DNA of 64,000 bases from assembly GCA_963666835.2 (NCBI GenBank), contig CAXXGO010000006.1, positions 928,001 through 992,000 of the forward strand, read 5' to 3'. Numbering within the stretch: position 1 is the first letter of the stretch; each line of letters starts with the position of its first letter. The notes under the pieces were generated by a model. That model was not told the DNA's origin. It searched no databases and saw only the letters and a list, made by a program, of their open reading frames with translations. Origin of the DNA: Phycisphaerae bacterium (GTDB lineage: Bacteria > Planctomycetota > Phycisphaerae > UBA1845). The translations under genes and the position numbers were made by a program. Below, piece by piece: positions 1-64,000 of the stretch.

Positions 1-2
1 CC

Positions 3-791
3 CTCGGTTGTGAGGTGTCCGTCGTTCGAACTTGGAAGGACTTGACGCCGTATCTGGCGAATCCGGACGGCACCCTGTTGGTGGTCGATGCCGGATCGCT
101 GGGAGACCGCGGACCGGAGATGGTCCGGCGGGTGAATGCGGGGGCGGCCGGGATGAAGGTAGTAGTGGTGGCATCGCCCGGTTCGAAGTGGGAAGGCGCC
201 TACCGCGAACGGAAGATCTTCTACTACGCAGTCGAGCCCTTCGCGGACAACGAGATCGTGGACATTCTCGATGCCGCGTTCCGGTGTCGGCGACCGAGTC
301 GATGCCCCGCGAAGGCCGGCAAGGCGGCCGCGGCGCCGATCAGCCGAATCAGCATTACGAACGGCTCCGGCCGCAAGGTGCGGTTGCTCGCCGCTTCGGG
401 GTTGCTGGGCGAAGAGCAAGGGTTGGCCCGCCGGGTGATTCACCGGTTGCGCGATCGTCTCTTTACCGTGGAGACCGCGACCGGCAGCGAAGAGGGGATC
501 AGCCCGGTTACGATCCTGCACGCGGCGCACGAGTGTCATCGCCTGTTGATTTTGTTGGAGAAGGATATGGGCCGTCTCCCGGGATCTCTGGTTCGCGACA
601 CCCTGGGCGAATTCGCCTCGGTGTTGTGTGAACACTCCGGGAATGTAACGACCTTGGTAGTGCAGCCCCCTGCAGAGGACGGAGGGCGGATGACCTTCTG
701 TGATGACACGATTGAGGCATTAGCGGAACACATCTCCAGGGAGATGGTGTTGTGTTATCAGGCCGCATCTGAAGGGCCGAAGGATCCATAG
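3..791 (+). CDS. 5'-truncated protein with a degenerate receiver-like domain
   Basis: Frame is open from the window edge (LGCEVSVV...). LLVVDAGS...VVVVAS...IFYYAVEPF resembles an atypical REC fold. Confidence 0.5.
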   Translation, partial: LGCEVSVVRTWKDLTPYLANPDGTLLVVDAGSLGDRGPEMVRRVNAGAAGMKVVVVASPGSKWEGAYRERKIFYYAVEPFADNEIVDILDAAFRCRRPSRCPAKAGKAAAAPISRISITNGSGRKVRLLAASGLLGEEQGLARRVIHRLRDRLFTVETATGSEEGISPVTILHAAHECHRLLILLEKDMGRLPGSLVRDTLGEFASVLCEHSGNVTTLVVQPPAEDGGRMTFCDDTIEALAEHISREMVLCYQAASEGPKDP

Positions 792-951
792 GAGTGTTGG
801 CGAACAGTCGCGACGGAACGGCCGAAATCCGGCCTTCGTTGCGAAAGAATGAGAACATTTGCGGATCGGGCTTCCCCAAAAGACGTCCGATCGTACGAAC
901 CCGGTAGAAGTGGGGCCGCCTGACGGCAGAAAGAAGCAGAGGAGAAAAGTC

Positions 952-2157
952 ATGTATTCCAGCTCAGCTCAGTATCGAATCGTGTTGGCCGTGGCCTTGG
1001 CAGTGGGATGTCTGGGAGCCGGCAGTGCCTTGGCGCAGCAGACTCTGAACCTGTACGGCCCGATGGGTCTTTCACCCGCCATCGAGGATGCGGCGATAGC
1101 ATTCTCATCGCAGAGTGACGTGACCGTGAACGTCGTGGCCGGGACCCCGGACGAATGGCAGACCGCCGCGGCCGCGAATGGTGATTTCATCTACAGTACC
1201 GGCGAGTTCATCATGACGGACTTCGTCAGGTCCGGCGTGGTCCCGGTCGATAGGACCTCGTTGACCAAGCTGTACCTCCGCCCGTCGGCCATTCTGGTCC
1301 GTCCGGGTAACCCCAAGGACATTCGGGACTTCCCGGATCTTCTGCGCCCGGGGATGAAGGTGATGATGGTGAACGGATCGGGGCAGACCGGCTTGTGGGA
1401 GAACCTCACGGGCAAGTTGCAGAGTCTGCAGAATCTGGTGGCGTTGCAGAAGAACGTTGTGCTGTGCGAGAAGACGACGGCCGCGGCGATGAAGAAGTGG
1501 GAGACCCAGCCGGAAATCGACGCCTGGTTGACCTGGAACGTCTGGCACATGCCGCGACGGGATAGTGCTCAGATCGTGACGATCAGCAAGGACTACCGCA
1601 TCTATCGCGAGTGCAGCATCTCGCTGACCGAGCGCGGCAAGAGTAACCCGTCGGCGGTGCAGTTCATGGAGTTCCTCGCTTCCGCCGAAGGCGCCGACAT
1701 CTATGATTCCTGGGGATGGGCGAAGCCGCCGACCGATGTGAACCCGGCCGTCGCGGAGCGGGGTGTTTGCGTCGCCGCCCGGATTAAGGATGATCAGTGG
1801 ACCAACAGCATCGGTCGGGGTCTGGACCGCGTGAAGAGGCTGGTGGACGAGTATCGGTCGCTGGGCATTCCCGCTGAAGATATCCACGTGTGTGCGGTGT
1901 TCGACGGTGACGCCGGCTACTGGATGCTCAAGGATGATCCGTACCGGAAGCACACCTCGAAGGTGGCGGAAAACCCGAACCACGACGTGGTTGAGGATCT
2001 GGTTGCGGCCGGTGTTAGTATCGAGATCAGCGCCGAGACCATGCGGGACTACGGGTGGACCGCGGAAGATCTGCTGCCGGGCGTGAAGGTTGTGCCGGGA
2101 GCCGGTTCGCGAATCGCCACTCTCGGCGAGCAGGGCTACGACTTCCTGCCATTCTGA
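952..2157 (+). CDS. AcfC/ModA-like substrate-binding protein fused to a C-terminal DsrE-like domain
   Basis: GGAG RBS before ATG 952; signal peptide; LYGPMG, LYLRPSAILVRPGNPKDI and GSGQTGLWE are AcfC-like; C-terminal NP..LV..GV.IEISAETM...LLPGVKVVP is DsrE-like. Confidence 0.7.
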   Translation: MYSSSAQYRIVLAVALAVGCLGAGSALAQQTLNLYGPMGLSPAIEDAAIAFSSQSDVTVNVVAGTPDEWQTAAAANGDFIYSTGEFIMTDFVRSGVVPVDRTSLTKLYLRPSAILVRPGNPKDIRDFPDLLRPGMKVMMVNGSGQTGLWENLTGKLQSLQNLVALQKNVVLCEKTTAAAMKKWETQPEIDAWLTWNVWHMPRRDSAQIVTISKDYRIYRECSISLTERGKSNPSAVQFMEFLASAEGADIYDSWGWAKPPTDVNPAVAERGVCVAARIKDDQWTNSIGRGLDRVKRLVDEYRSLGIPAEDIHVCAVFDGDAGYWMLKDDPYRKHTSKVAENPNHDVVEDLVAAGVSIEISAETMRDYGWTAEDLLPGVKVVPGAGSRIATLGEQGYDFLPF

Positions 2158-2231
2158 GGATAAGGTGGGGAGCTGAGCTGGAGTAGTTAGGAGTACGCCG
2201 GCCGAGACCGGCGGGGGGCGAAGAATACAGG

Positions 2232-2266
2232 ACACTTGCGACGCCCCCGCAGGGCGCCGCAAGTGT
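2232..2266 (+). terminator. Intergenic stem-loop (terminator or mRNA-stabilising hairpin)
   Basis: ACACTTGCG-ACGCCC-ccgca-GGGCGC-CGCAAGTGT; the U-tract after it is weak. Confidence 0.4.
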
Positions 2267-2300
2267 GTGTTTACGGGGTTAGGGCGCTAATCTGGATTAG

Positions 2301-3236
2301 GTGAAAGCTGTGAATGTCAGTCGGCGAGGTTTTCTGAAGAGGATGGGAGCCGCTGGGCTCGGGGCAACGGCGTTGGGCGGAAGTACCAGCGAGGCTTTGG
2401 CTTCCCATGGAGCGCGCACCGCATCGGAAGATGCCATGGGCGTTCTCGTGGACCTGACGCAGTGTAACGGATGTCGGCGTTGCGAGGCGGCCTGTAAAGA
2501 GGCGGCCGGGTTCGAGGTGCCGACCGAGGAAGAGCTGAAGGACTACTCGGTGTTTGACGAAAACCGTCCGCTAAGTCCGGATGCCTATACGACCGTCAAC
2601 CAGTTCGAGGGCCCGCAAGGGCAGCCGATTTTCGCCAAGGCTAACTGCCTGCATTGCATCGACCCGGCGTGCGCCTCGGCATGCATCGTCAATGCGCTGC
2701 GGAAGGAACCGGAGGGGCCGGTGGTCTACGATGTCTGGAAGTGCATGGGCTGTCGCTATTGCATGGTGGCCTGCCCGTTCCAGATTCCGACCTACGAGTA
2801 CGATAACGCCTTCACTCCGCAGGTCCGCAAATGCACCATGTGCCAGAACGAAGGCAACCCCCACAAGGGCGGTGTGCCGGCCTGTGTGAAGGCGTGTCCG
2901 AAAGAGAGTCTCACCTACGGCAAACGCTCTGATTTGCTGAAGCGCGCCCACGAGAAAATCAAGGACCGCCCGGATCTCTACATCGATCACGTGTACGGAG
3001 AGCATGAGGCCGGCGGAACTTCCTGGATGTACCTGTCGAGCGTGCCGTTCGAAGAGGTTGGTTTCCTGAAAGTCGATGAGGCCGCCCCTCCACGGCTGTC
3101 CGAGACGATTCAGCACGGGGTTTTCAAGCACTTCATGCCTCCGGTGGCGTGGTGCGGGATCCTGGCGATGGCCATGTGGATGACGAAGCCGGAGAATCCC
3201 GGTCACGGGTCAACGCCGGAGCATGAAGAGAAGTAG
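2301..3236 (+). CDS. Tat-exported 4Fe-4S dicluster protein (HybA/HmcB-like)
   Basis: SRRGFLK Tat motif; CxxCxxCxxxC and CxxCxxPxC clusters; HVYGEHEAGGTSW; C-terminal TM helix. Confidence 0.85.
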   Translation: MKAVNVSRRGFLKRMGAAGLGATALGGSTSEALASHGARTASEDAMGVLVDLTQCNGCRRCEAACKEAAGFEVPTEEELKDYSVFDENRPLSPDAYTTVNQFEGPQGQPIFAKANCLHCIDPACASACIVNALRKEPEGPVVYDVWKCMGCRYCMVACPFQIPTYEYDNAFTPQVRKCTMCQNEGNPHKGGVPACVKACPKESLTYGKRSDLLKRAHEKIKDRPDLYIDHVYGEHEAGGTSWMYLSSVPFEEVGFLKVDEAAPPRLSETIQHGVFKHFMPPVAWCGILAMAMWMTKPENPGHGSTPEHEEK

Positions 3237-3298
3237 GCTCAGCGCCTGGATACGATTGTGAGTGGAAGAACACGATACGAGAAACGAGGAATACCGCA

Positions 3299-4489
3299 GT
3301 GACTGCTCATCTTGAACCTTCGCCGGTCAACCGGAGAGTGCTGACCCCGGGCGTCTGGGGCTTGTTGGCCTTGGCAGGCATAGGCTTACTTGCCGGGGTC
3401 TACCGTTTTGCGTTCGGCCTCGAGGCCAGCACAAATCTGGACCAGCAATACCCGTGGGGCATCTGGATTATTGCCGACGTCTCCTTCATCGCCCTGGCGG
3501 CCGGAGGCTTCACAATGGCCGCGCTGACCCACGTGTTTCACCGGGAGGCGTATCATGCGCTGGCCCGCCCGATCCTGGTCGCAGCGCTGCTGGGGTACAG
3601 TTTCGCGACGGTGGCGTTGCTGGCCGACCTCGGGAGGTACTACAACATCTGGCATCCGGTGCTCCCGATGTGTTGGCAAGGGAATTCTGCGTTGTTCGAG
3701 GTCGGGATGTGCGTGATGTGCTACGCGACCGTTATGTACATCGAGTTCATCCCGATCTTCTGCGAGCGTTTTATCGGCGATCGCCGGTTCCCGACGCTCG
3801 GGCGGATCTGCGAGTTCGTCAACCGTACAAGCGGCAAGGTGATGTTTATTTTCATCGTCCTGGGCGTGGGGATCTCGTTTCTGCATCAGTCGTCCCTGGG
3901 GCACATCATGGTCTTGGTGCCCTCGAAACTTCATCCGCTCTGGTACACTCCCGTGCTTTCCCTGATGTTCCTCGTGTCGGCGATTGCCGTAGGGTTCCCG
4001 ACCGCGATAACCGTTTCGGTCTTCTCCTCCTGGGCGATGAAGTTGAAGCCGGACATGCGAATGCTAGGGGGTCTGGCTAAGTTCGTTCCGTTCTTCCTGG
4101 GCATCTACGTAGCGTTGAAGATCGGCGACATGCTCATCCGCGGGAGCTACGTTCATTTGACCGATGGATCTCTGCAGAGCTTCGCGTTCATGGTGGAGAT
4201 GATTCTGCTGATCATCCCGCTCGCCATGGTGTTGGCGGAGCGAGTTCGGAACTCGCCGCGATTGCTAGGTCTGGCTACCGGGCTTATTATGCTGGGCGTG
4301 GTCTTGAATCGAACGAACGTCTATTGGATCGGCTATCAGCCGCCGCGAACTGACAAGATGTACTTCCCGTCATTCGTGGAATGGGCGGTGACTATCGGGG
4401 CTTTGGCGGCTTTGATAGTCCTCTGGCGGGTGATTGCGACGTTCTTCCCCGTTATCAGTCATGAGCCCAGCCGGGCGAAAGCATCCTGA
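3299..4489 (+). CDS. NrfD/PsrC family membrane subunit (HybB/HmcC-like)
   Basis: YPWGIWI, ALAAGGF, DLGR, SALFEVGMC and LHQSSLG motifs; about 10 TM helices. Confidence 0.85.
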   Translation: MTAHLEPSPVNRRVLTPGVWGLLALAGIGLLAGVYRFAFGLEASTNLDQQYPWGIWIIADVSFIALAAGGFTMAALTHVFHREAYHALARPILVAALLGYSFATVALLADLGRYYNIWHPVLPMCWQGNSALFEVGMCVMCYATVMYIEFIPIFCERFIGDRRFPTLGRICEFVNRTSGKVMFIFIVLGVGISFLHQSSLGHIMVLVPSKLHPLWYTPVLSLMFLVSAIAVGFPTAITVSVFSSWAMKLKPDMRMLGGLAKFVPFFLGIYVALKIGDMLIRGSYVHLTDGSLQSFAFMVEMILLIIPLAMVLAERVRNSPRLLGLATGLIMLGVVLNRTNVYWIGYQPPRTDKMYFPSFVEWAVTIGALAALIVLWRVIATFFPVISHEPSRAKAS

Positions 4490-4524
4490 GAGTTCAATAA
4501 CCTGTTGACCGGTGGATTTAAGAA

Positions 4525-5769
4525 ATGGTACGTGTGTTTTTCCTTGCAGTTTGGGTTCTTTCATTTGTAAACATGCCCCTGGTCTCGGCCCAGCAGCCGG
4601 CGGACGGGGCTCATGGTTCCGGCGCGGCGGCTAATGCCGCGAGTGAGCAGGCGGGTGATCCGGATTGTCGCCAATGCCACTTCTGCAGTGCGCCTACGCA
4701 TACGAGCAAGTGCCTGGTGCACGTGTGTACCAGGGGGCAACGCCGCCTGCCCGCAGGAACGGCCGAAGATCACGGCCCGGACGTAATCTTCCTCGATATG
4801 CTTGAGGGCAATTATCTGCCGGTGCCGTTCGATCACGAAGGGCACGCGAAGATGGCGGAGATGGGCGGCGGCTGTACGACGTGCCATCACTTTACGCCCA
4901 AGGGTGAGCAGCACCCCAAATGCGTGACCTGCCACGACTTGATGGTGGCCGGTACCGACATCCACAAGCCCGGCCTTAAAGGAGCCTACCACCAGCAGTG
5001 CATGAACTGCCACCGGGAGTGGGCCGGCCAGGAGGACTGCGCGCAGTGCCACGTTGCCAAGACGGGAGCCGGATCCGGAGGCGCCGCCACCGAGGTGACG
5101 GGGCTTTTGGGGCGCATTCACCCGCCGATTCCCGAGCCGGATACGGATTATTTCGGCGGGCAGCCCGCGGCAGATCGCGACTCGCTCGTTCTTTTCGGCC
5201 ACCAGAAGCACGTGAAGGGCTTCGGCCTTAATTGTGTTGACTGCCATCGCGAGCCGAGCTGCACGCGGTGCCACACGCGCGACGTGGGGGGCGACACTCC
5301 GCAGACTCTTGCCCAACACCACCGCCACTGCCTGAATTGTCACAAGCAGGACATGCGCGGCACCGACGAGGCGGCCGAGTGCAAACGCTGCCACTGGCAA
5401 AAGGACGAGCCGAAACCGGCGCAGTTTGCTCACGCCGACGTCGGCTGGCCGCTGAAGGACTATCACCAGGGAGCCAACTGCCGCGACTGCCATCAGCGGG
5501 TGCCGTTCGCCAAGTTGGACAAGAACTGCCAGGCCTGCCACAAGGATTGGGATCCGGACAGCTTCGATCACCGGGTCACGGGGCAGGTTCTGGACGACAA
5601 TCACGCCGACGCCGATTGCACGGACTGCCACTCCGGGCAGAGGTACGAAGAGCCGCCGACCTGCAGCGAGTGTCACGACGAGGAAGACGATGGGATCGCC
5701 TTCCCGGCTCGTCGCCCCGGCCCGAGCGTCAAGTTCCAGACCTCAATGTTGCACCGTAAGGGCAACTGA
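4525..5769 (+). CDS. Multiheme c-type cytochrome (cytochrome c3/HmcA-like), 13 CxxCH motifs
   Basis: Signal peptide; 13 CxxCH motifs counted; VPFDHEGH and GLKGAYHQQC are c3-like. Confidence 0.9.
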   Translation: MVRVFFLAVWVLSFVNMPLVSAQQPADGAHGSGAAANAASEQAGDPDCRQCHFCSAPTHTSKCLVHVCTRGQRRLPAGTAEDHGPDVIFLDMLEGNYLPVPFDHEGHAKMAEMGGGCTTCHHFTPKGEQHPKCVTCHDLMVAGTDIHKPGLKGAYHQQCMNCHREWAGQEDCAQCHVAKTGAGSGGAATEVTGLLGRIHPPIPEPDTDYFGGQPAADRDSLVLFGHQKHVKGFGLNCVDCHREPSCTRCHTRDVGGDTPQTLAQHHRHCLNCHKQDMRGTDEAAECKRCHWQKDEPKPAQFAHADVGWPLKDYHQGANCRDCHQRVPFAKLDKNCQACHKDWDPDSFDHRVTGQVLDDNHADADCTDCHSGQRYEEPPTCSECHDEEDDGIAFPARRPGPSVKFQTSMLHRKGN

Positions 5770-6039
5770 CGTGTGCGCCTGACCGGTTGGGCTTCCAGGC
5801 GGAGCTCAACCGGAATAGGGCGAACGGCGGCTTTCCTTTGTCCGGGACCGCTTTCGGATGCGCTTCGCGCGGACGGCCCGAATACAGTCGACCCCGCCTC
5901 GCAAACGACACTACTTGCCCTGTAAAAGTCTATCAGCCAGAGGCCGGTCGCTCACGCTCACGTACTGGTGGAGTGCCGGAGCTGGGGCACCGCACGAGCT
6001 GACGTTTTGGTCGTTGACGACGCCCGCTTGCAGTCAATG

Positions 6040-6353
6040 GCAGGTCTCGTGTCTCGACCATGCCCTACTACACTGTCGCAACGTCGCGCGAAGATGGCGG
6101 CAGGTCTCGTGCCTCGACCGTGCCCTACAGCACTGCCAGCGGGGTGTCATGGGCCAACTTGTTGGCCCGTGGCGTATCGGCGGGTCGCCGCGTATCAAGT
6201 ACCGCGACCGTCGGGGAGTGGCCCTCCTGCATCGGAGGGTCGCCGCGTATCGGCCACAAGGGCGGGTCGCTCACGCTCGCCGTACTGATAGCGGCCGCGA
6301 CGTCGCATGTCGCGCGAAGATGGCGGCAGGTCTCGTGCCTCGACCTGCCCTAC
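6040..6353. repeat. Three GTAG-type REP copies (6040-6068, 6100-6128, 6326-6353)
   Basis: GCAGGTCTCGTGCCTCGACC(G/A)TGCCCTAC, whose reverse complement is GTAG followed by an imperfect hairpin. Confidence 0.8.
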
Positions 6354-6555
6354 TGCTGCGCGACGCAGCCTTTCATCGCGGTTTGCGGTTCCCACCTCCG
6401 AAGAGGCGGGCTATCCAGGCTCTAAAAAGAGGCGGACCACTTAGACGCTCCACGGGTCAACAAGTTGACCCATGTCACCCGCCGCGGGTCAACGAGTTGC
6501 GCCGTGACATGAGCTTGTTACGTCCCGGTGTTACAATCCGCGCGCGGTGGGCGTT

Positions 6556-6957
6556 TTACTTGTATTCCAGGGCTTTCGTGGGGCAGAAGGCGGCGCAGGC
6601 CGGCTCGCCGCCGCACAGGTCGCACTTGATCGCCACGCCGACTCTGCCGTCCTGGCCCATGTGTCCGAACGGGCAGGCGATGGCACACAATCCGCAGCCG
6701 ATGCAGCGGGCTTCGTCTACTTCAATAGCGTCGGTTTGCTCGTTGCGTGACAATGCGTTGACCGGGCACACTTTCACGCACGCGGCCTCGGCACATTGGA
6801 AACAGGTAAGGAGCTGGTTCTGCCCCTCGCCGATCATAAAGGCCTGGATCCGGGCGACTCCGAGTCCACTTGAACCCGCGTGTTTGAACGCGCACGACAT
6901 CTCGCAAGTTCGGCAGGCGATGCAACGCGAAGGAGTAATCGTCAGTGTCTTGAGCAT
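6556..6957 (-). CDS. 4Fe-4S dicluster electron-transfer protein (CooF/AOR-associated type)
   Basis: CIACRTCEMSC, CFQCAEAACVKVCP, CIGCGLCAIACP and KCDLCGGEPACAAFCP. Confidence 0.85.
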   Translation of the reverse strand: MLKTLTITPSRCIACRTCEMSCAFKHAGSSGLGVARIQAFMIGEGQNQLLTCFQCAEAACVKVCPVNALSRNEQTDAIEVDEARCIGCGLCAIACPFGHMGQDGRVGVAIKCDLCGGEPACAAFCPTKALEYK

Positions 6958-6970
6958 GTTCGGTATCCTA

Positions 6971-7774
6971 TCAGCCTGAAACCTCGACGGACTCGATGGC
7001 GCTCATGTCGAAGGCGGTTCGGATCGTAGTAACGGTTTTCTTTCGAGAGCAGGCGGGGCAAGTCTGGAAGTACTCGGCGCTCAGCCCCGACTTGGCCACC
7101 TCGAACTCGAGCTGTTTCTCGGGCATGATCGGCTGCCCGCACGAGGTGCATTTTACCATCGGGAACGAATGCCCCCATATCTTCCGCACTCCGTCCTCAT
7201 CGCGATAGCGAATCGTATCCGTCGGGCAGATGTGGGCACAGCTTGCACAGCCGATGCAATCGGGCGGCGGTTGCTTGAACGGGATGGAGATGGCCTTCTC
7301 GATCCCGCGCCCGCTCGTGCCGATTGCGTTGCACCCCTTCTCCGCACAGACCCGCACGCAGAGCCCGCACAGAATGCACGTCGTTTCGACCTCGTTTTCC
7401 TTATACGACGTGGCCGTCACCCCGTGCTCGGCCGCCAGCTTCCGGATGACCGCCGAGGTGGGGCAGCGGGCCAGCAGAAGGTCCAAAACCGTCCGCCGCG
7501 CCTTGCGAACCTCTTCGTTACCCGTGGAGACCCGCAGGCCTTCCTCCACCGGGTACAGGCAAGCCGTCACCAGCCCCTTCCAGCCCTTCCAGTTGGGATG
7601 ACTGATCTCCACGAGGCACAGGCGACATGCCCCGACCGGCTCCAAGGCATCGTGATGACACAGCGTCGGGATCGGGATCCCCTCGCGCCGCGCCACCTCC
7701 AGAATCGTCATTTCCGGGCGGGCTTGGAAGAACCGGCCGTCTATCTCGATATTGATGGTCTGCTCAGTTGTCAT
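6971..7774 (-). CDS. NuoG/HydA N-terminal-like Fe-S protein (2Fe-2S + 2x4Fe-4S, BamI-like), no catalytic domain
   Basis: IPTLCHH...GACRLCLVE...TAC; CILCGLCVRVC; CIGCASCAHICP; extra C-terminal CxxC...CxxC. Confidence 0.8.
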   Translation of the reverse strand: MTTEQTINIEIDGRFFQARPEMTILEVARREGIPIPTLCHHDALEPVGACRLCLVEISHPNWKGWKGLVTACLYPVEEGLRVSTGNEEVRKARRTVLDLLLARCPTSAVIRKLAAEHGVTATSYKENEVETTCILCGLCVRVCAEKGCNAIGTSGRGIEKAISIPFKQPPPDCIGCASCAHICPTDTIRYRDEDGVRKIWGHSFPMVKCTSCGQPIMPEKQLEFEVAKSGLSAEYFQTCPACSRKKTVTTIRTAFDMSAIESVEVSG

Positions 7775-7830
7775 TGAATTACCTCGGCCGGGGAGCCGGC
7801 TCGTCCATCCGCCTTCTACCGGCGGGCGTT

Positions 7831-9687
7831 CTATTCCACATCGACGGCGTCGTAACGACAGACGTTACGGCAAGCTCCGCAACGCGTGCACTTGTCGGCG
7901 TCGATGGTATGGAGTTTCTTCAACTCCCCGACGATACAATCCACGGGGCACGCCTTCACGCACGCCCCGCAACCTATGCACTTCTCCTTGGAGATCCGGA
8001 ACGTAAACAGATTCCGACACACCCCGGCCGCACACTTGCGATCGTTGATGTGGGCTTCGTATTCGTCCCGGAAGTACCGCAAGGTGCTCAAAACCGGATT
8101 CGGCGCCGATTTCCCCAGCGCGCACAGCGAAGCCTTGACGATCGTGTCGCTCAGTTGTTCGATCTTCTCGACATCACCGGGCCGGCCCTCTCCGCGACAG
8201 ATTGCTTCGAGGATCCCGTGAAGCTGATGGACGCCCTCGCGACACGGAACGCACTTGCCGCACGATTCGTCCACCAGAAACGCGAGGAAGTACCGGGCGG
8301 TATCGACCATGCAGGTGTGATCGTCCATGACGATCATCCCGCCGGACCCCATCATGGAGCCGACTTCGGTGAGCCCGTCGAAATCCACCGGCAGGTCCAA
8401 CATGCTCTCGGGCAGACATCCGCCGGACGGGCCTCCGGTTTGAACCGCTTTGAACGGGCGATCGCCGATGATCCCCCCGCCGATATCGAAGATGATCTCG
8501 CGGAGGGTGATTCCCATGGGGACCTCCACGAGCCCGGTATTCTTCACCTTACCGACCAGAGAGAACGCCTTGGTGCCCGTGCTCTTCTTCGTACCCAGCG
8601 CAGCGAACTTGTCGGCACCCTCGGTAATAATCCACGGGACGTTCGCCCACGTCTCCACGTTGTTCAGAACCGTGGGCTTATCGTGCAATCCGCGAACGAC
8701 CGAATGAACGTACTTGGCCCGCGGCTCACCGACTTCCCCGGCCACCGACTTCATCAGCGCCGACGATTCGCCACAGACGAACGCTCCGCCGCCGCGCGCA
8801 ATGTGAATGTCGTAGGAGAACCCCGTCCCCAGGATGTTCTCGCCGAGGAACCCGTGTTCCCGCGCTTGGGCGATTGCCTGCTCCAGGTGCTTGACCGCCA
8901 GCGGGTACTCTTCGCGTACGTAGATGTAGCCCTTCGAAGCCCCGACGGCCCAGGCCCCGATTACCATGCCTTCGAGCACGGTGTGCGGGTCGCCCTCGCA
9001 GATACTGCGGTCCATGAATGCCCCGGGGTCACCCTCGTCGGCATTGCACAGGACGTAACGCGTGTCGGCTGGTGCATCTCGGCACGTCTTCCACTTACGC
9101 CCGGCGGGGAACCCGCCGCCGCCGCGCCCACGCAGGCCGGAAGCCGTTACGGCGTCCACGACTTCCTCGGGCTTCATTTTGGTTAGGGCCTTCGCCAGCC
9201 CGAGATAACCGCCGACGGCGATGTAGTCCTCGATATTGCCCGGGTCGATCTTGCCGATGTTGCGCAGGGCGATACGAAGCTGCTTGCTGTAAAACGGGAT
9301 AGCGGTGTACTGCTCGATACGCTCTTTGGTGTTGGGGTTACGATAGAGGAGTCGTTCGACGATCTCCCCTTTCTTGAGCGTCTTCTCGACGATGTCTTCC
9401 ACGTCTTTGGGTTTTACGCGGTTATAGAAGATGCCCTTCGGCTGGATTACGACGAGGGGTCCCTTCTCGCAGAATCCGTGACACCCGGTTGTCTTTACCC
9501 CGAGGGCGAGTTCGACGTCGAGCTTCTGCTCGCGGACGGCTTTCTCGAAAGCCTCGGTAACCGCGAGACTGCCGTTGGCGAGGCACCCGGTTCCGGCACA
9601 GATCAGAACTTCGGTCTTGATCTTCTCGCGCTCGCTCCGGGCCTTCTTCGCCGCAGTCTCCAGGCTCTTCATACTCTTAATAGGCAT
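7831..9687 (-). CDS. NuoF/HydB-like FMN/NAD(H)-binding subunit
   Basis: GLRGRGGGGFP, CNADEGDPGAFMDR, FVCGESSAL, GGPSGGC, ESCGKCVPCREG; N-terminal 2Fe-2S and C-terminal 2x4Fe-4S domains. Confidence 0.92.
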   Translation of the reverse strand: MPIKSMKSLETAAKKARSEREKIKTEVLICAGTGCLANGSLAVTEAFEKAVREQKLDVELALGVKTTGCHGFCEKGPLVVIQPKGIFYNRVKPKDVEDIVEKTLKKGEIVERLLYRNPNTKERIEQYTAIPFYSKQLRIALRNIGKIDPGNIEDYIAVGGYLGLAKALTKMKPEEVVDAVTASGLRGRGGGGFPAGRKWKTCRDAPADTRYVLCNADEGDPGAFMDRSICEGDPHTVLEGMVIGAWAVGASKGYIYVREEYPLAVKHLEQAIAQAREHGFLGENILGTGFSYDIHIARGGGAFVCGESSALMKSVAGEVGEPRAKYVHSVVRGLHDKPTVLNNVETWANVPWIITEGADKFAALGTKKSTGTKAFSLVGKVKNTGLVEVPMGITLREIIFDIGGGIIGDRPFKAVQTGGPSGGCLPESMLDLPVDFDGLTEVGSMMGSGGMIVMDDHTCMVDTARYFLAFLVDESCGKCVPCREGVHQLHGILEAICRGEGRPGDVEKIEQLSDTIVKASLCALGKSAPNPVLSTLRYFRDEYEAHINDRKCAAGVCRNLFTFRISKEKCIGCGACVKACPVDCIVGELKKLHTIDADKCTRCGACRNVCRYDAVDVE

Positions 9688-9691
9688 TGGT

Positions 9692-10165
9692 CTACTTTCC
9701 GCCTTGGATCTTCTTCATGATCGACCCCGGCTGAACGTTGCCGTGGTACTCGCCGTTGAGAGAGATGACGGGGGCCATCGCACAGGCACCCACGCAGTTG
9801 ACCGTCTCGAGCGTGAACTTCAGGTCCTTCGTTGTGCCACCCGGCTTGAGATCCAGCGCCGTGCAGATTTCATCCACCAGCGTCTGGGCACCTCGAATAT
9901 GGCAGGCCGTTCCGGTGCATACTCGAATAACGACTTCGCCCTTGGGCTCGAGGCTGAACGCCTTATAGAACGTAGCCGCGGAGAACGCCTTGCTGATCGG
10001 AACCCCCAGCCGCTCGCACAGGATCTCGACCGCTTCGCACGGGACGTAGCCATACCCCGCCTGAACGTCTTGCAGGGCGTGAATCAGTCCCGTGGAGTCT
10101 CCTTCAGGGTACTTCTCGAGAATCGCTCGGGCTTTGTCCAGATCAACGGAACAGGTCTTACTCAT
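9692..10165 (-). CDS. NuoE/HydC-like 2Fe-2S subunit
   Basis: ATFYKAF, VCTGTACHIRGA and VNCVGACAMAPV; start taken at MSKTC. Confidence 0.9.
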   Translation of the reverse strand: MSKTCSVDLDKARAILEKYPEGDSTGLIHALQDVQAGYGYVPCEAVEILCERLGVPISKAFSAATFYKAFSLEPKGEVVIRVCTGTACHIRGAQTLVDEICTALDLKPGGTTKDLKFTLETVNCVGACAMAPVISLNGEYHGNVQPGSIMKKIQGGK

Positions 10166-10709
10166 CGCTCTTTCCTGCCTTGGCCAGCTCGTAGCCATGC
10201 ATGAAGGTCTTGCAGTTGACCTCGATGAACTGCTTCTTCGAGGCAAAAGTCTTCTCGATAGTCTTAATCAACATCTCGTGGGAAACGACCTCGTCGAGAC
10301 CGATGTACGCCCCGAGCATGATCAGGTTGGCCGATCGCCGGTTGCCCAGCTCCGTGGCGAGATCATTGGCCTTGATCCGGAAGGTTCGCAGGTCATCGCG
10401 ATCCGAGTTCACCGGGATCATGGAGCTGTTGATTACCAGAGTACCGCCCTTGCGCAGCATCGGAGCAAACTTCTCCAGCGACGGCTGGTTCATGACCACC
10501 GCCGCTTGCGGCGTGGTAATCAACGGCGAACCGATCGGCTTGTCGCCCACTACCACGGTACAGTTGGCCGTCCCGCCGCGCATCTCCGGACCGTACGAAG
10601 GGAGCCAGGTAACCTCCTTGCCCTCTTCCAGACCGGCGTAAGCCAAGAGCTTACCGATCATCATCAGGCCCTGGCCTCCGAAACCGGACATGATCACTTC
10701 GGTCTGCAT
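10158..10709 (-). CDS. 2-oxoacid:ferredoxin oxidoreductase gamma subunit
   Basis: GFGGQG, PSYGPEMRGGTANC and ANLIMLGA. Confidence 0.9.
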   Translation of the reverse strand: MQTEVIMSGFGGQGLMMIGKLLAYAGLEEGKEVTWLPSYGPEMRGGTANCTVVVGDKPIGSPLITTPQAAVVMNQPSLEKFAPMLRKGGTLVINSSMIPVNSDRDDLRTFRIKANDLATELGNRRSANLIMLGAYIGLDEVVSHEMLIKTIEKTFASKKQFIEVNCKTFMHGYELAKAGKSDE

Positions 10710-10710
10710 C

Positions 10711-11496
10711 TCACGCTCCTTTCCGAGATCCCGCGACCTCGGCAACAGTCGTCTCATCCGGGTCCGGCCGCTTGAAGACCCCCAGCGGGTAGTACGGCAC
10801 CATATTGCCCTGGAGCCACGCGTCTGCTTCCTGGCAGGTCATGCCCCAGTTCGTCGGGCAGATTGAAAGCACTTCAACCATCGTGAAGCACACGCCCTCC
10901 GACTGCAGCCGAAACGCCTCCCGGATCGCCTTCTTGGCCTCGATCACATGGTGCGGCGTGTGCGAGGCCACCCGGGCGACAAACGCCGGAGTCCGCAAGG
11001 TGCTCAGCAGCTCCACCACGCGGATCGGATAACCCTCGTGACCGGGGTTACGCCCGGCGGGGCACGTGGTTGTCACCTGCCCCGGCATGGTGGTCGGAGC
11101 CATCTGCCCGCCGGTCATGCCGTAGATGGCGTTGTTAACGAAAATGACCGTGATCTTCTCGCCCCGGTTGGCGGCGTGGACGATCTCGGCCATACCGATG
11201 GAAGCCAGATCACCATCACCCTGATAAGTGAAGACAATCAGGTTCGGTCGACAGCGCTTTGCGCCGGTAGCGACGGCCGGAGCCCGCCCGTGGGCGGCCT
11301 CGAACATATCGCAATTGAAGTACTTGTACGCCAGCACCGAACAGCCGACCGGAGCGATACCCACGGCCCGCTCGCGCAGGCCCAGCTCGTCCAAAGACTC
11401 CGCCACCATCCGGTGGATCGTGCCGTGAGTGCATCCTGGGCAATAGTGGGTGGGTAGGGCCGTCAGTGAATCCGGATATCCGAAAACCTTCTTCAT
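10711..11496 (-). CDS. 2-oxoacid:ferredoxin oxidoreductase beta (TPP-binding) subunit
   Basis: YCPGCTHG, PVGC, HGRAPAVATG, QGDGD...NN and YGMTGGQ. Confidence 0.92.
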   Translation of the reverse strand: MKKVFGYPDSLTALPTHYCPGCTHGTIHRMVAESLDELGLRERAVGIAPVGCSVLAYKYFNCDMFEAAHGRAPAVATGAKRCRPNLIVFTYQGDGDLASIGMAEIVHAANRGEKITVIFVNNAIYGMTGGQMAPTTMPGQVTTTCPAGRNPGHEGYPIRVVELLSTLRTPAFVARVASHTPHHVIEAKKAIREAFRLQSEGVCFTMVEVLSICPTNWGMTCQEADAWLQGNMVPYYPLGVFKRPDPDETTVAEVAGSRKGA

Positions 11497-11512
11497 AGCT
11501 TGGATCCTCGCC

Positions 11513-12574
11513 TTACTTCAGGATCTTCCTGAGATTCTCCGCCACGTTGTCGGGCGACGGAACCATTCCACCCGTCAGGCCATAGAAGTCGACGGGCTTC
11601 GACCCCAGCACGGCCAGCTTGACGTCTTCGACCATTTGCCCGGTGCTCATTTCCACGACCAGCACTCTCTTGGCCTTCTTAACTTCTTTCGCCAGCGCTT
11701 CGTACGGGTAAGGCCAGAGCGTGATCGGTCGAAAGACGCCCACCTTCGCCTCACCGTTGCTGTGCAGCTCATCCGCGGCAGTCTTGCAGATTCGGGCCAT
11801 CGTGCCGTAGGCCACGACCAGGACGTCCAGCTCTTTCGGTTCGCAGTCGTACGTCTCCCAGCGCTTCTCGTTGGCCTCGATCTCGTCGTACTTCTCCTTC
11901 ATCTTCCAGTTGTTGGCGTTGCACGCCTCTTCGGTGAGATAAAGAGAGTTTACGATGTTGGGGTCGCGCCCCTTTGCCCCACAAGCCGCCCAGGGCTTGG
12001 CGGGCAGCTCGTCGAGATCGCGCATCTCGGGGATGTCGACCGGCTCCATCATCTGCCCGATCATCCCGTCACCCATCACCATGACCGGGTTGAGGTACTT
12101 GTCGGCCAGGTCGAAAGCTTCGTACATCAGGTCGACCGCCTCTTGAACCGAGGACGGAGCCAGAACCACCATGCGGTAGTCGCCGTGGCCGAGCCCTTTG
12201 GTCGCCTGCAAATAGTCTGATTGGGCGGGCAGGATGCCCCCGAGCCCCGGTCCGGCGCGGACGATGTTGACCATGACCACGGGCAGGTGGCTCGCGGCCA
12301 GGTAAGAGACCCCCTCGGCCATCAGGCTGATTCCGGGGCTTGAGGAGCTGGTCAACACGCGTTTACCCACTCCCGCACCGCCGTAGAGCATGTTGATCGA
12401 GGCTACCTCGCTCTCCGCCTGGACGAACACCCCCCCAACTTGGGGAAAGCGCTTGGCGAGGTACTCGGGAATCTCGGTCTGAGGCGTAATCGGGTAGCCG
12501 AAGAAGTTGCGACAACCGGCCCTAATGGCCGCTTCGCCGATCGCTTCGCACCCTTTCATGAGAACCTTGGCCAT
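11513..12574 (-). CDS. vorB: 2-ketoisovalerate-type oxidoreductase alpha subunit (VorB-like)
   Basis: GYPITPQTE, QAESEVAS, SSSPGISL and GPGLGGILPAQSDY. Confidence 0.85.
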   Translation of the reverse strand: MAKVLMKGCEAIGEAAIRAGCRNFFGYPITPQTEIPEYLAKRFPQVGGVFVQAESEVASINMLYGGAGVGKRVLTSSSSPGISLMAEGVSYLAASHLPVVMVNIVRAGPGLGGILPAQSDYLQATKGLGHGDYRMVVLAPSSVQEAVDLMYEAFDLADKYLNPVMVMGDGMIGQMMEPVDIPEMRDLDELPAKPWAACGAKGRDPNIVNSLYLTEEACNANNWKMKEKYDEIEANEKRWETYDCEPKELDVLVVAYGTMARICKTAADELHSNGEAKVGVFRPITLWPYPYEALAKEVKKAKRVLVVEMSTGQMVEDVKLAVLGSKPVDFYGLTGGMVPSPDNVAENLRKILK

Positions 12575-12590
12575 AGTCGAAGTTCCCCTT

Positions 12591-12824
12591 CTAGTAGCTG
12601 AAGAACTGATAGTGAGTCCCGTGCACGAAAACCTCGATAGCCACGTCGGGGCAGTTCAGCGCACACAGCCGGCAACCCACGCATCTGGATTGCTCGGTCG
12701 GCACCGCATAGAAGTAGCCCTTCTCATTCAGCTTCGTCGACATCGAGATCACTTGTTGCGGGCAGACCCCCTTACAGCGCTCACAGCCCTTGCATCTAGT
12801 TTCATCAACGACGATTCTCGGCAT
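12591..12824 (-). CDS. 2x[4Fe-4S] ferredoxin (oxidoreductase delta subunit)
   Basis: CKGCERCKGVCP and CVGCRLCALNCP; located at the head of the vor genes. Confidence 0.9.
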   Translation of the reverse strand: MPRIVVDETRCKGCERCKGVCPQQVISMSTKLNEKGYFYAVPTEQSRCVGCRLCALNCPDVAIEVFVHGTHYQFFSY

Positions 12825-12841
12825 TCCTGTTCACCTCGCTT

Positions 12842-13609
12842 CTAGCGACGGCCACTGCTGCTGTTCCCAAGTCGGGCATCTCTGCCGAGCACCCGCTCGG
12901 CCTTGTCGGTCATGCTCCGCAACTTCCACGGGGGAAGCATGCGTCGCTTGATCCACAACACCGGGCATCCCAACTCATCCGCCGCCAGCTCCCCACGAAG
13001 ACATTCGTCCGCCGTGGCCAAAGAAACCGGCAGATCGGCAGCTTGCGAAACCTCCCGCGCCAAGTCGAGCCCCTCCCGCACCGTAGCGGCGTCCGTTTCG
13101 TCCAACAAGTGCGTGTTGGAAACGAACCCGGTCACACGGAGGCGGGAGGCGGCCTCAATCTCGCTTTTGATCGTTAGGCACCCGTCTACGGTATCCGTGA
13201 AGGGCCGCCTGGCGTTCAGAACCTGCAGCATAGCATAACTTGTGCCCCCAAACACGTCAGCCAAAGAGCTGAGCACTCGGGCACCGACGTCGTCCCCGCC
13301 CACATCGAGGATCATTGGTCCTGCGCTTTCGCGCACTCCGCCTCGGATTTCGGGTAGAATGATCGGAAGATCCGCGTCTTGGAACTCGCCGCTCGGGTTG
13401 ATCACCCGAATTCCGTGCCCCTCCATCTCCTCCCTCGCCTCTCGACAACGAAAGTACGGGTTGACTATGTCGAGGTCTGCGATGGAGACCTTTTCGCGCT
13501 CCGCCAACCGGATCGCCAGGTTCACGGCCACCTCGGTCTTGCCGGACCCGTAGTTGCCCACAATCAGCAGGACTCGTTCGTTCGGCATGTACTCGTCGCG
13601 GTCAACCAT
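12842..13609 (-). CDS. P-loop ATPase (CobQ/MinD/ParA-like) of the type found next to vor operons
   Basis: GNYGSGKTE, DLDIVNPYFR and LDVGGD. Confidence 0.8.
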   Translation of the reverse strand: MVDRDEYMPNERVLLIVGNYGSGKTEVAVNLAIRLAEREKVSIADLDIVNPYFRCREAREEMEGHGIRVINPSGEFQDADLPIILPEIRGGVRESAGPMILDVGGDDVGARVLSSLADVFGGTSYAMLQVLNARRPFTDTVDGCLTIKSEIEAASRLRVTGFVSNTHLLDETDAATVREGLDLAREVSQAADLPVSLATADECLRGELAADELGCPVLWIKRRMLPPWKLRSMTDKAERVLGRDARLGNSSSGRR

Positions 13610-14020
13610 CGCTATCCAATCTCAATTCCAAGCGACAGAATCAGACAATCCCACAGAGAACCTGGGATTGCGTGCCGCTACAGCCCACCGCGAAGCGCAC
13701 ACCACGCTCCGCGCAGGGATACTCCCGGTCACACCTCTAGCAAGATACGTTCCGTTATCGGTTTGACCGAGGCGGCTCGGCTCTGTGCGGTGCTCCGCCG
13801 CGCAGCGAAATGCAGCGCGCGACGAGGGCAAAGAACACGTCCAACGCCAGAAGACCCGCAGCACCGAACGCCGCCACCGAAACCGCAGCAAGTCCAAACC
13901 CGAGCCCGCCTTCGACCGCGACCGATGGCTCCAACCTGTTGCGCTGATGGGCCGCGGGCGTAACCAGAAACGTCGCGATAGGGGAGAAGGCGTAAGCCCC
14001 TGGGGGAATGTGCGGTTGTT

Positions 14021-14806
14021 TCATGCATAGCCTCGTGGGCGGCACCGGGCATCGGGGTTCGCAACGGGTGCCGCAGATTCGGCAGCACGCGAAGATGAGT
14101 CGTTGCCGGAGCGTATGCGGAAGTGCCGCCCGTGGCGCCAACATGGCAACGCGATCCCGCGGCTCACGCCGTGGGCCGGCAGAGCTGACGGGCTGAAATG
14201 CGAAACGACACAGGACTGCGTCGCGTAGTAGTAGGGCAGGTCGAGGCACGAGACCTGCCGCGATCTTCGCGCGACACTCGACGCTGCGGCCGCCATCAGT
14301 ACGGCGAGCGTGAGCGACAAGCTGAACCACCAAGACCCTGCGCCCACACCGATGGCAATGGCGACAAGGATATGGCACAAAATGTCCGTAGCGGCCACTG
14401 CTCGGTACTTCGTTGCCTCGGACGAACTTGGCCCGGCCGGCGAGTCGCCGGTGGCACGCATTGTGAGTAGCCACACCGCGATTCCACGGAGAGCGGCGCC
14501 GGAGAATGGTAATGCAAGCACGGCCGGCAACGGCCACCCAAGATCCCACAGAGCGCCTGAAACGGGCAACGCGAATAGCGTGGCCGGCACGCTTGCCTCG
14601 ATACAGTTGATGCCGCAGATTACTCTGCGAGCCCGGCGCGGGGTGGCCGTGACAACGCGAAGGGGGATGAGCGAGATCGCAATGTCCAGTCCGCACTCAG
14701 GGCAAACCGCGTTATCGTGCCATCCGCGCAGATCATAATCACACCGGCAGCAGCAAACGCCGACCGGAACCTGCCGAACAGACTCAAAGTCGCTCCCCTC
14801 GCTCAT
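14021..14806 (-). CDS. Hypothetical membrane protein with an N-terminal Cys-rich zinc-ribbon-like motif; 3' part runs through a REP module
   Basis: GAGGGAG RBS; CxxCDYDLRG...CPECG followed by hydrophobic helices. The 3' end is uncertain. Confidence 0.5.
   Translation of the reverse strand: MSEGSDFESVRQVPVGVCCCRCDYDLRGWHDNAVCPECGLDIAISLIPLRVVTATPRRARRVICGINCIEASVPATLFALPVSGALWDLGWPLPAVLALPFSGAALRGIAVWLLTMRATGDSPAGPSSSEATKYRAVAATDILCHILVAIAIGVGAGSWWFSLSLTLAVLMAAAASSVARRSRQVSCLDLPYYYATQSCVVSHFSPSALPAHGVSRGIALPCWRHGRHFRIRSGNDSSSRAAESAAPVANPDARCRPRGYA
14216..14318 (-). repeat. 103-bp REP-containing module, inverted copy of 6266-6368
   Basis: Near-identical to 6266-6368 on the opposite strand; contains GTAGGGCAGGTCGAGGCACGAGACCTGC. 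Confidence 0.8.
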
Positions 14807-15084
14807 CAATGTGCTCCCTCGCTCGATCACAGATCTTCGCGCGGCATGCGTCTTTGTCAAAGGTCTTGTTTCTCGACCGTGCCCACAAGAGAGGTCATCG
14901 GCACTGCGAGTGTGAGCGACCCGGCCTTGGCCGATGCACGGGGGCGGGTTGCCAGGCGGGTGGGGGGCGGCATAATCGCCAGGGTTGATTGGTGGATACG
15001 CGGCCCGAAAGAGATGCGCCGCCCTTGGCGACGGCGGACGGTCTGCACAGCGATTACGGACTTTGAGGATTTCGCCGCTACGGC

Positions 15085-15210
15085 GCAACCCCGTTGGGGT
15101 AAGTTCCTCTCTTGGCCGTGAACCCAGGGTAGCCGCTGCGCGGCAACCCTGGGCTGGAGGACGGAACGCCGTTGGCGTACCCTGGATTCGGGGGAACGCT
15201 GTTGGGGTAC
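15085..15210. repeat. Second palindromic element class (AACCCCGTTGGGGT / CCCAGGGT..ACCCTGGG)
   Basis: Nested palindromes; a related copy lies at about 15980-16090. Confidence 0.55.
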
Positions 15211-15326
15211 TCCGATGGGACGCAGGCCGTGGACCGGTGAGGACCACGGTCCGCACAGCGGACTCTACGGGCTCCCGGCAACTTAACGACCGGCGCGCCA
15301 CCAACGACCGAGAGCGAGTGGGGCTC

Positions 15327-15836
15327 ATGGCCAATCTCGAGAACATTCGTAGCCCGGAAGCACTTCGCGAGGTGTTCGTCAATTACCTCCGCGATCGGGG
15401 CATCAAGTGTACCGCGGCCCGGCGGAAGATTCTCGACGCCGTGTTGGAGCTGCAGGACCACTTCGAGGCCGAGCAGGTGCTGTATATGCTCACCGAACGC
15501 AACCACCGGGTGGGCAAGGCCACGGTATATCGGACTCTGCCCCTGCTGGTGGATTGCGGGATCCTCAAACAGGTGCGGTTCGATGTGAAGCAGGCCCACT
15601 ATGAGCACGCTTTCGGGGCCGGCCCGCACGACCACATGGTCTGCCGGCGCTGCGGGCGGATCATCGAGTTCCGCTCAGACGAAGTTGAAGAGCTCCGCGC
15701 CCGAATCGCTCGGCGCGAGCGGTTCCACGTGGTCAGCCACCGCTTTCAGATCTCCGGACTCTGCTGGGAATGCGCCGTCGCCTGCCCGGTCGCGACGGCC
15801 AAGCCGCCGTCGCGAACCGACAGTTCGGAATCCTGA
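15327..15836 (+). CDS. fur: Fur family transcriptional regulator
   Basis: HFEAE, ATVYRTL, HDHMVCRRCG...CWEC. Confidence 0.9.
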   Translation: MANLENIRSPEALREVFVNYLRDRGIKCTAARRKILDAVLELQDHFEAEQVLYMLTERNHRVGKATVYRTLPLLVDCGILKQVRFDVKQAHYEHAFGAGPHDHMVCRRCGRIIEFRSDEVEELRARIARRERFHVVSHRFQISGLCWECAVACPVATAKPPSRTDSSES

Positions 15837-15913
15837 GGTATTCCCTCAGGGCGAGCCAGGCGGGGAGGTTCGGGCCGTGGACGACATGCCCTTGGGTGAC
15901 GCGCGCCATTGCG

Positions 15914-16188
15914 GCAGGTCTCGTGCCTCGACCGTGCCCTACGCACGCCTTCGCGGCTCCGCACATGGGCACGGCTGTTCAACCCGCTTCGGGGTTGGTG
16001 TGGGAGGGGGCTTCGGGACCCAGGGTGGCACTTCGCGGCTGCGCCGCTTCGTTTACCCTGGGCTTTGTTGTGCAACACCTTCGGTGTAGGTTCGGAAGGC
16101 GTGCGGCGGGCAAAGATCGCGGCAGGTCTCGTGCCTCGACCGTGCCCTACAGTGTTGCGGCAGGTCTCGTTCCTCGACCGTGCCCTAC
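15914..16188. repeat. REP cluster: copies at 15914-15942, 16122-16150 and 16160-16188, plus a CCCAGGG-class element
   Basis: Same 29-bp REP as at 6040-6353. Confidence 0.8.
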
Positions 16189-16333
16189 AGATGCCGCCGG
16201 CGTTATTTGGTTTTCTGTAGGCAAGATGCGTGCGTTACACGTGCCGGCGGGGTGATTGGACATGCTCCAAGGGGATAGCTAAGGTGCGTCCGGATGGAGA
16301 ATTCACAGCCGTACTACGGGAGACGTTGAACGT

Positions 16334-17332
16334 ATGGCCCAGCGCATAGCGTATGGGGCACTGTCCATCTCTGTGCTCCTAATACTCTTCATGACGGAAT
16401 CTCTGATCGCGGCGCGGGCGTTCGAAATGCCCGGGCCTATCGGGGAACTGCTGCGGCGCGGAAGCGTGATTCCCGCGGCCTTTCTGTTCTTCTTTCTGCT
16501 CGGGGCGGTGGAGTTCCTGAACCTGCTGCAGGCCAGAGGTGCTCAACCGTACCGGGCGTTCACGTTCATAATGATCGCACTTCTGCTGCTTACGCCCTGG
16601 TTGTCGGCGGCCGGCTGGCTCGGATCCGGCGCGGCCCACGTCGAGGGGGTTTACTGGCAGGTAGTCTGGCTGATGGTCGCCGCTCTCGGCGTTGGGTTGG
16701 GAGTTGTCTTCCGCGGCAACCCCGCCGGCTCACTGCGCGACGCCGGAACGACCCTGCTGGCCATCATGTACCTCGGGTTCCTCGGCTCCTTCGGCGTGCA
16801 GATCTGCTGCGGGCGCGATTTCCCCGAGCTGTCCGGCGTCTGGGTGTTGCTGATCACGGTTCTGGTAACCAAGGCCTCCGACATCGGAGCATATTTCGTC
16901 GGTTCGATGCTTGGACGACACAAACTGTGTCCGTCGATCAGCCCGGCCAAGTCGATCGAAGGTGCGATTGGCGGTCTGCTGGCCAGTGCGGGTGCCGGGG
17001 TCCTGCTGGTTGCCGGCGGCATGGCGATGATCACCGTTCCCGAGGGGGAAACGTCGGGGCCGGACGGAGTGGGGTTCCGTTCGGCGCTCGGTCTGTTCAT
17101 CGTACCTCATGCTTCTATTCCGTTCCTTAGGGCGGCCATCTTTGGAATCTGCATGTCGATTTCGGGACAACTTGGCGACTTGCTAGAGTCCTGCTTTAAG
17201 CGTGACGCTTGCGTGAAGGACTCGGGCAGGATCATGCCGCGGTTTGGGGGTATACTAGATTTGATCGATAGCCCGGTTCTTTCGATGCCGGTTGCGTGGT
17301 TCTTGTTGACGGCCGTGTGGTCGGTTCAATAG
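16334..17332 (+). CDS. cdsA: Phosphatidate cytidylyltransferase
   Basis: SDIGAYFVG, ISPAKSIEG and GDLLESCFKR...KDSG..MP.FGGILD.IDS. Confidence 0.92.
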   Translation: MAQRIAYGALSISVLLILFMTESLIAARAFEMPGPIGELLRRGSVIPAAFLFFFLLGAVEFLNLLQARGAQPYRAFTFIMIALLLLTPWLSAAGWLGSGAAHVEGVYWQVVWLMVAALGVGLGVVFRGNPAGSLRDAGTTLLAIMYLGFLGSFGVQICCGRDFPELSGVWVLLITVLVTKASDIGAYFVGSMLGRHKLCPSISPAKSIEGAIGGLLASAGAGVLLVAGGMAMITVPEGETSGPDGVGFRSALGLFIVPHASIPFLRAAIFGICMSISGQLGDLLESCFKRDACVKDSGRIMPRFGGILDLIDSPVLSMPVAWFLLTAVWSVQ

Positions 17333-17413
17333 CGATCCGACCGGCGAAGGCGGGCCGGCGAGTGTAGCCCAAGTGGGCTCGCTCAGTGCGCTGTTGGAAT
17401 CTCAGGAGGACTG

Positions 17414-18367
17414 GTGGCGAAGCACTTGGAAATCAACGTACCGATCGAAGATACGACCCAGCGGGACGTGCTCTATGGCTCTGCGGATCGCCACCTTCGG
17501 TTGATCAGAACGGCGTTTGACGTCCGCGTAAGCGCCCGGAACGACACGGTACATATCAGTGGTCCGGAGGAAGGCGTCCGCAAGGCGGCGTGTGTCATTG
17601 AGGAACTTCAACACAAGCTTCGGCACCGGATGAGCATCAGCGAAGATGTTGTCCAAGATTCTATTCACCGAGCCCGTGCCGTCACCCGAGCACCGGCCGA
17701 GCCGGAACTCGATGTGTTTCTTCCTTCCGCGTCCATCGCCCCCAGAGGATCCGGGCAGCGCGCTTATGTAGAAGCTGTGCAGAACCATGATCTGACGTTC
17801 TGCCTGGGCCCGGCGGGGACCGGCAAGACGTACCTGGCCGTGGCGATAGCGGTTTCGCTGCTCAAGCACCGCAAGATCAAGCGGATCGTGCTGGTTCGTC
17901 CTGCGGTGGAGGCGGGGGAGAAGCTTGGCTACTTGCCCGGCGACATGCAGGCGAAAGTCAACCCGTACTTGCGACCGCTGTTCGACGCAATGCACGACAT
18001 GATGCCGTTCGAGCAGGTCAGGCGTTTCATGAACGACGACGTAATCGAGGTTGTTCCGTTGGCGTTTATGCGGGGGCGTACTCTGAATAACTCGGCGATC
18101 ATCCTCGACGAGGCCCAGAACTCGACTATCGGGCAGATGTTGATGTTCCTGACTCGGTTGGGTCATCACAGCAAGATGATCGTCACCGGCGACGACAGCC
18201 AGACGGACCTGGAAGGCAGCGCCTGCGGTTTCACCGACGCAGTCGACAAGCTCGAGGGTGTTAACGGGATCGCGGTGATCCGGCTGGGTAACGAAGATAT
18301 CGTGCGGCATGCGCTGGTGCAGCGTGTGGTGGAGGCGTACGGGCGAGGGGAGCCTAACGTCCTATAA
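17414..18367 (+). CDS. phoH: PhoH family ATPase (YbeZ-like)
   Basis: GPAGTGKT, RPAVEAGEKLGYLPGD, MRGRTL and DEAQN. Confidence 0.93.
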   Translation: MAKHLEINVPIEDTTQRDVLYGSADRHLRLIRTAFDVRVSARNDTVHISGPEEGVRKAACVIEELQHKLRHRMSISEDVVQDSIHRARAVTRAPAEPELDVFLPSASIAPRGSGQRAYVEAVQNHDLTFCLGPAGTGKTYLAVAIAVSLLKHRKIKRIVLVRPAVEAGEKLGYLPGDMQAKVNPYLRPLFDAMHDMMPFEQVRRFMNDDVIEVVPLAFMRGRTLNNSAIILDEAQNSTIGQMLMFLTRLGHHSKMIVTGDDSQTDLEGSACGFTDAVDKLEGVNGIAVIRLGNEDIVRHALVQRVVEAYGRGEPNVL

Positions 18368-18484
18368 TGGAGCCCCTGGCGCGGTTTGACGGCCTACCGT
18401 GGGCTCCGGTGTGCGTTGGAGACCCTTTGGGTCGATAATCCTACGAAGCCGGGGATAACACGGAGCCACTCGGATTCGAAAGCG

Positions 18485-20821
18485 ATGTTTGGCTGGTCAA
18501 AAAAGCCCAAGATCAGACGGCGACAGGTTCGCGAGCATCGCGCGCGCATTACGGTTCCGGTGCGGACCCGCTTGGCGGCGCGGATCTTCTCCTGGCCGGT
18601 ATTGGTTGGGCTGGTTTTCGTAGCCGGGGCATCGGCTATCACGGTCTGGGGTGAGGCGGCGCTGCCGTACTCGGTCGGGCAACGGGTGCCGTACCCCATT
18701 TACGCCCGGGTCGATTTCCGAGTGCCCGATGTGGAGCAAACCGCCGATGACCGCCGCGCGGCGCGGGCGGCCACCCCCAGCTACTATACTCCGAACCGAA
18801 GTGCGCTGACGTACGACAGCGTTCGCGCCGAGCTTCGACGGCTTTACGGCACTGCGGCGGACGCGGCCACGTACGAGGAATTCGAGAAGGCGCTGGCTGA
18901 TGTCGACTGGGCGGTCAGCGATGGTGTTTACCGGCGGTTGCGCGCTTTGGTGGACCGGCCCGAGGATACCGGGCGTCAGCAGTTTGAGGAGTGGATTGCC
19001 GCACTGCCGCTGGAGAACGAGTATGTAGTGCGAGGCTTACGCGAGGAACTCCGCCACCCGGCGAGCACGACGGACTACATTGTGTTGGACACGTCGGCCG
19101 GGGACGGTGACGCGAAGGTCACTCAAGTACCGCATTCGCAACTCGTCTCGCAAGCGCGTGAGAAAGCCCTACGCGGAAGTGCCGCGGACGTGGCCCGGCG
19201 TTTTCCGATCTATGAACTTCGTCCGGCGATCGAAGCGATTGTTTTCGCCGCTTTTCAGGCGCAGCCTACGATTATCTTCGACCAGGAGCGGACGGTCGAG
19301 GAGATGCGCGCGGCCGAGGAAGCCACGCCGGAAGCGCTGGCCACGTATGAACGAGACAAGCCGTTTGTTAAGCCCGGCGTGCTCGGCACGGTCGAGTATC
19401 AGCTTCTCAAGGCAGAGCAAGCCGCCTATGTAGAGTTCTTAAGAGAAGACGACCCGCTGGCACACAAGCTGCGCCAGAGGCAACTGCTCCGGCAACTGGG
19501 GCTGGTCGTTCTGGTTGGGATGTTGTCGGTCGGCCTGCTGGTCTACGTTCACATGCATCAGCCACGCATCTTCGAGGTACGTTCCAGTAGCGCGGCGTTC
19601 TCGGTGTTGTTGTTGGCTACCCTGCTGGCCGCTCGGATCCTGGGCTCAAAATGGGGTCACATTCCGGAACTGACGTTCACCCCATGCCTGTTGTCGGCGA
19701 GTATTTTAGCGATCGTATACCCTCGGCGATTCGCCATCGGAGCGTCCTGTATCACTATTGCACTGGTAACCGTGTCGCTCGGGGCGGATTTCACGTACTT
19801 GCTCACGCTGCTGGTCGGCGTGACGGTCATAGCGTTTCAACTTCACGAGATTCGGTCGCGGACGAAGATCATCACGGCCGGGCTGTTGACGGCTTTGGCA
19901 ATCACGGTGACCTCGGCCGCCGACGGGTTAGTCCACGGCCATACGCTGGACTTCGTTTGGTACCACGCATTGTGGGCGGGTGGCTGCGCCCTGCTGGCGT
20001 CTTTCGTATTGTCGGGCACTCTGCCGTTCATCGAACGGCTGTTTCGGGTAGCGACATCGCTGACGCTATTGGAATGGCGCGATCCGACCAAGCCTCTTCT
20101 GCAGCTTCTGGCCCGGGAAGCCCCGGGGACCTACAACCACAGCCTGGTGTTGGGGACTTTGGCGGAGGCCGCGTGCGAGCGGATCGGAGCCAACGGGCTC
20201 CTTGCCCAGGTCGGTTCGCTGTACCACGACATCGGTAAGATCTCCAAAGCCGGGTATTTTGCAGAGAACCAAGAAGGGCGGATCAACCGCCACGACAATC
20301 TGGCTCCGACGATGAGCCTGTTGATCATTCTCGGGCACGTCAAGGACGGGGTCGAGATGGCCAAGGAGTACAAACTGCCACGAGTTCTCCATCAGTTCAT
20401 CGGGGAGCATCACGGTACGACGGTGGTGCGATATTTCCACCACATGGCAAGCGAGAAACAGCCCCAAATCGCCAGCGGTAAGCATGATCGCGAGGTTCCG
20501 GAAGCCGAGTTCCGCTACACCGGACCAAAACCGCGCACGCGCGAGTCGGCAGTGGTCATGTTGTGCGACGGAGTGGAAAGCGCGGTTCGCGCTCAAGCGG
20601 AGCCGACGGTCGGACGAATCGAGAGTACGGTCCACCAAATGGTAGCCGGACGGATGGCCGACGGTCAGCTCAGTGACTGCGATATGACCATGCGACAGCT
20701 ACGCCAGGTAGAGGAATCGCTGGTCAAGAGTTTGTGTGCCATCTATCATGGGCGGGTGGCTTATCCCAAAGCCTCAAAACCGGCGGAGATGCCGGCAGAG
20801 CCTGCGAGGGTCAGCGTGTAG
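18485..20821 (+). CDS. 7TM-HDIG phosphohydrolase (PgpH-like cyclic-dinucleotide phosphodiesterase family)
   Basis: Extracellular domain, 7 TM helices, then APGTYNHS, YHDIGK, HVKDG and EHHGT. Confidence 0.88.
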   Translation: MFGWSKKPKIRRRQVREHRARITVPVRTRLAARIFSWPVLVGLVFVAGASAITVWGEAALPYSVGQRVPYPIYARVDFRVPDVEQTADDRRAARAATPSYYTPNRSALTYDSVRAELRRLYGTAADAATYEEFEKALADVDWAVSDGVYRRLRALVDRPEDTGRQQFEEWIAALPLENEYVVRGLREELRHPASTTDYIVLDTSAGDGDAKVTQVPHSQLVSQAREKALRGSAADVARRFPIYELRPAIEAIVFAAFQAQPTIIFDQERTVEEMRAAEEATPEALATYERDKPFVKPGVLGTVEYQLLKAEQAAYVEFLREDDPLAHKLRQRQLLRQLGLVVLVGMLSVGLLVYVHMHQPRIFEVRSSSAAFSVLLLATLLAARILGSKWGHIPELTFTPCLLSASILAIVYPRRFAIGASCITIALVTVSLGADFTYLLTLLVGVTVIAFQLHEIRSRTKIITAGLLTALAITVTSAADGLVHGHTLDFVWYHALWAGGCALLASFVLSGTLPFIERLFRVATSLTLLEWRDPTKPLLQLLAREAPGTYNHSLVLGTLAEAACERIGANGLLAQVGSLYHDIGKISKAGYFAENQEGRINRHDNLAPTMSLLIILGHVKDGVEMAKEYKLPRVLHQFIGEHHGTTVVRYFHHMASEKQPQIASGKHDREVPEAEFRYTGPKPRTRESAVVMLCDGVESAVRAQAEPTVGRIESTVHQMVAGRMADGQLSDCDMTMRQLRQVEESLVKSLCAIYHGRVAYPKASKPAEMPAEPARVSV

Positions 20822-20860
20822 CTGCCTGCCGGGTATCCGGGGGGCAGATTGAAAAGTCTA

Positions 20861-21346
20861 ATGGAAGACGATTCTCCCTACGAAATAGCCATTGCCCGCA
20901 CCGGCGGGCTCGCTTCGGTTTCGGAGGAATGCCTCTCCGGGGCGATTCGGGCGACCCTCGAGCGGCATCATGTTTCCCGGGCTCAAATCAGCGTAGCTTT
21001 GGTCGACGACGACCGAATCACCCAGCTCAACGAGGCTCACCTTGACCATCAGGGTCCTACCGACGTGCTGACGTTCGATCTTCGGGACGCCGAGTCCGGC
21101 AGTGCGGCAGTTGCGGGCGACCCGATCGAGGGGGAGATCGTGGTCTCGGTGGATACTGCAGACCGGGAAGCGCGGACTCGCGGACATGAACTCGATGCAG
21201 AGTTGGCTCTCTACGTTATCCACGGGACTCTTCACCTGCTCGGGTTCGATGACCAGACCACGGATGAGGCCGCGCGGATGCACGGGGTCGAAGACGAGAT
21301 CCTCGTGTCCCTCGGGTTCGGACCGGTCTACGGGGGGACCGCGTGA
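20861..21346 (+). CDS. ybeY: rRNA maturation endoribonuclease YbeY
   Basis: PTDVLTF, GEIVVS and HGTLHLLGFDD. Confidence 0.9.
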   Translation: MEDDSPYEIAIARTGGLASVSEECLSGAIRATLERHHVSRAQISVALVDDDRITQLNEAHLDHQGPTDVLTFDLRDAESGSAAVAGDPIEGEIVVSVDTADREARTRGHELDAELALYVIHGTLHLLGFDDQTTDEAARMHGVEDEILVSLGFGPVYGGTA

Positions 21347-22071
21347 TGATCGTGGCGCTGTTGCAGCCCAAGTTCGAGCCGACCAGCCAGGCCGCCAACG
21401 TCCAAGGGATAATGTCGGCGATCAACGCGGCCGGGCGGGCAAGTCCGGCGCCCGATCTTCTTGTGTTGCCCGGAGCGTGCGACACGGGCGGGGTCAAGGT
21501 CGGCGCAAGCTGGACGGAATCCGCGCGGGACCGTGTGGCCGAGATGGTAGCCTGGAAGGCCCGCGAGTGGGGGATCTTCATCGCCGTCGGAGTGCATTCC
21601 ATTGCCGGCGACACCATCGAAAACGCGGCTCTGCTCTTTGACCCGGATGGGGACATCGCTGTGAGCCACACTCCTCCTGACAGTGTCAAGATCTGGGACA
21701 GCCCCGGAGGCAGGATTGGGCTGATCGGATCGGCCTCGCCGGCCGGGTTCGACGGCGGCGACCCGGATGAGCGGCGTGAGATGGTAATCGCCTGGCCTTA
21801 TGCCGTAGCGGGCAAGGCCAAGCTGCGCCGAGTTCAGGAACAGGTGGTCGCCGGATTGTGTGGCAACCCGGCAAAGACCGAAGGGGCGTACTGGGTCGTG
21901 GCCGCTCCGCCCGGTCAGCCGCTTCCGTTACCGGACGGAACCGGATCGGAAACCACGTTTGCATGCGGGCCGGATGGGAATACACTCCCTCGGGCCGTTG
22001 AGACTCCCGATTCGAATCTGTGGGTGGAGATCCCGGCACCACCACCCAAGGACACGGGGGGTGGCGCCTGA
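21343..22071 (+). CDS. Degenerate carbon-nitrogen hydrolase (nitrilase/Lnt-like) fold protein
   Basis: VALLQ..., PDLLVLPG (usually PE), NAALLFDPDG and GRIGLI; the catalytic E/K/C triad is not evident. Confidence 0.55.
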   Translation: MMIVALLQPKFEPTSQAANVQGIMSAINAAGRASPAPDLLVLPGACDTGGVKVGASWTESARDRVAEMVAWKAREWGIFIAVGVHSIAGDTIENAALLFDPDGDIAVSHTPPDSVKIWDSPGGRIGLIGSASPAGFDGGDPDERREMVIAWPYAVAGKAKLRRVQEQVVAGLCGNPAKTEGAYWVVAAPPGQPLPLPDGTGSETTFACGPDGNTLPRAVETPDSNLWVEIPAPPPKDTGGGA

Positions 22072-22147
22072 AGCTCGCCTCAGCGATCATGCAGACTGAT
22101 CGCCTCGAGGCTCTGGATATTGCAGTTGTCTGCATTGAGGCCCGTCG

Positions 22148-23434
22148 GTGGGCGATTGGACTATTTTGGTCGGGCTGCTGGCGCTCGTAGCGTTGCTGTT
22201 GTTCTCCACCTTGAACCATGCACTGCACGTCCTGTCGCGCGCGCGGCTGGCAGAGCAACTCAAGAAGGTTCAGCGGGAGAGCGTGTTCGAGAACTTCGTG
22301 GCCGCGCGTCCTCAGTATTTGCTCGCCACGGCTGTGTTGCGGTCGATATTCACTTTGCTGCTGCTGGTAACGGTATTCGCGTACTTTGACGTCGTCGGTT
22401 CAGAGCGTCCCGGGGCAGCGACGGCCGGATCGGGTGCGGTGGCCTTGGGGTTCGTGCTGGTGTTCGGCGTAGCCATCCCCAACGCCTGGGCGAAGTACTG
22501 CGGCGAGTGGCTGATTGTCCGGGTGCTCCCTCTTCTAGCGGCCGTTCGCGTTCTGTGTTTTCCGGTGACGGTAGTTCTCGCGGTTTTCGACCCGTTCGTT
22601 CGCCGCCTGGCCGGGGTGCCGGTGCGTGACGCGCGGTCCTATGCCGACGAGCTCGAGCAGGAGATTCTCAACGCCGTCAGCGAAGGTGAGCGCCACGGGG
22701 CGGTGGATGAGGAAGAGAAGGAGATGATCGAGTCGGTCATCGAGCTGTCTGAAACGCGAGTCGAGGAGATTATGACTCCGCGGACGGATATAGTCGCCCT
22801 CGACAAGAATACCGAGCTTGACGACGTCCTGGACATCGTGCGGGTAAAGGGGCACTCGCGGATTCCGGTCTTCGATGAGACGATCGACGTGGTGCTGGGC
22901 GTCCTTTACGCCAAAGACCTTTTGCGACAGACCAAAGACACTCCCTTCCGTTTGACCGCCATCATGCGGAAGGTGCTGTTCGTCCCGGAATCGAAGCTCG
23001 TGCGCGAGCTTCTGCGCGAGTTTCAGACTCAGAAGGTCCACATTGCGGTTGTCTTGGATGAGTACGGCGGGACCGCGGGGTTGGTAACGATCGAGGACAT
23101 TCTCGAAGAGCTCGTCGGGGAGATTGTGGACGAATACGATCGCGCCGAGCCGGTGGAACTATTCCGGATAGACGACCAGACCATTGAAGTGGACGCGCGG
23201 ATGCGGATCGACGATTTGAACGATCAGTTCGACATAGACCTGCCCGAAGACGAAGACTACGAGACGATCGGTGGGTTCGTCTTCAGCACCTTGGGGAAGA
23301 TCCCCGAAGTCGGCGAATCGTGCGGCCACAAAAACATCGGGATTCAGGTTATTGCTGCCGACCCGCGTCGGATCGTTCGCTTGCGCCTGAAGATGGTTCC
23401 CGAGACGGCGACCGACACCCCTCCTACGGATTGA
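22148..23434 (+). CDS. CNNM/CBS/CorC_HlyC hemolysin-family protein
   Basis: DUF21 TM region, IMTPR, HSRIPV, VLDEYGGTAGLVTIEDILEELVGEI and a CorC domain. Confidence 0.92.
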   Translation: MGDWTILVGLLALVALLLFSTLNHALHVLSRARLAEQLKKVQRESVFENFVAARPQYLLATAVLRSIFTLLLLVTVFAYFDVVGSERPGAATAGSGAVALGFVLVFGVAIPNAWAKYCGEWLIVRVLPLLAAVRVLCFPVTVVLAVFDPFVRRLAGVPVRDARSYADELEQEILNAVSEGERHGAVDEEEKEMIESVIELSETRVEEIMTPRTDIVALDKNTELDDVLDIVRVKGHSRIPVFDETIDVVLGVLYAKDLLRQTKDTPFRLTAIMRKVLFVPESKLVRELLREFQTQKVHIAVVLDEYGGTAGLVTIEDILEELVGEIVDEYDRAEPVELFRIDDQTIEVDARMRIDDLNDQFDIDLPEDEDYETIGGFVFSTLGKIPEVGESCGHKNIGIQVIAADPRRIVRLRLKMVPETATDTPPTD

Positions 23435-24398
23435 TCGCTCCGGAATTGCGCGACCGTACCGGATCCACCCACGCTCCCTCCCGATGGTTGATCGAGAAAA
23501 GCCGGTTGTCGCCGTCGAACTCCACGACCCCCGACTTGTTGACGTTGTAACCCAGAGATTCGAGCGTTTCCTCGGAACAATGGCCGTCGACCCACAACAC
23601 GTTGCCCCGCCCCCGATGACGCTCGTGGATTGCCGTGCGCGCCTGCTCCGATTCCTTGAGCCAGGCCATTTCGCCGATGTCAGGGTCCACGCATGGGGGA
23701 TCGAGATTGAACCCCTCGTTCCCCACGGCGGTTACCGATCGCCCACTGGCGCTGTCGCCGGGGAGGTTGTCCTCATAGCTGGTGCGTTCCTTCACCGGAA
23801 ACGAGGCGGCCGTGCCCAGACTGTCTGCCACAGCCACGCACTCTGCGGGTATCCGCACTTTTGAATAACGCACCGGCCAGTTCTTGAAGGATGTCGGATC
23901 ACTACTGTCGAGAAGTCTGGCGTTGCCAAGGAACTGGTAATTATACCCGTAGCACCCGTTGCGTTCGTCCGTCCACGTCGGCACGACCGGACACACGTAG
24001 AACTCGTTGGAGTAGTTCTGGCGATCGCCCGGCTGCTGATAGCGGTCTATTATGTTCTTGGTGGGTTGGGGGTCGTCGAAGGGCGGAAGACCCAACTGCG
24101 TTGCCATCATCGCCAGAAAGCTCGGCCGGTACTTGAGCCCGCCCTCGACCCTTATGGCCCATTGCTCACTGTCGACCTTGGGCATTCTGCCGGGCACGAG
24201 AACATCTTCATTCTCGTTGGCGTAGAGCACCAGCCCTTGCCCCACGGTGCGCAATCGCGTGGCACAGACCGTGGACTTCGCCTGATCCCGCGCCCGGCTC
24301 ATCGCCGGGAGCATCAGCCCGGCCAGTACGCCGATAATGGCCACGACCGTCAACAGCTCGATCAGCGTAAACGCCTTGCAGTGCCTTTGCCGGGTGAT
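23424..24398 (-). CDS. Prepilin-type N-methylation / H-X9-DG (DUF1559-like) protein with a putative ATC start
   Basis: (I/M)TRQRHCKA-FTLIELLTVVAIIGVLAGLMLP; C-terminal RHRGRGNVLWVDGH. There is no ATG/GTG/TTG between the upstream in-frame TGA and FTLIE. Confidence 0.8.
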   Translation of the reverse strand: MTRQRHCKAFTLIELLTVVAIIGVLAGLMLPAMSRARDQAKSTVCATRLRTVGQGLVLYANENEDVLVPGRMPKVDSEQWAIRVEGGLKYRPSFLAMMATQLGLPPFDDPQPTKNIIDRYQQPGDRQNYSNEFYVCPVVPTWTDERNGCYGYNYQFLGNARLLDSSDPTSFKNWPVRYSKVRIPAECVAVADSLGTAASFPVKERTSYEDNLPGDSASGRSVTAVGNEGFNLDPPCVDPDIGEMAWLKESEQARTAIHERHRGRGNVLWVDGHCSEETLESLGYNVNKSGVVEFDGDNRLFSINHREGAWVDPVRSRNSGAINP

Positions 24399-24402
24399 CT
24401 GC

Positions 24403-25683
24403 CTATTCCTTCAAATCCAGGGCGATTACCGCGTTGCGGTCTCGAATCAACAGAGTCGTACCCGCCAGCGTCGGCGTCACCCGACACGGCGTTTCCAACA
24501 GCTTGACTTTGGAGTGGATAACCAGTCCCGGACCCTTGGCGGTCGCCAAGGCCAACACCCCGGTCTCATCCAGGATAATCAGTTTGCCGTCCCCATAGAC
24601 CAGGTGCGGTCTGGCGAAGCCCTCCTGTTGTCCCACGACCTTTCCGGTGGCGGCTTCCACGACGATCAGCGCCGGCTTTCCGTCCTTGCCGAGGCCGGAT
24701 CCGTACAGGTAATCGCCCAGGCGAATCACATTCGGGCCGTCAAGGGCGGCCGGAACTGACTCCCACATCTGGGCCGCGACCATCTTGCCCTCCATCCTCA
24801 TCAGGTGGAACATCCGCCCCGGCGTTCCTTCGCTCCCCGGAAAGAAGAGCTGATCCCCGGGTCCCCAGACCGGGTTGGCCTGGCTGACTGTCGGCACGGC
24901 GTCGTGGGGAGCACTCCAGAGGAATTCTCCATCAACTGCGCTGAACCCGATTACGCCGCGGGATCCCAGCAGGATGAGGTGAGGCTCGCCCTGGAAGTTG
25001 ACCACGATCGGCGAGCTGAAACCGTTTCGAAACGGTGCCGACTTCCAAACGGCGCGCCCGTCCTCGGGGGCCAACGCGGCGAACCCCATTCGCCCTCCGC
25101 CGGCTTGGATGATAATCAGCTCATTGTGCTCAATCGGACTCGAAGCGTAGCCCGTCGGGAGGAAGGTGCCGCCGAAATCCATGAACACGTTGCGGGTCCA
25201 TCGATACTTCCCGTCCGCCCTTTCCCAAGCGTAGATCTTCCCCGTGAACCCCACGGTATAGATGCCGTCTTTCAGAACCAGAGGGGTTGTTCTCGGACCC
25301 TCGCCGTGGCTCAGATCATATTTGCTCGTCAGGGGCGCCGGATACCGTGATTTCCAGAGCTCCTCTCCGGTCTTCATATCCAACGCCACCAGGGCTTCCT
25401 GCCACGCGTCGAAGAGATACATCACATAAGCCACGCCATCGGCAACCGCGATAGAACCACTCCCGCCCCCCAGTTGGTGGCGCCATAGTTCGCGCGGGCC
25501 CTCTGCGGGCCACTTGGCGGCCAGCCCTTTCGATGCAGCCTTGAAATCGCGGTTCTCGCCGCCCCACTGGGGCCATTGTGCAGAGGCTGCGGTGCCGGCA
25601 GCCAAGAAGAACGCCGCTGCCAGGGCGATCATCAGGCGTTCGGCCACCGTTCGATTCCCTCTTGTCCTGCGGTGTAATGACAT
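24403..25683 (-). CDS. Secreted PQQ-binding-like beta-propeller protein
   Basis: Signal peptide; WPQWGGENRD, GPRTTP, GYASSP, SSPI and TPTLAG..L.IRD. Confidence 0.85.
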   Translation of the reverse strand: MSLHRRTRGNRTVAERLMIALAAAFFLAAGTAASAQWPQWGGENRDFKAASKGLAAKWPAEGPRELWRHQLGGGSGSIAVADGVAYVMYLFDAWQEALVALDMKTGEELWKSRYPAPLTSKYDLSHGEGPRTTPLVLKDGIYTVGFTGKIYAWERADGKYRWTRNVFMDFGGTFLPTGYASSPIEHNELIIIQAGGGRMGFAALAPEDGRAVWKSAPFRNGFSSPIVVNFQGEPHLILLGSRGVIGFSAVDGEFLWSAPHDAVPTVSQANPVWGPGDQLFFPGSEGTPGRMFHLMRMEGKMVAAQMWESVPAALDGPNVIRLGDYLYGSGLGKDGKPALIVVEAATGKVVGQQEGFARPHLVYGDGKLIILDETGVLALATAKGPGLVIHSKVKLLETPCRVTPTLAGTTLLIRDRNAVIALDLKE

Positions 25684-26219
25684 AGGTTTGGCTCTCCTAC
25701 TCTCGTACTTTGCCGACCGATCGCTCGGCAACTGATTTCATGCCTCTCCGGGTATCGGCGTTACCGGCGTGTGAGCCCGGATCATCAGAGAATAGTAACG
25801 TGGACCGCCTCCGCCAGCCATGCCCACCACGTAACGACGCGCGCGTACGCCGCTTCCCGCGACGACTCCGGGAGCACCGCTCCACCGAGTGCGCGGCCGC
25901 CCAAGTATTGTCGGCAGGTTAAGCGGTCCGATTAGGTCGGGAATCAGCCCGGGCGCCCGGCACGTTTAGATTGAGGCCGCAGGCTTCCCCGGAACCGGGC
26001 CACTATCTTCCGTTTATGGGACGTCATCCGACCGGGCCCAACGAAAGTGCGCGGAACGGCGCTCGAGTTCTCGGCATCCGTATCTCCCCTTGCGGCAAGA
26101 CTCGGTTCCACGGTCCCTTCGCGACGGTCTCTCGAGTCCGTGGCCTGCGACCCTTGTAGTAACTTCAGGCGTGGACCGCACCTCGACCTTGCGCTGTCGT
26201 ACGTGGTCAGCGAATTATG

Positions 26220-26248
26220 TTGACTCTCGATAACCGTTTCGATAGTCT
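26220..26248 (+). promoter_or_regulatory. Putative sigma70 promoter for 26358-27899
   Basis: TTGACT-N17-TAGTCT, about 110 bp upstream of the ATG. Confidence 0.4.
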
Positions 26249-26357
26249 CGATTATTGTGGGGTTGGTGTGCCATCATAAGGTGAAGTGCATCTTCCGATG
26301 GCCGGCCGGTTGGGTGTCTTACCCTGACTTTACTGCAACACTCAGGAGATCGGGATC

Positions 26358-27899
26358 ATGAAGCGGCGTTTTCAGACAAGCGATAGAGCGTTGTCGGTGG
26401 TTGCGTTGGGCGCACTGGTGGTGGCCTTCACCTTTTCACCTGGCGCACAGGCGGCGGAACGGATGGTGATTTGTGAGGAATTCACGAGCGTGAACTGAGG
26501 GGGGTGTAGCAGCGCGGGTACCGCGCTTAACGCCGTTCTGACGGCTCATCCGGACAGCTTCACGTATATTCAGATTCACCTAGACGCCTATTCGACGACC
26601 TGGGGTAACAACCGGGCTAACTTCTACAACATCGAGTACACCCCAACTGCGTGGTTTGACGGATGGTATTCCCTCGTCGGAGATACGCATCTGTACGAGG
26701 GGCGATACACGACCCGCTACAACACGCCGACCGATGTTACAATCGACATCAGCGGAGAGCCGGTAGGCGAAGCGACCTATGAGATTACGGCGAATGTCTG
26801 TATCGAACCCGGCGGCACCGCCAAGACCATGCGGGTGCATGTGGCGCAAGTGCTTGACTACTGGCCGTCCAGCCCATCGTATTCTCGTAACGGGCTCAAG
26901 CAGGCAGCTCCGCAAGCAACGGTCACCGTCGCCCCCGGCGCCTGTGAAGAGGTCGTCAATACGATGACCTTCGATGCGACCAGTTGGACGAACAAAACCG
27001 ACATCAAGATCATCGCCTGGGCTCAAAATACCATGAGTTCCGGACCGTCCGAGGTATACCAGGCCGCCAGGTGGTTCATCCCGATTCCGGGCGATTTCAA
27101 CGGGGATCGCAATGTGGACTCGGAGGACTACGACACGTTTACACTCGATTGCTTCACGGGGCCGGACGGTGGTCCGATCGATCCGGCCTGTACTCCGGGT
27201 GACTTTGACGAAGATGACGACGTTGACTGCGACGATTGGGACCAGTTCGTTCTGGCCTGGACCGCAGGGGGAGATCCACCTGCGTTCGAGACGTGTGTGA
27301 TAGCCTCCCCGGAGCACGCGGCCGGGGAGCATTCTGTCTTGAAGAACCGTTATATCTCGTTCAGTCCGATCGATGCGGGCGGTACGGAAGTCGCCTACCG
27401 GTTGGACACCACCGATAGCACGTTCTTCCCGGATACGGTCGGGACGACCAGGTGGATCGGTGACCCGGATGCGGATAACCTCGCTGGCGTAGAGTCGGAG
27501 CCGATCTACCGCAGTGCCTGGCCGGAAACGGTTCACGTCGGGAGTTGTCACATTGTCCCGGCGTCAGTCTATGCGGTTAGTGCTACAGATGGAGTGGCAA
27601 CGTCTGATCCCCTAGCGCTGTACACGATCATTCAACCCATCCCGAAGAACTGGGGAGATATCGCCGGACCGTTCATCGGTGGCGAGTGGACGGCCCCCAA
27701 CGGCACGGTGAGCATGGACGATGTGATGGCGCTTCTCCAGGTGTTTCAGGCAACCCCCGGTGCTCTCCACATGACCCGTGGTGATTTGCACGATAACGGT
27801 CCTAATCGCGTGGTCAACATGAGCGATGTCATGATTGAAGTGGGTTGCTTCCGCGGCGATCCGTATCCTTACGGTTCGGCGACCGACCCGTGCGAATAG
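26358..27899 (+). CDS. Candidate selenoprotein (513 aa): signal peptide, thioredoxin/Omp28-like domain with UGGC motif, dockerin-like Ca-binding repeats and a C-terminal domain
   Basis: AGGAG RBS, ATG 26358, signal peptide ending AQA, then ERMVICEEFTSVN-TGA(26496)-GGC. The frame stays open into ORF 26829-27899. A hairpin starts 12 nt after the TGA. Confidence 0.8.
26503..26534 (+). promoter_or_regulatory. Putative bacterial SECIS element
   Basis: AGCGCG-GGTAC-CGCGCT upper stem (26511-26527) with a G-led loop; GGTGT/ACGCC can form a lower stem. Confidence 0.65.
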
Positions 27900-27952
27900 G
27901 CGTGTGACAGAGCTGCGTCACCACACTGCGTAGCGTAGCAGAACCACCGAAG

Positions 27953-27992
27953 CTCCCGGGGCGGCTCAAGACCGCCCCGGGAGTCTTTTTTT
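27953..27992 (+). terminator. Rho-independent terminator
   Basis: CTCCCGGGGCGG-ctcaaga-CCGCCCCGGGAG followed by TCTTTTTTT. Confidence 0.9.
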
Positions 27993-28253
27993 CACGGCCG
28001 GTGATTGCAGAGAATTGCCATCTTCGGGTGGTTAGCCCGGGTCATTCATCCAAGCCAAGGATCGGGCACCAGTCAGTGTCGTGCCAGGGCTTGTTTCCGG
28101 CGTGGAAGCACGCCGTGTTACCATTACGTCACCCACAAGGAATGACGCTACCGCGAGTTACGTGTAATCATGCGAACGTCATGAGTAGTCCGGGCCGGAT
28201 TCGTAGCGATTGATCGTGCCTGATGTACGGCTGCGCCGTGGGGATTATTGTCA

Positions 28254-29123
28254 TCATGCGGATCGGCCGGGTTGGGGCAAGCGCCGCCGGGTGATCTCGA
28301 CGGCCTGCACGTTGGCATCGCATCCGAGCCAACGCCGGTTCAAGCGGTGTGCCACCGCCAGCGCCGTTCCGCTGCCGCAGAAGAAATCACCGACCACATC
28401 TCCTTCGTTGGAACCGGCGCGGATGATCCGCTCGAGCAAGGCCTCCGGCTTCTGGGTCGGGTATCCGGTTCTTTCCTTGGCGACCGTAGAGAGAAACGGG
28501 ATATCCCAGACATCCGTCAGTTCCGGTCCCTCGGGGTGGAACTTGAGGGGGCCGTTCCGCGTGGACTTGTAGGGGGTACCATCTGCAGCGGTCTTCAGAC
28601 CACGTGTGCGGTATGATCCTCCGCGAAGCCGGTTGAACGTCTGCCGACCGGCCTGCCGGGCGTATGCCAGGATCGTGTCGTGTTTGCGAGCGAACCACTG
28701 CCCGCAGCGCCCGCCACTGCGGTATTGCCAGATGATCTCGTTCAGGAACTGTTCCGGGCCGCAGATCTCATCCAACATCACCTTGACATAATGCACCGTA
28801 CGCCAATCAAGATGAACGTAAAGGCACCCATGTGGAGAGAGCAGGCGGAACATCTCCGCCAAGCGGGGGCGGAGGAACTCCAGGTATCCGGCGACACCGC
28901 GCCCGTGCCGGTCATCGAACGTGACGCCCGGCCGGTCTGCGGCAACGTGCACGCGATTGCAGTTAAACGGCGGGTCGGCGTAGATGAGATCGCAGCAACC
29001 AGTCTCCAGCGTTTCCATGAACGCCAGATTATCCGCGGCAACGACCCTGCCCAAAGGAGCTGAAAGGGGGCTTGGCCGGTCCGCCAACGGAAGGACGTGG
29101 CTCGGTGATTGACCGCTGCTCAA
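28254..29123 (-). CDS. Site-specific DNA methyltransferase (N6-A/N4-C, beta class), orphan
   Basis: IYADPPF, NEIIW, YPTQKPEALLERII and DFFCGSGT. Confidence 0.9.
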   Translation of the reverse strand: MSSGQSPSHVLPLADRPSPLSAPLGRVVAADNLAFMETLETGCCDLIYADPPFNCNRVHVAADRPGVTFDDRHGRGVAGYLEFLRPRLAEMFRLLSPHGCLYVHLDWRTVHYVKVMLDEICGPEQFLNEIIWQYRSGGRCGQWFARKHDTILAYARQAGRQTFNRLRGGSYRTRGLKTAADGTPYKSTRNGPLKFHPEGPELTDVWDIPFLSTVAKERTGYPTQKPEALLERIIRAGSNEGDVVGDFFCGSGTALAVAHRLNRRWLGCDANVQAVEITRRRLPQPGRSA

Positions 29124-29830
29124 ACGACCTCGCTCGGCCCAACTTTGCGCGGGTCAATCTCCAGCGCTTCCATGCGGCGGTATAGCCTGCTCCGAGAGAT
29201 TCCGAGCAGCCGCGCCGCCAGGGTTCGTTGGCCGTTTGCCCGACTGAGAGCATTGAGAATCTCGCGCTTTTCAATGCCGGTCAGGATTCGATCCAACGAA
29301 CCGATCCCATCTCCGTCTTGGGAATCGCCGCCGCCCATCTCTCCCACATCCGCACCGGTCAACGGGGAGCAGATTCCAACAGATCCTCCCGTGTTGCCGC
29401 CGGACGCACCATGTAGTTCGTTTTCCATCTTCTTGGCTTCCGTTATTTCTCGGACTATCCCCACGATGCACGTTACGTTGCTATCGCTATCGTAAATGGC
29501 CGAGTATGTAGTCTCGATCCAGATATGATGCCCTTCGCGATGTCGGACGCATAGCCGTTGCCGTACAGCCGGTCGGTCGCCTTTGAAAATCGGGGTGCTC
29601 GGGCAGAGGGCTCCGACCAACGCTTTACCCTGGCCTTCGCGACCACCAGGACCCTCGCGTCCCGCGCTATGGTTTCCAAGCACCGCAGTGCGCGGGTATC
29701 CGGTGATCCGTTCCAGACTCTCCGAGAAGAGAACGAAGTTGCGGTTGCGATCGATCATGAACAGCCCGTCTTCCGAGTTGGAAAGCAGGTCGCCCAATGC
29801 GATTTCGCACACGTCGCCACCTGTAATCAT
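29120..29830 (-). CDS. PAS domain + Fis-type HTH regulator
   Basis: N-terminal PAS/PAC (ERITGY...GIVREITE); C-terminal AL..ANGQRTLAARLLGISRSRLYRRM. Confidence 0.8.
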   Translation of the reverse strand: MITGGDVCEIALGDLLSNSEDGLFMIDRNRNFVLFSESLERITGYPRTAVLGNHSAGREGPGGREGQGKALVGALCPSTPIFKGDRPAVRQRLCVRHREGHHIWIETTYSAIYDSDSNVTCIVGIVREITEAKKMENELHGASGGNTGGSVGICSPLTGADVGEMGGGDSQDGDGIGSLDRILTGIEKREILNALSRANGQRTLAARLLGISRSRLYRRMEALEIDPRKVGPSEVV

Positions 29831-30082
29831 AGCGAAGCCCCTGTTTGTTCAGTGTACATCCGCGATTTATGTCTTGCCCGATAACCGTTGGACCTGTCCG
29901 AAGGATTATAGCGCGCTTGTGTCAGAAAGCCAACGGGGGAAAACCCCCAATTGTTCCGGCCCAGCAACATGTAGGCGCAAACAGAACGTCGGGCTCCCCC
30001 GGTCCGTTTCTCCTTGCCGCTTCAGCGATGGAGTCTCGCGCGCTATCCTCCGCGGGGGGCGTGCAACGCGAGCACTGCCCCG

Positions 30083-31084
30083 TTAATTATGCCAGTAAGA
30101 AAGGACGCGATCAACCTCACTTTTACCTCCGATAATCAGCGAGGTGCGCTCGTGCAGGGCAGTTGGCTCCTTGTCGAGAATCCGCTGTGTTCCGTCGGTC
30201 GCCGCCCCACCGGCCTGCTCGGCCAGAAACGCCAACGGGTTGGCTTCATAGAGAAGCCGCAACTTTCCACCAGGGGCCTTCTTGGTCGGCGGATAAAGGA
30301 ACACGCCTCCCTTGAGCAACGTTCGGTGGAAGTCGGCCACCAACGAACCAATGTACCGAAGGCTGGAGCCCGCCTCATCAGTCTTGCACCAATCGAGATA
30401 GTCTTGTACGCCTTTGGGGAACTGCGTCCGATATGCTTCGTTAACGCTGTACGTCTTCCCACCTGACGGCATCTTCACATGTTCCTGGCTCAGGCGATAA
30501 GCCCCGATCGAAGGATCGAGAGTAAACATGTGAACGCCGTCCCCGGTCGTGTAGGCCATGACCGTACTGCTGCCGTACACCATATACCCCGCAGCGACCT
30601 GCCTGTACCCTGGCTGCAATATATGATCCATAACCTTCCCGGAGTCGACTCCCTCCCTGCGTTGGAGCACTGAGAAAATCGTCCCGATTGAAACGTTGAC
30701 ATCAATGTTGCTGGATCCGTCCAACGGGTCAAACAGTACGATGTACCTTGCTTCACCTTCCAGTTCTTTGATTATCGTGGGTTCGTCATCCTCTTCGGAC
30801 ACCATGATCCCGACGTTACCGCGATAGCCCAAGCAGGCCATGATGGTCTCGTTGGCGATCACGTCGAGCTTCTGGACATCTTCACCCTGGACATTGGTCT
30901 TGCCGGCCGAGCCCAGCACGTCACGTAGGCCCGCCCGCCGAACGTGGTCGGAGATCACTTTGGTTGCGAGGGTAATCCCAGAGAGCAGCCAACTGAACTC
31001 TCCGCTAGCCCCCGGATGGTGCAGTCGCTGCCGCTCAATGATATGCTGCTGAACCGTCACGATCTTCGGAGTCATGACTGACAT
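30083..31084 (-). CDS. fbp: Fructose-1,6-bisphosphatase class I
   Basis: QKLDVIAN, DPLDGSSNIDVN, RYIGSLVADFHR and GKLRLLYEANP. Confidence 0.95.
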   Translation of the reverse strand: MSVMTPKIVTVQQHIIERQRLHHPGASGEFSWLLSGITLATKVISDHVRRAGLRDVLGSAGKTNVQGEDVQKLDVIANETIMACLGYRGNVGIMVSEEDDEPTIIKELEGEARYIVLFDPLDGSSNIDVNVSIGTIFSVLQRREGVDSGKVMDHILQPGYRQVAAGYMVYGSSTVMAYTTGDGVHMFTLDPSIGAYRLSQEHVKMPSGGKTYSVNEAYRTQFPKGVQDYLDWCKTDEAGSSLRYIGSLVADFHRTLLKGGVFLYPPTKKAPGGKLRLLYEANPLAFLAEQAGGAATDGTQRILDKEPTALHERTSLIIGGKSEVDRVLSYWHN

Positions 31085-31485
31085 ATTCGCGTTCTCCTAA
31101 TGGCTTCTGCGACCCTGTGTGGCGAGTCCCTCGACACGGCCAAGTATAATCATAACACGTTCGAGCCCCCGGTTACAAACACGAATCACGTTGCGGTGTG
31201 GTCGATGCGAACGGCACCCGCGCTGCCGGAGCCCGGTTGGCTCTGCCACGCGGGGCTCTTCGCCGGGGTCCTCCGTTGTGGTGCAGGGTGCTTCCGGATG
31301 GGCGGCTGACGTTTCTCACCGCAGAGGCTGTCGATTCCGACGCTGTGAGGCGTTTCCAACGGCTCCAGGCCGCCCCGGAAGGTAATCAACAGGCCGGCAT
31401 GGCGTTGCCTTGACTTTTGTCGCCGGCAGGACAATCCTCGGGGCAAGCGGGCGTGTTGGGCAGCCGGATCACCGGCACAGGTAAG

Positions 31486-32502
31486 ATGGGAGTCTACGAC
31501 ATGGCGGGCGACGGTGGGTGGTACTACGTGCGGAATGGGCAAACGATGGGCCCTATGTCCCTTGCAGAGGTCATTGCAGCCCTTCCGGGAGCAGATGGGC
31601 CTGAGACCCCGGTGTGGGGACCCGGAATCCCGGATTGGACGGCCGCCAAACACGTAGCGGCACTCGGGGCGGGCGGAGCGCGCCCGGTTGGTCCTCCGCC
31701 ACGGCTCGCTAAGACCCGTGTTGCGGATGAGATCGACTACGAGATCTACGGTGACGACATGCAGTTCGTGGAGGTCACCCTCGATCCCAACGAGGTGGTT
31801 GTGGCCGAAGCCGGCGGCATGATGTACATGACCGAGGGAATCAAGATGGAGACGGTCTTCGGGGACCCCGGCAAGCAGCAGGGCTTTCTGGGGAAGGTCC
31901 TCGACGCCGGCAAGAGGGTGGTCACCGGCGAGTCACTGTTCTTAACGACGTTCGGAGCGGTGAGCCGCCGGCGCGAGCAAGTGGCGTTCGCCGCACCATA
32001 CCCCGGGAAGATCATCCCAATGCACCTGGACGAACTGGGCGGGGAGCTGATTTGCCAGAAGGACGCGTTCCTCTGCGCCGCCCGCGGCGTGCAAGTTGGC
32101 ATTGCTTTTCAGAAGAGAATCCTGGCCGGGCTCTTCGGTGGTGAGGGGTTCATCCTCCAGAGGCTCACCGGTGATGGAATCGCCTTTGTGCATGCCGGCG
32201 GGATGATCCATCAGAAGGAGTTGGCTTCCGGGGAGACGCTCCGACTGGATACCGGTTGCCTGGTAGCGATGCAGTCCTCTGTAGACTACGACATCCAGAT
32301 GTCCGGCGGTGTCAAGAACGCCATTTTCGGTGGGGAAGGACTGTTCCTGGCGACCCTGCGCGGACCGGGGAAGGTCTGGCTGCAATCGCTGCCGTTTACG
32401 CGGCTGGCCGGCCGGATCCTGGCCAACGTTCGCCCCGGGGGAGGCAAGGGCGAAGGTTCGGTGTTGGGGGGACTATCCACTCTCTTCGAGAGCCGGGATT
32501 GA
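31486..32502 (+). CDS. AIM24/TIGR00266 family protein with N-terminal GYF_2 (DUF4339) domain
   Basis: WYYVRNGQTMGPMS...VWGPG..DW; EAGGMMY, CQKDAFL, FGGEG and GPGKVWLQSLP. Confidence 0.88.
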   Translation: MGVYDMAGDGGWYYVRNGQTMGPMSLAEVIAALPGADGPETPVWGPGIPDWTAAKHVAALGAGGARPVGPPPRLAKTRVADEIDYEIYGDDMQFVEVTLDPNEVVVAEAGGMMYMTEGIKMETVFGDPGKQQGFLGKVLDAGKRVVTGESLFLTTFGAVSRRREQVAFAAPYPGKIIPMHLDELGGELICQKDAFLCAARGVQVGIAFQKRILAGLFGGEGFILQRLTGDGIAFVHAGGMIHQKELASGETLRLDTGCLVAMQSSVDYDIQMSGGVKNAIFGGEGLFLATLRGPGKVWLQSLPFTRLAGRILANVRPGGGKGEGSVLGGLSTLFESRD

Positions 32503-32561
32503 GGCATACAGGGAAGCCGGTTCAGAGCAGTTGCGATACTCGACGGGGTGCGGGCGGCGTT

Positions 32562-34646
32562 CTATTCGGAGTCGGCGGGAAGGCGACCGGCAAACAGCCT
32601 GGTCCCGACAACGACGAGCAGAATCGTCATCACCAACATGCCCCATTCCGTGATCGTGGGAATGTCATGTTCCGGACACTCCGTCAGGGTCACGGCGACG
32701 TTGTCCAGCCCCCACGACTCGTCCGCCAACCCCTCGAGCCCAACACCGGCGAAGCTGAGGGCGAGGGCATCGGACGAGTGCTCGAACGTCGACACGATGT
32801 GATAAACCGAATCGGCGGTGTAACCGAGTGCGCCTACCTCCGTGGCCCCGGTCTGTCCCGCGTAAGCTCCATTAGGATACGCCCCGGGATAAGCCTGGAA
32901 CGTACCGGGCGAGTCCGCGAACGTCGTCCACCAAAGGGCGGGCCCGTCGACTACGCGCAGATCCCAGATGTCCGGTCCGGACGTCGGCCCGTTACCGTCC
33001 CAGGAGTCGATTACAAACAGGTCGCACTCTACGGTGGCGGTGTCGTGCGGCGGCAGCCCGTTCAGGGTCAGGATGACGGAACTGTCGGAGAATGGTCCAA
33101 GGAACGTGCGTCCCCCGACAGGCGTCGAATCGGTTGCGGGATCGGACCATTCCTCCAGCGAGTTGCCGGAGTCTTCGAAGTTGTTGAAGTAGAAGCTCTC
33201 CGATCCCGCCGGGGCGGCCCACACCCAGACATTGTCCAGTCCCCAGGACTCGTCGGCCACTCCTTCCAGCCCGAGCCCGACAAAATCAACGACCAGGGTT
33301 TCGCCCGAGTGTAGGAAGGTGTACTTGAGCATATAGACCGAGTCACGGTCATACCCGAGCGTATTCGTTTCGTTCGCGCCCTCGCGCCGGGCGTATCGCG
33401 CCTCGGGGAACGTGCCGGGGTAAGCCTGCGTCGAGCCGCCTTCGTGGGAGAATGTGGTCTGCAGGAGCGTGTTGCCCCCATCCACCGTAACCCCCCAGAC
33501 ATCCGGACCGGAGGAACTCAGATTCCCTTCCCACGATCCGATTATGAACAGATCGAATGACATGGTAATGACACCATGATCGGGAAGAGCGTTCAGAGTG
33601 AAAGTCAGGGTGCCGTTTGAATGTCGCCCCAGAAACTCCCTTTCCGCGACGGGGGTGACTTCTCGGGCGTCGTCCGACCACTCGGTCAGCGGGTCTAAGG
33701 TATCCTCGAAATCGTTGTGGTACACGGTCGTGCCGGAGTAATCCGCGGAAGTGCACATAAGGTTGTGCCTGCTGAGATCCAATGCGATGCCGAAGGGGCT
33801 GCTGCCCGGCAATCCGGTGATCAGAGTCTCGATTCCGGAACCATCCGTATTGGCTCTGAGAACATCGCCGACGGCATAATCGGTCCAGTACATCTTCCCG
33901 GCGATCAGGTCAAGATCGATATCCAGGATTCCGCCAAGCCCCGTCAATACGTCCTCGACGTTTCCGCCATCAAGGTCCGAACGCTGGATCTTGTGGAAGA
34001 AGTTGTCCGTCCAGTAGATCTTTTTCGCCGCCAAGTCCAGAGCCATACCGGTGGGTTCCCCGAGACCGGTGACGAGATCTTCCACATTGCTCCCGTCGAG
34101 GTCGGCGCGTTGAACCTTGTTCGAATAGCTGTCGGTCCAATACACTTTTCCCGCATCCGTGTCGAGTGCGATTCGCGCGGGAAAAGACAGGCCGGTAACG
34201 GTATCTTCAACCGCGGTGCCATCCAGTTCCGCTCGTTGGATCTTGCCGGTGGCCGAGTCCGTCCAGTACATCTTCCTCCCGGCCGGGTCGATCGCGATGC
34301 CCCAGGGGTCCATGAAGCCGGTGACGAGATCCTGTGAGACTCCGCCGCTCTGGGCGGCGCATTGGATCTTGCCGGCAGTCGAATCGGTCCAATATACTTT
34401 CCCGACAGCCGGGCTTACCGCAATCCCCAAAGACTCGATGATTCCCGAAGTCACCGGGCTGTGCATGTGCGTGCCGTCGAGACCGGCGGCGCGGATCTCT
34501 TCGCCTCCGGTCCAGAACATGTGCTGAGCGCGCACCCCAGTTGCCACCGGGCAGAACACCAGCGCAAGAGCAGCTATCCAACAGACCCGATTTCTGCGCA
34601 CAATCCTCTCCGTGCAGCCGCGGACCCGCCCGCACCAAGCCCGCAC
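32562..34646 (-). CDS. Secreted YWTD (LDL-receptor class B) repeat protein with two tandem beta-sandwich domains and an IPTL-CTERM tail
   Basis: Repeated K(V/M/I)YWTD; duplicated FIIGSWEGN / FVIDSWDGN...DESWGLDNV; tail IPTITEWGMLVMTILL. Confidence 0.85.
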   Translation of the reverse strand: MRAWCGRVRGCTERIVRRNRVCWIAALALVFCPVATGVRAQHMFWTGGEEIRAAGLDGTHMHSPVTSGIIESLGIAVSPAVGKVYWTDSTAGKIQCAAQSGGVSQDLVTGFMDPWGIAIDPAGRKMYWTDSATGKIQRAELDGTAVEDTVTGLSFPARIALDTDAGKVYWTDSYSNKVQRADLDGSNVEDLVTGLGEPTGMALDLAAKKIYWTDNFFHKIQRSDLDGGNVEDVLTGLGGILDIDLDLIAGKMYWTDYAVGDVLRANTDGSGIETLITGLPGSSPFGIALDLSRHNLMCTSADYSGTTVYHNDFEDTLDPLTEWSDDAREVTPVAEREFLGRHSNGTLTFTLNALPDHGVITMSFDLFIIGSWEGNLSSSGPDVWGVTVDGGNTLLQTTFSHEGGSTQAYPGTFPEARYARREGANETNTLGYDRDSVYMLKYTFLHSGETLVVDFVGLGLEGVADESWGLDNVWVWAAPAGSESFYFNNFEDSGNSLEEWSDPATDSTPVGGRTFLGPFSDSSVILTLNGLPPHDTATVECDLFVIDSWDGNGPTSGPDIWDLRVVDGPALWWTTFADSPGTFQAYPGAYPNGAYAGQTGATEVGALGYTADSVYHIVSTFEHSSDALALSFAGVGLEGLADESWGLDNVAVTLTECPEHDIPTITEWGMLVMTILLVVVGTRLFAGRLPADSE

Positions 34647-34844
34647 TCCGATGAGTAGGGAGCACCTTTAGTTTAACGATAGAAAGGGGTCCGATTCAAG
34701 AAGATATGGCACAACCCTTAGGCGGTGAATTATTATGGGGCTGACTTACGTTACGTTCCGAAAGTAGGACCGAAAAAGACGGGGTGGACGTCCGCATCAT
34801 CGGACCTTACCGCTGACTCGTGCGTAGCCACTTCAAGCGAACCG

Positions 34845-35309
34845 TCAGCTTTCCCCGCCCATGTCCCGCCACATGCTCAGGTGGATAATCCGGTCCTCTT
34901 CGGCCTCGTGTCGGCGCACGATTGCGATCATCTCCCGGATGCGGGCGAAGAAGACCTCCCGATCCTCAAGAGTGCGGTCCGCCATCGTCCCGGCCGCGCG
35001 GATGATCCGGTCGAGCATGCCGAGAATCGTGGTGTGCTCGCGGGCGAGCCGGGCTTGATCGTCCGCCAACTCCGGCCGGCACGCTTCCCCATCAACCTGA
35101 GTGCCGCATAGCGCATCGACGGCGTGATGTACCCGGATCTTCGCGTGCAGATGACGAAGGGCCTCCTCCACCGCCTCGAAACCGGCGATGTCGAACGTCT
35201 GCCAGGATCCCTCCTGCACCAGAATTTCAATCGCGGCCAATGATGACTTTATCGTGTCATCTCCAGTTTGACGCTGTTCGGCGGAATGGCTTGGGGTGAG
35301 ATTGGTCAT
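34845..35309 (-). CDS. Hemerythrin-like domain protein
   Basis: GGAGG RBS; helical protein with HH, EH and HEAEEDR motifs. Confidence 0.65.
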   Translation of the reverse strand: MTNLTPSHSAEQRQTGDDTIKSSLAAIEILVQEGSWQTFDIAGFEAVEEALRHLHAKIRVHHAVDALCGTQVDGEACRPELADDQARLAREHTTILGMLDRIIRAAGTMADRTLEDREVFFARIREMIAIVRRHEAEEDRIIHLSMWRDMGGES

Positions 35310-35851
35310 CTGCGTAACCTCCTAATACAGTCTCCTTCGCTGGGAAGCAATCAGTTCGGCCGAGCGGTAACATAGACGCCGGCAGCACTGTGCAAACACG
35401 GCAAGTAGGCACTATTGTACTTCGATACGACGCTAGTGGCAACCATCGAAATGCCCCTTGTATCGGATGTGCCCTTCAGGGCGCTCTGTGCAGTGTGGCT
35501 CAACGCAAACGCCGTTTCATCCCAGGGACACTCCGGGCACTACGAAGTGGCGTAGCAGCTACACTCCAATGAGCCGCTGAGGACCGCCTCGCTCAGGACA
35601 AAGGACCCCGGTGCCGACTCTTGCCACTTGAAGCAAAGGCAGCGACAGGCGGGGGTAAAGGACAGAACGGTGTCACCCCTATTGCCCGCCTGCAAGAAGG
35701 TAATGTTCCCGCCCGAACGATGGAGGTCATTGCCGCCATGTGTTTACCGTCGGGTCCGCGTGTTCCCACCTGCCGGCGCCGGGACCGGCCCGGTACCGTT
35801 GCCGACCGGGATAATCGAGGCTACAACACGTAGTAGCAAGGAGGTCTGAAT

Positions 35852-38557
35852 ATGAACGGAATGCGACGACGCGCTCTATGGGGTGGGCTGCTCACTTTGG
35901 CTCTGGTGGTCGGCTGTGACGTGGCTCCGAACGGTAACTCCGGGGGGGACAACGGGACCGACCCTGATTCGGCAACCGGGCAGGTGGGCAGCGGTACCGC
36001 TCGAGTATCCGGTACGATTCGATCTGCCGATGTCGAGGATGATATTCCGCTTGCCGGAGTGCGCGTGGAACTCGGCGACGCGTGGACCCTCAGCAGCGTC
36101 GACGGCACGTTCGAATTGCTAAATACCCTCGATGGAACACAGACCCTGCTTTGCGATGGAACGGCGGTCGGTACGGACGAAGGACATTACGGACAGTTCG
36201 CCACGGCCATGGAGCTGACCGAGCACGAGGATCGGCTACTGACCGACCCGGTCTATCTGCCCTTCGTGCCGGACGACTCCGCCGGATTGGTGGATCCCGC
36301 TTCCTCGACCACAGTCTCGGGCGATGGGGGGGTTACGCTTGAGATTCCGCCGGGTGGAGCACGCGTGGGCCAGGAGGAGTACGACGGACCGATCTCCGTG
36401 CTGGCCATTGCTCCTGGGCGTACTCCAGCTTCTTTGCCTGCCCGGTTCGATGGGCGCGTCGAGGCAATCATCTCCATTCAGCCGATCGATGTGCGTTTCC
36501 CGGTCGAAGTGCCGGTCACGTTCCCCCAAACATCGGGCGGGACGACCGGGATAAGCCGGATGGCACTATGGTGGTTTGATCCGGACGCCGGAGAGTTCTC
36601 TAACGTAGGCTTCGCGGAATCCGACGGCGACACCATCTACACGACCATCGGCGGGGCGCGCGGCGGCGGGTGGTATGTCTTGGCCGAATTGGATTTTACC
36701 CTCCGGCGGCCTTGCGACGGCAGCGATGGCAGCGAAGCGCGGGCTTGTTACCAGTCCGCGCTGGAGCTTCTGGATGAAATCCGGCAACTTCGGCAAATTG
36801 AACTGCCCGGCGCTGTCACCGTGTTCGGACGGCTGAATGCAGCGCTGGCCGAGCGCGGTAGTTCCGTTGACCGGGCTCAGGCGGTTTTGCAGATCAGTTC
36901 CGAGCTGTTTGAGATCGCCTCGACGGCGGTCCTCGAGTATCAGGCTCTCTATCGAGATCTGGGCGATCTCCAAGGGCTTGACCCGGCTCTAGCGGCGGCG
37001 GGGACGACCTGCTTGGGTTATGAGGTGTGCGACGGCAATTGGGACGAGCGACAGGACGCTCACAGCGATATCGCCCAACTGTCGGTGGCGATCTCGGCCA
37101 ATGTCGAGGCTTTTGCCGCGCAGTTTGACCGGCTGGCCGCGGCGGCGGGTTCCCTGGCGGTGTATTACGGCTCTCCCGGGCTATTGACCACCGATACTCT
37201 GGGGGCGTTTCATCAAATCGCCGGCGAGTTCAATGAAGCATACGACGGTTTCGAACCGTACACATCTCCCCCCGAAGCCTACGACGCGCTGGTCGAAGCA
37301 CTTACTGTTATGGAGAATACCGCGCTGGCTTTCGCACAGACGGTTAGTGCGCCGCTGGAGGACCAGGCCGACACGAGCGGGGTCTCCATCCAGCGCGTTT
37401 GCCCCAATCTCGGCACCACGCAACTCGGGACGATCGTAGACGGGGCCGGATCAGTGCAGTTGGGCGACGCTACCGGTACACTCGACGGAGATTGTATCGT
37501 GCTTGTGGCCGACCGGGAGCTTGGATTGGCGGCTGCGCCGGTTTCGGAGAAGGTTTTGATGGACGAGTTGCGTCCGCCGGCTGTTTGGGGGTTGGCTCGG
37601 GAGATGACGTTCGAATCGCTTGCGCTCGGGCGGCCGGGGGCCGGGACCCTCAGTGATGATGCCCCCGTAGCCGCCTGGGGATTTACCGCGGCCGACGCCC
37701 AGAGTTTGCAGGTATCGTTCTCCGGCGGCATAGGTACTTTGGCGGGCCTGGCTGCGGAGGATGGTGTCATTCAAATGTCACGAGACGGCGGGTTTGACGT
37801 GGTTAACCTGGGCAGCGGTGGGTCGTTCGAGCTGCGCGTGTTCTCGACCGCCGCAGGGGTCGCGTCCCCGTATACGTTCTCCGTCGATTCTCCGGCGGAC
37901 GAGTTCGCGGTCGGGTCGCCGGTTGTGGGGGCGTTTGACGTAGACAATCGGGCGGCGGCGCTGATGTTCGAAGGCGACGCAGGCGAGCAGATCCTCGTGG
38001 AGAAACGCTGCTGCGATCCGTTTGGGATTGAGTTCACCTACGGGCTCCTGGGGCCGGACGGGGTCTCGTTGTCGCCAAGGGACTATTCTGAGGAGGATCC
38101 GGGAATCGGGAACGAGCTGTACGAGCTGTCGGCTACCGGGCTGCATCGTGTGGTGCTGGCTCCGTTCGAGGGTCGGTTCCCGGACTATGAAATGTTGATC
38201 CACCGGGTGCCGGTCAACGAGCCGGTGGCTTGCGCACTCGACACCGAGACCACCGGAGTCTTTGACGACATCGGCGAGCGCCTGGTGTTTACGTTCACCA
38301 CGGCCGGGAACCACGATATCATCCTTCTTGAGGGAGTTAGTGCCACTGGTCCGACTCCGTTGTTGTATTCTCTGACGGCTTCGGACGGCACGACCCTCGA
38401 CAGTGACGAGTTGCTGTACTTCAACGGATCGTCATACGCGACCCGGGACCTCGGAGTTGTAGCGGAGGGTACGTACACTCTGGAGTTTAGAGCCCTGTTG
38501 GACGCCGAGGTGCCGTTGGGCTCGTTCGTATTCCGTCTGACGACGGCCACGGAGTAG
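35852..38557 (+). CDS. Large lipoprotein (carboxypeptidase-regulatory-like N-domain, helical core, PPC-like beta domains)
   Basis: GGAGG RBS; lipobox LVVGC; VSGTI...PLAGVRV...DGTF. Confidence 0.7.
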   Translation: MNGMRRRALWGGLLTLALVVGCDVAPNGNSGGDNGTDPDSATGQVGSGTARVSGTIRSADVEDDIPLAGVRVELGDAWTLSSVDGTFELLNTLDGTQTLLCDGTAVGTDEGHYGQFATAMELTEHEDRLLTDPVYLPFVPDDSAGLVDPASSTTVSGDGGVTLEIPPGGARVGQEEYDGPISVLAIAPGRTPASLPARFDGRVEAIISIQPIDVRFPVEVPVTFPQTSGGTTGISRMALWWFDPDAGEFSNVGFAESDGDTIYTTIGGARGGGWYVLAELDFTLRRPCDGSDGSEARACYQSALELLDEIRQLRQIELPGAVTVFGRLNAALAERGSSVDRAQAVLQISSELFEIASTAVLEYQALYRDLGDLQGLDPALAAAGTTCLGYEVCDGNWDERQDAHSDIAQLSVAISANVEAFAAQFDRLAAAAGSLAVYYGSPGLLTTDTLGAFHQIAGEFNEAYDGFEPYTSPPEAYDALVEALTVMENTALAFAQTVSAPLEDQADTSGVSIQRVCPNLGTTQLGTIVDGAGSVQLGDATGTLDGDCIVLVADRELGLAAAPVSEKVLMDELRPPAVWGLAREMTFESLALGRPGAGTLSDDAPVAAWGFTAADAQSLQVSFSGGIGTLAGLAAEDGVIQMSRDGGFDVVNLGSGGSFELRVFSTAAGVASPYTFSVDSPADEFAVGSPVVGAFDVDNRAAALMFEGDAGEQILVEKRCCDPFGIEFTYGLLGPDGVSLSPRDYSEEDPGIGNELYELSATGLHRVVLAPFEGRFPDYEMLIHRVPVNEPVACALDTETTGVFDDIGERLVFTFTTAGNHDIILLEGVSATGPTPLLYSLTASDGTTLDSDELLYFNGSSYATRDLGVVAEGTYTLEFRALLDAEVPLGSFVFRLTTATE

Positions 38558-38616
38558 CCCTCACTGGGAGAAGATCAACCTAACACCTTCTTGGGCCTTT
38601 TTCTGGGGGGGCAAGT

Positions 38617-39303
38617 GTGCGGATTAACGAAATCTTCCACAGTATTCAGGGAGAAGGGGTGCTAGCGGGGGTGCCGAGCGTCTTCATTCGCACGGCCGGG
38701 TGCAACTTGCGGTGCTGTTGGTGCGATACGCCTTACGCTTCGTGGGAGCCTGTCGGGGGTTCCATGACCGTTGCGGAGATTCTCGACCGGATCGGCCGCT
38801 ACCCCGCGCGGCATGTGGTGCTCACCGGAGGCGAGCCGCTGATTGCCCCGGACGTCGAGGCGCTGACCCGGCAGATCACTCAAGCGGGCTATCACCTTAC
38901 GATCGAGACGGCCGCGACGGTCTGGAAGGACGTCGTGTGCGATCTGGCCAGCCTGAGCCCCAAGACGAGTAATTCCACCCCGCATGATCGCGAAGCCGGC
39001 CGGTGGGTGGAGAAGCACGAATCCGCCCGGCTTGACGCAACGATAGTACGGCGGTTTATGGAGCTTGGCGCGTACCAGCTCAAATTCGTGATAGCGATCC
39101 CGGACGACCTCGTCGAGGTTGATGCCCTGCTGGGGGAGCTTGGCGAGTACGAGCCGACCCGCGTTCTGCTGATGCCGCAAGGATCGACGAGAGACGAACT
39201 GGCGGACCGAGGGAGGTGGGTTGCCGAACTATGCAAAGATCGCGGCTTCCGCTTCTGCCCTCGCCTGCACATCGAGCTTTACGGGAATACCGCCGGCACC
39301 TGA
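38617..39303 (+). CDS. queE: 7-carboxy-7-deazaguanine synthase (radical SAM)
   Basis: EIFHSIQGEG, CNLRCCWCDT, TGGEP, SLSPK, LMPQ and PRLH. Confidence 0.9.
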   Translation: MRINEIFHSIQGEGVLAGVPSVFIRTAGCNLRCCWCDTPYASWEPVGGSMTVAEILDRIGRYPARHVVLTGGEPLIAPDVEALTRQITQAGYHLTIETAATVWKDVVCDLASLSPKTSNSTPHDREAGRWVEKHESARLDATIVRRFMELGAYQLKFVIAIPDDLVEVDALLGELGEYEPTRVLLMPQGSTRDELADRGRWVAELCKDRGFRFCPRLHIELYGNTAGT

Positions 39304-39345
39304 CCGTACGTGCCGGGATGATCTTCCGAAACAGGCCGGGTGGCC

Positions 39346-40203
39346 CACGTCCTTTTGTCTTTGCCGTGCGGTCCGGACCTTGGCGGGTTGTTCGATGGCA
39401 CTCCCGCTGGACGTGGGGGAGCCGATGATCAGCGATCGACACTCGCGGCAGGTCTCGTACCTCGACCATGCCCTACGAACTGGGACGATCACGTCCTTTT
39501 GTCTCTGCCGTGCGGTCCGGACCATGGCGGGTTGTTCGATGGCACTCCCGCCGGACGTGGGGGAGCCGATGAACAGCGGTCGACACTCGCGGCAGGTCTC
39601 GTACCTCGACCGTGCCCTACGAACTGGGACGATCACGTCCTTTTGTCTCTGCCGTGCGGTCCGGACCATGGCGGGTTGTTCGATGGCACTCCCGCCGGAC
39701 GTGGGGGAGCCGATGAACAGCGGTCGACACTCGCGGCAGGTCTCGTACCTCGACCGTGCCCCACGAACTGGGACGATCACGTCCTTTTGTCTTTGCCGTG
39801 CGGTCCGGACCTTGGCGGGTTGTTCGATGGCACTCCCGCTGGACGTGGGGGAGCCGATGATCAGCGATCGACACTCGCGGCAGGTCTCGTACCTCGACCA
39901 TGCCCTACGAACTGGGACGATCACGTCCTTCTGTCTCTGCCGTGCGGTCCGGACCATGGCGGGTCGTTCGATGGCACTCCCGCTGGACGTGGGGGAGCCG
40001 ATGAACAGCGGTCGACAATCGCGGCAGGTCTCGTACCTCGACCATGCCCTACGAACTGGGACGATCACGTCCTTTTGTCTCTGCCGTGCGGTCCGGACCA
40101 TGGCGGGTTGTTCGATGGCACTCCCGCCGGACATGGGGAGCCGAGGATCAGCGATCGACACTCGCGGCAGGTCTCGTGCCTCGACCATGCCCTACGGACT
40201 GGG
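39346..40203. repeat. Tandem array of six 144-bp units, each carrying one REP
   Basis: CACGTCCTT starts at 39346, 39490, 39634, 39778, 39922 and 40066, an exact 144-bp period. Confidence 0.95.
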
Positions 40204-40207
40204 GGGA

Positions 40208-41836
40208 TCATTCCGGGGTGATGATCACTGCGTGTCCGGTCAGTTTGACCGGCTTATCGAGCGTGGCGTAACCGTTGGCTACGGGAAGGGTGTGCGTCGT
40301 TCCGGCCTTCATGATGAGCAGGGTGTCGTCGGCCACGGAATCCAACGCCGCCTCGAGACTAGATATTGGCGAATCCGGTGAGCCGTCCCCGCGAGTGCCC
40401 CCCCCTACGAACTTGACACCCTCTTCGGGGGCGATGCGGATCGTGTTGCGCTGCTTGTTTGGATAGACTTCGTCCACGCTATACCATTCGGTGCTGCCGC
40501 CTCCCCAACCGATATTCATGAGGAACTGCCATGGACTCGTATTCTGGTTATAGCCGCAGACAGTCCAGGAATGGCCGATATCACCGTCACCCTTTCCGGT
40601 AATCTCAAACGGGCGAAGCCATTGAATTTCCTCGACCATCGTGTCGACGTCCCGATCGACCTTGCTCGCATCGCTGTCGTAGCGAAAATGGTCGACGATG
40701 CCGTCGCGGATCATACCCGCCAGTGACACAAACCGCCCGTAATGCATGCCCACCGCAATCCCGGCATGGTACGAGAGCTCGGCCACCTCGACGTCACCAC
40801 TATCAATCGTGTCGTCCGTATGGTCGTCCTCCAATATGCTCCAATTGTATGTTGTGGATCCGAAGTTGGCCGCACACGTGGTCGGATCGAGGAACAACCG
40901 ACCCCAGAGGGCCCCGAGAGCATCCCAATAGTCTTCGTTCTCGCAGTCTACCGCGCCGTTGCATTTTTGTTTGGCTTTGCCCAATACACTCGAGTCCCAA
41001 ATACCCGACATATACAGTAGTCCGCCGGCTGCCGACGTCCAATATAGCCGATCGTCCCAATACGAAGTCAAGAGCAGGTTTGGATCCGGCGTCAGGGGCT
41101 CGGAGTCCCAGCTTACGCGATAACGCCGATCGTACTCGACACTACCGCTGCCCGTTCCGGTGTTCGGCCACTGCCAGTAGTACATGATCTGGGCGGCCGT
41201 CGTGGCAACACAGCCGACCACACAGCGTTCATCGGTGCCGGGCTCGAGCACCGGGCATTGGTCGTTGTACGGTGAGCCCTGATGCCAATACGAGTTCAAG
41301 CGCACCGACATACTCGTCGGAGTGGCCCGGCTACCTTCTGCAGTGTTCGACTTGGGGACCCGCCGAGCAATCAGATCATCCCAATACGCCGCGCGCCGAG
41401 CCAGCTCGGGTTCATACTGGTCCAGTTCCCGACTTTTCTGCGCTTTCGCCTCCTGCACCGCGTGCAGACGGGTGGTGATCTGAGAGAGGATGTACTCATA
41501 GTTGGGGTTGGTCGGATCATAAGTGCCCTCGGGCCGATAGAGGTATACCGGCAGGGTCAGGTCATCCGCGCCGCACAGGCAATACCCGCCTCCAGTGAGA
41601 TGAGCGATGTAGGCGGTGGTTTGGCCGTCTACTACATGCGGCTCCAATCGGGCTACGGCGGCGTCAGGTCGCGCGTCGGCGGTCACGTGCCGAACCCAGG
41701 TTTCGACCGCTGAGGTCACATCGATGTCACTGATCGGCTCGGCCGACGCGACGGTTGGAACCAACAGCGCCCACACGAAATGGGCTCCACCAAACCAACG
41801 CCGGAGGTTTGACTTGCCATTCGTTTCGGGAGACAT
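40208..41836 (-). CDS. Peptidase C10 (streptopain/SpeB family) with propeptide
   Basis: WHQGSPYN, VGCVATTAAQIMYYW, GHSWTVCGY and MNIGWGG. Confidence 0.88.
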   Translation of the reverse strand: MSPETNGKSNLRRWFGGAHFVWALLVPTVASAEPISDIDVTSAVETWVRHVTADARPDAAVARLEPHVVDGQTTAYIAHLTGGGYCLCGADDLTLPVYLYRPEGTYDPTNPNYEYILSQITTRLHAVQEAKAQKSRELDQYEPELARRAAYWDDLIARRVPKSNTAEGSRATPTSMSVRLNSYWHQGSPYNDQCPVLEPGTDERCVVGCVATTAAQIMYYWQWPNTGTGSGSVEYDRRYRVSWDSEPLTPDPNLLLTSYWDDRLYWTSAAGGLLYMSGIWDSSVLGKAKQKCNGAVDCENEDYWDALGALWGRLFLDPTTCAANFGSTTYNWSILEDDHTDDTIDSGDVEVAELSYHAGIAVGMHYGRFVSLAGMIRDGIVDHFRYDSDASKVDRDVDTMVEEIQWLRPFEITGKGDGDIGHSWTVCGYNQNTSPWQFLMNIGWGGGSTEWYSVDEVYPNKQRNTIRIAPEEGVKFVGGGTRGDGSPDSPISSLEAALDSVADDTLLIMKAGTTHTLPVANGYATLDKPVKLTGHAVIITPE

Positions 41837-41855
41837 TCCTATACCTCTCAAGTCG

Positions 41856-42926
41856 CTACGGTACTAAGGTCACGATTCCGTTGCCCGCACGCAGGGTCAT
41901 GGGACGTTCAAGGGTGTCGGTTCCGATCGGATTATCACCCGGGTCCAGCATCCAGATGGTCCCACCTTCTGGCGCAAAGACCAGATAGGCCAAGGGCAAA
42001 CTGTAGTACGGATCCATGAAGGTCCCGGACCCCGCTCCGACCGGAGGATCCCCCACAAAATACCAGTCGCTTTCGGGATACAGAAACGACATGATTCGAG
42101 CATCCCAGAAGCTGAGGTAACTGCGGTTCCCAAGTGAGTTCTGCCACTGCGTGTCGTAGGGTGGAAGGACGGTAATCGTCCGGCAGTTGTCCAGGTCCGA
42201 GGAGCAGCTTACCGGCGAACATGCCACATCCGGATCCGCGCCGCAGCACGAGAACGCGCATTGGCCATAGTGCATAATGGACTCGAAGTCGTACGGACCG
42301 TAGTAGCCCGCCATCGAGTGGAGGTCGAAGTTGTGGTCTTTGCCGTCGATAATACGATCCCACTCGATCTGCACGTAGTCGTCGCGGTCCGGCCGGGACT
42401 GTTCGTGCCAGTATCCCAACGAGTGGCCGAGTTCGTGCGCAATAATGAAGCGTGCGGTCCAACTGACGATGTTGACGATTTGCACGCCACCCTGTCTGCC
42501 CACGAACGAGCTGTTGGTTGGTTCGTCATCACCGGTGGAATCACGCATCCTGATTCGAGCGAAACCGTGCTCTGCGAAAACCCACGGGACGAAATCCACG
42601 GCGGTCACGTCTTCCCATACCGCCATCGCGTCGATCGATCGCTGCTGGTTCACGGCACTCACGTTCGAGTCGAAGTCGTATGGAACTATGCCATCAGGCC
42701 AGAGAGCCGTCGTGTACGGGCTGCGATCACCCGGAGATCCGCAGTAGATAATGTCGCCCTCGATCAGGTCGCAGCCAATGGGCACGCCGCGTCCATCGAG
42801 CTGAAGTTCACCGGGCGGAGCTGCATCGGACGCGGGTTCGGCCTGAGCGGCAGTGGGCAACATCACTACCAGCAAGGGAACCATCAGGCTGAGTCCAATC
42901 ATAGGTTTCACACAGTTGATATTCAC
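41856..42926 (-). CDS. Astacin-family (M12A) zinc metallopeptidase
   Basis: IEGDI, WPDGIVPY, HELGHSLGYWHEQSRPDRD and YDFESIMHY. Confidence 0.92.
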   Translation of the reverse strand: MNINCVKPMIGLSLMVPLLVVMLPTAAQAEPASDAAPPGELQLDGRGVPIGCDLIEGDIIYCGSPGDRSPYTTALWPDGIVPYDFDSNVSAVNQQRSIDAMAVWEDVTAVDFVPWVFAEHGFARIRMRDSTGDDEPTNSSFVGRQGGVQIVNIVSWTARFIIAHELGHSLGYWHEQSRPDRDDYVQIEWDRIIDGKDHNFDLHSMAGYYGPYDFESIMHYGQCAFSCCGADPDVACSPVSCSSDLDNCRTITVLPPYDTQWQNSLGNRSYLSFWDARIMSFLYPESDWYFVGDPPVGAGSGTFMDPYYSLPLAYLVFAPEGGTIWMLDPGDNPIGTDTLERPMTLRAGNGIVTLVP

Positions 42927-42963
42927 AGTATTCGCTCCTCGTCAAACGTCATTGAAGGAAGGC

Positions 42964-43009
42964 GGTGTCAGAAAGACCTCTCTTTGCCCTGGAAGCTCTT
43001 CCTGACACC
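42964..43009. repeat. Intergenic inverted repeat GGTGTCAG...CTGACACC
   Basis: Visible inverted repeat between the fibre and astacin genes. Confidence 0.5.
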
Positions 43010-43039
43010 TTTTCCTCCCCGTCCTCTCCTCTTTTCTTG

Positions 43040-46000
43040 CTACTGCAGATTGACCAGCACCAGGACCAGGCCCCGTTCGCCTTGGGCGAGGCGGCTCATA
43101 GCCTTGCCGATAACAGCGCCCTGGGCCCGTGAGGAATCCTCGACTTTCATTGCGTGGCCGGGGGTGTCCGAAGTCGTGAGCAAATCACCCGGCTGGATCG
43201 CAGCGTTGGACGCATCACAATGCGTCCAGACACGTCCGGTCAAGGCGATCGGGTGTTCACCGTGGGCGATGCTGCCCTTCTGTCCCATGACCATTCCCGG
43301 GTTGATCCCGCCGGCGCCGCTTATCACGCCGGCTACCCTAGAGTCATACGCCGACGTGCTAATCACGAGCTTGCCGACGTTGTCCGGATCGATGCTGACG
43401 AGCATACCGGGCTCGGCGGCACCAGCGCTGCCACCCACGTCGAACGGCTCGGCCAAATCAGCGCCGCCTTCGAGTTGCAGAACCTTGACCGTAGTAATGC
43501 CCGTACTGTCATTGACCCGGAAGATGTCGTTGGAGGTAGTGCCGTGCTCCAACACCACGATATCGCCGTAGAACTTGGCGGCGTAACGCCCACCCTTGGC
43601 AACCAGACCGTCCCAACTCGATTCGGTATAGACGCCAATACCCTCACCGTTCGGGGCGAGTGCTTCAACCGCTCTGGCGGTCGCACCAGTCACTTTGGCG
43701 TACACACCACGGCCGTTGGCCCCGCTGGCTTCGAACCAGCCGCCGCGGCTTTCCCCGGAAGTTCCGTTACTCGTACAACTGCCTTTGACGCCATACCCGC
43801 CGTCTTGGGTGGACCTGAAGGAGCCGCCACCGCTGCCGTCGGACGAACCCCAAACCGCGATTGCGTCGCTCATAGCGTAGACCGCGTAGCCGTGATCGGA
43901 GATCGCGGTAACCGCGTTGCCCGACCCGATCACTTTAAATGACCCGGCGCTGGTCTCTTCGCTGGCGGCATTGGTGAGGACCGCACTAATTCCACCGGTT
44001 GATTGCCCAGTTCCCGTGTTCGTGATCTTGAACGCTACTTGGCCGTCGGCGTCTATCGTCTCATCGACCGGGAGGCTGAAATCACCGCCTGCGGCCTGCC
44101 ACGTTCCGACCCCGTTGGCATCCGAGGTAAGCACGTACCCGGCCGACGGGGAATCGGTCAGCTTCAAGCCAGTCATGGTGATTGTACCGTCCACGTCCAG
44201 TTCTGTCGTTGGGCTTGTGGGGCCGGAGCCCGATGGGCTTCCAATGAATACCGGCCCGCGAAAATAACCGGCCCAACCGCCGTCGTTGTTCTCACCCTGA
44301 ACGCCGCGCCCAGCGGGCGACTCAGAGATACCCTTGACTCCGAAGTTGGTTCCGGATCCGGTCGTCGCCTTCCCCTGGACGCCGACTCCCTGGGGACTGG
44401 AGGCCTCCCCGCGAATGCCGAAGCAGGAATTCGCCGTATCGTCGACATACCCGTAGACTCCGGTGACGCTTTGACCCGTGGCGGAACCGGTAATCGCCGG
44501 CCCGGCACCCGTGCCGGCCTCCCTCTTGACCTTGAGTGGAGCCCCATCAATCGGCTCCACGCCGATTCCCACGCAGCCACTGAAATATCCCCTGCCGTTA
44601 AAATAGCCGCCGAAGCCGTCGGGGGAGTTGGCTTGCCCGTAGATGGCGTAAGTCTCTCCGGTGGTCCCGGCCGCCCAACCGTACACTGCCCGCCCGGTGG
44701 TGCTCTCGGTGTATCCCTGCACGCCGACGGAGTTACCGGTAAGCGAGTCATTTCGCCCGAGCACACCCTTGGCATTCGGAGCGTTGGCGGAGAAGAACCC
44801 GCCCATGGCCGCTCCGCTGGTGGCCTCGGCCCGCCCGCGAACGGCATGTCCGTAGATGCTATCGCTTTCGAAATAACCGCCCGCACCATTGCCGGTGGTT
44901 GCGGTGGAATGGCCGTACACACCTCGGCCGTCGACGGCGCTGTTCTCACCGGCCAACGCCGCGCTGGATCCGGCCGTCGAGGTAGACTCGGCGTACACAA
45001 CCTGATCGGCATCGCCGATCACATGCAGCGGGTAGTCGGGTGTGGTTACACCGATTCCGAGGTCGTCCCGGATATAGGCACTGCCTTCAACGTCCAGCAT
45101 CTGAACGGGTTTTGCCAGACTGGTGGTTCCGATTCCGACGTAGCCGTCGTCGTAATAGATGTCGTCGTCGGGTCCGTCCTTCCAGAATCCGGACCCGCCG
45201 CCGGGGGGAGCCTGCCAGGTACCGAATCCGCTTCCGTCGCACGTCAGCACATAGCCACTGGAGGATTCGTCGCCGAGTCTGAGACCGTCCATCGCAACCG
45301 TGCCGCCAACGTCCAGCGGATACGTCGGGTTCTGGGTCCAGATGCCCACCTTGCCATCGTCGAAGTAGATGTCATCGTCCGGACCGTCCTTCCACAACTC
45401 AGAGCCGCCGGTTGGGGCTTGCCAAGTCGCCACGCCGGCGGAATCGGCGGTCAGCACATGGCCGGCCGTGGCCGTATCACCGACTCGCAGTCCGTCCACC
45501 TTGACGGTGGAGTCGACTTGCAGGGCGTACTGGGGACTAACCCCGGAGCCCATTGCGATTCCGACGTACCCGTCGCTGTAGTAGATGTGGTCGTTCTCAT
45601 CAACATCCCACACGCTTGATCCGCTCGGCGCTTGCCAGGTTCCGATTCCGCCGGCATCGGCCGTGAGCACATGACCTGCCGTCGGCGCGGTGGTCAGTTG
45701 CAGGCCGGTGGTCTTGATGATGCCGTATACTTCGAGGTTCTCGGTTGGAGTCATCACGCCAATGCCGACCTTACCTTCGCTGTACGTGATGTTGTCTTCC
45801 GTATCGATCCGCCAGAAGCAATCGCCGGCGGCGGTCGGCGCCTGCCACGTACCGAACCCGTCAGCGTCGGCGGTCAGAACGTGCCCGGCCGTTGCAGCAT
45901 CTCCGACCTTCAGACTGTCCACGGCGGCCGTCCCGACGACGTCAAGTGGATACAGGGGTGTCTGGTCGGCGCCCATACCGATTCCGACATAACCGTCGCC

Positions 46001-46987
46001 GTAGTAGATGTTGTCGTTGGGGTCGATGCTCCACGGGGTGGATCCCCCGCTCCCGGCCGGCTGCCAGGCTCCCACGCCCGACGCGTTGGAGGTCAGGACC
46101 CAACCTGCAACGGGAGCGGTGGTGAGTTTAAAGCCGGTGGTCTGGATCGTTCCGTTCACGTCGAGCATCTCGGCGGGATCGGTTACGCCGATGCCGACTT
46201 CATCGCGGAAGTACCCGCGTCCTCTGAAGTAGCCGCCGTAACCGTCGGCCGAGTTGGTATGTCCGTAGACGCCGTAGTTTGCGCCGCTGCTGTCCGAGGC
46301 GTATCCATACACGCCTATCGCGCCGGTCCCATTGGCGCTGAAGTGCCCGCCGTGGTTTGCGTTGGCTCCCACTCCGGTTGCGCTGCCCATGACCGCAAAA
46401 TTGGCGGACTCGGAAGCGTCGGCCTTGAGGGCTACACCTTCCAAGCCGGTGGCACTGGTCGAGAGCCCCACGCCCTCCTCGCCGGAGGCCGCTGCCACCA
46501 TAGCGGCAACTGATCCACTCGGCTGATTGACCCGGAATGCGTCACCGCTGTCGAGGGGGCAGGTACCTTCATACGGCAGAGTGAACCCCGACCCGCCCGG
46601 AGCGTCGAACGCATACAGGGCGTATGGTGCGGCGGTCACCGGTTGACGGGGATCCAAAGTGGCACTGCCGTCGCGCGTGCTGACGTAGATTTCAACCCAG
46701 CGGCGATCGCCGGTGAAGAGATCCGTCCCCGTGAAGCTAAGCTCCACGGTGAATAAACCGTTCTGGACATCAACGTCTGTCAATGCAACGGCACTCAGCC
46801 TAGTACCGCCGGTTTCGCGGTCATACAGGGTGAATGTGAGATCCGCCAGACCGTCATACGGTGCCCCGTCCAGCTTGAGCTGTCCCTGGTAAGTGATGGG
46901 TGGCGCAGCCGCGTCGGTCGGTAGCGCAAAACTCACCGCAAGCAGCCCCGCGGTCAGAACGACAGTAGTTATCCTATACCTGTTCAT
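43040..46987 (-). CDS. Large secreted fibre-like repeat protein with a C-terminal intramolecular-chaperone-like domain
   Basis: Signal peptide; ITYQGQL...PRQPVTAAPYA head; six VLT.D/N..G...WQ repeats; GVxG repeats; ADLAEPF...GDLLTTSDTPGHAM...GKAM. Confidence 0.75.
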   Translation of the reverse strand: MNRYRITTVVLTAGLLAVSFALPTDAAAPPITYQGQLKLDGAPYDGLADLTFTLYDRETGGTRLSAVALTDVDVQNGLFTVELSFTGTDLFTGDRRWVEIYVSTRDGSATLDPRQPVTAAPYALYAFDAPGGSGFTLPYEGTCPLDSGDAFRVNQPSGSVAAMVAAASGEEGVGLSTSATGLEGVALKADASESANFAVMGSATGVGANANHGGHFSANGTGAIGVYGYASDSSGANYGVYGHTNSADGYGGYFRGRGYFRDEVGIGVTDPAEMLDVNGTIQTTGFKLTTAPVAGWVLTSNASGVGAWQPAGSGGSTPWSIDPNDNIYYGDGYVGIGMGADQTPLYPLDVVGTAAVDSLKVGDAATAGHVLTADADGFGTWQAPTAAGDCFWRIDTEDNITYSEGKVGIGVMTPTENLEVYGIIKTTGLQLTTAPTAGHVLTADAGGIGTWQAPSGSSVWDVDENDHIYYSDGYVGIAMGSGVSPQYALQVDSTVKVDGLRVGDTATAGHVLTADSAGVATWQAPTGGSELWKDGPDDDIYFDDGKVGIWTQNPTYPLDVGGTVAMDGLRLGDESSSGYVLTCDGSGFGTWQAPPGGGSGFWKDGPDDDIYYDDGYVGIGTTSLAKPVQMLDVEGSAYIRDDLGIGVTTPDYPLHVIGDADQVVYAESTSTAGSSAALAGENSAVDGRGVYGHSTATTGNGAGGYFESDSIYGHAVRGRAEATSGAAMGGFFSANAPNAKGVLGRNDSLTGNSVGVQGYTESTTGRAVYGWAAGTTGETYAIYGQANSPDGFGGYFNGRGYFSGCVGIGVEPIDGAPLKVKREAGTGAGPAITGSATGQSVTGVYGYVDDTANSCFGIRGEASSPQGVGVQGKATTGSGTNFGVKGISESPAGRGVQGENNDGGWAGYFRGPVFIGSPSGSGPTSPTTELDVDGTITMTGLKLTDSPSAGYVLTSDANGVGTWQAAGGDFSLPVDETIDADGQVAFKITNTGTGQSTGGISAVLTNAASEETSAGSFKVIGSGNAVTAISDHGYAVYAMSDAIAVWGSSDGSGGGSFRSTQDGGYGVKGSCTSNGTSGESRGGWFEASGANGRGVYAKVTGATARAVEALAPNGEGIGVYTESSWDGLVAKGGRYAAKFYGDIVVLEHGTTSNDIFRVNDSTGITTVKVLQLEGGADLAEPFDVGGSAGAAEPGMLVSIDPDNVGKLVISTSAYDSRVAGVISGAGGINPGMVMGQKGSIAHGEHPIALTGRVWTHCDASNAAIQPGDLLTTSDTPGHAMKVEDSSRAQGAVIGKAMSRLAQGERGLVLVLVNLQ

Positions 46988-47085
46988 CTTCCGTTTCCTT
47001 TTCGAAACATGATCCTGTGCCGGATCGTCCGAATATATGTTCACAACCGATCGACGGTCCGACCGCTCCCGGCCGGCTTCGCGTG

Positions 47086-47505
47086 TTACGGTTTTTGCAA
47101 TAGCACCTGGAATTCCGCATAGTCCGCCACGTCCACGTCACGGTCACCGTCCTGATCGAAGCAACTGCACCATTGCTCGGGAGGCGTCAGCCGTGGTCCC
47201 GCGAGACAGAACTCGAAGTCGGCGTAGTCGTACAAGTTGACCCCGCCATCGCTGTTACAGTCGTCCGGGACCAAGCCGAACCAGAAGCCCCCGGTTAGCT
47301 CGAAGCCTCTTCCGATTAAGGGCGTGGTTGCGTCCGGTTGGCCGATCGATCCGCTCAGCTCGAAACCGGCGGCGGTACTTCGCATCGCGCCGCCGCCATC
47401 GACGGTGAACCAATCGAGAGCGAACTGGGGGACCGCCGCTCCGGCTGTCGCCGCAATTGCAGCCAGAAGCGCCCCTCCGAATACTAGGGTCCGATATTTC
47501 TTCAT
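47086..47505 (-). CDS. Small secreted protein (WFTVDGGG...GGFW) with a dockerin-like pair
   Basis: Signal peptide; DCNSDGGVNLYDY and DQDGDRDVDVADY. Confidence 0.75.
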   Translation of the reverse strand: MKKYRTLVFGGALLAAIAATAGAAVPQFALDWFTVDGGGAMRSTAAGFELSGSIGQPDATTPLIGRGFELTGGFWFGLVPDDCNSDGGVNLYDYADFEFCLAGPRLTPPEQWCSCFDQDGDRDVDVADYAEFQVLLQKP

Positions 47506-47899
47506 GATAGAACTCTCCGTGCCGTGCATCCGGCTATGCCGACCGTAGTCGGCCCGCTTGGGAAGAGGTGACCCCGGTCGCTTACCGGGGCGTGTGCCTC
47601 TCCCGCTATTACCAACTACCGGATTACGCGAGGATACCCGCAAAGATCCACTTTTTACAGGGGACAGCCGAGGATTACTCGAGGTGATTCGTACTGCGGG
47701 GCGGGCGGAGTGGCCAATAACTACGAACGGCGTTGCCGCTGTTATGCGCGCTGCTTGCCGGCGGGATCATCACGCCCGGCGTCGGTTGCGATCTGTCTCG
47801 AATGCGGAGCCCGTGCTCTTCGTAAACAAACGGGGCGGACACCGGAGAAACTCGGAGAACCCGGCATCCGCCCCCAAACCAAGACGCTTTGGGCGGCCG

Positions 47900-50833
47900 T
47901 CAGAAATCACCCAGTTCTCTATCTTCCTCCAGCAAGGCGTGCCCGTCGCACGGCTTGCCGCCCACCTTCAGGTTCTCTTGATAATGACTGCCGGCTGAGG
48001 CAGCCACCGGAACCGGTGCGCGCTGCGGTTCCCGGTGGAGGCGGGTGACACCGGCCGTGGGCTGGGGCGCCTGCGGTGGTGGAGCGGCGGCCGCCATCGG
48101 CGGGGCACTGACGGTAGTGGTTTCGTTCGTCGTGCCTTTGACCATCTGAACCAACTCATTCACGAGAATCTGGGCCGCCTGAGCTTGAGCCGACATCTCC
48201 TCGGCAGCCGCGGCAGATTCCTCGGCACCCGCGGCATTCTGTTGCGTGACCTGATCCATCTGCGACACCGCGGTGTTGACCTGCTCGACGCCCTGGGCCT
48301 GCTCTTCACTTGCCCGGGCGATCCCCTCAATCAGTCCGGTCACTTTGGAGACATCACTTACGATCACGCTAAGGGCCTTTCCCACCTCGTCGGCCACGTC
48401 GGCACCCTCCTTGGCCTTGAGGACGGAATCCTCGATCAGCCCGGTAGTCTCGCGGGCGGCTTGGGCGGCGCGTTGGGCCAGGTTACGAACCTCGTCGGCT
48501 ACTACTGCGAAACCTTTGCCGTGTTCCCCGGCGCGAGCGGCTTCAACCGCCGCATTCAGTGCCAGCAGGTTGGTTTGGAACGCGATCTCCTCGATCACCT
48601 TGATAATCTTACTGATCTGGCCGGACGACTCGTTTATTCCGGTCATCGCCTGGTTGAGCTGGTGCATGGTACGATCGCCCTCTTCGGCGGCGGCCCGGGC
48701 GCTTCCGCTGAGCTCATTCGCCTGCTTAGCGTTCTGCGCGTTCGTGCGCGTCATGGCCGCCATCTGTTCGAGGGCGCTCGAAGTCTCTTCGAGGGAGGAA
48801 GCTTGTTCGCTGGCTCCGGCGGCCAGCTCCTGGGCCGAGGTGGATACCTGGTTGGAGCCATCCGTCACCTGGGCGGCGTTCTCGGACATTCCCTCGATGA
48901 TCCGATTGAAGGTCTTTGCCGTTTCCTTTAGCTCGGCGGGGCTGAAGGTCTTTAATCCTCTGAAGATCTCCCTGAACGGACGGGTGATTCCGCGGGTGAT
49001 GATTAGGCTGACCGCCGTCACCACAATCACGGCACCGACGGCCAACATACCGACCCAGGTCAGAAGGGTGGTGCCCGCCGCATTAGCCGTCTCGTTCATT
49101 CCCGTCACCGCAGCCATCGCAACGGCTTCGTCGATTTCGCAGACCAGCGCCCATTTCGTGCCGAGAATGTCCAACGGCGCCCACGCCGATAATACGGAGC
49201 TTCCGAGGTAGTCTTCGATGACCTTGGCCTCGGTCGTCCCGCTTAGTGCCCCGCGGGTGGCGTCGGTGTTCACCTTGTTGCCCTGCACGAACGAGGCCGC
49301 GATGGTGTACCGATCGGGATTGAGGATTGAGTCGGACCGCATATATCCGTCCGCCCCGACCAGATAAGCCTCGAGGGTCTTCTCCTTGCTCGAGCCCGCG
49401 GCCATCATCTCGCTGATCGACGCATCCGAAAGCTGCAGCGCCACGATCATGTCGATGTTGCCATCGTACACGATCGGCTGGGCAAGGAACGCCGCCGGAA
49501 CGCCGTTGCTCGGGGCATACGGCTCGAAGTCACCGAAGGTGAACCTCCTTGTGTCAAGACATTGTCGCACTGCTCTGCCCAGGCTCGAATCGGAGTACTT
49601 TCCGTTGATCAGGTTCGTCTGATAGTCCGACTCTCGCCCCACCGTGTAGAAGCAGTAGCCGTCGGGGTTCAGCAGGAACAGATCGTAATAACCGTAAAGG
49701 TCGGTGTACTTGCTGAAGAAGTACGTACCGGCTTCGTCTTTAGGGCAGAACGCTTCGGCCACATCCATCTCCGACACCATCGCCCAACGAACGCCGCTGC
49801 CGACTTCCACCGCATTCCAGCAGGACAGAACCGGGTTCCCGTTGTAGTCACCGATGATCTTCTGATCCTCACCACCGGCGAGTGCCCCCCGGGTGGCTTC
49901 AGTATCGACTCTGTTGTTGCTCTTAAAGGAGGCCTCAACAGAGTACTTGTCCGGATTCAGGAACGAGTCCGACCTCATCAGAAGATCTTGCCCCACCAGA
50001 TAAGACTCGCCGGTCTCCCCCATGCCGTCGCGGATCAGCATGATCTCATTGATCTTGTCGATTGGAATCTGAAACGCGACATAGCCGGCGAGCTTACCCG
50101 CCTCGTCGTGCATCTGGCCCATCATGAAGCCGGCCGGGGCTCCGTTTGACGGGGCATAGGGAGCGAAGTCCGCCACGACGATCTCATCAGACCTCATCTT
50201 CCGGGCTTTCGCAAAGGCGTCGCCCATCGGACTGTCCCGAAGTTCACTGTTGGGGATGGTCATCCCCAGATCCGACTCACGCGCAACCGTATAGACAATG
50301 TTGCCGTCCGGGTGAACCAGAAACAGATCATACCACCCGTTATCCTCCATGAGGTCCCTCATGCGCCCTTCGTACTTCTCCGCCAGGGTCTTCCACTGTG
50401 GAGTATCGATCCGGCCTCCGCCCTCTTCGAAGGCCTTTTCCAGTTCGAGCAGGGCTTGGGCCGTGTATGGATCGTCCTTCACCACGCGCAGTTGCTGTTT
50501 CATGCCGTTGAGGTAGTTCTCGATGAAGGACTTTTTGATTTTCTGGATGGACTCCAGCTTGGCGAAGGCCTCCGCCCGAAGAGTGCCGACCGTCTCTGCC
50601 AGCACGCCCATATCGGCCTGGCGTTCATCGAAGAAAGACTCGATCTGTTTCTTCTTTACGTCCCGCAGCGCCGTGAGTTGGTCGTAGGCGTTCTTCTCCA
50701 ATGCGGCACTACCTCGATCGCGAATGGTCCCCATACCATCATCAGCAGTGCTATAGCTGACGTAGGCGACCACCAGGAGCGGGACTAAGCCGCAGCCAAG
50801 AAAACACGCAACCAGTTTTGTTCCGAGCTTCAT
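47900..50833 (-). CDS. Methyl-accepting chemotaxis protein with duplicated Cache-like sensor domains
   Basis: Two TM helices; repeated YDLFL...[46 protein letters not shown]. Confidence 0.93.
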
Positions 50834-51237
50834 GTTCAATGTCTCCGTTTGCCTCGACCACCAACGACACGAGTTGTTCGTTATGACCTGTGTGTCATTT
50901 GTCACGCCGTGACCGGGTCATTACGGCACCCGCCTTGGATGCCCCGACTCAGTTCGTAATGTTCCCAATTGATCTGCTCGGCATCCGTTTGCTTGCCGAA
51001 TGCCTGTCTAAGCACTTGTGATTAGTGCCGAGTTCCAACCTGCCCCTGAACTGCCTTTAGTCGGCGCTGGAAAACGACGACCATTCCCATCCGGGCTCTC
51101 ATCCATCGACGCTTGAGGTGCTCCAATCGATGATGGTTTACCCCTGTATTGCTTCCGTTGTATTCGCCGATAACACTCGCTTGCCCTATAAACACTCGAT
51201 TGTCAGACTAGGTTAGTGCCGGCGTTGTCGGTATGGG

Positions 51238-53535
51238 TTAACGGCTGACGGTGGATGATGGGCTTTCGGCTGGCCCGGCGAGTATGGTAACGGCATCGGG
51301 AGCTTGTTCCCTGCGAAGGGAGGATTGTCTTACGATAGCCTCGATCAGTTCTCGACGGTTGACGGGCTTGGTGGTGTAGTCATCGCAGCCGGCGCTTAGG
51401 CATCTTCCGCGATCGGCCTCCATGGCGTGGGCCGTCAGGGCGATGATAGGACGTTCATAGCCCTGCTTCCGCAAGGTCTGGGTCGCTTCATACCCGTCCA
51501 TGATCGGCATCTGCATGTCCATCAGGATTACGTCATACGGTGCGGGATCGTCCGATCTTCGTCTGAAATGGGCGGCCAGCGCCATCCGGACTGCCACCTC
51601 TCCGTTCTCGGCGACGGCGACCACCGCTCCGGCCTTCTGGAGGATGTGCACGATAAGACGCTGATTGTCCGGACCGTCTTCCGCCAGGAGAATCCGGTGT
51701 CCGCTCAGGCTCGGGAGGTCGGAATCGGCGGCAGCGCGGTGGGTGTCCATGCAGACGGCGGCGGCCGAGGCGGGATCCTCTATCATTGGGACCCCTTCCA
51801 GCGGACCTGTGGCCACGGTGGCGCGGAAGCGCGTGCCGATGTTCTCTCGAGACTCGAGGACGCAAATATCTCCGCCGAGCATCTGCGCCAGTCGTTTGCT
51901 GATGGTGAGCCCCAGCCCGGTACCGCCGAATTTGCGAGTCATCGACGCGTCCGCCTGGGTGAAGGGGCGAAACAGCCGGGCGATTTGTGCATCGCTCATC
52001 CCGATGCCGGAGTCTTCCACGTCGAATTCGATGAGTGGCTCGGCTTCGGGTTGCTCCACAAGGCGGGTGACCAATCGGACCCGACCCTTGTCGGTGAACT
52101 TGATTGCGTTGCTTATCAGGTTCGCCAGGATCTGTCGGAGCCGCGTGGGATCGGAGAGAATCCTCGCAGGAAGCGGGCCGTCGAATTCGACCCGAAAACC
52201 CAACTTCTTGTCGACTGCGCGGTTCTTTGTGAGGGCCTGAATCTCCGCGATGATCTCAACCGGCGAGCAGGAGATCCTCTCGATCTCCACGCGGCCGGCC
52301 TCGATTTTCGACGTGTCCAGGACATCGTCAATGATCTGTTGGAGGTGCGCCCCGTTGCGGCATATTGTCTGGACGGCGCGCACTCTCTCTTCTTCGGAAA
52401 GCTCGGAATCGAGTAGGCTATCCGCAAAGCCGAGGATGGCGGTCATAGGGGTCCGGATCTCGTGGCTCATGTTGGCCAGGAATTCGGATTTGAATCGGGT
52501 CGCGGATTCGGCGGCTTCCTTCGCGTCACGTAATTCTCTTTCCATCCGTTTCCGCTCGATAATCTCCTGCTGAAGATGGTCGTTACTCTCCCGCAAGCTG
52601 GCGGTGCGCTCGGCGACGAGATCTTCAAGATGAGTGCGGTACTCCTGAAGCTCTTTCTCTGTTTTCTTGCGGTCGGTTATGTCTCTGAAGAAGCCGACGT
52701 TGCAGTTTCGGCCGCCGATCATGCAGTTGGCTCCGCTGATGTCCACATAGACAATTGAACCATCCCGACGCAGGCAAGGAACGTCGGAGATGAAGGGGAC
52801 GTGGCCGGCAGCGGACCGATCGTAGGCCGAAATCACGTCTTGGAGGCTCTCCGGCGGGTGAATGTTCTCGATGCCGAGTCGGATCAGTTCAGCCTCGGGG
52901 TACCCCAGCAGCCGGCAAACCGCCGGGTTAGCGTAGACCAGTCGTCTCGTCTCCACATCGCAGATCAGAATTCCATCTGCGCTCGTCTCGAACAGGATTC
53001 GATAACGGGCCTCCGAATGCCAGGCCGCTCGCTCGGCCGAGCGGCGTTCGGCGATTTCCCGGCTCAAGGCCTTGTTGGCCGCTTCCAGCTCCGCGGTCCG
53101 TGCCCGAACTCGTTCTTTGAGGTCCCGTTGGTATCTGCGGTTCTCTTGGATTAAGCGGGAACGCTCCAAGGCCTTTTGAACGGTGTGGTGGAGCACCTCC
53201 ATGTCAGTCAGCGGTTTGAGCAAATAATCCCAGGCGCCGCGATGAAGAGCTTCGATTGCATCCGTGAAAGTACCCATCCCGGAGATCACGACCAACGGGG
53301 TATCGGGAGACTCGCGATGAACGGCTTCGAGGACTTCCAGACCGCTGACTTCCGGCATTCGCAGATCAACGAGGATCGCATCGGGCTTCTCTCGGCGAAA
53401 CAGCTCCAGCCCTACCCGGCCGTTCTCCGCCATTAGCACGTCATAACCGTGGTCCTCCAGAAGCGCGGCGAAACTCTCGCAGATGACCGCGTCATCATCG
53501 ATGGTCAGGATCTTCGCGGGTGGGTCAACCGTCAT
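51238..53535 (-). CDS. Hybrid histidine kinase (REC-PAS-HisKA-HATPase-REC)
   Basis: FLANMSHEIRTPM, NAIKFT, GGTGLGL and two receiver domains. Confidence 0.92.
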   Translation of the reverse strand: MTVDPPAKILTIDDDAVICESFAALLEDHGYDVLMAENGRVGLELFRREKPDAILVDLRMPEVSGLEVLEAVHRESPDTPLVVISGMGTFTDAIEALHRGAWDYLLKPLTDMEVLHHTVQKALERSRLIQENRRYQRDLKERVRARTAELEAANKALSREIAERRSAERAAWHSEARYRILFETSADGILICDVETRRLVYANPAVCRLLGYPEAELIRLGIENIHPPESLQDVISAYDRSAAGHVPFISDVPCLRRDGSIVYVDISGANCMIGGRNCNVGFFRDITDRKKTEKELQEYRTHLEDLVAERTASLRESNDHLQQEIIERKRMERELRDAKEAAESATRFKSEFLANMSHEIRTPMTAILGFADSLLDSELSEEERVRAVQTICRNGAHLQQIIDDVLDTSKIEAGRVEIERISCSPVEIIAEIQALTKNRAVDKKLGFRVEFDGPLPARILSDPTRLRQILANLISNAIKFTDKGRVRLVTRLVEQPEAEPLIEFDVEDSGIGMSDAQIARLFRPFTQADASMTRKFGGTGLGLTISKRLAQMLGGDICVLESRENIGTRFRATVATGPLEGVPMIEDPASAAAVCMDTHRAAADSDLPSLSGHRILLAEDGPDNQRLIVHILQKAGAVVAVAENGEVAVRMALAAHFRRRSDDPAPYDVILMDMQMPIMDGYEATQTLRKQGYERPIIALTAHAMEADRGRCLSAGCDDYTTKPVNRRELIEAIVRQSSLRREQAPDAVTILAGPAESPSSTVSR

Positions 53536-53596
53536 TGATCGGCCTCCCAATCGGCGACAACGAGGATCTTGCAGAAGTCAAACGAATTCACGCCGG

Positions 53597-54514
53597 TCAG
53601 TCCTGTTCATTCCGTGCTGCGCCAGGGTTGGCAGCGTTTCCCGGACTCTCAGGATTAGCAGAGTCCGTGGCGGCTGGTTCCTGCGGCTGCGCCGCGACGT
53701 TAAGTTCCTCCAGCAGTGAGATCGTCCCCTCGGCAGTCGACATCCGGTCCGGAAAGAGGGTTCGGAGAGTGTCCAGCAAATCCAGGGCTTTGTTCACGCG
53801 GCTAACGCTGATTCCCTGAACGGTCGGCGAGGACGCTTTGCGGATCAGGGCCCGAATCTCGCGCGTTCCGATGCGGACGATTGCCTCAGCCACGTGGCGG
53901 ACGGGCCTGTTGCCGGCGTACTCGGGCGTATTAGCCAGCCGAATCAACCTTTCACCCAGCAAACTGGTATCGGGAATCAGCTCCCGAAAACTGCCTGCTT
54001 CGATCAGCTCGTTCCGATCCGCGCCGCGTTCCGCCGTCGTGATGATCTTGGCGTCTTGGAGTGTCATCCGCATCTCCCGGAACTCTTCGACCGGCAGTTC
54101 TCTTGGGGGGGGCTCGTTGCGGCCCCGGCGTCTTGCACAGTCACGTATCTCTTCGAGAAGACGGCCCTTGCTGAGCGGCTTGCACAAGAGATGATCGCAG
54201 CCCATTCGGCGGGCTATCATCACATTGTCTTTGCTACAGGCGGCACTTTGGACGATGACATCGATGTCGCTGAGCTCGGCCAGGGACTTTATCGTTCGAA
54301 TCACCGCGAACCCGTTCATTCGCGGCATCATCAGGTCCAGTAAGATGATGTCCGGGTGGTGCGCGCCGGCCAAGCGGATGGCTTCGTCTCCGGATTCGGC
54401 GCGCAGTACGCTCCATACTTCGTCCTCCAGAAACTCCTCGATCAGGTCCAAGCCGTCCGGGATATCGTCGACGGCGAGGACGGCTTGCGAGAAAAGTCCG
54501 GGTCCCTCAGCCAC
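53597..54514 (-). CDS. Response regulator with HDOD-like C-terminal fragment
   Basis: LLDLMMP...KP; RLIRLANTPEY...VAEAIVRIG. Confidence 0.75.
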   Translation of the reverse strand: MAEGPGLFSQAVLAVDDIPDGLDLIEEFLEDEVWSVLRAESGDEAIRLAGAHHPDIILLDLMMPRMNGFAVIRTIKSLAELSDIDVIVQSAACSKDNVMIARRMGCDHLLCKPLSKGRLLEEIRDCARRRGRNEPPPRELPVEEFREMRMTLQDAKIITTAERGADRNELIEAGSFRELIPDTSLLGERLIRLANTPEYAGNRPVRHVAEAIVRIGTREIRALIRKASSPTVQGISVSRVNKALDLLDTLRTLFPDRMSTAEGTISLLEELNVAAQPQEPAATDSANPESPGNAANPGAARNEQD

Positions 54515-54905
54515 CGTCCGCTCCTGCCGTCACCGGCATTCCCAGGCAGTCTCGTACCGCGGCCAGGAAGACTCCAACGTCCAGTGGCTTGCAGAGCATG
54601 TACGCAAGCCCGGCTCCAACCACCCGGCGGCCGTGTTCCTTGGTGGGAAACGCCGTTTGGATAATGACCGGGATACTCTCCATATCCGGGTTTGCCCGGA
54701 TTATATCCAGAAGAGCGAACCCATTCATATCCGGCATCATAAGATCCAGGATAATGAGATCCGGGACGGTATCCTTCAGGATATTGAGGGCCTCCGGTCC
54801 CGACGTGGCACAAACGACGGGCAGGTCAATCAAGTCCAGGGACTCCCGGATCAGGTCCAACGAGTCGAGATCATCGTCTACCGCCAAGATGGTTTTTTTT
54901 CTCAT
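54507..54905 (-). CDS. Single-domain response regulator
   Basis: AVDD, ILDLMMPDMNG and KP. Confidence 0.9.
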   Translation of the reverse strand: MRKKTILAVDDDLDSLDLIRESLDLIDLPVVCATSGPEALNILKDTVPDLIILDLMMPDMNGFALLDIIRANPDMESIPVIIQTAFPTKEHGRRVVGAGLAYMLCKPLDVGVFLAAVRDCLGMPVTAGADGG

Positions 54906-54956
54906 GTTTATGGTTCACATCGGCCCCGTTGAGCCGTATCGTTCGGCAACCTTAAA

Positions 54957-55409
54957 CTAGGTGCCTACCGAGTGCCGCCGGAGGGCATTTCGCACCCGGG
55001 CACATAGTTCCGCTTTGTCAAACGGTTTACATATATAGTCGTCCGCTCCCAACTCCAATCCGGCAACCACGTCGCCGCTGCTGAGCCGTTCGGCAGTCAG
55101 GAAGATCACCGGGATTTCGGCCGCAAAAGGGTGCTGCTTCATCGCGCGGCACAGTTCGTGCCCGTCGACATCCGGCATTTGAATATCAAGCAGTACCAGA
55201 TCGGGCGGGTCCTGCTTCACGATGTCCCAGGCGGTTCTTGCGTTCTGTGCCGTGACTACCGTCCACGGCTCTTCTTCGAAGATATCCACGATCAGCTCGA
55301 GGTTGTCCGATATGTCATCGACAACCAAGACCGTCGGTTGCCGGGCCTTATCGAGGGCCGACAGGGCGTCCTCCAATTCGCCGTCGTTCATGAAACCGGT
55401 CATGGCCAT
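54957..55409 (-). CDS. Single-domain response regulator
   Basis: VVDD, LLDIQMP, FLTA and GADDYICKPF. Confidence 0.88.
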   Translation of the reverse strand: MAMTGFMNDGELEDALSALDKARQPTVLVVDDISDNLELIVDIFEEEPWTVVTAQNARTAWDIVKQDPPDLVLLDIQMPDVDGHELCRAMKQHPFAAEIPVIFLTAERLSSGDVVAGLELGADDYICKPFDKAELCARVRNALRRHSVGT

Positions 55410-55524
55410 ATCTCTGGATCCGCACTTCGGCCTTGGGTAATATGCACCTCGCAAAGCTCCCGGGTGCCGCCGCGAGTACGGCGACTTGTGGCGGCGCCAC
55501 ATCCGAATCGCCGATCCGCCGGGT

Positions 55525-55971
55525 TCATGCTCGGGCGGGATGTCGTTGGTGCGCCCGGATCGCCGCCCGGATCCGATCCAGCAGCAGGGCCTTGTTGATG
55601 GGTTTGCACAGATAGTCGCACGCCCCCATCTTGAGCCCTTCCTCGATTTCTTCCGGGGCCGTATGCTCGGCCGTCAGGAAGATGATCGGGATGTCGTCCA
55701 TTTCCGATTGCGAGCGGACGGCGGAACAGATGTGCCGTCCATCAACGCCGGGCATACGAATGTCGAGCAGAATCAGATCCGGATGCCAACGTTTGATTAT
55801 CGCCCAAGCGTCGATGCCACTATCAACGGTCTTGACATTCCAGGGTTCTCCCTGAAAAAGCTCTACAATGAGATCGAGGTTATCCTGGTTATCGTCCACG
55901 ACCAGCACCTTGGGCCACCGGCTATGCGCGGCCGCAGCATGGGTCTCATCGTGCGTGAGATGGTCTGTCAT
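55525..55971 (-). CDS. Single-domain response regulator
   Basis: VVDD, LLDIRMP, FLTA and GACDYLCKP. Confidence 0.88.
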   Translation of the reverse strand: MTDHLTHDETHAAAAHSRWPKVLVVDDNQDNLDLIVELFQGEPWNVKTVDSGIDAWAIIKRWHPDLILLDIRMPGVDGRHICSAVRSQSEMDDIPIIFLTAEHTAPEEIEEGLKMGACDYLCKPINKALLLDRIRAAIRAHQRHPARA

Positions 55972-56030
55972 TATGCAATCTCCCAAGTGAATGCGGCCGT
56001 CAGTGCCGGCCTGGTGTACGGCGGTCAGGT

Positions 56031-56414
56031 CTATCCGGCACTATTTGCGTTCTGCCGGTCGAGGAATCGATCAATCATGCTCCGGAGTTCCTTAATATTG
56101 ACTGGTTTGGCCAAGTACTCGTCGCAACCCGCTTCGAGGCATTTCTGACGGTCGCCGGCCATGGCGTGCGCGGTCAAGGCCACAACGGGAATATCCGCCG
56201 ACTCCGGGTTCGCCCGCAGCATCCGAGTGACTTCCCAACCATCCAAACCGGGCAATGCCATATCCAGTAGGATAATATCGGGCTTTGCCGCTTTGACCTG
56301 GTCCAGGCCCTGCTGCCCGGTGACGGCATGCACTATGTTGTGCGCGTCCTCCAGGGCGTCCTCGATCAGATCGTAGTTGTCCTGAGTATCTTCAATAACA
56401 AGAACGGTACTCAT
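56031..56414 (-). CDS. DivK-like single-domain response regulator
   Basis: VIED, LLDMALPGLDGW and ALTAHAMAGDRQKCLEAGCDEYLAKP. Confidence 0.9.
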   Translation of the reverse strand: MSTVLVIEDTQDNYDLIEDALEDAHNIVHAVTGQQGLDQVKAAKPDIILLDMALPGLDGWEVTRMLRANPESADIPVVALTAHAMAGDRQKCLEAGCDEYLAKPVNIKELRSMIDRFLDRQNANSAG

Positions 56415-58449
56415 ACATGGACTCCAGGGTTTCGGTATTGCACTCCGCCACGAGGGACTCGGCAATGTCCAGAAGCAACGCGGGCGTCGCAATGCCGTGT
56501 TCGCGGATGGAAGCGTCCTCGGCACGGAACAGTCGACTGACACCCGCCGGTTCGACCGGTGGGGGGATCACGCCGACGATTCGCACGGAGGCCCACTCGG
56601 CAATTGCCCCGATCCGTCCGAGAAGGTCGACCAGGTCGGCCTTTGTATCGCAGAGGTCCACAACCAGGGCGGCTATGTCCCCGGAGGATAGCTCCCTGAT
56701 TACCGCATCCGGATTGTCAACTGCCCGAATGTCAAAACGCCCAATTCTCGTCAGTGCGGCTACGAGCTTCGCGCGGGTTTCGTCAGCAGGCATGAACACT
56801 ACCGCGGCGCCGGCAGTGCAGCCCACGGCCTCCAGCGTCTTTTCGTCATCCGGGTCAGCGATGAAGGCATCTAACGGAAACACGCAACCCAACTGGTGGT
56901 CCTCTGTCCAGGCCGTCAACCATACGTGAACGGGGTGGGATACTCCGGTAGTGAACCGACGTAACACCGCGACGGCGGCGGGCAGCCGGACGTCAATCAG
57001 AACGCCGTCCGGCGATTCGTCCGTTACGGCCTCTTGTACCGAGTCGAGATCTTCCGCGGCACGGACGTGAACGCCGTAGTTGGCTAAGTTGGCCTGTGTT
57101 AAGTCGATTGTTCCGGGATCCGCGCTGCACAACAGAAGGGTGCGGGTTACTGCGCACTCCGGCACGGTCGACGGTGAAGCGAGGTTCGCGCCGGTTTGCT
57201 CCACGCGCCACGGCAGTACGACTTCGAAGGTCGACCCGACTCCGAGCTCACTGCGTACTTCGATCGCCCCTCCCATAAGCCTGCAAAGGCTGTGGCATAT
57301 AGTGAGGCCCAAACCTGTTCCGCTTGCGCGCCTCGTTCCGGAGGAATCCACTTGGCGAAACGGATCGAACACATAGGGGAGGTGCTCCGGGGCGATTCCG
57401 ATCCCGTCGTCCGATACGGTAATCCGAAGCCCCTCCGAACTCTCAATGACGGTCACGGTAATCCTGCCGGTATCGGTGAACTTGACGGCATTACTCAGCA
57501 GGTTGGTGATAATCTGGCGCAGGCGGACTTCGTCACCTTCCCAATTACGCATGACGGTTGGCCGCTTTGCACTAAGGGTCACCGGCTTGGCCAGCAGTAG
57601 CGGGTGAATCAGCTCGACGCAATCATCGACGACTTCGGGGACGTTCACCGGAGCCACATCCAAGTCGAAACGCATTGCCTCGATCTTGGAGAGATCCAGG
57701 ATGTCGTTGATCAGGGCCAGCAATCGGCGGGCGTTTCGGCCTACCTTCTCCAACCGGGCCGCCTGCCGCGCGCTGGGAGGCTCCTTTCGGTCCGTTGCCA
57801 TCAAATCCGTAAACCCGGTGATCGAGTTCATGGGTGTACGCAATTCATGGGACATTTTGGCCAGGAATTCGTTCTTGACCCGGCTGGCGTGGGTAAGCTC
57901 CCGAGCTTTTTGGGACAATTCGGCACGCTGCTTGTGCATGATCATGCAGGTCGTCATCAACCGGCTGTTGAGAGCCTCCAAACGCTCATTCTGGGCCAGA
58001 AGCGCGTCTTGGAACGCAAGGATCCTCTTTTCCATGCGACGAAGTCGGAGCATCACGCGAACCCGAGCCAGGAGTTCTCCCCGGTCGACCGGCTTGGTGA
58101 TATAGTCGAAACCTCCGGCATCCAGACCTTCAATCACATTTCGAACCGCAGTCCGTTCAGCCGTTACGAAGATCACCGGCACGTCCCGGGTCGCCGGCTC
58201 TTGACGAAGTCGCCGACATAGCTCGAACCCGTCGATCTTGGGCATCCGCACATCCAAAATGAACAGATCAAACTGGACTTCGGCGGTCAACCTCAGCGCT
58301 TCAGCGGCGTCGCCGGCCGTAGACAGCCGGTATGGTTCGGCATCGAGCACGTCAACCATCAAATCCAGATTGTCCTGGACGTCGTCGACCACGAGCACGT
58401 GATACTCGCCCGACAGCTCCCGGGGGTCCGTCTTGGCCGGATTGGTCAT
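56392..58449 (-). CDS. Hybrid histidine kinase (REC-HisKA-HATPase plus degenerate receiver-like domains)
   Basis: [19 protein letters not shown] and GTGLGL. Confidence 0.9.
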
Positions 58450-60731
58450 GATACGGACACCTCCCGCGCGTCGTGGACCGCGCCGACCTCCACCGCGTTC
58501 TTAGCCCCGGCCTGCGGCGTTTCCGGTGTCGGCGGCGCGGACGTTCCGCCCAGCGGGAGTCGTACGGTAAAACACGAACCGACGCCAGGCGTGCTCTCGA
58601 CCGTGACGTCGCCCCCCATGGCCAGGCACAGCTTGCGCGTGATGCTCAATCCCAATCCGGTGCCACCTGCCCGTCTCGTACTGGAGGAATCCACCTGATG
58701 GAACTGCTCGAAGATGGTCTCGATATGGTCGGCCGGAATACCGATTCCGGTATCTTCCACGTCGATAAACAGCTCTTCCTCTGTTGCCCGAGCGCGGACG
58801 TCGATACGACCTTCCTCGGTGAATTTGGCAGCGTTGCCCACCAGGTTGATCAGTATCTGACGAATCCGCGCGGCGTCCCCCTGCAAACGGAGCCCCGCCA
58901 TGATCTTGGCGTCCGCCTGTTGCGCGATCTCGATCGGCCGATCTCTGACCAACGGACGCGCCAGTTCCACGCATTCGGTGATCAACTCGACGATATCGAC
59001 GTCGTCCTGGCTCAACGTAATCCGCCCGGCTTCGATCTTGGAGAGCTCGAGGATGTCGTTTATCAGCGCCAGCAGATTGCGCGAGTTGCGGAAGACTTTC
59101 TCCAAACGCATCGCGCGTTTGTCGTTGGGCGGGTCTTTCTGATCGTCGATCATCATCTCGGTAAAGCCGATGATCGAATTCAACGGGGTTCTCAGCTCGT
59201 GGGACATCTTGGCCAGGAACTCGCTTTTAGCCCGGTTCGCCGCCTCCGCCCGCAATGTTGTTTCTTCGAGCAGTCGCGTGATCTGCTTCTCACGATCCAG
59301 CAGGTCCGCCAGGAGAGTGTTCTTGGACTGCAGCTCGGCTTCGGCCTTGCGACGGAGGTACTGCGCCTCGGCGTGTTTGAGGGAACGGGCCAGAACATCG
59401 GGGCTCATAAGGTCCTTGACCAGATAGTCATCCGCTCCGGCCCGCATGATCTCGACGGCGAGGTTCTCGTCGCCCTGACCGGTCAGCATGATGATCGGTC
59501 CGAGATACCCCGATGACCGCATTTCCTTGAGGGCTTCCAATCCGTTGCCGGCTCCCAGCAGATAGTCGAGAAACACTACGTCGATTTGGTATTGAGTTAA
59601 CTCAGTCAGGCCGGCCGCTTTGCTAGTGCGTTGGATGTATTCGACTTCGAAATCGACGATGTCCTCGAGCATTCGGCGGAGGATTTCTCCGTCACCGATG
59701 TCGTCGTCGACGACCAGCACGGTGCGTGGTCCGGTGCGAGCGCTCTGGGGCGGCCAGCTTCCCAAGGATGCATCCGAATGCATCGATTCGGGCCCCTCGT
59801 TCCTTGCTTCTGCCAGCGCCGCTTGTGCCAGATCGACCACATCTTCCCAATGCTTCGCCGGGGCGGATCCGATGCCGAAGCTGACCGTAACGAATGGTTG
59901 CCCGGCATTGCCGGAGTGTACGATGTTGAGGTTTCTGACCTTCTTGCGAATCCGCGCGGCCAGCACCTGAGCGTTGTCGGAATCGGTTTCTGCGGCGAGG
60001 ACCGCGAATTCCTCGCGTCCGAACCGGCCGATGAGATCGCGCGTTCGACAGGAATCCGTTATGCACTCGGCAACCTGTCGCAGACATTCATCTCCGGCCT
60101 TGCGCCCTTGCGCGAAGACCAATCCCATGAAGTTGTCGATGCCGACGATTATGACGCTGTAGGCGAGCCCATCCTGCGCTGAGCGCTCGTGCTCCAGGCT
60201 CGCCGATTCCGCCCAGGTCGCCTGGGTCAGCAGACCGGTCAACGTGTCTACGCGGCCGAGCGGCGAGACCCCTTCGCGGTCTCTGGCGATATGCCATGCG
60301 GGCTTCTCGGGAGGCTGAGTGTGATCGGCTCCGGGCCGGCGTCGTTCATAGCGGAGCAACGCATGTTCGATTGCGCGGGCAAGAACCCCTGGGGTGAGAT
60401 CATTTTTGAGTAGAAAATCATCTGCTCCGGCGCGGATGATTTCCTTGGCGATCTGCGTATCGCTATGGGCGGAGAACGCGATAATCGGTCGAAGATCTCC
60501 CGAATCTCGAAGGGCGGCTACCACATCGAGACCGTCCTCTGCACCGAGCCGGCAATCCACGAGTATGACATTGAATTCCCTTGAGGCCGACTCGCGTAGA
60601 CCGGATTCCATAGTGGGGCAGTGAACGAAGTCGAGATCGACGTCCGGGATTTCCTCCAGTTGGCGGCGCAACAGTTCCGCATGATCGGTATCGTCCTCGA
60701 ACACGAGAACCGCTAGACGCGTCACAGACAT
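58446..60731 (-). CDS. REC-GGDEF(degenerate)-REC-HisKA-HATPase hybrid
   Basis: DTLTGL, GDECL, RFGREEF and [14 protein letters not shown] and GGTGLGL. Confidence 0.88.
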
Positions 60732-60752
60732 ATTTGCAGGCCCTCCGCCTCC

Positions 60753-61202
60753 CTAGTTCGGCAGGGTTACCAGTTCGAACCAATACACTCTCAACTTCTG
60801 GACGACATCTACGAAATCGTGCAGCTCCATAGGCTTCGTAATAAAGGAGTTGCATCCCAGTTCGTAGCAGCGGATCACGTCTTCGTGGTGTTTCGATGTC
60901 GTCAATACGACCACCGGAATCCGGCACAGATGCGGAGTGGAACGCACGTGCTCCAATACTCGCCGCCCATTGAGCTTGGGCATGTTCAGGTCAAGTAGAA
61001 CGAGGTCCGGGAGCGGAGCCGATGCGGGATCGGCAAACGGCCCGCGCTGGAGCAGGTAATCCAGCGCCTCCTCGCCGTCGGACGCGATGCGCAGGTCCAC
61101 GGAGATATCGTGCTCCTCTAAGGCCCGCCTGATCAACTCCTGATCGCCGGGGTCGTCTTCTGCTAGTAGCACGACACCGGGTCGGCCGCTTCTGGTACGC
61201 AT
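60753..61202 (-). CDS. Rcp1-like response regulator
   Basis: AEDDPGD, LLDLNMPK, IPVVVLTTS, GCNSFITKP and YWF. Confidence 0.9.
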   Translation of the reverse strand: MRTRSGRPGVVLLAEDDPGDQELIRRALEEHDISVDLRIASDGEEALDYLLQRGPFADPASAPLPDLVLLDLNMPKLNGRRVLEHVRSTPHLCRIPVVVLTTSKHHEDVIRCYELGCNSFITKPMELHDFVDVVQKLRVYWFELVTLPN

Positions 61203-62344
61203 GCTTCGTTCCTCGGATTTCCACCTAAGGTGAATCTGAAATGAGCCCCATGCCCGTATTCCGATTCGACCCAGATTCGCCCTCCGTGATGCTCGACGAT
61301 CTTGCGGCAGATCGCCAACCCCATACCCGTACCGCCGGACTCGTCCCGTCCGTGCAATTGCTTGAAAGGTACGAATGCCTGGTCGGCATACTCCTTGCGG
61401 ATCCCAATGCCGTTGTCGCGTACGCCGAAGACCCACTGCTGATTCTCGCGCACGGCCGTCAGCCGAATACGCAGAGTCCGGTCCGCATCGCGGTATTTAA
61501 TCGCATTGTCGATGAGGCTCAGATACAACTGGAACACCTGAACGGCGTCTGCCTCGATTTGCGGAAGCTCATCACGGGAGAGATCCACGGTGGTTTCGTT
61601 CATACGCTCGACCAACGCGGCAATCGCCCGGTCGGCGCAGTCTGACAGGGCCACGGGACGCCGATCCACCTCGAGGCGACCAATCCGGGAAAGTTCCAGA
61701 AGGTCCTGCATTAGCCGGCTCACACGGCGGGCTGCGGCAGAAATGAAATGGAGGTCTCGGCTCACTTTCTCGGAAAGGTCTTCCCCGAGATCCACCTGCA
61801 ATAGTCCGCTGAAAGCGACCAACTGGCGCACCGGTTCCTGTAAATCGTGGCTCGCCAGATAGGTAAGTTCGTTGAGTTCCTCGGTACGGCGCTCCAAAGA
61901 AGCAGCGCGTTCCCGGATCTGCTCCTCCAGGTGCTCCCGATATGCCAGGTTCTCTCGAATCAGGCGTGCTCGATCCAAGGTCTTCTCGATGGCATGCAGC
62001 AAAACGCCCGATTCCTCCACCGGTTTGAGGATGAAGTCCCAAGCTCCGCGATGCAGTGCTTCGACCACGTCAGCCAGAATCCCCGTGCCGGAGACTACGA
62101 TAACCGGCGTATTCGCAGACTCCCGCGTTACGGCGTCCAGCACGTCCAACCCGGAGAACTCGGGCATCTGTAGGTCTATCAGAATCAGGTCCGGCCGAGC
62201 TCGCCGAAACATATCGAGTCCGATCCGGCCATTCTCCGCCTCCGACACGGTGAACCCGTGATCTTCCAGGAAGGCCCGGAATAACATCCGAATGGATGGT
62301 TCATCATCGATGATCAGGATTGTCTCGGTCCGTTCGGTTGCCAT
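61163..62344 (-). CDS. REC + histidine kinase (bacteriophytochrome-type kinase core)
   Basis: ASHDLQEPVR, VRDNGIGI and GTGMGLAICRKIVEHHGG. Confidence 0.9.
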   Translation of the reverse strand: MATERTETILIIDDEPSIRMLFRAFLEDHGFTVSEAENGRIGLDMFRRARPDLILIDLQMPEFSGLDVLDAVTRESANTPVIVVSGTGILADVVEALHRGAWDFILKPVEESGVLLHAIEKTLDRARLIRENLAYREHLEEQIRERAASLERRTEELNELTYLASHDLQEPVRQLVAFSGLLQVDLGEDLSEKVSRDLHFISAAARRVSRLMQDLLELSRIGRLEVDRRPVALSDCADRAIAALVERMNETTVDLSRDELPQIEADAVQVFQLYLSLIDNAIKYRDADRTLRIRLTAVRENQQWVFGVRDNGIGIRKEYADQAFVPFKQLHGRDESGGTGMGLAICRKIVEHHGGRIWVESEYGHGAHFRFTLGGNPRNEACVPEAADPVSCY

Positions 62345-62399
62345 CGTCTCAAGGCCCCGTATGCCCTCACCTCTTCCGGAGAGCCATATTCCGCGCGCG

Positions 62400-63650
62400 T
62401 TACCCCGCCTTTTTCGTTCCGGATTCCGCCGGTCCTTCGCCTAACGTGAATTTGAAATGGGAGCCTCGATCGATGTTTGACTCGACCCACAGACGTCCCC
62501 CGTGTCGTTCCACTACCTTGCGGCAGATCGCCAGCCCGATTCCCGTGCCCTCGTAATCGCTGCAACCGTGCAGGCGCTTGAACGGTGTGAATACCTGCTC
62601 GAAATGTTCCTCTTTTATGCCGATGCCGTTGTCCAGGACGCCGAACTGCCATTCCCCGTCGACCTTCTCCGCGGTGATCTGAACGGATGGTCGCCGATCG
62701 GTCGCAACGAATTTCAGGGCATTCCCGATCAGGTTCTGGTAAAGCTGAGTAAGAAGTGTGGGGTCCCCGGACGTTATCGGAAGGTCATCCGAGGTTATTG
62801 TCGGCTCCACTTCCTCGATCCGGCCGGCCAAGGCTTCCAGAGCTCTGTTAACGCAATCCTGCAACGCAATGGGCTCGTGCCTCATTGCCGAACTGCCGGC
62901 GCGAGAAAGCTGGAGCAAGTCTTCTACCAGCGTTCGCATTCGCCGAGCGGCGTCGGTGATGAACTCCAGATCTCGATCGGCCCTTTCCGGCAAGTCGTCC
63001 CCCAGATCCGCGCGTAGCAGATTACTGAACGAGATCAACTTCCGCAGGGGCTCCTGCAGGTCGTGGCTGGCTACATAGGCGAATTCCGCAAGCTCCTCGT
63101 TCTTCTGCCGCAAGGCCGTGTTTGCTTCTTTCGCCCGGGTGGCCGTGGCCTCCAGTTCGGCGCGCGACGCTTCCAACTCCCGAGCACGCTCACTCAGGGC
63201 GGTTCGAGCTTCCTGGAGCTCTGCAAGCCTATCGTACTCCGGGGTCACATTGCCAATTGCGAGCAGGGCGCGCGGGGGAGAGTTCGAGATCAGGCGGACC
63301 TGAGTCTTCTGGATCATAAGGGACGTGCCCTGCCGGCACTTTACTTCGATCGGAAGGACGTGACGGTGAAGCGCCGCCGAGTACACGGCCGGAGTGCCGG
63401 TTGTGAACACTTGCCCAATCCGTTCGCCGTAGCGCGGTTCGCGCAGGTTGGGAAAACGCTGCCCGAGGTTGCTGCCCAGGGCTTCTTCGCGTGGGATTCC
63501 GGTCCACTCGGCCAGAGTGACATTCCACTCGTGAATGTTCAGATCGGGATCGATAACGCACACGCCCAATGACAGCATGTCCAGAACCTCGTTCAAGCCG
63601 AGGTCCAGCAGATTCGTAGTACCCACGGTTGCTTCGCTTGTCGGGGTCAT
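62400..63650 (-). CDS. PAS + histidine kinase
   Basis: PAS domain (EWN..LAEWTG); ASHDLQEPLR, NALKF and GTGIGLAIC. Confidence 0.9.
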   Translation of the reverse strand: MTPTSEATVGTTNLLDLGLNEVLDMLSLGVCVIDPDLNIHEWNVTLAEWTGIPREEALGSNLGQRFPNLREPRYGERIGQVFTTGTPAVYSAALHRHVLPIEVKCRQGTSLMIQKTQVRLISNSPPRALLAIGNVTPEYDRLAELQEARTALSERARELEASRAELEATATRAKEANTALRQKNEELAEFAYVASHDLQEPLRKLISFSNLLRADLGDDLPERADRDLEFITDAARRMRTLVEDLLQLSRAGSSAMRHEPIALQDCVNRALEALAGRIEEVEPTITSDDLPITSGDPTLLTQLYQNLIGNALKFVATDRRPSVQITAEKVDGEWQFGVLDNGIGIKEEHFEQVFTPFKRLHGCSDYEGTGIGLAICRKVVERHGGRLWVESNIDRGSHFKFTLGEGPAESGTKKAG

Positions 63651-63651
63651 G

Positions 63652-64000
63652 TCACGGCCTCTTGTCGATTGCCGACAGTGCGTCAAACCACGCTTCGATT
63701 ACGCCCAAGCCAAACACCAGAACGAGAGTGCCGTCGACGCCCCGCTCGGCCACTTGGAAGTGCGCGGCGGCCACGACGACGGCGTCCGGTTCCTCATTCG
63801 GCGGCGAGGTCGCGGGCGTTGCAATCCTGGCCAGTGAGTCGTTGGGCAAGAATTTCGGCACGCTGTAAACAAACCGCATACCGGCGAGATTGGCAATGGA
63901 ACCCATCACCGCGTTCAATACGATGTTGCCGACTTCCGTCAGAATCCCCGAGACGTCGAAATCCGTAAGGTCGCCTTCGTCGCCTGCCGCACCAAGCAGC
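63652..64000 (-). CDS. cheC: CheC-like phosphatase (5'-truncated)
   Basis: LTEVGNIVLNAVMGSIAN contains the ExxN motif; the frame is open to the window edge. Confidence 0.75.
   Translation of the reverse strand, partial: LLGAAGDEGDLTDFDVSGILTEVGNIVLNAVMGSIANLAGMRFVYSVPKFLPNDSLARIATPATSPPNEEPDAVVVAAAHFQVAERGVDGTLVLVFGLGVIEAWFDALSAIDKRP

Follow-up and report, generated by a model that had tools for sequence, protein, structure and literature searches.

A gene with an in-frame TGA from a Phycisphaerae bacterium encodes a probable exported selenoprotein of the Omp28/HBP35 type

A gene in the window analysed here, a stretch of 64,000 nucleotides from a Phycisphaerae bacterium at G000:C6:928001-992000, encodes a protein in which an in-frame TGA appears to specify the selenocysteine (Sec) of a thioredoxin-like UxxC active site. 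We consider it probable, at roughly 0.75, that this protein is a thiol-disulfide oxidoreductase of the envelope or cell surface, of the HBP35/Omp28 type and with Sec as its nucleophile, the activity being assigned by analogy with structural relatives. As judged by sequence comparison, it is a divergent and hitherto uncaptured branch of a known kind of selenoprotein, GOS_C/Omp28. Two features are new: an FnIII/dockerin-like tail that recurs on 58 open reading frames (ORFs) of the same genome, and a paralog that joins the Sec domain to a nine-heme cytochrome and precedes a Tat-signal [NiFe]-hydrogenase. Predictions of Omp28-type UxxC selenoproteins go back to 2008, and the literature examined does not describe a function for these proteins. 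The recovery of a branch missed by the curated model and shortened in the databases is a useful but incremental correction; the nonaheme fusion within a hydrogenase operon is the larger pay-off, as it makes the function of this kind of selenoprotein directly testable, with reduced heme or H2 as the donor and a disulfide or polysulfide as the acceptor.

The gene lies in a 6.0-Mb genome (61% GC, 92% complete), and the following features, all on the forward strand, were recognised in and around it:

26220..26248, + strand: possible sigma-70-like promoter, TTGACT-17-TAGTCT, agreeing with 8 of 12 consensus positions, seen in the sequence and under the threshold of the promoter scan
26344..26348, + strand: Shine-Dalgarno AGGAG, seen in the sequence, with the ATG at 26358 lying 9 nt on
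26358..27899, + strand: whole gene, 513 aa, with a single in-frame TGA and a TAG (27897-27899) at its end
26358..26453, + strand: predicted signal peptide for general secretion, probably cut after AQA (residues 30-32, that is, after A32)
26454..27086, + strand: HBP35/Omp28-type domain, modelled by AlphaFold2 as a thioredoxin fold (about residues 33-123) followed by a beta-sandwich (about residues 125-243)
26496..26507, + strand: active site U47-G-G-C50, its TGA (26496-26498) read as Sec by sequence comparison
26511..26527, + strand: SECIS-type hairpin AGCGCG-GGTAC-CGCGCT whose apical loop has a G and which lies 12 nt past the TGA, recognised by covariation and by decay in Cys copies
26640..26663, + strand: TPTAWFDG, beginning at residue 95, with Pro96 at the thioredoxin cis-Pro position
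27093..27245, + strand: two acidic DxDxDG loops, a dockerin/EF-hand-like pair seen in the sequence
27333..27896, + strand: C-terminal module of about 185 aa, with an FnIII-like sandwich and a dockerin-like two-helix end, from comparison of the genome's ORFs and a structure model
27952..27994, + strand: intrinsic terminator-like stem of 13 pairs (27952-27984) with a T-run

In this frame the TGA is codon 47, set within EEFTSVN-U-GG-C, and the rest of the frame is open. The first in-frame ATG, GTG or TTG past the TGA is found at 26829, and it is there that a mechanical ORF list begins the gene. The GC content at third codon positions is 0.67 upstream of the TGA, 0.70 between the TGA and 26829, and 0.69 beyond. 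The ribosome-binding site, start codon, signal peptide, codon-47 TGA and frame to 27899 reported in an initial annotation of this DNA could all be confirmed in the sequence, as could its remark that gene callers would truncate the gene. Its further proposal of a dedicated promoter and a strong terminator stands for the terminator-like stem, but a promoter scan of 25700-28300 returned no site on the + strand. An Rfam search of the same interval gave 0 matches at E 1. Both flanking genes are on the - strand, and the selenoprotein gene appears to stand alone.

The reading of codon 47 was judged chiefly against homologs. Of the 101 genomes of the host's family, 26 contain the domain, with 72 matches in all. 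The critical column could be read in 70 of these, with one fragment and the 3' part of a copy split by a frameshift left aside. Homologs come from sources named as Planctomycetota and Phycisphaerales. The column holds TGA in 54 copies, distributed over 26 genomes, a Cys codon (TGC/TGT) in 12, GGC (Gly) in 3, TAT (Tyr) in 1 and Trp in 0 of the 70, counts which overstate independence because the copies are related. All three copies of the domain within the host genome carry TGA. The annotation's view that Sec takes the place of the first Cys of an Omp28/thioredoxin-like CxxC is borne out by this alternation. The resolving Cys, the second of the UxxC, is kept in 66 of 67 aligned copies, and the two residues between vary so widely that they give no pointer to a reductase as opposed to an oxidase. 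In the four copies with Gly or Tyr the first Cys/Sec is gone, and some members of the family thus persist without such chemistry. On a quick tree, calculated with the Sec column masked, the Cys label needs 8 changes, of which strong branches enforce no fewer than 4, which indicates that Sec and Cys were switched repeatedly.

Against this it could be argued that the TGA truly ends translation, arose in assembly or codes for Trp, and that the downstream ORF is the real gene. TGA does serve as an ordinary stop in this genome, where it ends 15 of the 58 ORFs checked, and a majority of the related database proteins (113 of 174) start past the Sec column. However, contigs from 4 of 4 sequencing runs (at most 3 samples from 2 studies, one possibly the source of the assembly) span the TGA with no other letter, which speaks against an assembly error. 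The genome has a tRNA-Trp(CCA), and the 360 Trp residues in the domains of TGA copies are encoded by TGG; moreover, TGA is fixed at one column, where it alternates with Cys and never with Trp. The part of the frame upstream of the TGA, too, supplies the leader together with the fold's first strand. The agreement of the four runs, the Sec/Cys column and the comparison of hairpins given below together refute the stop, error and Trp readings, whose probability is negligible. That codon 47 is a Sec codon is, on comparative grounds, practically beyond doubt, and insertion of Sec there would follow from that reading. As for the database proteins, 61 of the 174 are full-length, 55 of these 61 having CxxC, and the 113 late-starting ones are, as judged from the protein sequences, probably the footprint of gene callers halting at UGA. 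Since their starts follow the Sec column, these 113 are devoid of both signal peptide and active site.

The second line of comparative evidence comes from the hairpin immediately 3' of the TGA. The limits described for bacterial SECIS elements are a loop of 3-9 nt with G in its first two positions, a stem of 4-16 bp, a distance of 16-37 nt from the UGA and a folding energy of -7.5 kcal/mol or lower (PMC13188914). The hairpin falls within them, with its loop at +19/+20, a stem of 6-7 bp and -11.7 kcal/mol (+10 to +33). Taken alone, it is within chance (z -1.63, with 10 of 200 shuffles folding equally well), and its support is therefore comparative. In 51 of 53 TGA copies versus 7 of 11 Cys copies the Gly of the loop is encoded by GGT, against a background of 18-20% in the remainder of these genes. 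A base pair closes the loop in 48 of 54 TGA copies (GC 33, CG 11, AT 2, GU-type 2) as opposed to 4 of 12 Cys copies, and relative to synonymous shuffles the folding energy is -3.8 kcal/mol in TGA copies and +0.4 in Cys copies. Two-sided changes in 53 of the 54 TGA copies amount to 26 cells, whereas shuffles give 8 and none of 500 reaches 26; every slid control is likewise exceeded, although the structure was derived from the very copies tested and these are related, such that the figures overstate independence. An outside check in other families of the order recovered two TGA copies that form this hairpin too, as well as two Cys fusion copies without the GGT loop. The earlier designation of the hairpin as SECIS-like is sustained by position and covariation, but not by the stability of this single hairpin. 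As the hairpin covaries among the Sec copies but has decayed in those with Cys, and the two residues have been exchanged more than once, the family offers a clean natural test of SECIS evolution. A loose genome-wide scan for SECIS elements and motifs yielded 207 rows, mostly noise, and for that reason was not used as a selenoproteome.

The machinery for Sec insertion, named earlier as a check on the proposal, is present in the same genome: selA (479 bits) adjoins selB (302 bits) on contig C1, two selD genes are present, of which one has a TGA within a UxxK motif, and a tRNA-Sec gene lies on contig C6, with all of these above their family cut-offs. As selA is found in 96 of the 101 genomes of the host's family, co-occurrence with it does not discriminate and is to be taken as a precondition only. 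One genome, G075 (90% complete, 480 contigs), has TGA copies and no selA match.

The initial annotation suggested that the protein represents an uncatalogued selenoprotein family, and in this respect it has to be corrected. The top curated match is the NCBIfam model NF045500, 'Omp28-related selenoprotein' (E 2e-13, 50.3 bits). This model corresponds to GOS_C, which is listed with UxxC in Table 1 of a 2026 review (PMC13188914). Zhang and Gladyshev predicted GOS_C in 2008 from 74 Sec and 312 Cys sequences and described it as Trx-like, with UxxC and without an assigned function (PMC2398784). The kind is therefore not uncatalogued, and the protein shares with it the Trx-like fold, the UxxC and the interchange of Sec and Cys. 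In both, about 30 residues precede the domain (residues 31-250 align with model positions 35-278). The score of the protein is nevertheless far under the NF045500 cut-off of 200, on account of which we regard it as a divergent branch. Among the 67 family domains the best E-value with this model is 9.8e-18, the 301 genomes searched from the class yielded nothing at or above the cut-off (best 86.7), and the full-length nonaheme fusions score 100-113. Model positions of about 270-315 match acidic repeats elsewhere in the genome, from which it seems that NF045500 holds a dockerin-like stretch behind the domain. The C-terminal module and the link to nonaheme cytochromes and hydrogenases set the present branch apart from GOS_C as described in the accessible portions of PMC2398784 and PMC13188914. 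Omp28 is absent from the main text of the BSepDB (PMC13326102) and deep-Sep (PMC12013277) papers, and a literature search pairing Omp28 with selenoprotein or selenocysteine gave nothing relevant. A scan of a collection of genome contigs with a pattern from the single protein produced 67 pattern matches, 0 of them confirmed. The class search placed relatives in the order. The range outside the class was gauged from protein searches alone, and a sample of 400 genomes of the phylum gave just 4 weak partial matches with 7 candidates scored per genome.

The fold of the domain emerges from the family rather than from the single sequence. A search of PDB sequences with the protein itself gave chance matches only, and Pfam has no family for the whole protein or its parts, while a family profile retrieved thioredoxins (best E 2e-5) together with 5y1a from the PDB sequences. 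The AlphaFold2 model of the domain, built with 67 sequences, has a pLDDT of 96.1 and matches 5y1a, HBP35 of Porphyromonas gingivalis, with Z 23.2, TM 0.76 and an rmsd of 2.5 over 209 aligned residues at 12% identity. The two proteins share the two-part fold throughout these residues and the active-site motif at the same place, with Cys in HBP35 where the selenoprotein has Sec. The whole domain is also similar to Atu2684 (2axo, Z 19.3), and its sandwich part to P. gingivalis Omp28 (2r2c, Z 12.5), both of which have no Sec on record. The model of the Omp28 lipoprotein, NF033782, is matched weakly by 50 of 67 family members, and the protein itself scores 16.9 bits against a cut-off of 150; it differs from that lipoprotein in its AQA-type leader, with no lipoprotein leader evident. 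In accord with the cis-Pro-like role suggested earlier for TPTAWFDG, Pro96 is kept without exception in the 67 aligned copies, and its cis geometry is presumed by comparison with thioredoxin folds. C148 and C196, each kept in 47 of 67 copies, possibly form a structural disulfide.

HBP35 provides the closest experimental parallel. It is exported and attached to the surface via its C-terminal domain, reduces insulin in dependence on C48/C51, complements E. coli dsbA and binds hemin, even as a 27-kDa form (PMC2907840). Because identity with HBP35 is just 12%, function is here borrowed from the fold; by fold and by this analogy, the selenoprotein is very likely an active oxidoreductase. The hemin binding of HBP35, the very different C-terminal parts to which the domain is joined and the four copies without the first Cys/Sec can also be read in favour of a protein that is mainly a surface adhesin or a heme- or ligand-binding module, in which the UxxC would keep the protein reduced or bind metal with no turnover. 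We hold such a role to be very unlikely in view of the Sec with its covarying SECIS in 54 of 70 copies, joined to the near-invariant resolving Cys and the invariant Pro, as conservation of Sec, Cys and Pro is the pattern of a catalytic site.

The protein is very likely exported, as judged from its leader, whose hydropathy over 15 residues peaks at 2.5 at residues 12-26, and homologs have comparable leaders ahead of the domain. The twin-arginine motif RRxF[LIVM] occurs in 0 of the 70 leaders of domain copies. Tat export was rejected on this ground, and general secretion is likely.

The proposed oxidoreductase may accordingly be pictured in the following steps, each of them conditional. 1) SelB with Sec-tRNA would bind the hairpin 12 nt past the UGA and direct Sec to codon 47. 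2) The leader would route the unfolded chain through general secretion and be cut off after A32. 3) In the predicted thioredoxin fold, U47 would make the nucleophilic attack and C50 would resolve the intermediate, with Pro96 opposite, the chemistry being that of HBP35 by analogy. 4) Cycling between the selenol/thiol and selenenylsulfide states would reduce or rearrange disulfide bonds of the envelope. 5) The C-terminal module common to 57 other ORFs would anchor the protein in the envelope or on the surface. 6) Likely clients are the lineage's Cys-rich exported proteins. 7) Recycling would likely depend on the genome's DsbD-type protein in the reducing direction or on its two VKOR homologs in the oxidising one. 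A protein with DsbD transmembrane segments and the two VKOR homologs were indeed found, and DsbB was not found in this 92% complete genome. Protein disulfides are slightly favoured as the main substrate.

The part of the protein behind the domain agrees with the earlier description of an exported protein with dockerin-like repeats, which its hydrophobic leader and DxDxDG loops also suggest. The dockerin/EF-hand label of these loops is assigned by motif, and their region gave no Pfam match at E 0.05. The tail of about 185 aa occurs in 58 ORFs of the genome, the selenoprotein gene included, and in 54 of them it ends no more than 25 aa from the C-terminus. In its model (pLDDT 88.5), two helices of 11 residues follow acidic loops. 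The best structural matches of the tail are to FnIII domains, with Z up to 7.3, a value in the range of common sandwiches and from alignments covering only tail residues 1-101, and Foldseek found nothing at E 0.001. As in the GC-type dockerin proteins (NF041540), a dockerin-like pair closes many exported proteins of one genome; what distinguishes the present module is the FnIII-like sandwich ahead of the pair, in a unit of about 185 aa without a Pfam match. The tail scores 19-22 bits on NF041540, under the cut-off of 29; 29 of 41 tail copies match this model at E 0.05, and two Cys-type homologs exceed the cut-off (P0028 with 30.0, P0071 with 30.6). The nearest Atlas clusters of the tail are mostly from Planctomycetota. 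Its constant place at the C-terminal end of numerous large proteins makes a probable tether or sorting tag the simplest reading, and a surface location of the protein is plausible by analogy. In place of this module HBP35 carries a C-terminal domain that we take to be of the Bacteroidota type IX kind. Models of type IX secretion tails did not match the protein, and a search of the genome for SprA of the type IX system gave no match, though 0 of 14 controls matched either.

In one of the two paralogs in the genome the Sec domain is accompanied by an FGE-sulfatase-like domain and an extended repeat region, and the tail of about 185 aa is present as well. In the other (G000:C6:886598-889069) the domain is fused to TSP3-like repeats and 9 CxxCH motifs, and its stop codon overlaps the start of the gene for a Tat-signal [NiFe]-hydrogenase small subunit, which is followed by those for the large subunit and a maturation protease. 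This arrangement recurs: 12 of the 20 loci fetched for context have the nonaheme domain, with both hydrogenase subunits directly behind in 10 of these 12. All 18 family genomes with this large subunit carry the Sec/Cys domain, with a fusion within 8 kb in 14 of the 18 (71 of 72 matches used); eight copies without the fusion, spread over 6 genomes, are likewise no more than 8 kb away from it. Beyond the host's family, three genomes from a different family of the order have nine-heme fusions too.

These associations raise the question of whether electrons might pass from H2 through the Tat [NiFe]-hydrogenase and the nine-heme cytochrome to the UxxC, with the stand-alone copy as an accessory that would accept electrons from the fused paralog and reduce polysulfide, small disulfides or Se/S compounds outside the cytoplasm. 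The stand-alone gene studied here has some connection with such loci, in that G017:C1:4951970, one of the two copies closest to it on the tree, lies beside this hydrogenase locus. There is also a precedent for Sec acting together with multiple hemes: MccSep of Geobacter sulfurreducens, comparable by analogy with the fused paralog only, combines Sec and several c-type hemes and cleaves S-S bonds in the periplasm (PMC13510729). We nonetheless consider this account unlikely. Heme motifs are missing from the gene itself, which is separated from the hydrogenase locus by about 65 kb and is followed by a terminator of its own, and the grouping with the hydrogenase-linked relative comes from the quick tree with an SH-aLRT of 83 only. 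At E 1e-120, this hydrogenase is not matched in 8 of the 26 genomes with the domain, and the fusions have Cys instead of Sec in 6 of 20 cases. The lineage shuffles many unrelated cargo domains onto the same tails, and fusion may therefore mean co-display and not electron transfer. MccSep, moreover, has five hemes and relies on a heme-ligating Cys beside its Sec, with no thioredoxin fold described in the accessible part of the report (PMC13510729).

The broader proposal, which we likewise regard as doubtful, would make the Sec-thioredoxin the catalytic end of an undescribed extracytoplasmic H2 chain, from which tail-tethered stand-alone copies would relay electrons to surface disulfides or polysulfide. 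A literature search on fusions of selenoproteins with multiheme cytochromes and hydrogenases found nothing by title or abstract start. Were the chain real, it would constitute a heme-driven thioredoxin system without a flavin reductase or DsbD, and a first functional handle on the GOS_C/Omp28 selenoproteins. The large subunit of the hydrogenase behind the nonaheme paralog has DPCxxC and thus carries Cys, not Sec, at this motif.

A paralog of the gene studied, elsewhere in the source genome (G000), joins the Sec-thioredoxin/Omp28 domain to a nine-heme cytochrome c, and a third, longer Sec paralog lies on another contig:

G000:C6:886598-892135 (locus L094:8599-14139), Sec-thioredoxin/Omp28 domain joined to nine-heme cytochrome c, then hydrogenase genes
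G000:C1:1961800-1965756 (locus L095:9801-13757), third Sec paralog, 1318 aa

At L094, the stop of the fusion gene overlaps the start of the gene for a Tat [NiFe]-hydrogenase small subunit, which is followed by those for the large subunit and the maturation protease. This arrangement, for which a literature search found no published account, is kept in 14 of the 18 family genomes having that hydrogenase, and the Sec/Omp28-nonaheme fusion is also present in another family of the same order. A portion of the heme region (L094:9886-10203) resembles the C-terminal part of NF041198, a UshA-like (seleno)protein model, at 110 bits, below the model's cut-off of 275 bits. Divergently oriented relative to the fusion is a very Cys-rich, exported-looking protein (L094:5828-7426, minus strand), possibly a client for disulfide handling.

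The 1318-aa paralog carries an FGE-sulfatase-like domain after its Sec-Omp28 domain, then Cys/Asp-rich repeats and a long stretch of propeller-like repeats, and it ends in the tail shared with the gene studied. This module of ~185 aa, FnIII-like and dockerin-like, occurs in 58 ORFs of the genome, at the C-terminal end of dozens of large proteins; it has no Pfam family, and is a candidate lineage-specific sorting or anchoring signal. Examples are:

window 27333-27896, C-terminal module of the gene studied
C6:593064-593621, another copy, plus three neighbours

It also ends the ORF directly behind the maturation protease (L094:14136-15287), which bears one N-terminal CxxCH.

Both neighbours of the gene studied lie on the opposite strand, and no functional link to either flanking gene was seen in the window:

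window 24403-25731, minus strand, BamB/PQQ-propeller-like gene
window 28254-29123, minus strand, adenine DNA methyltransferase-like gene

In four copies of the family the second Cys is retained but the first Cys/Sec has been lost, its place taken by Gly in L041, L077 and L078 (the last apparently also frameshifted) and by Tyr in L019.

The genome further encodes two selD genes. One has no internal stop; the other carries an in-frame TGA in a UxxK motif, followed by a hairpin:

G000:C1:1328296-1329225, selD
G000:C6:1524365-1525294, selD

VLLVFYRGHW-TGA-PWC is encoded at G000:C1:1903505 (minus strand) and, judged by its motif, looks like part of a peroxiredoxin-like (AhpC/TSA) UxxC selenoprotein.
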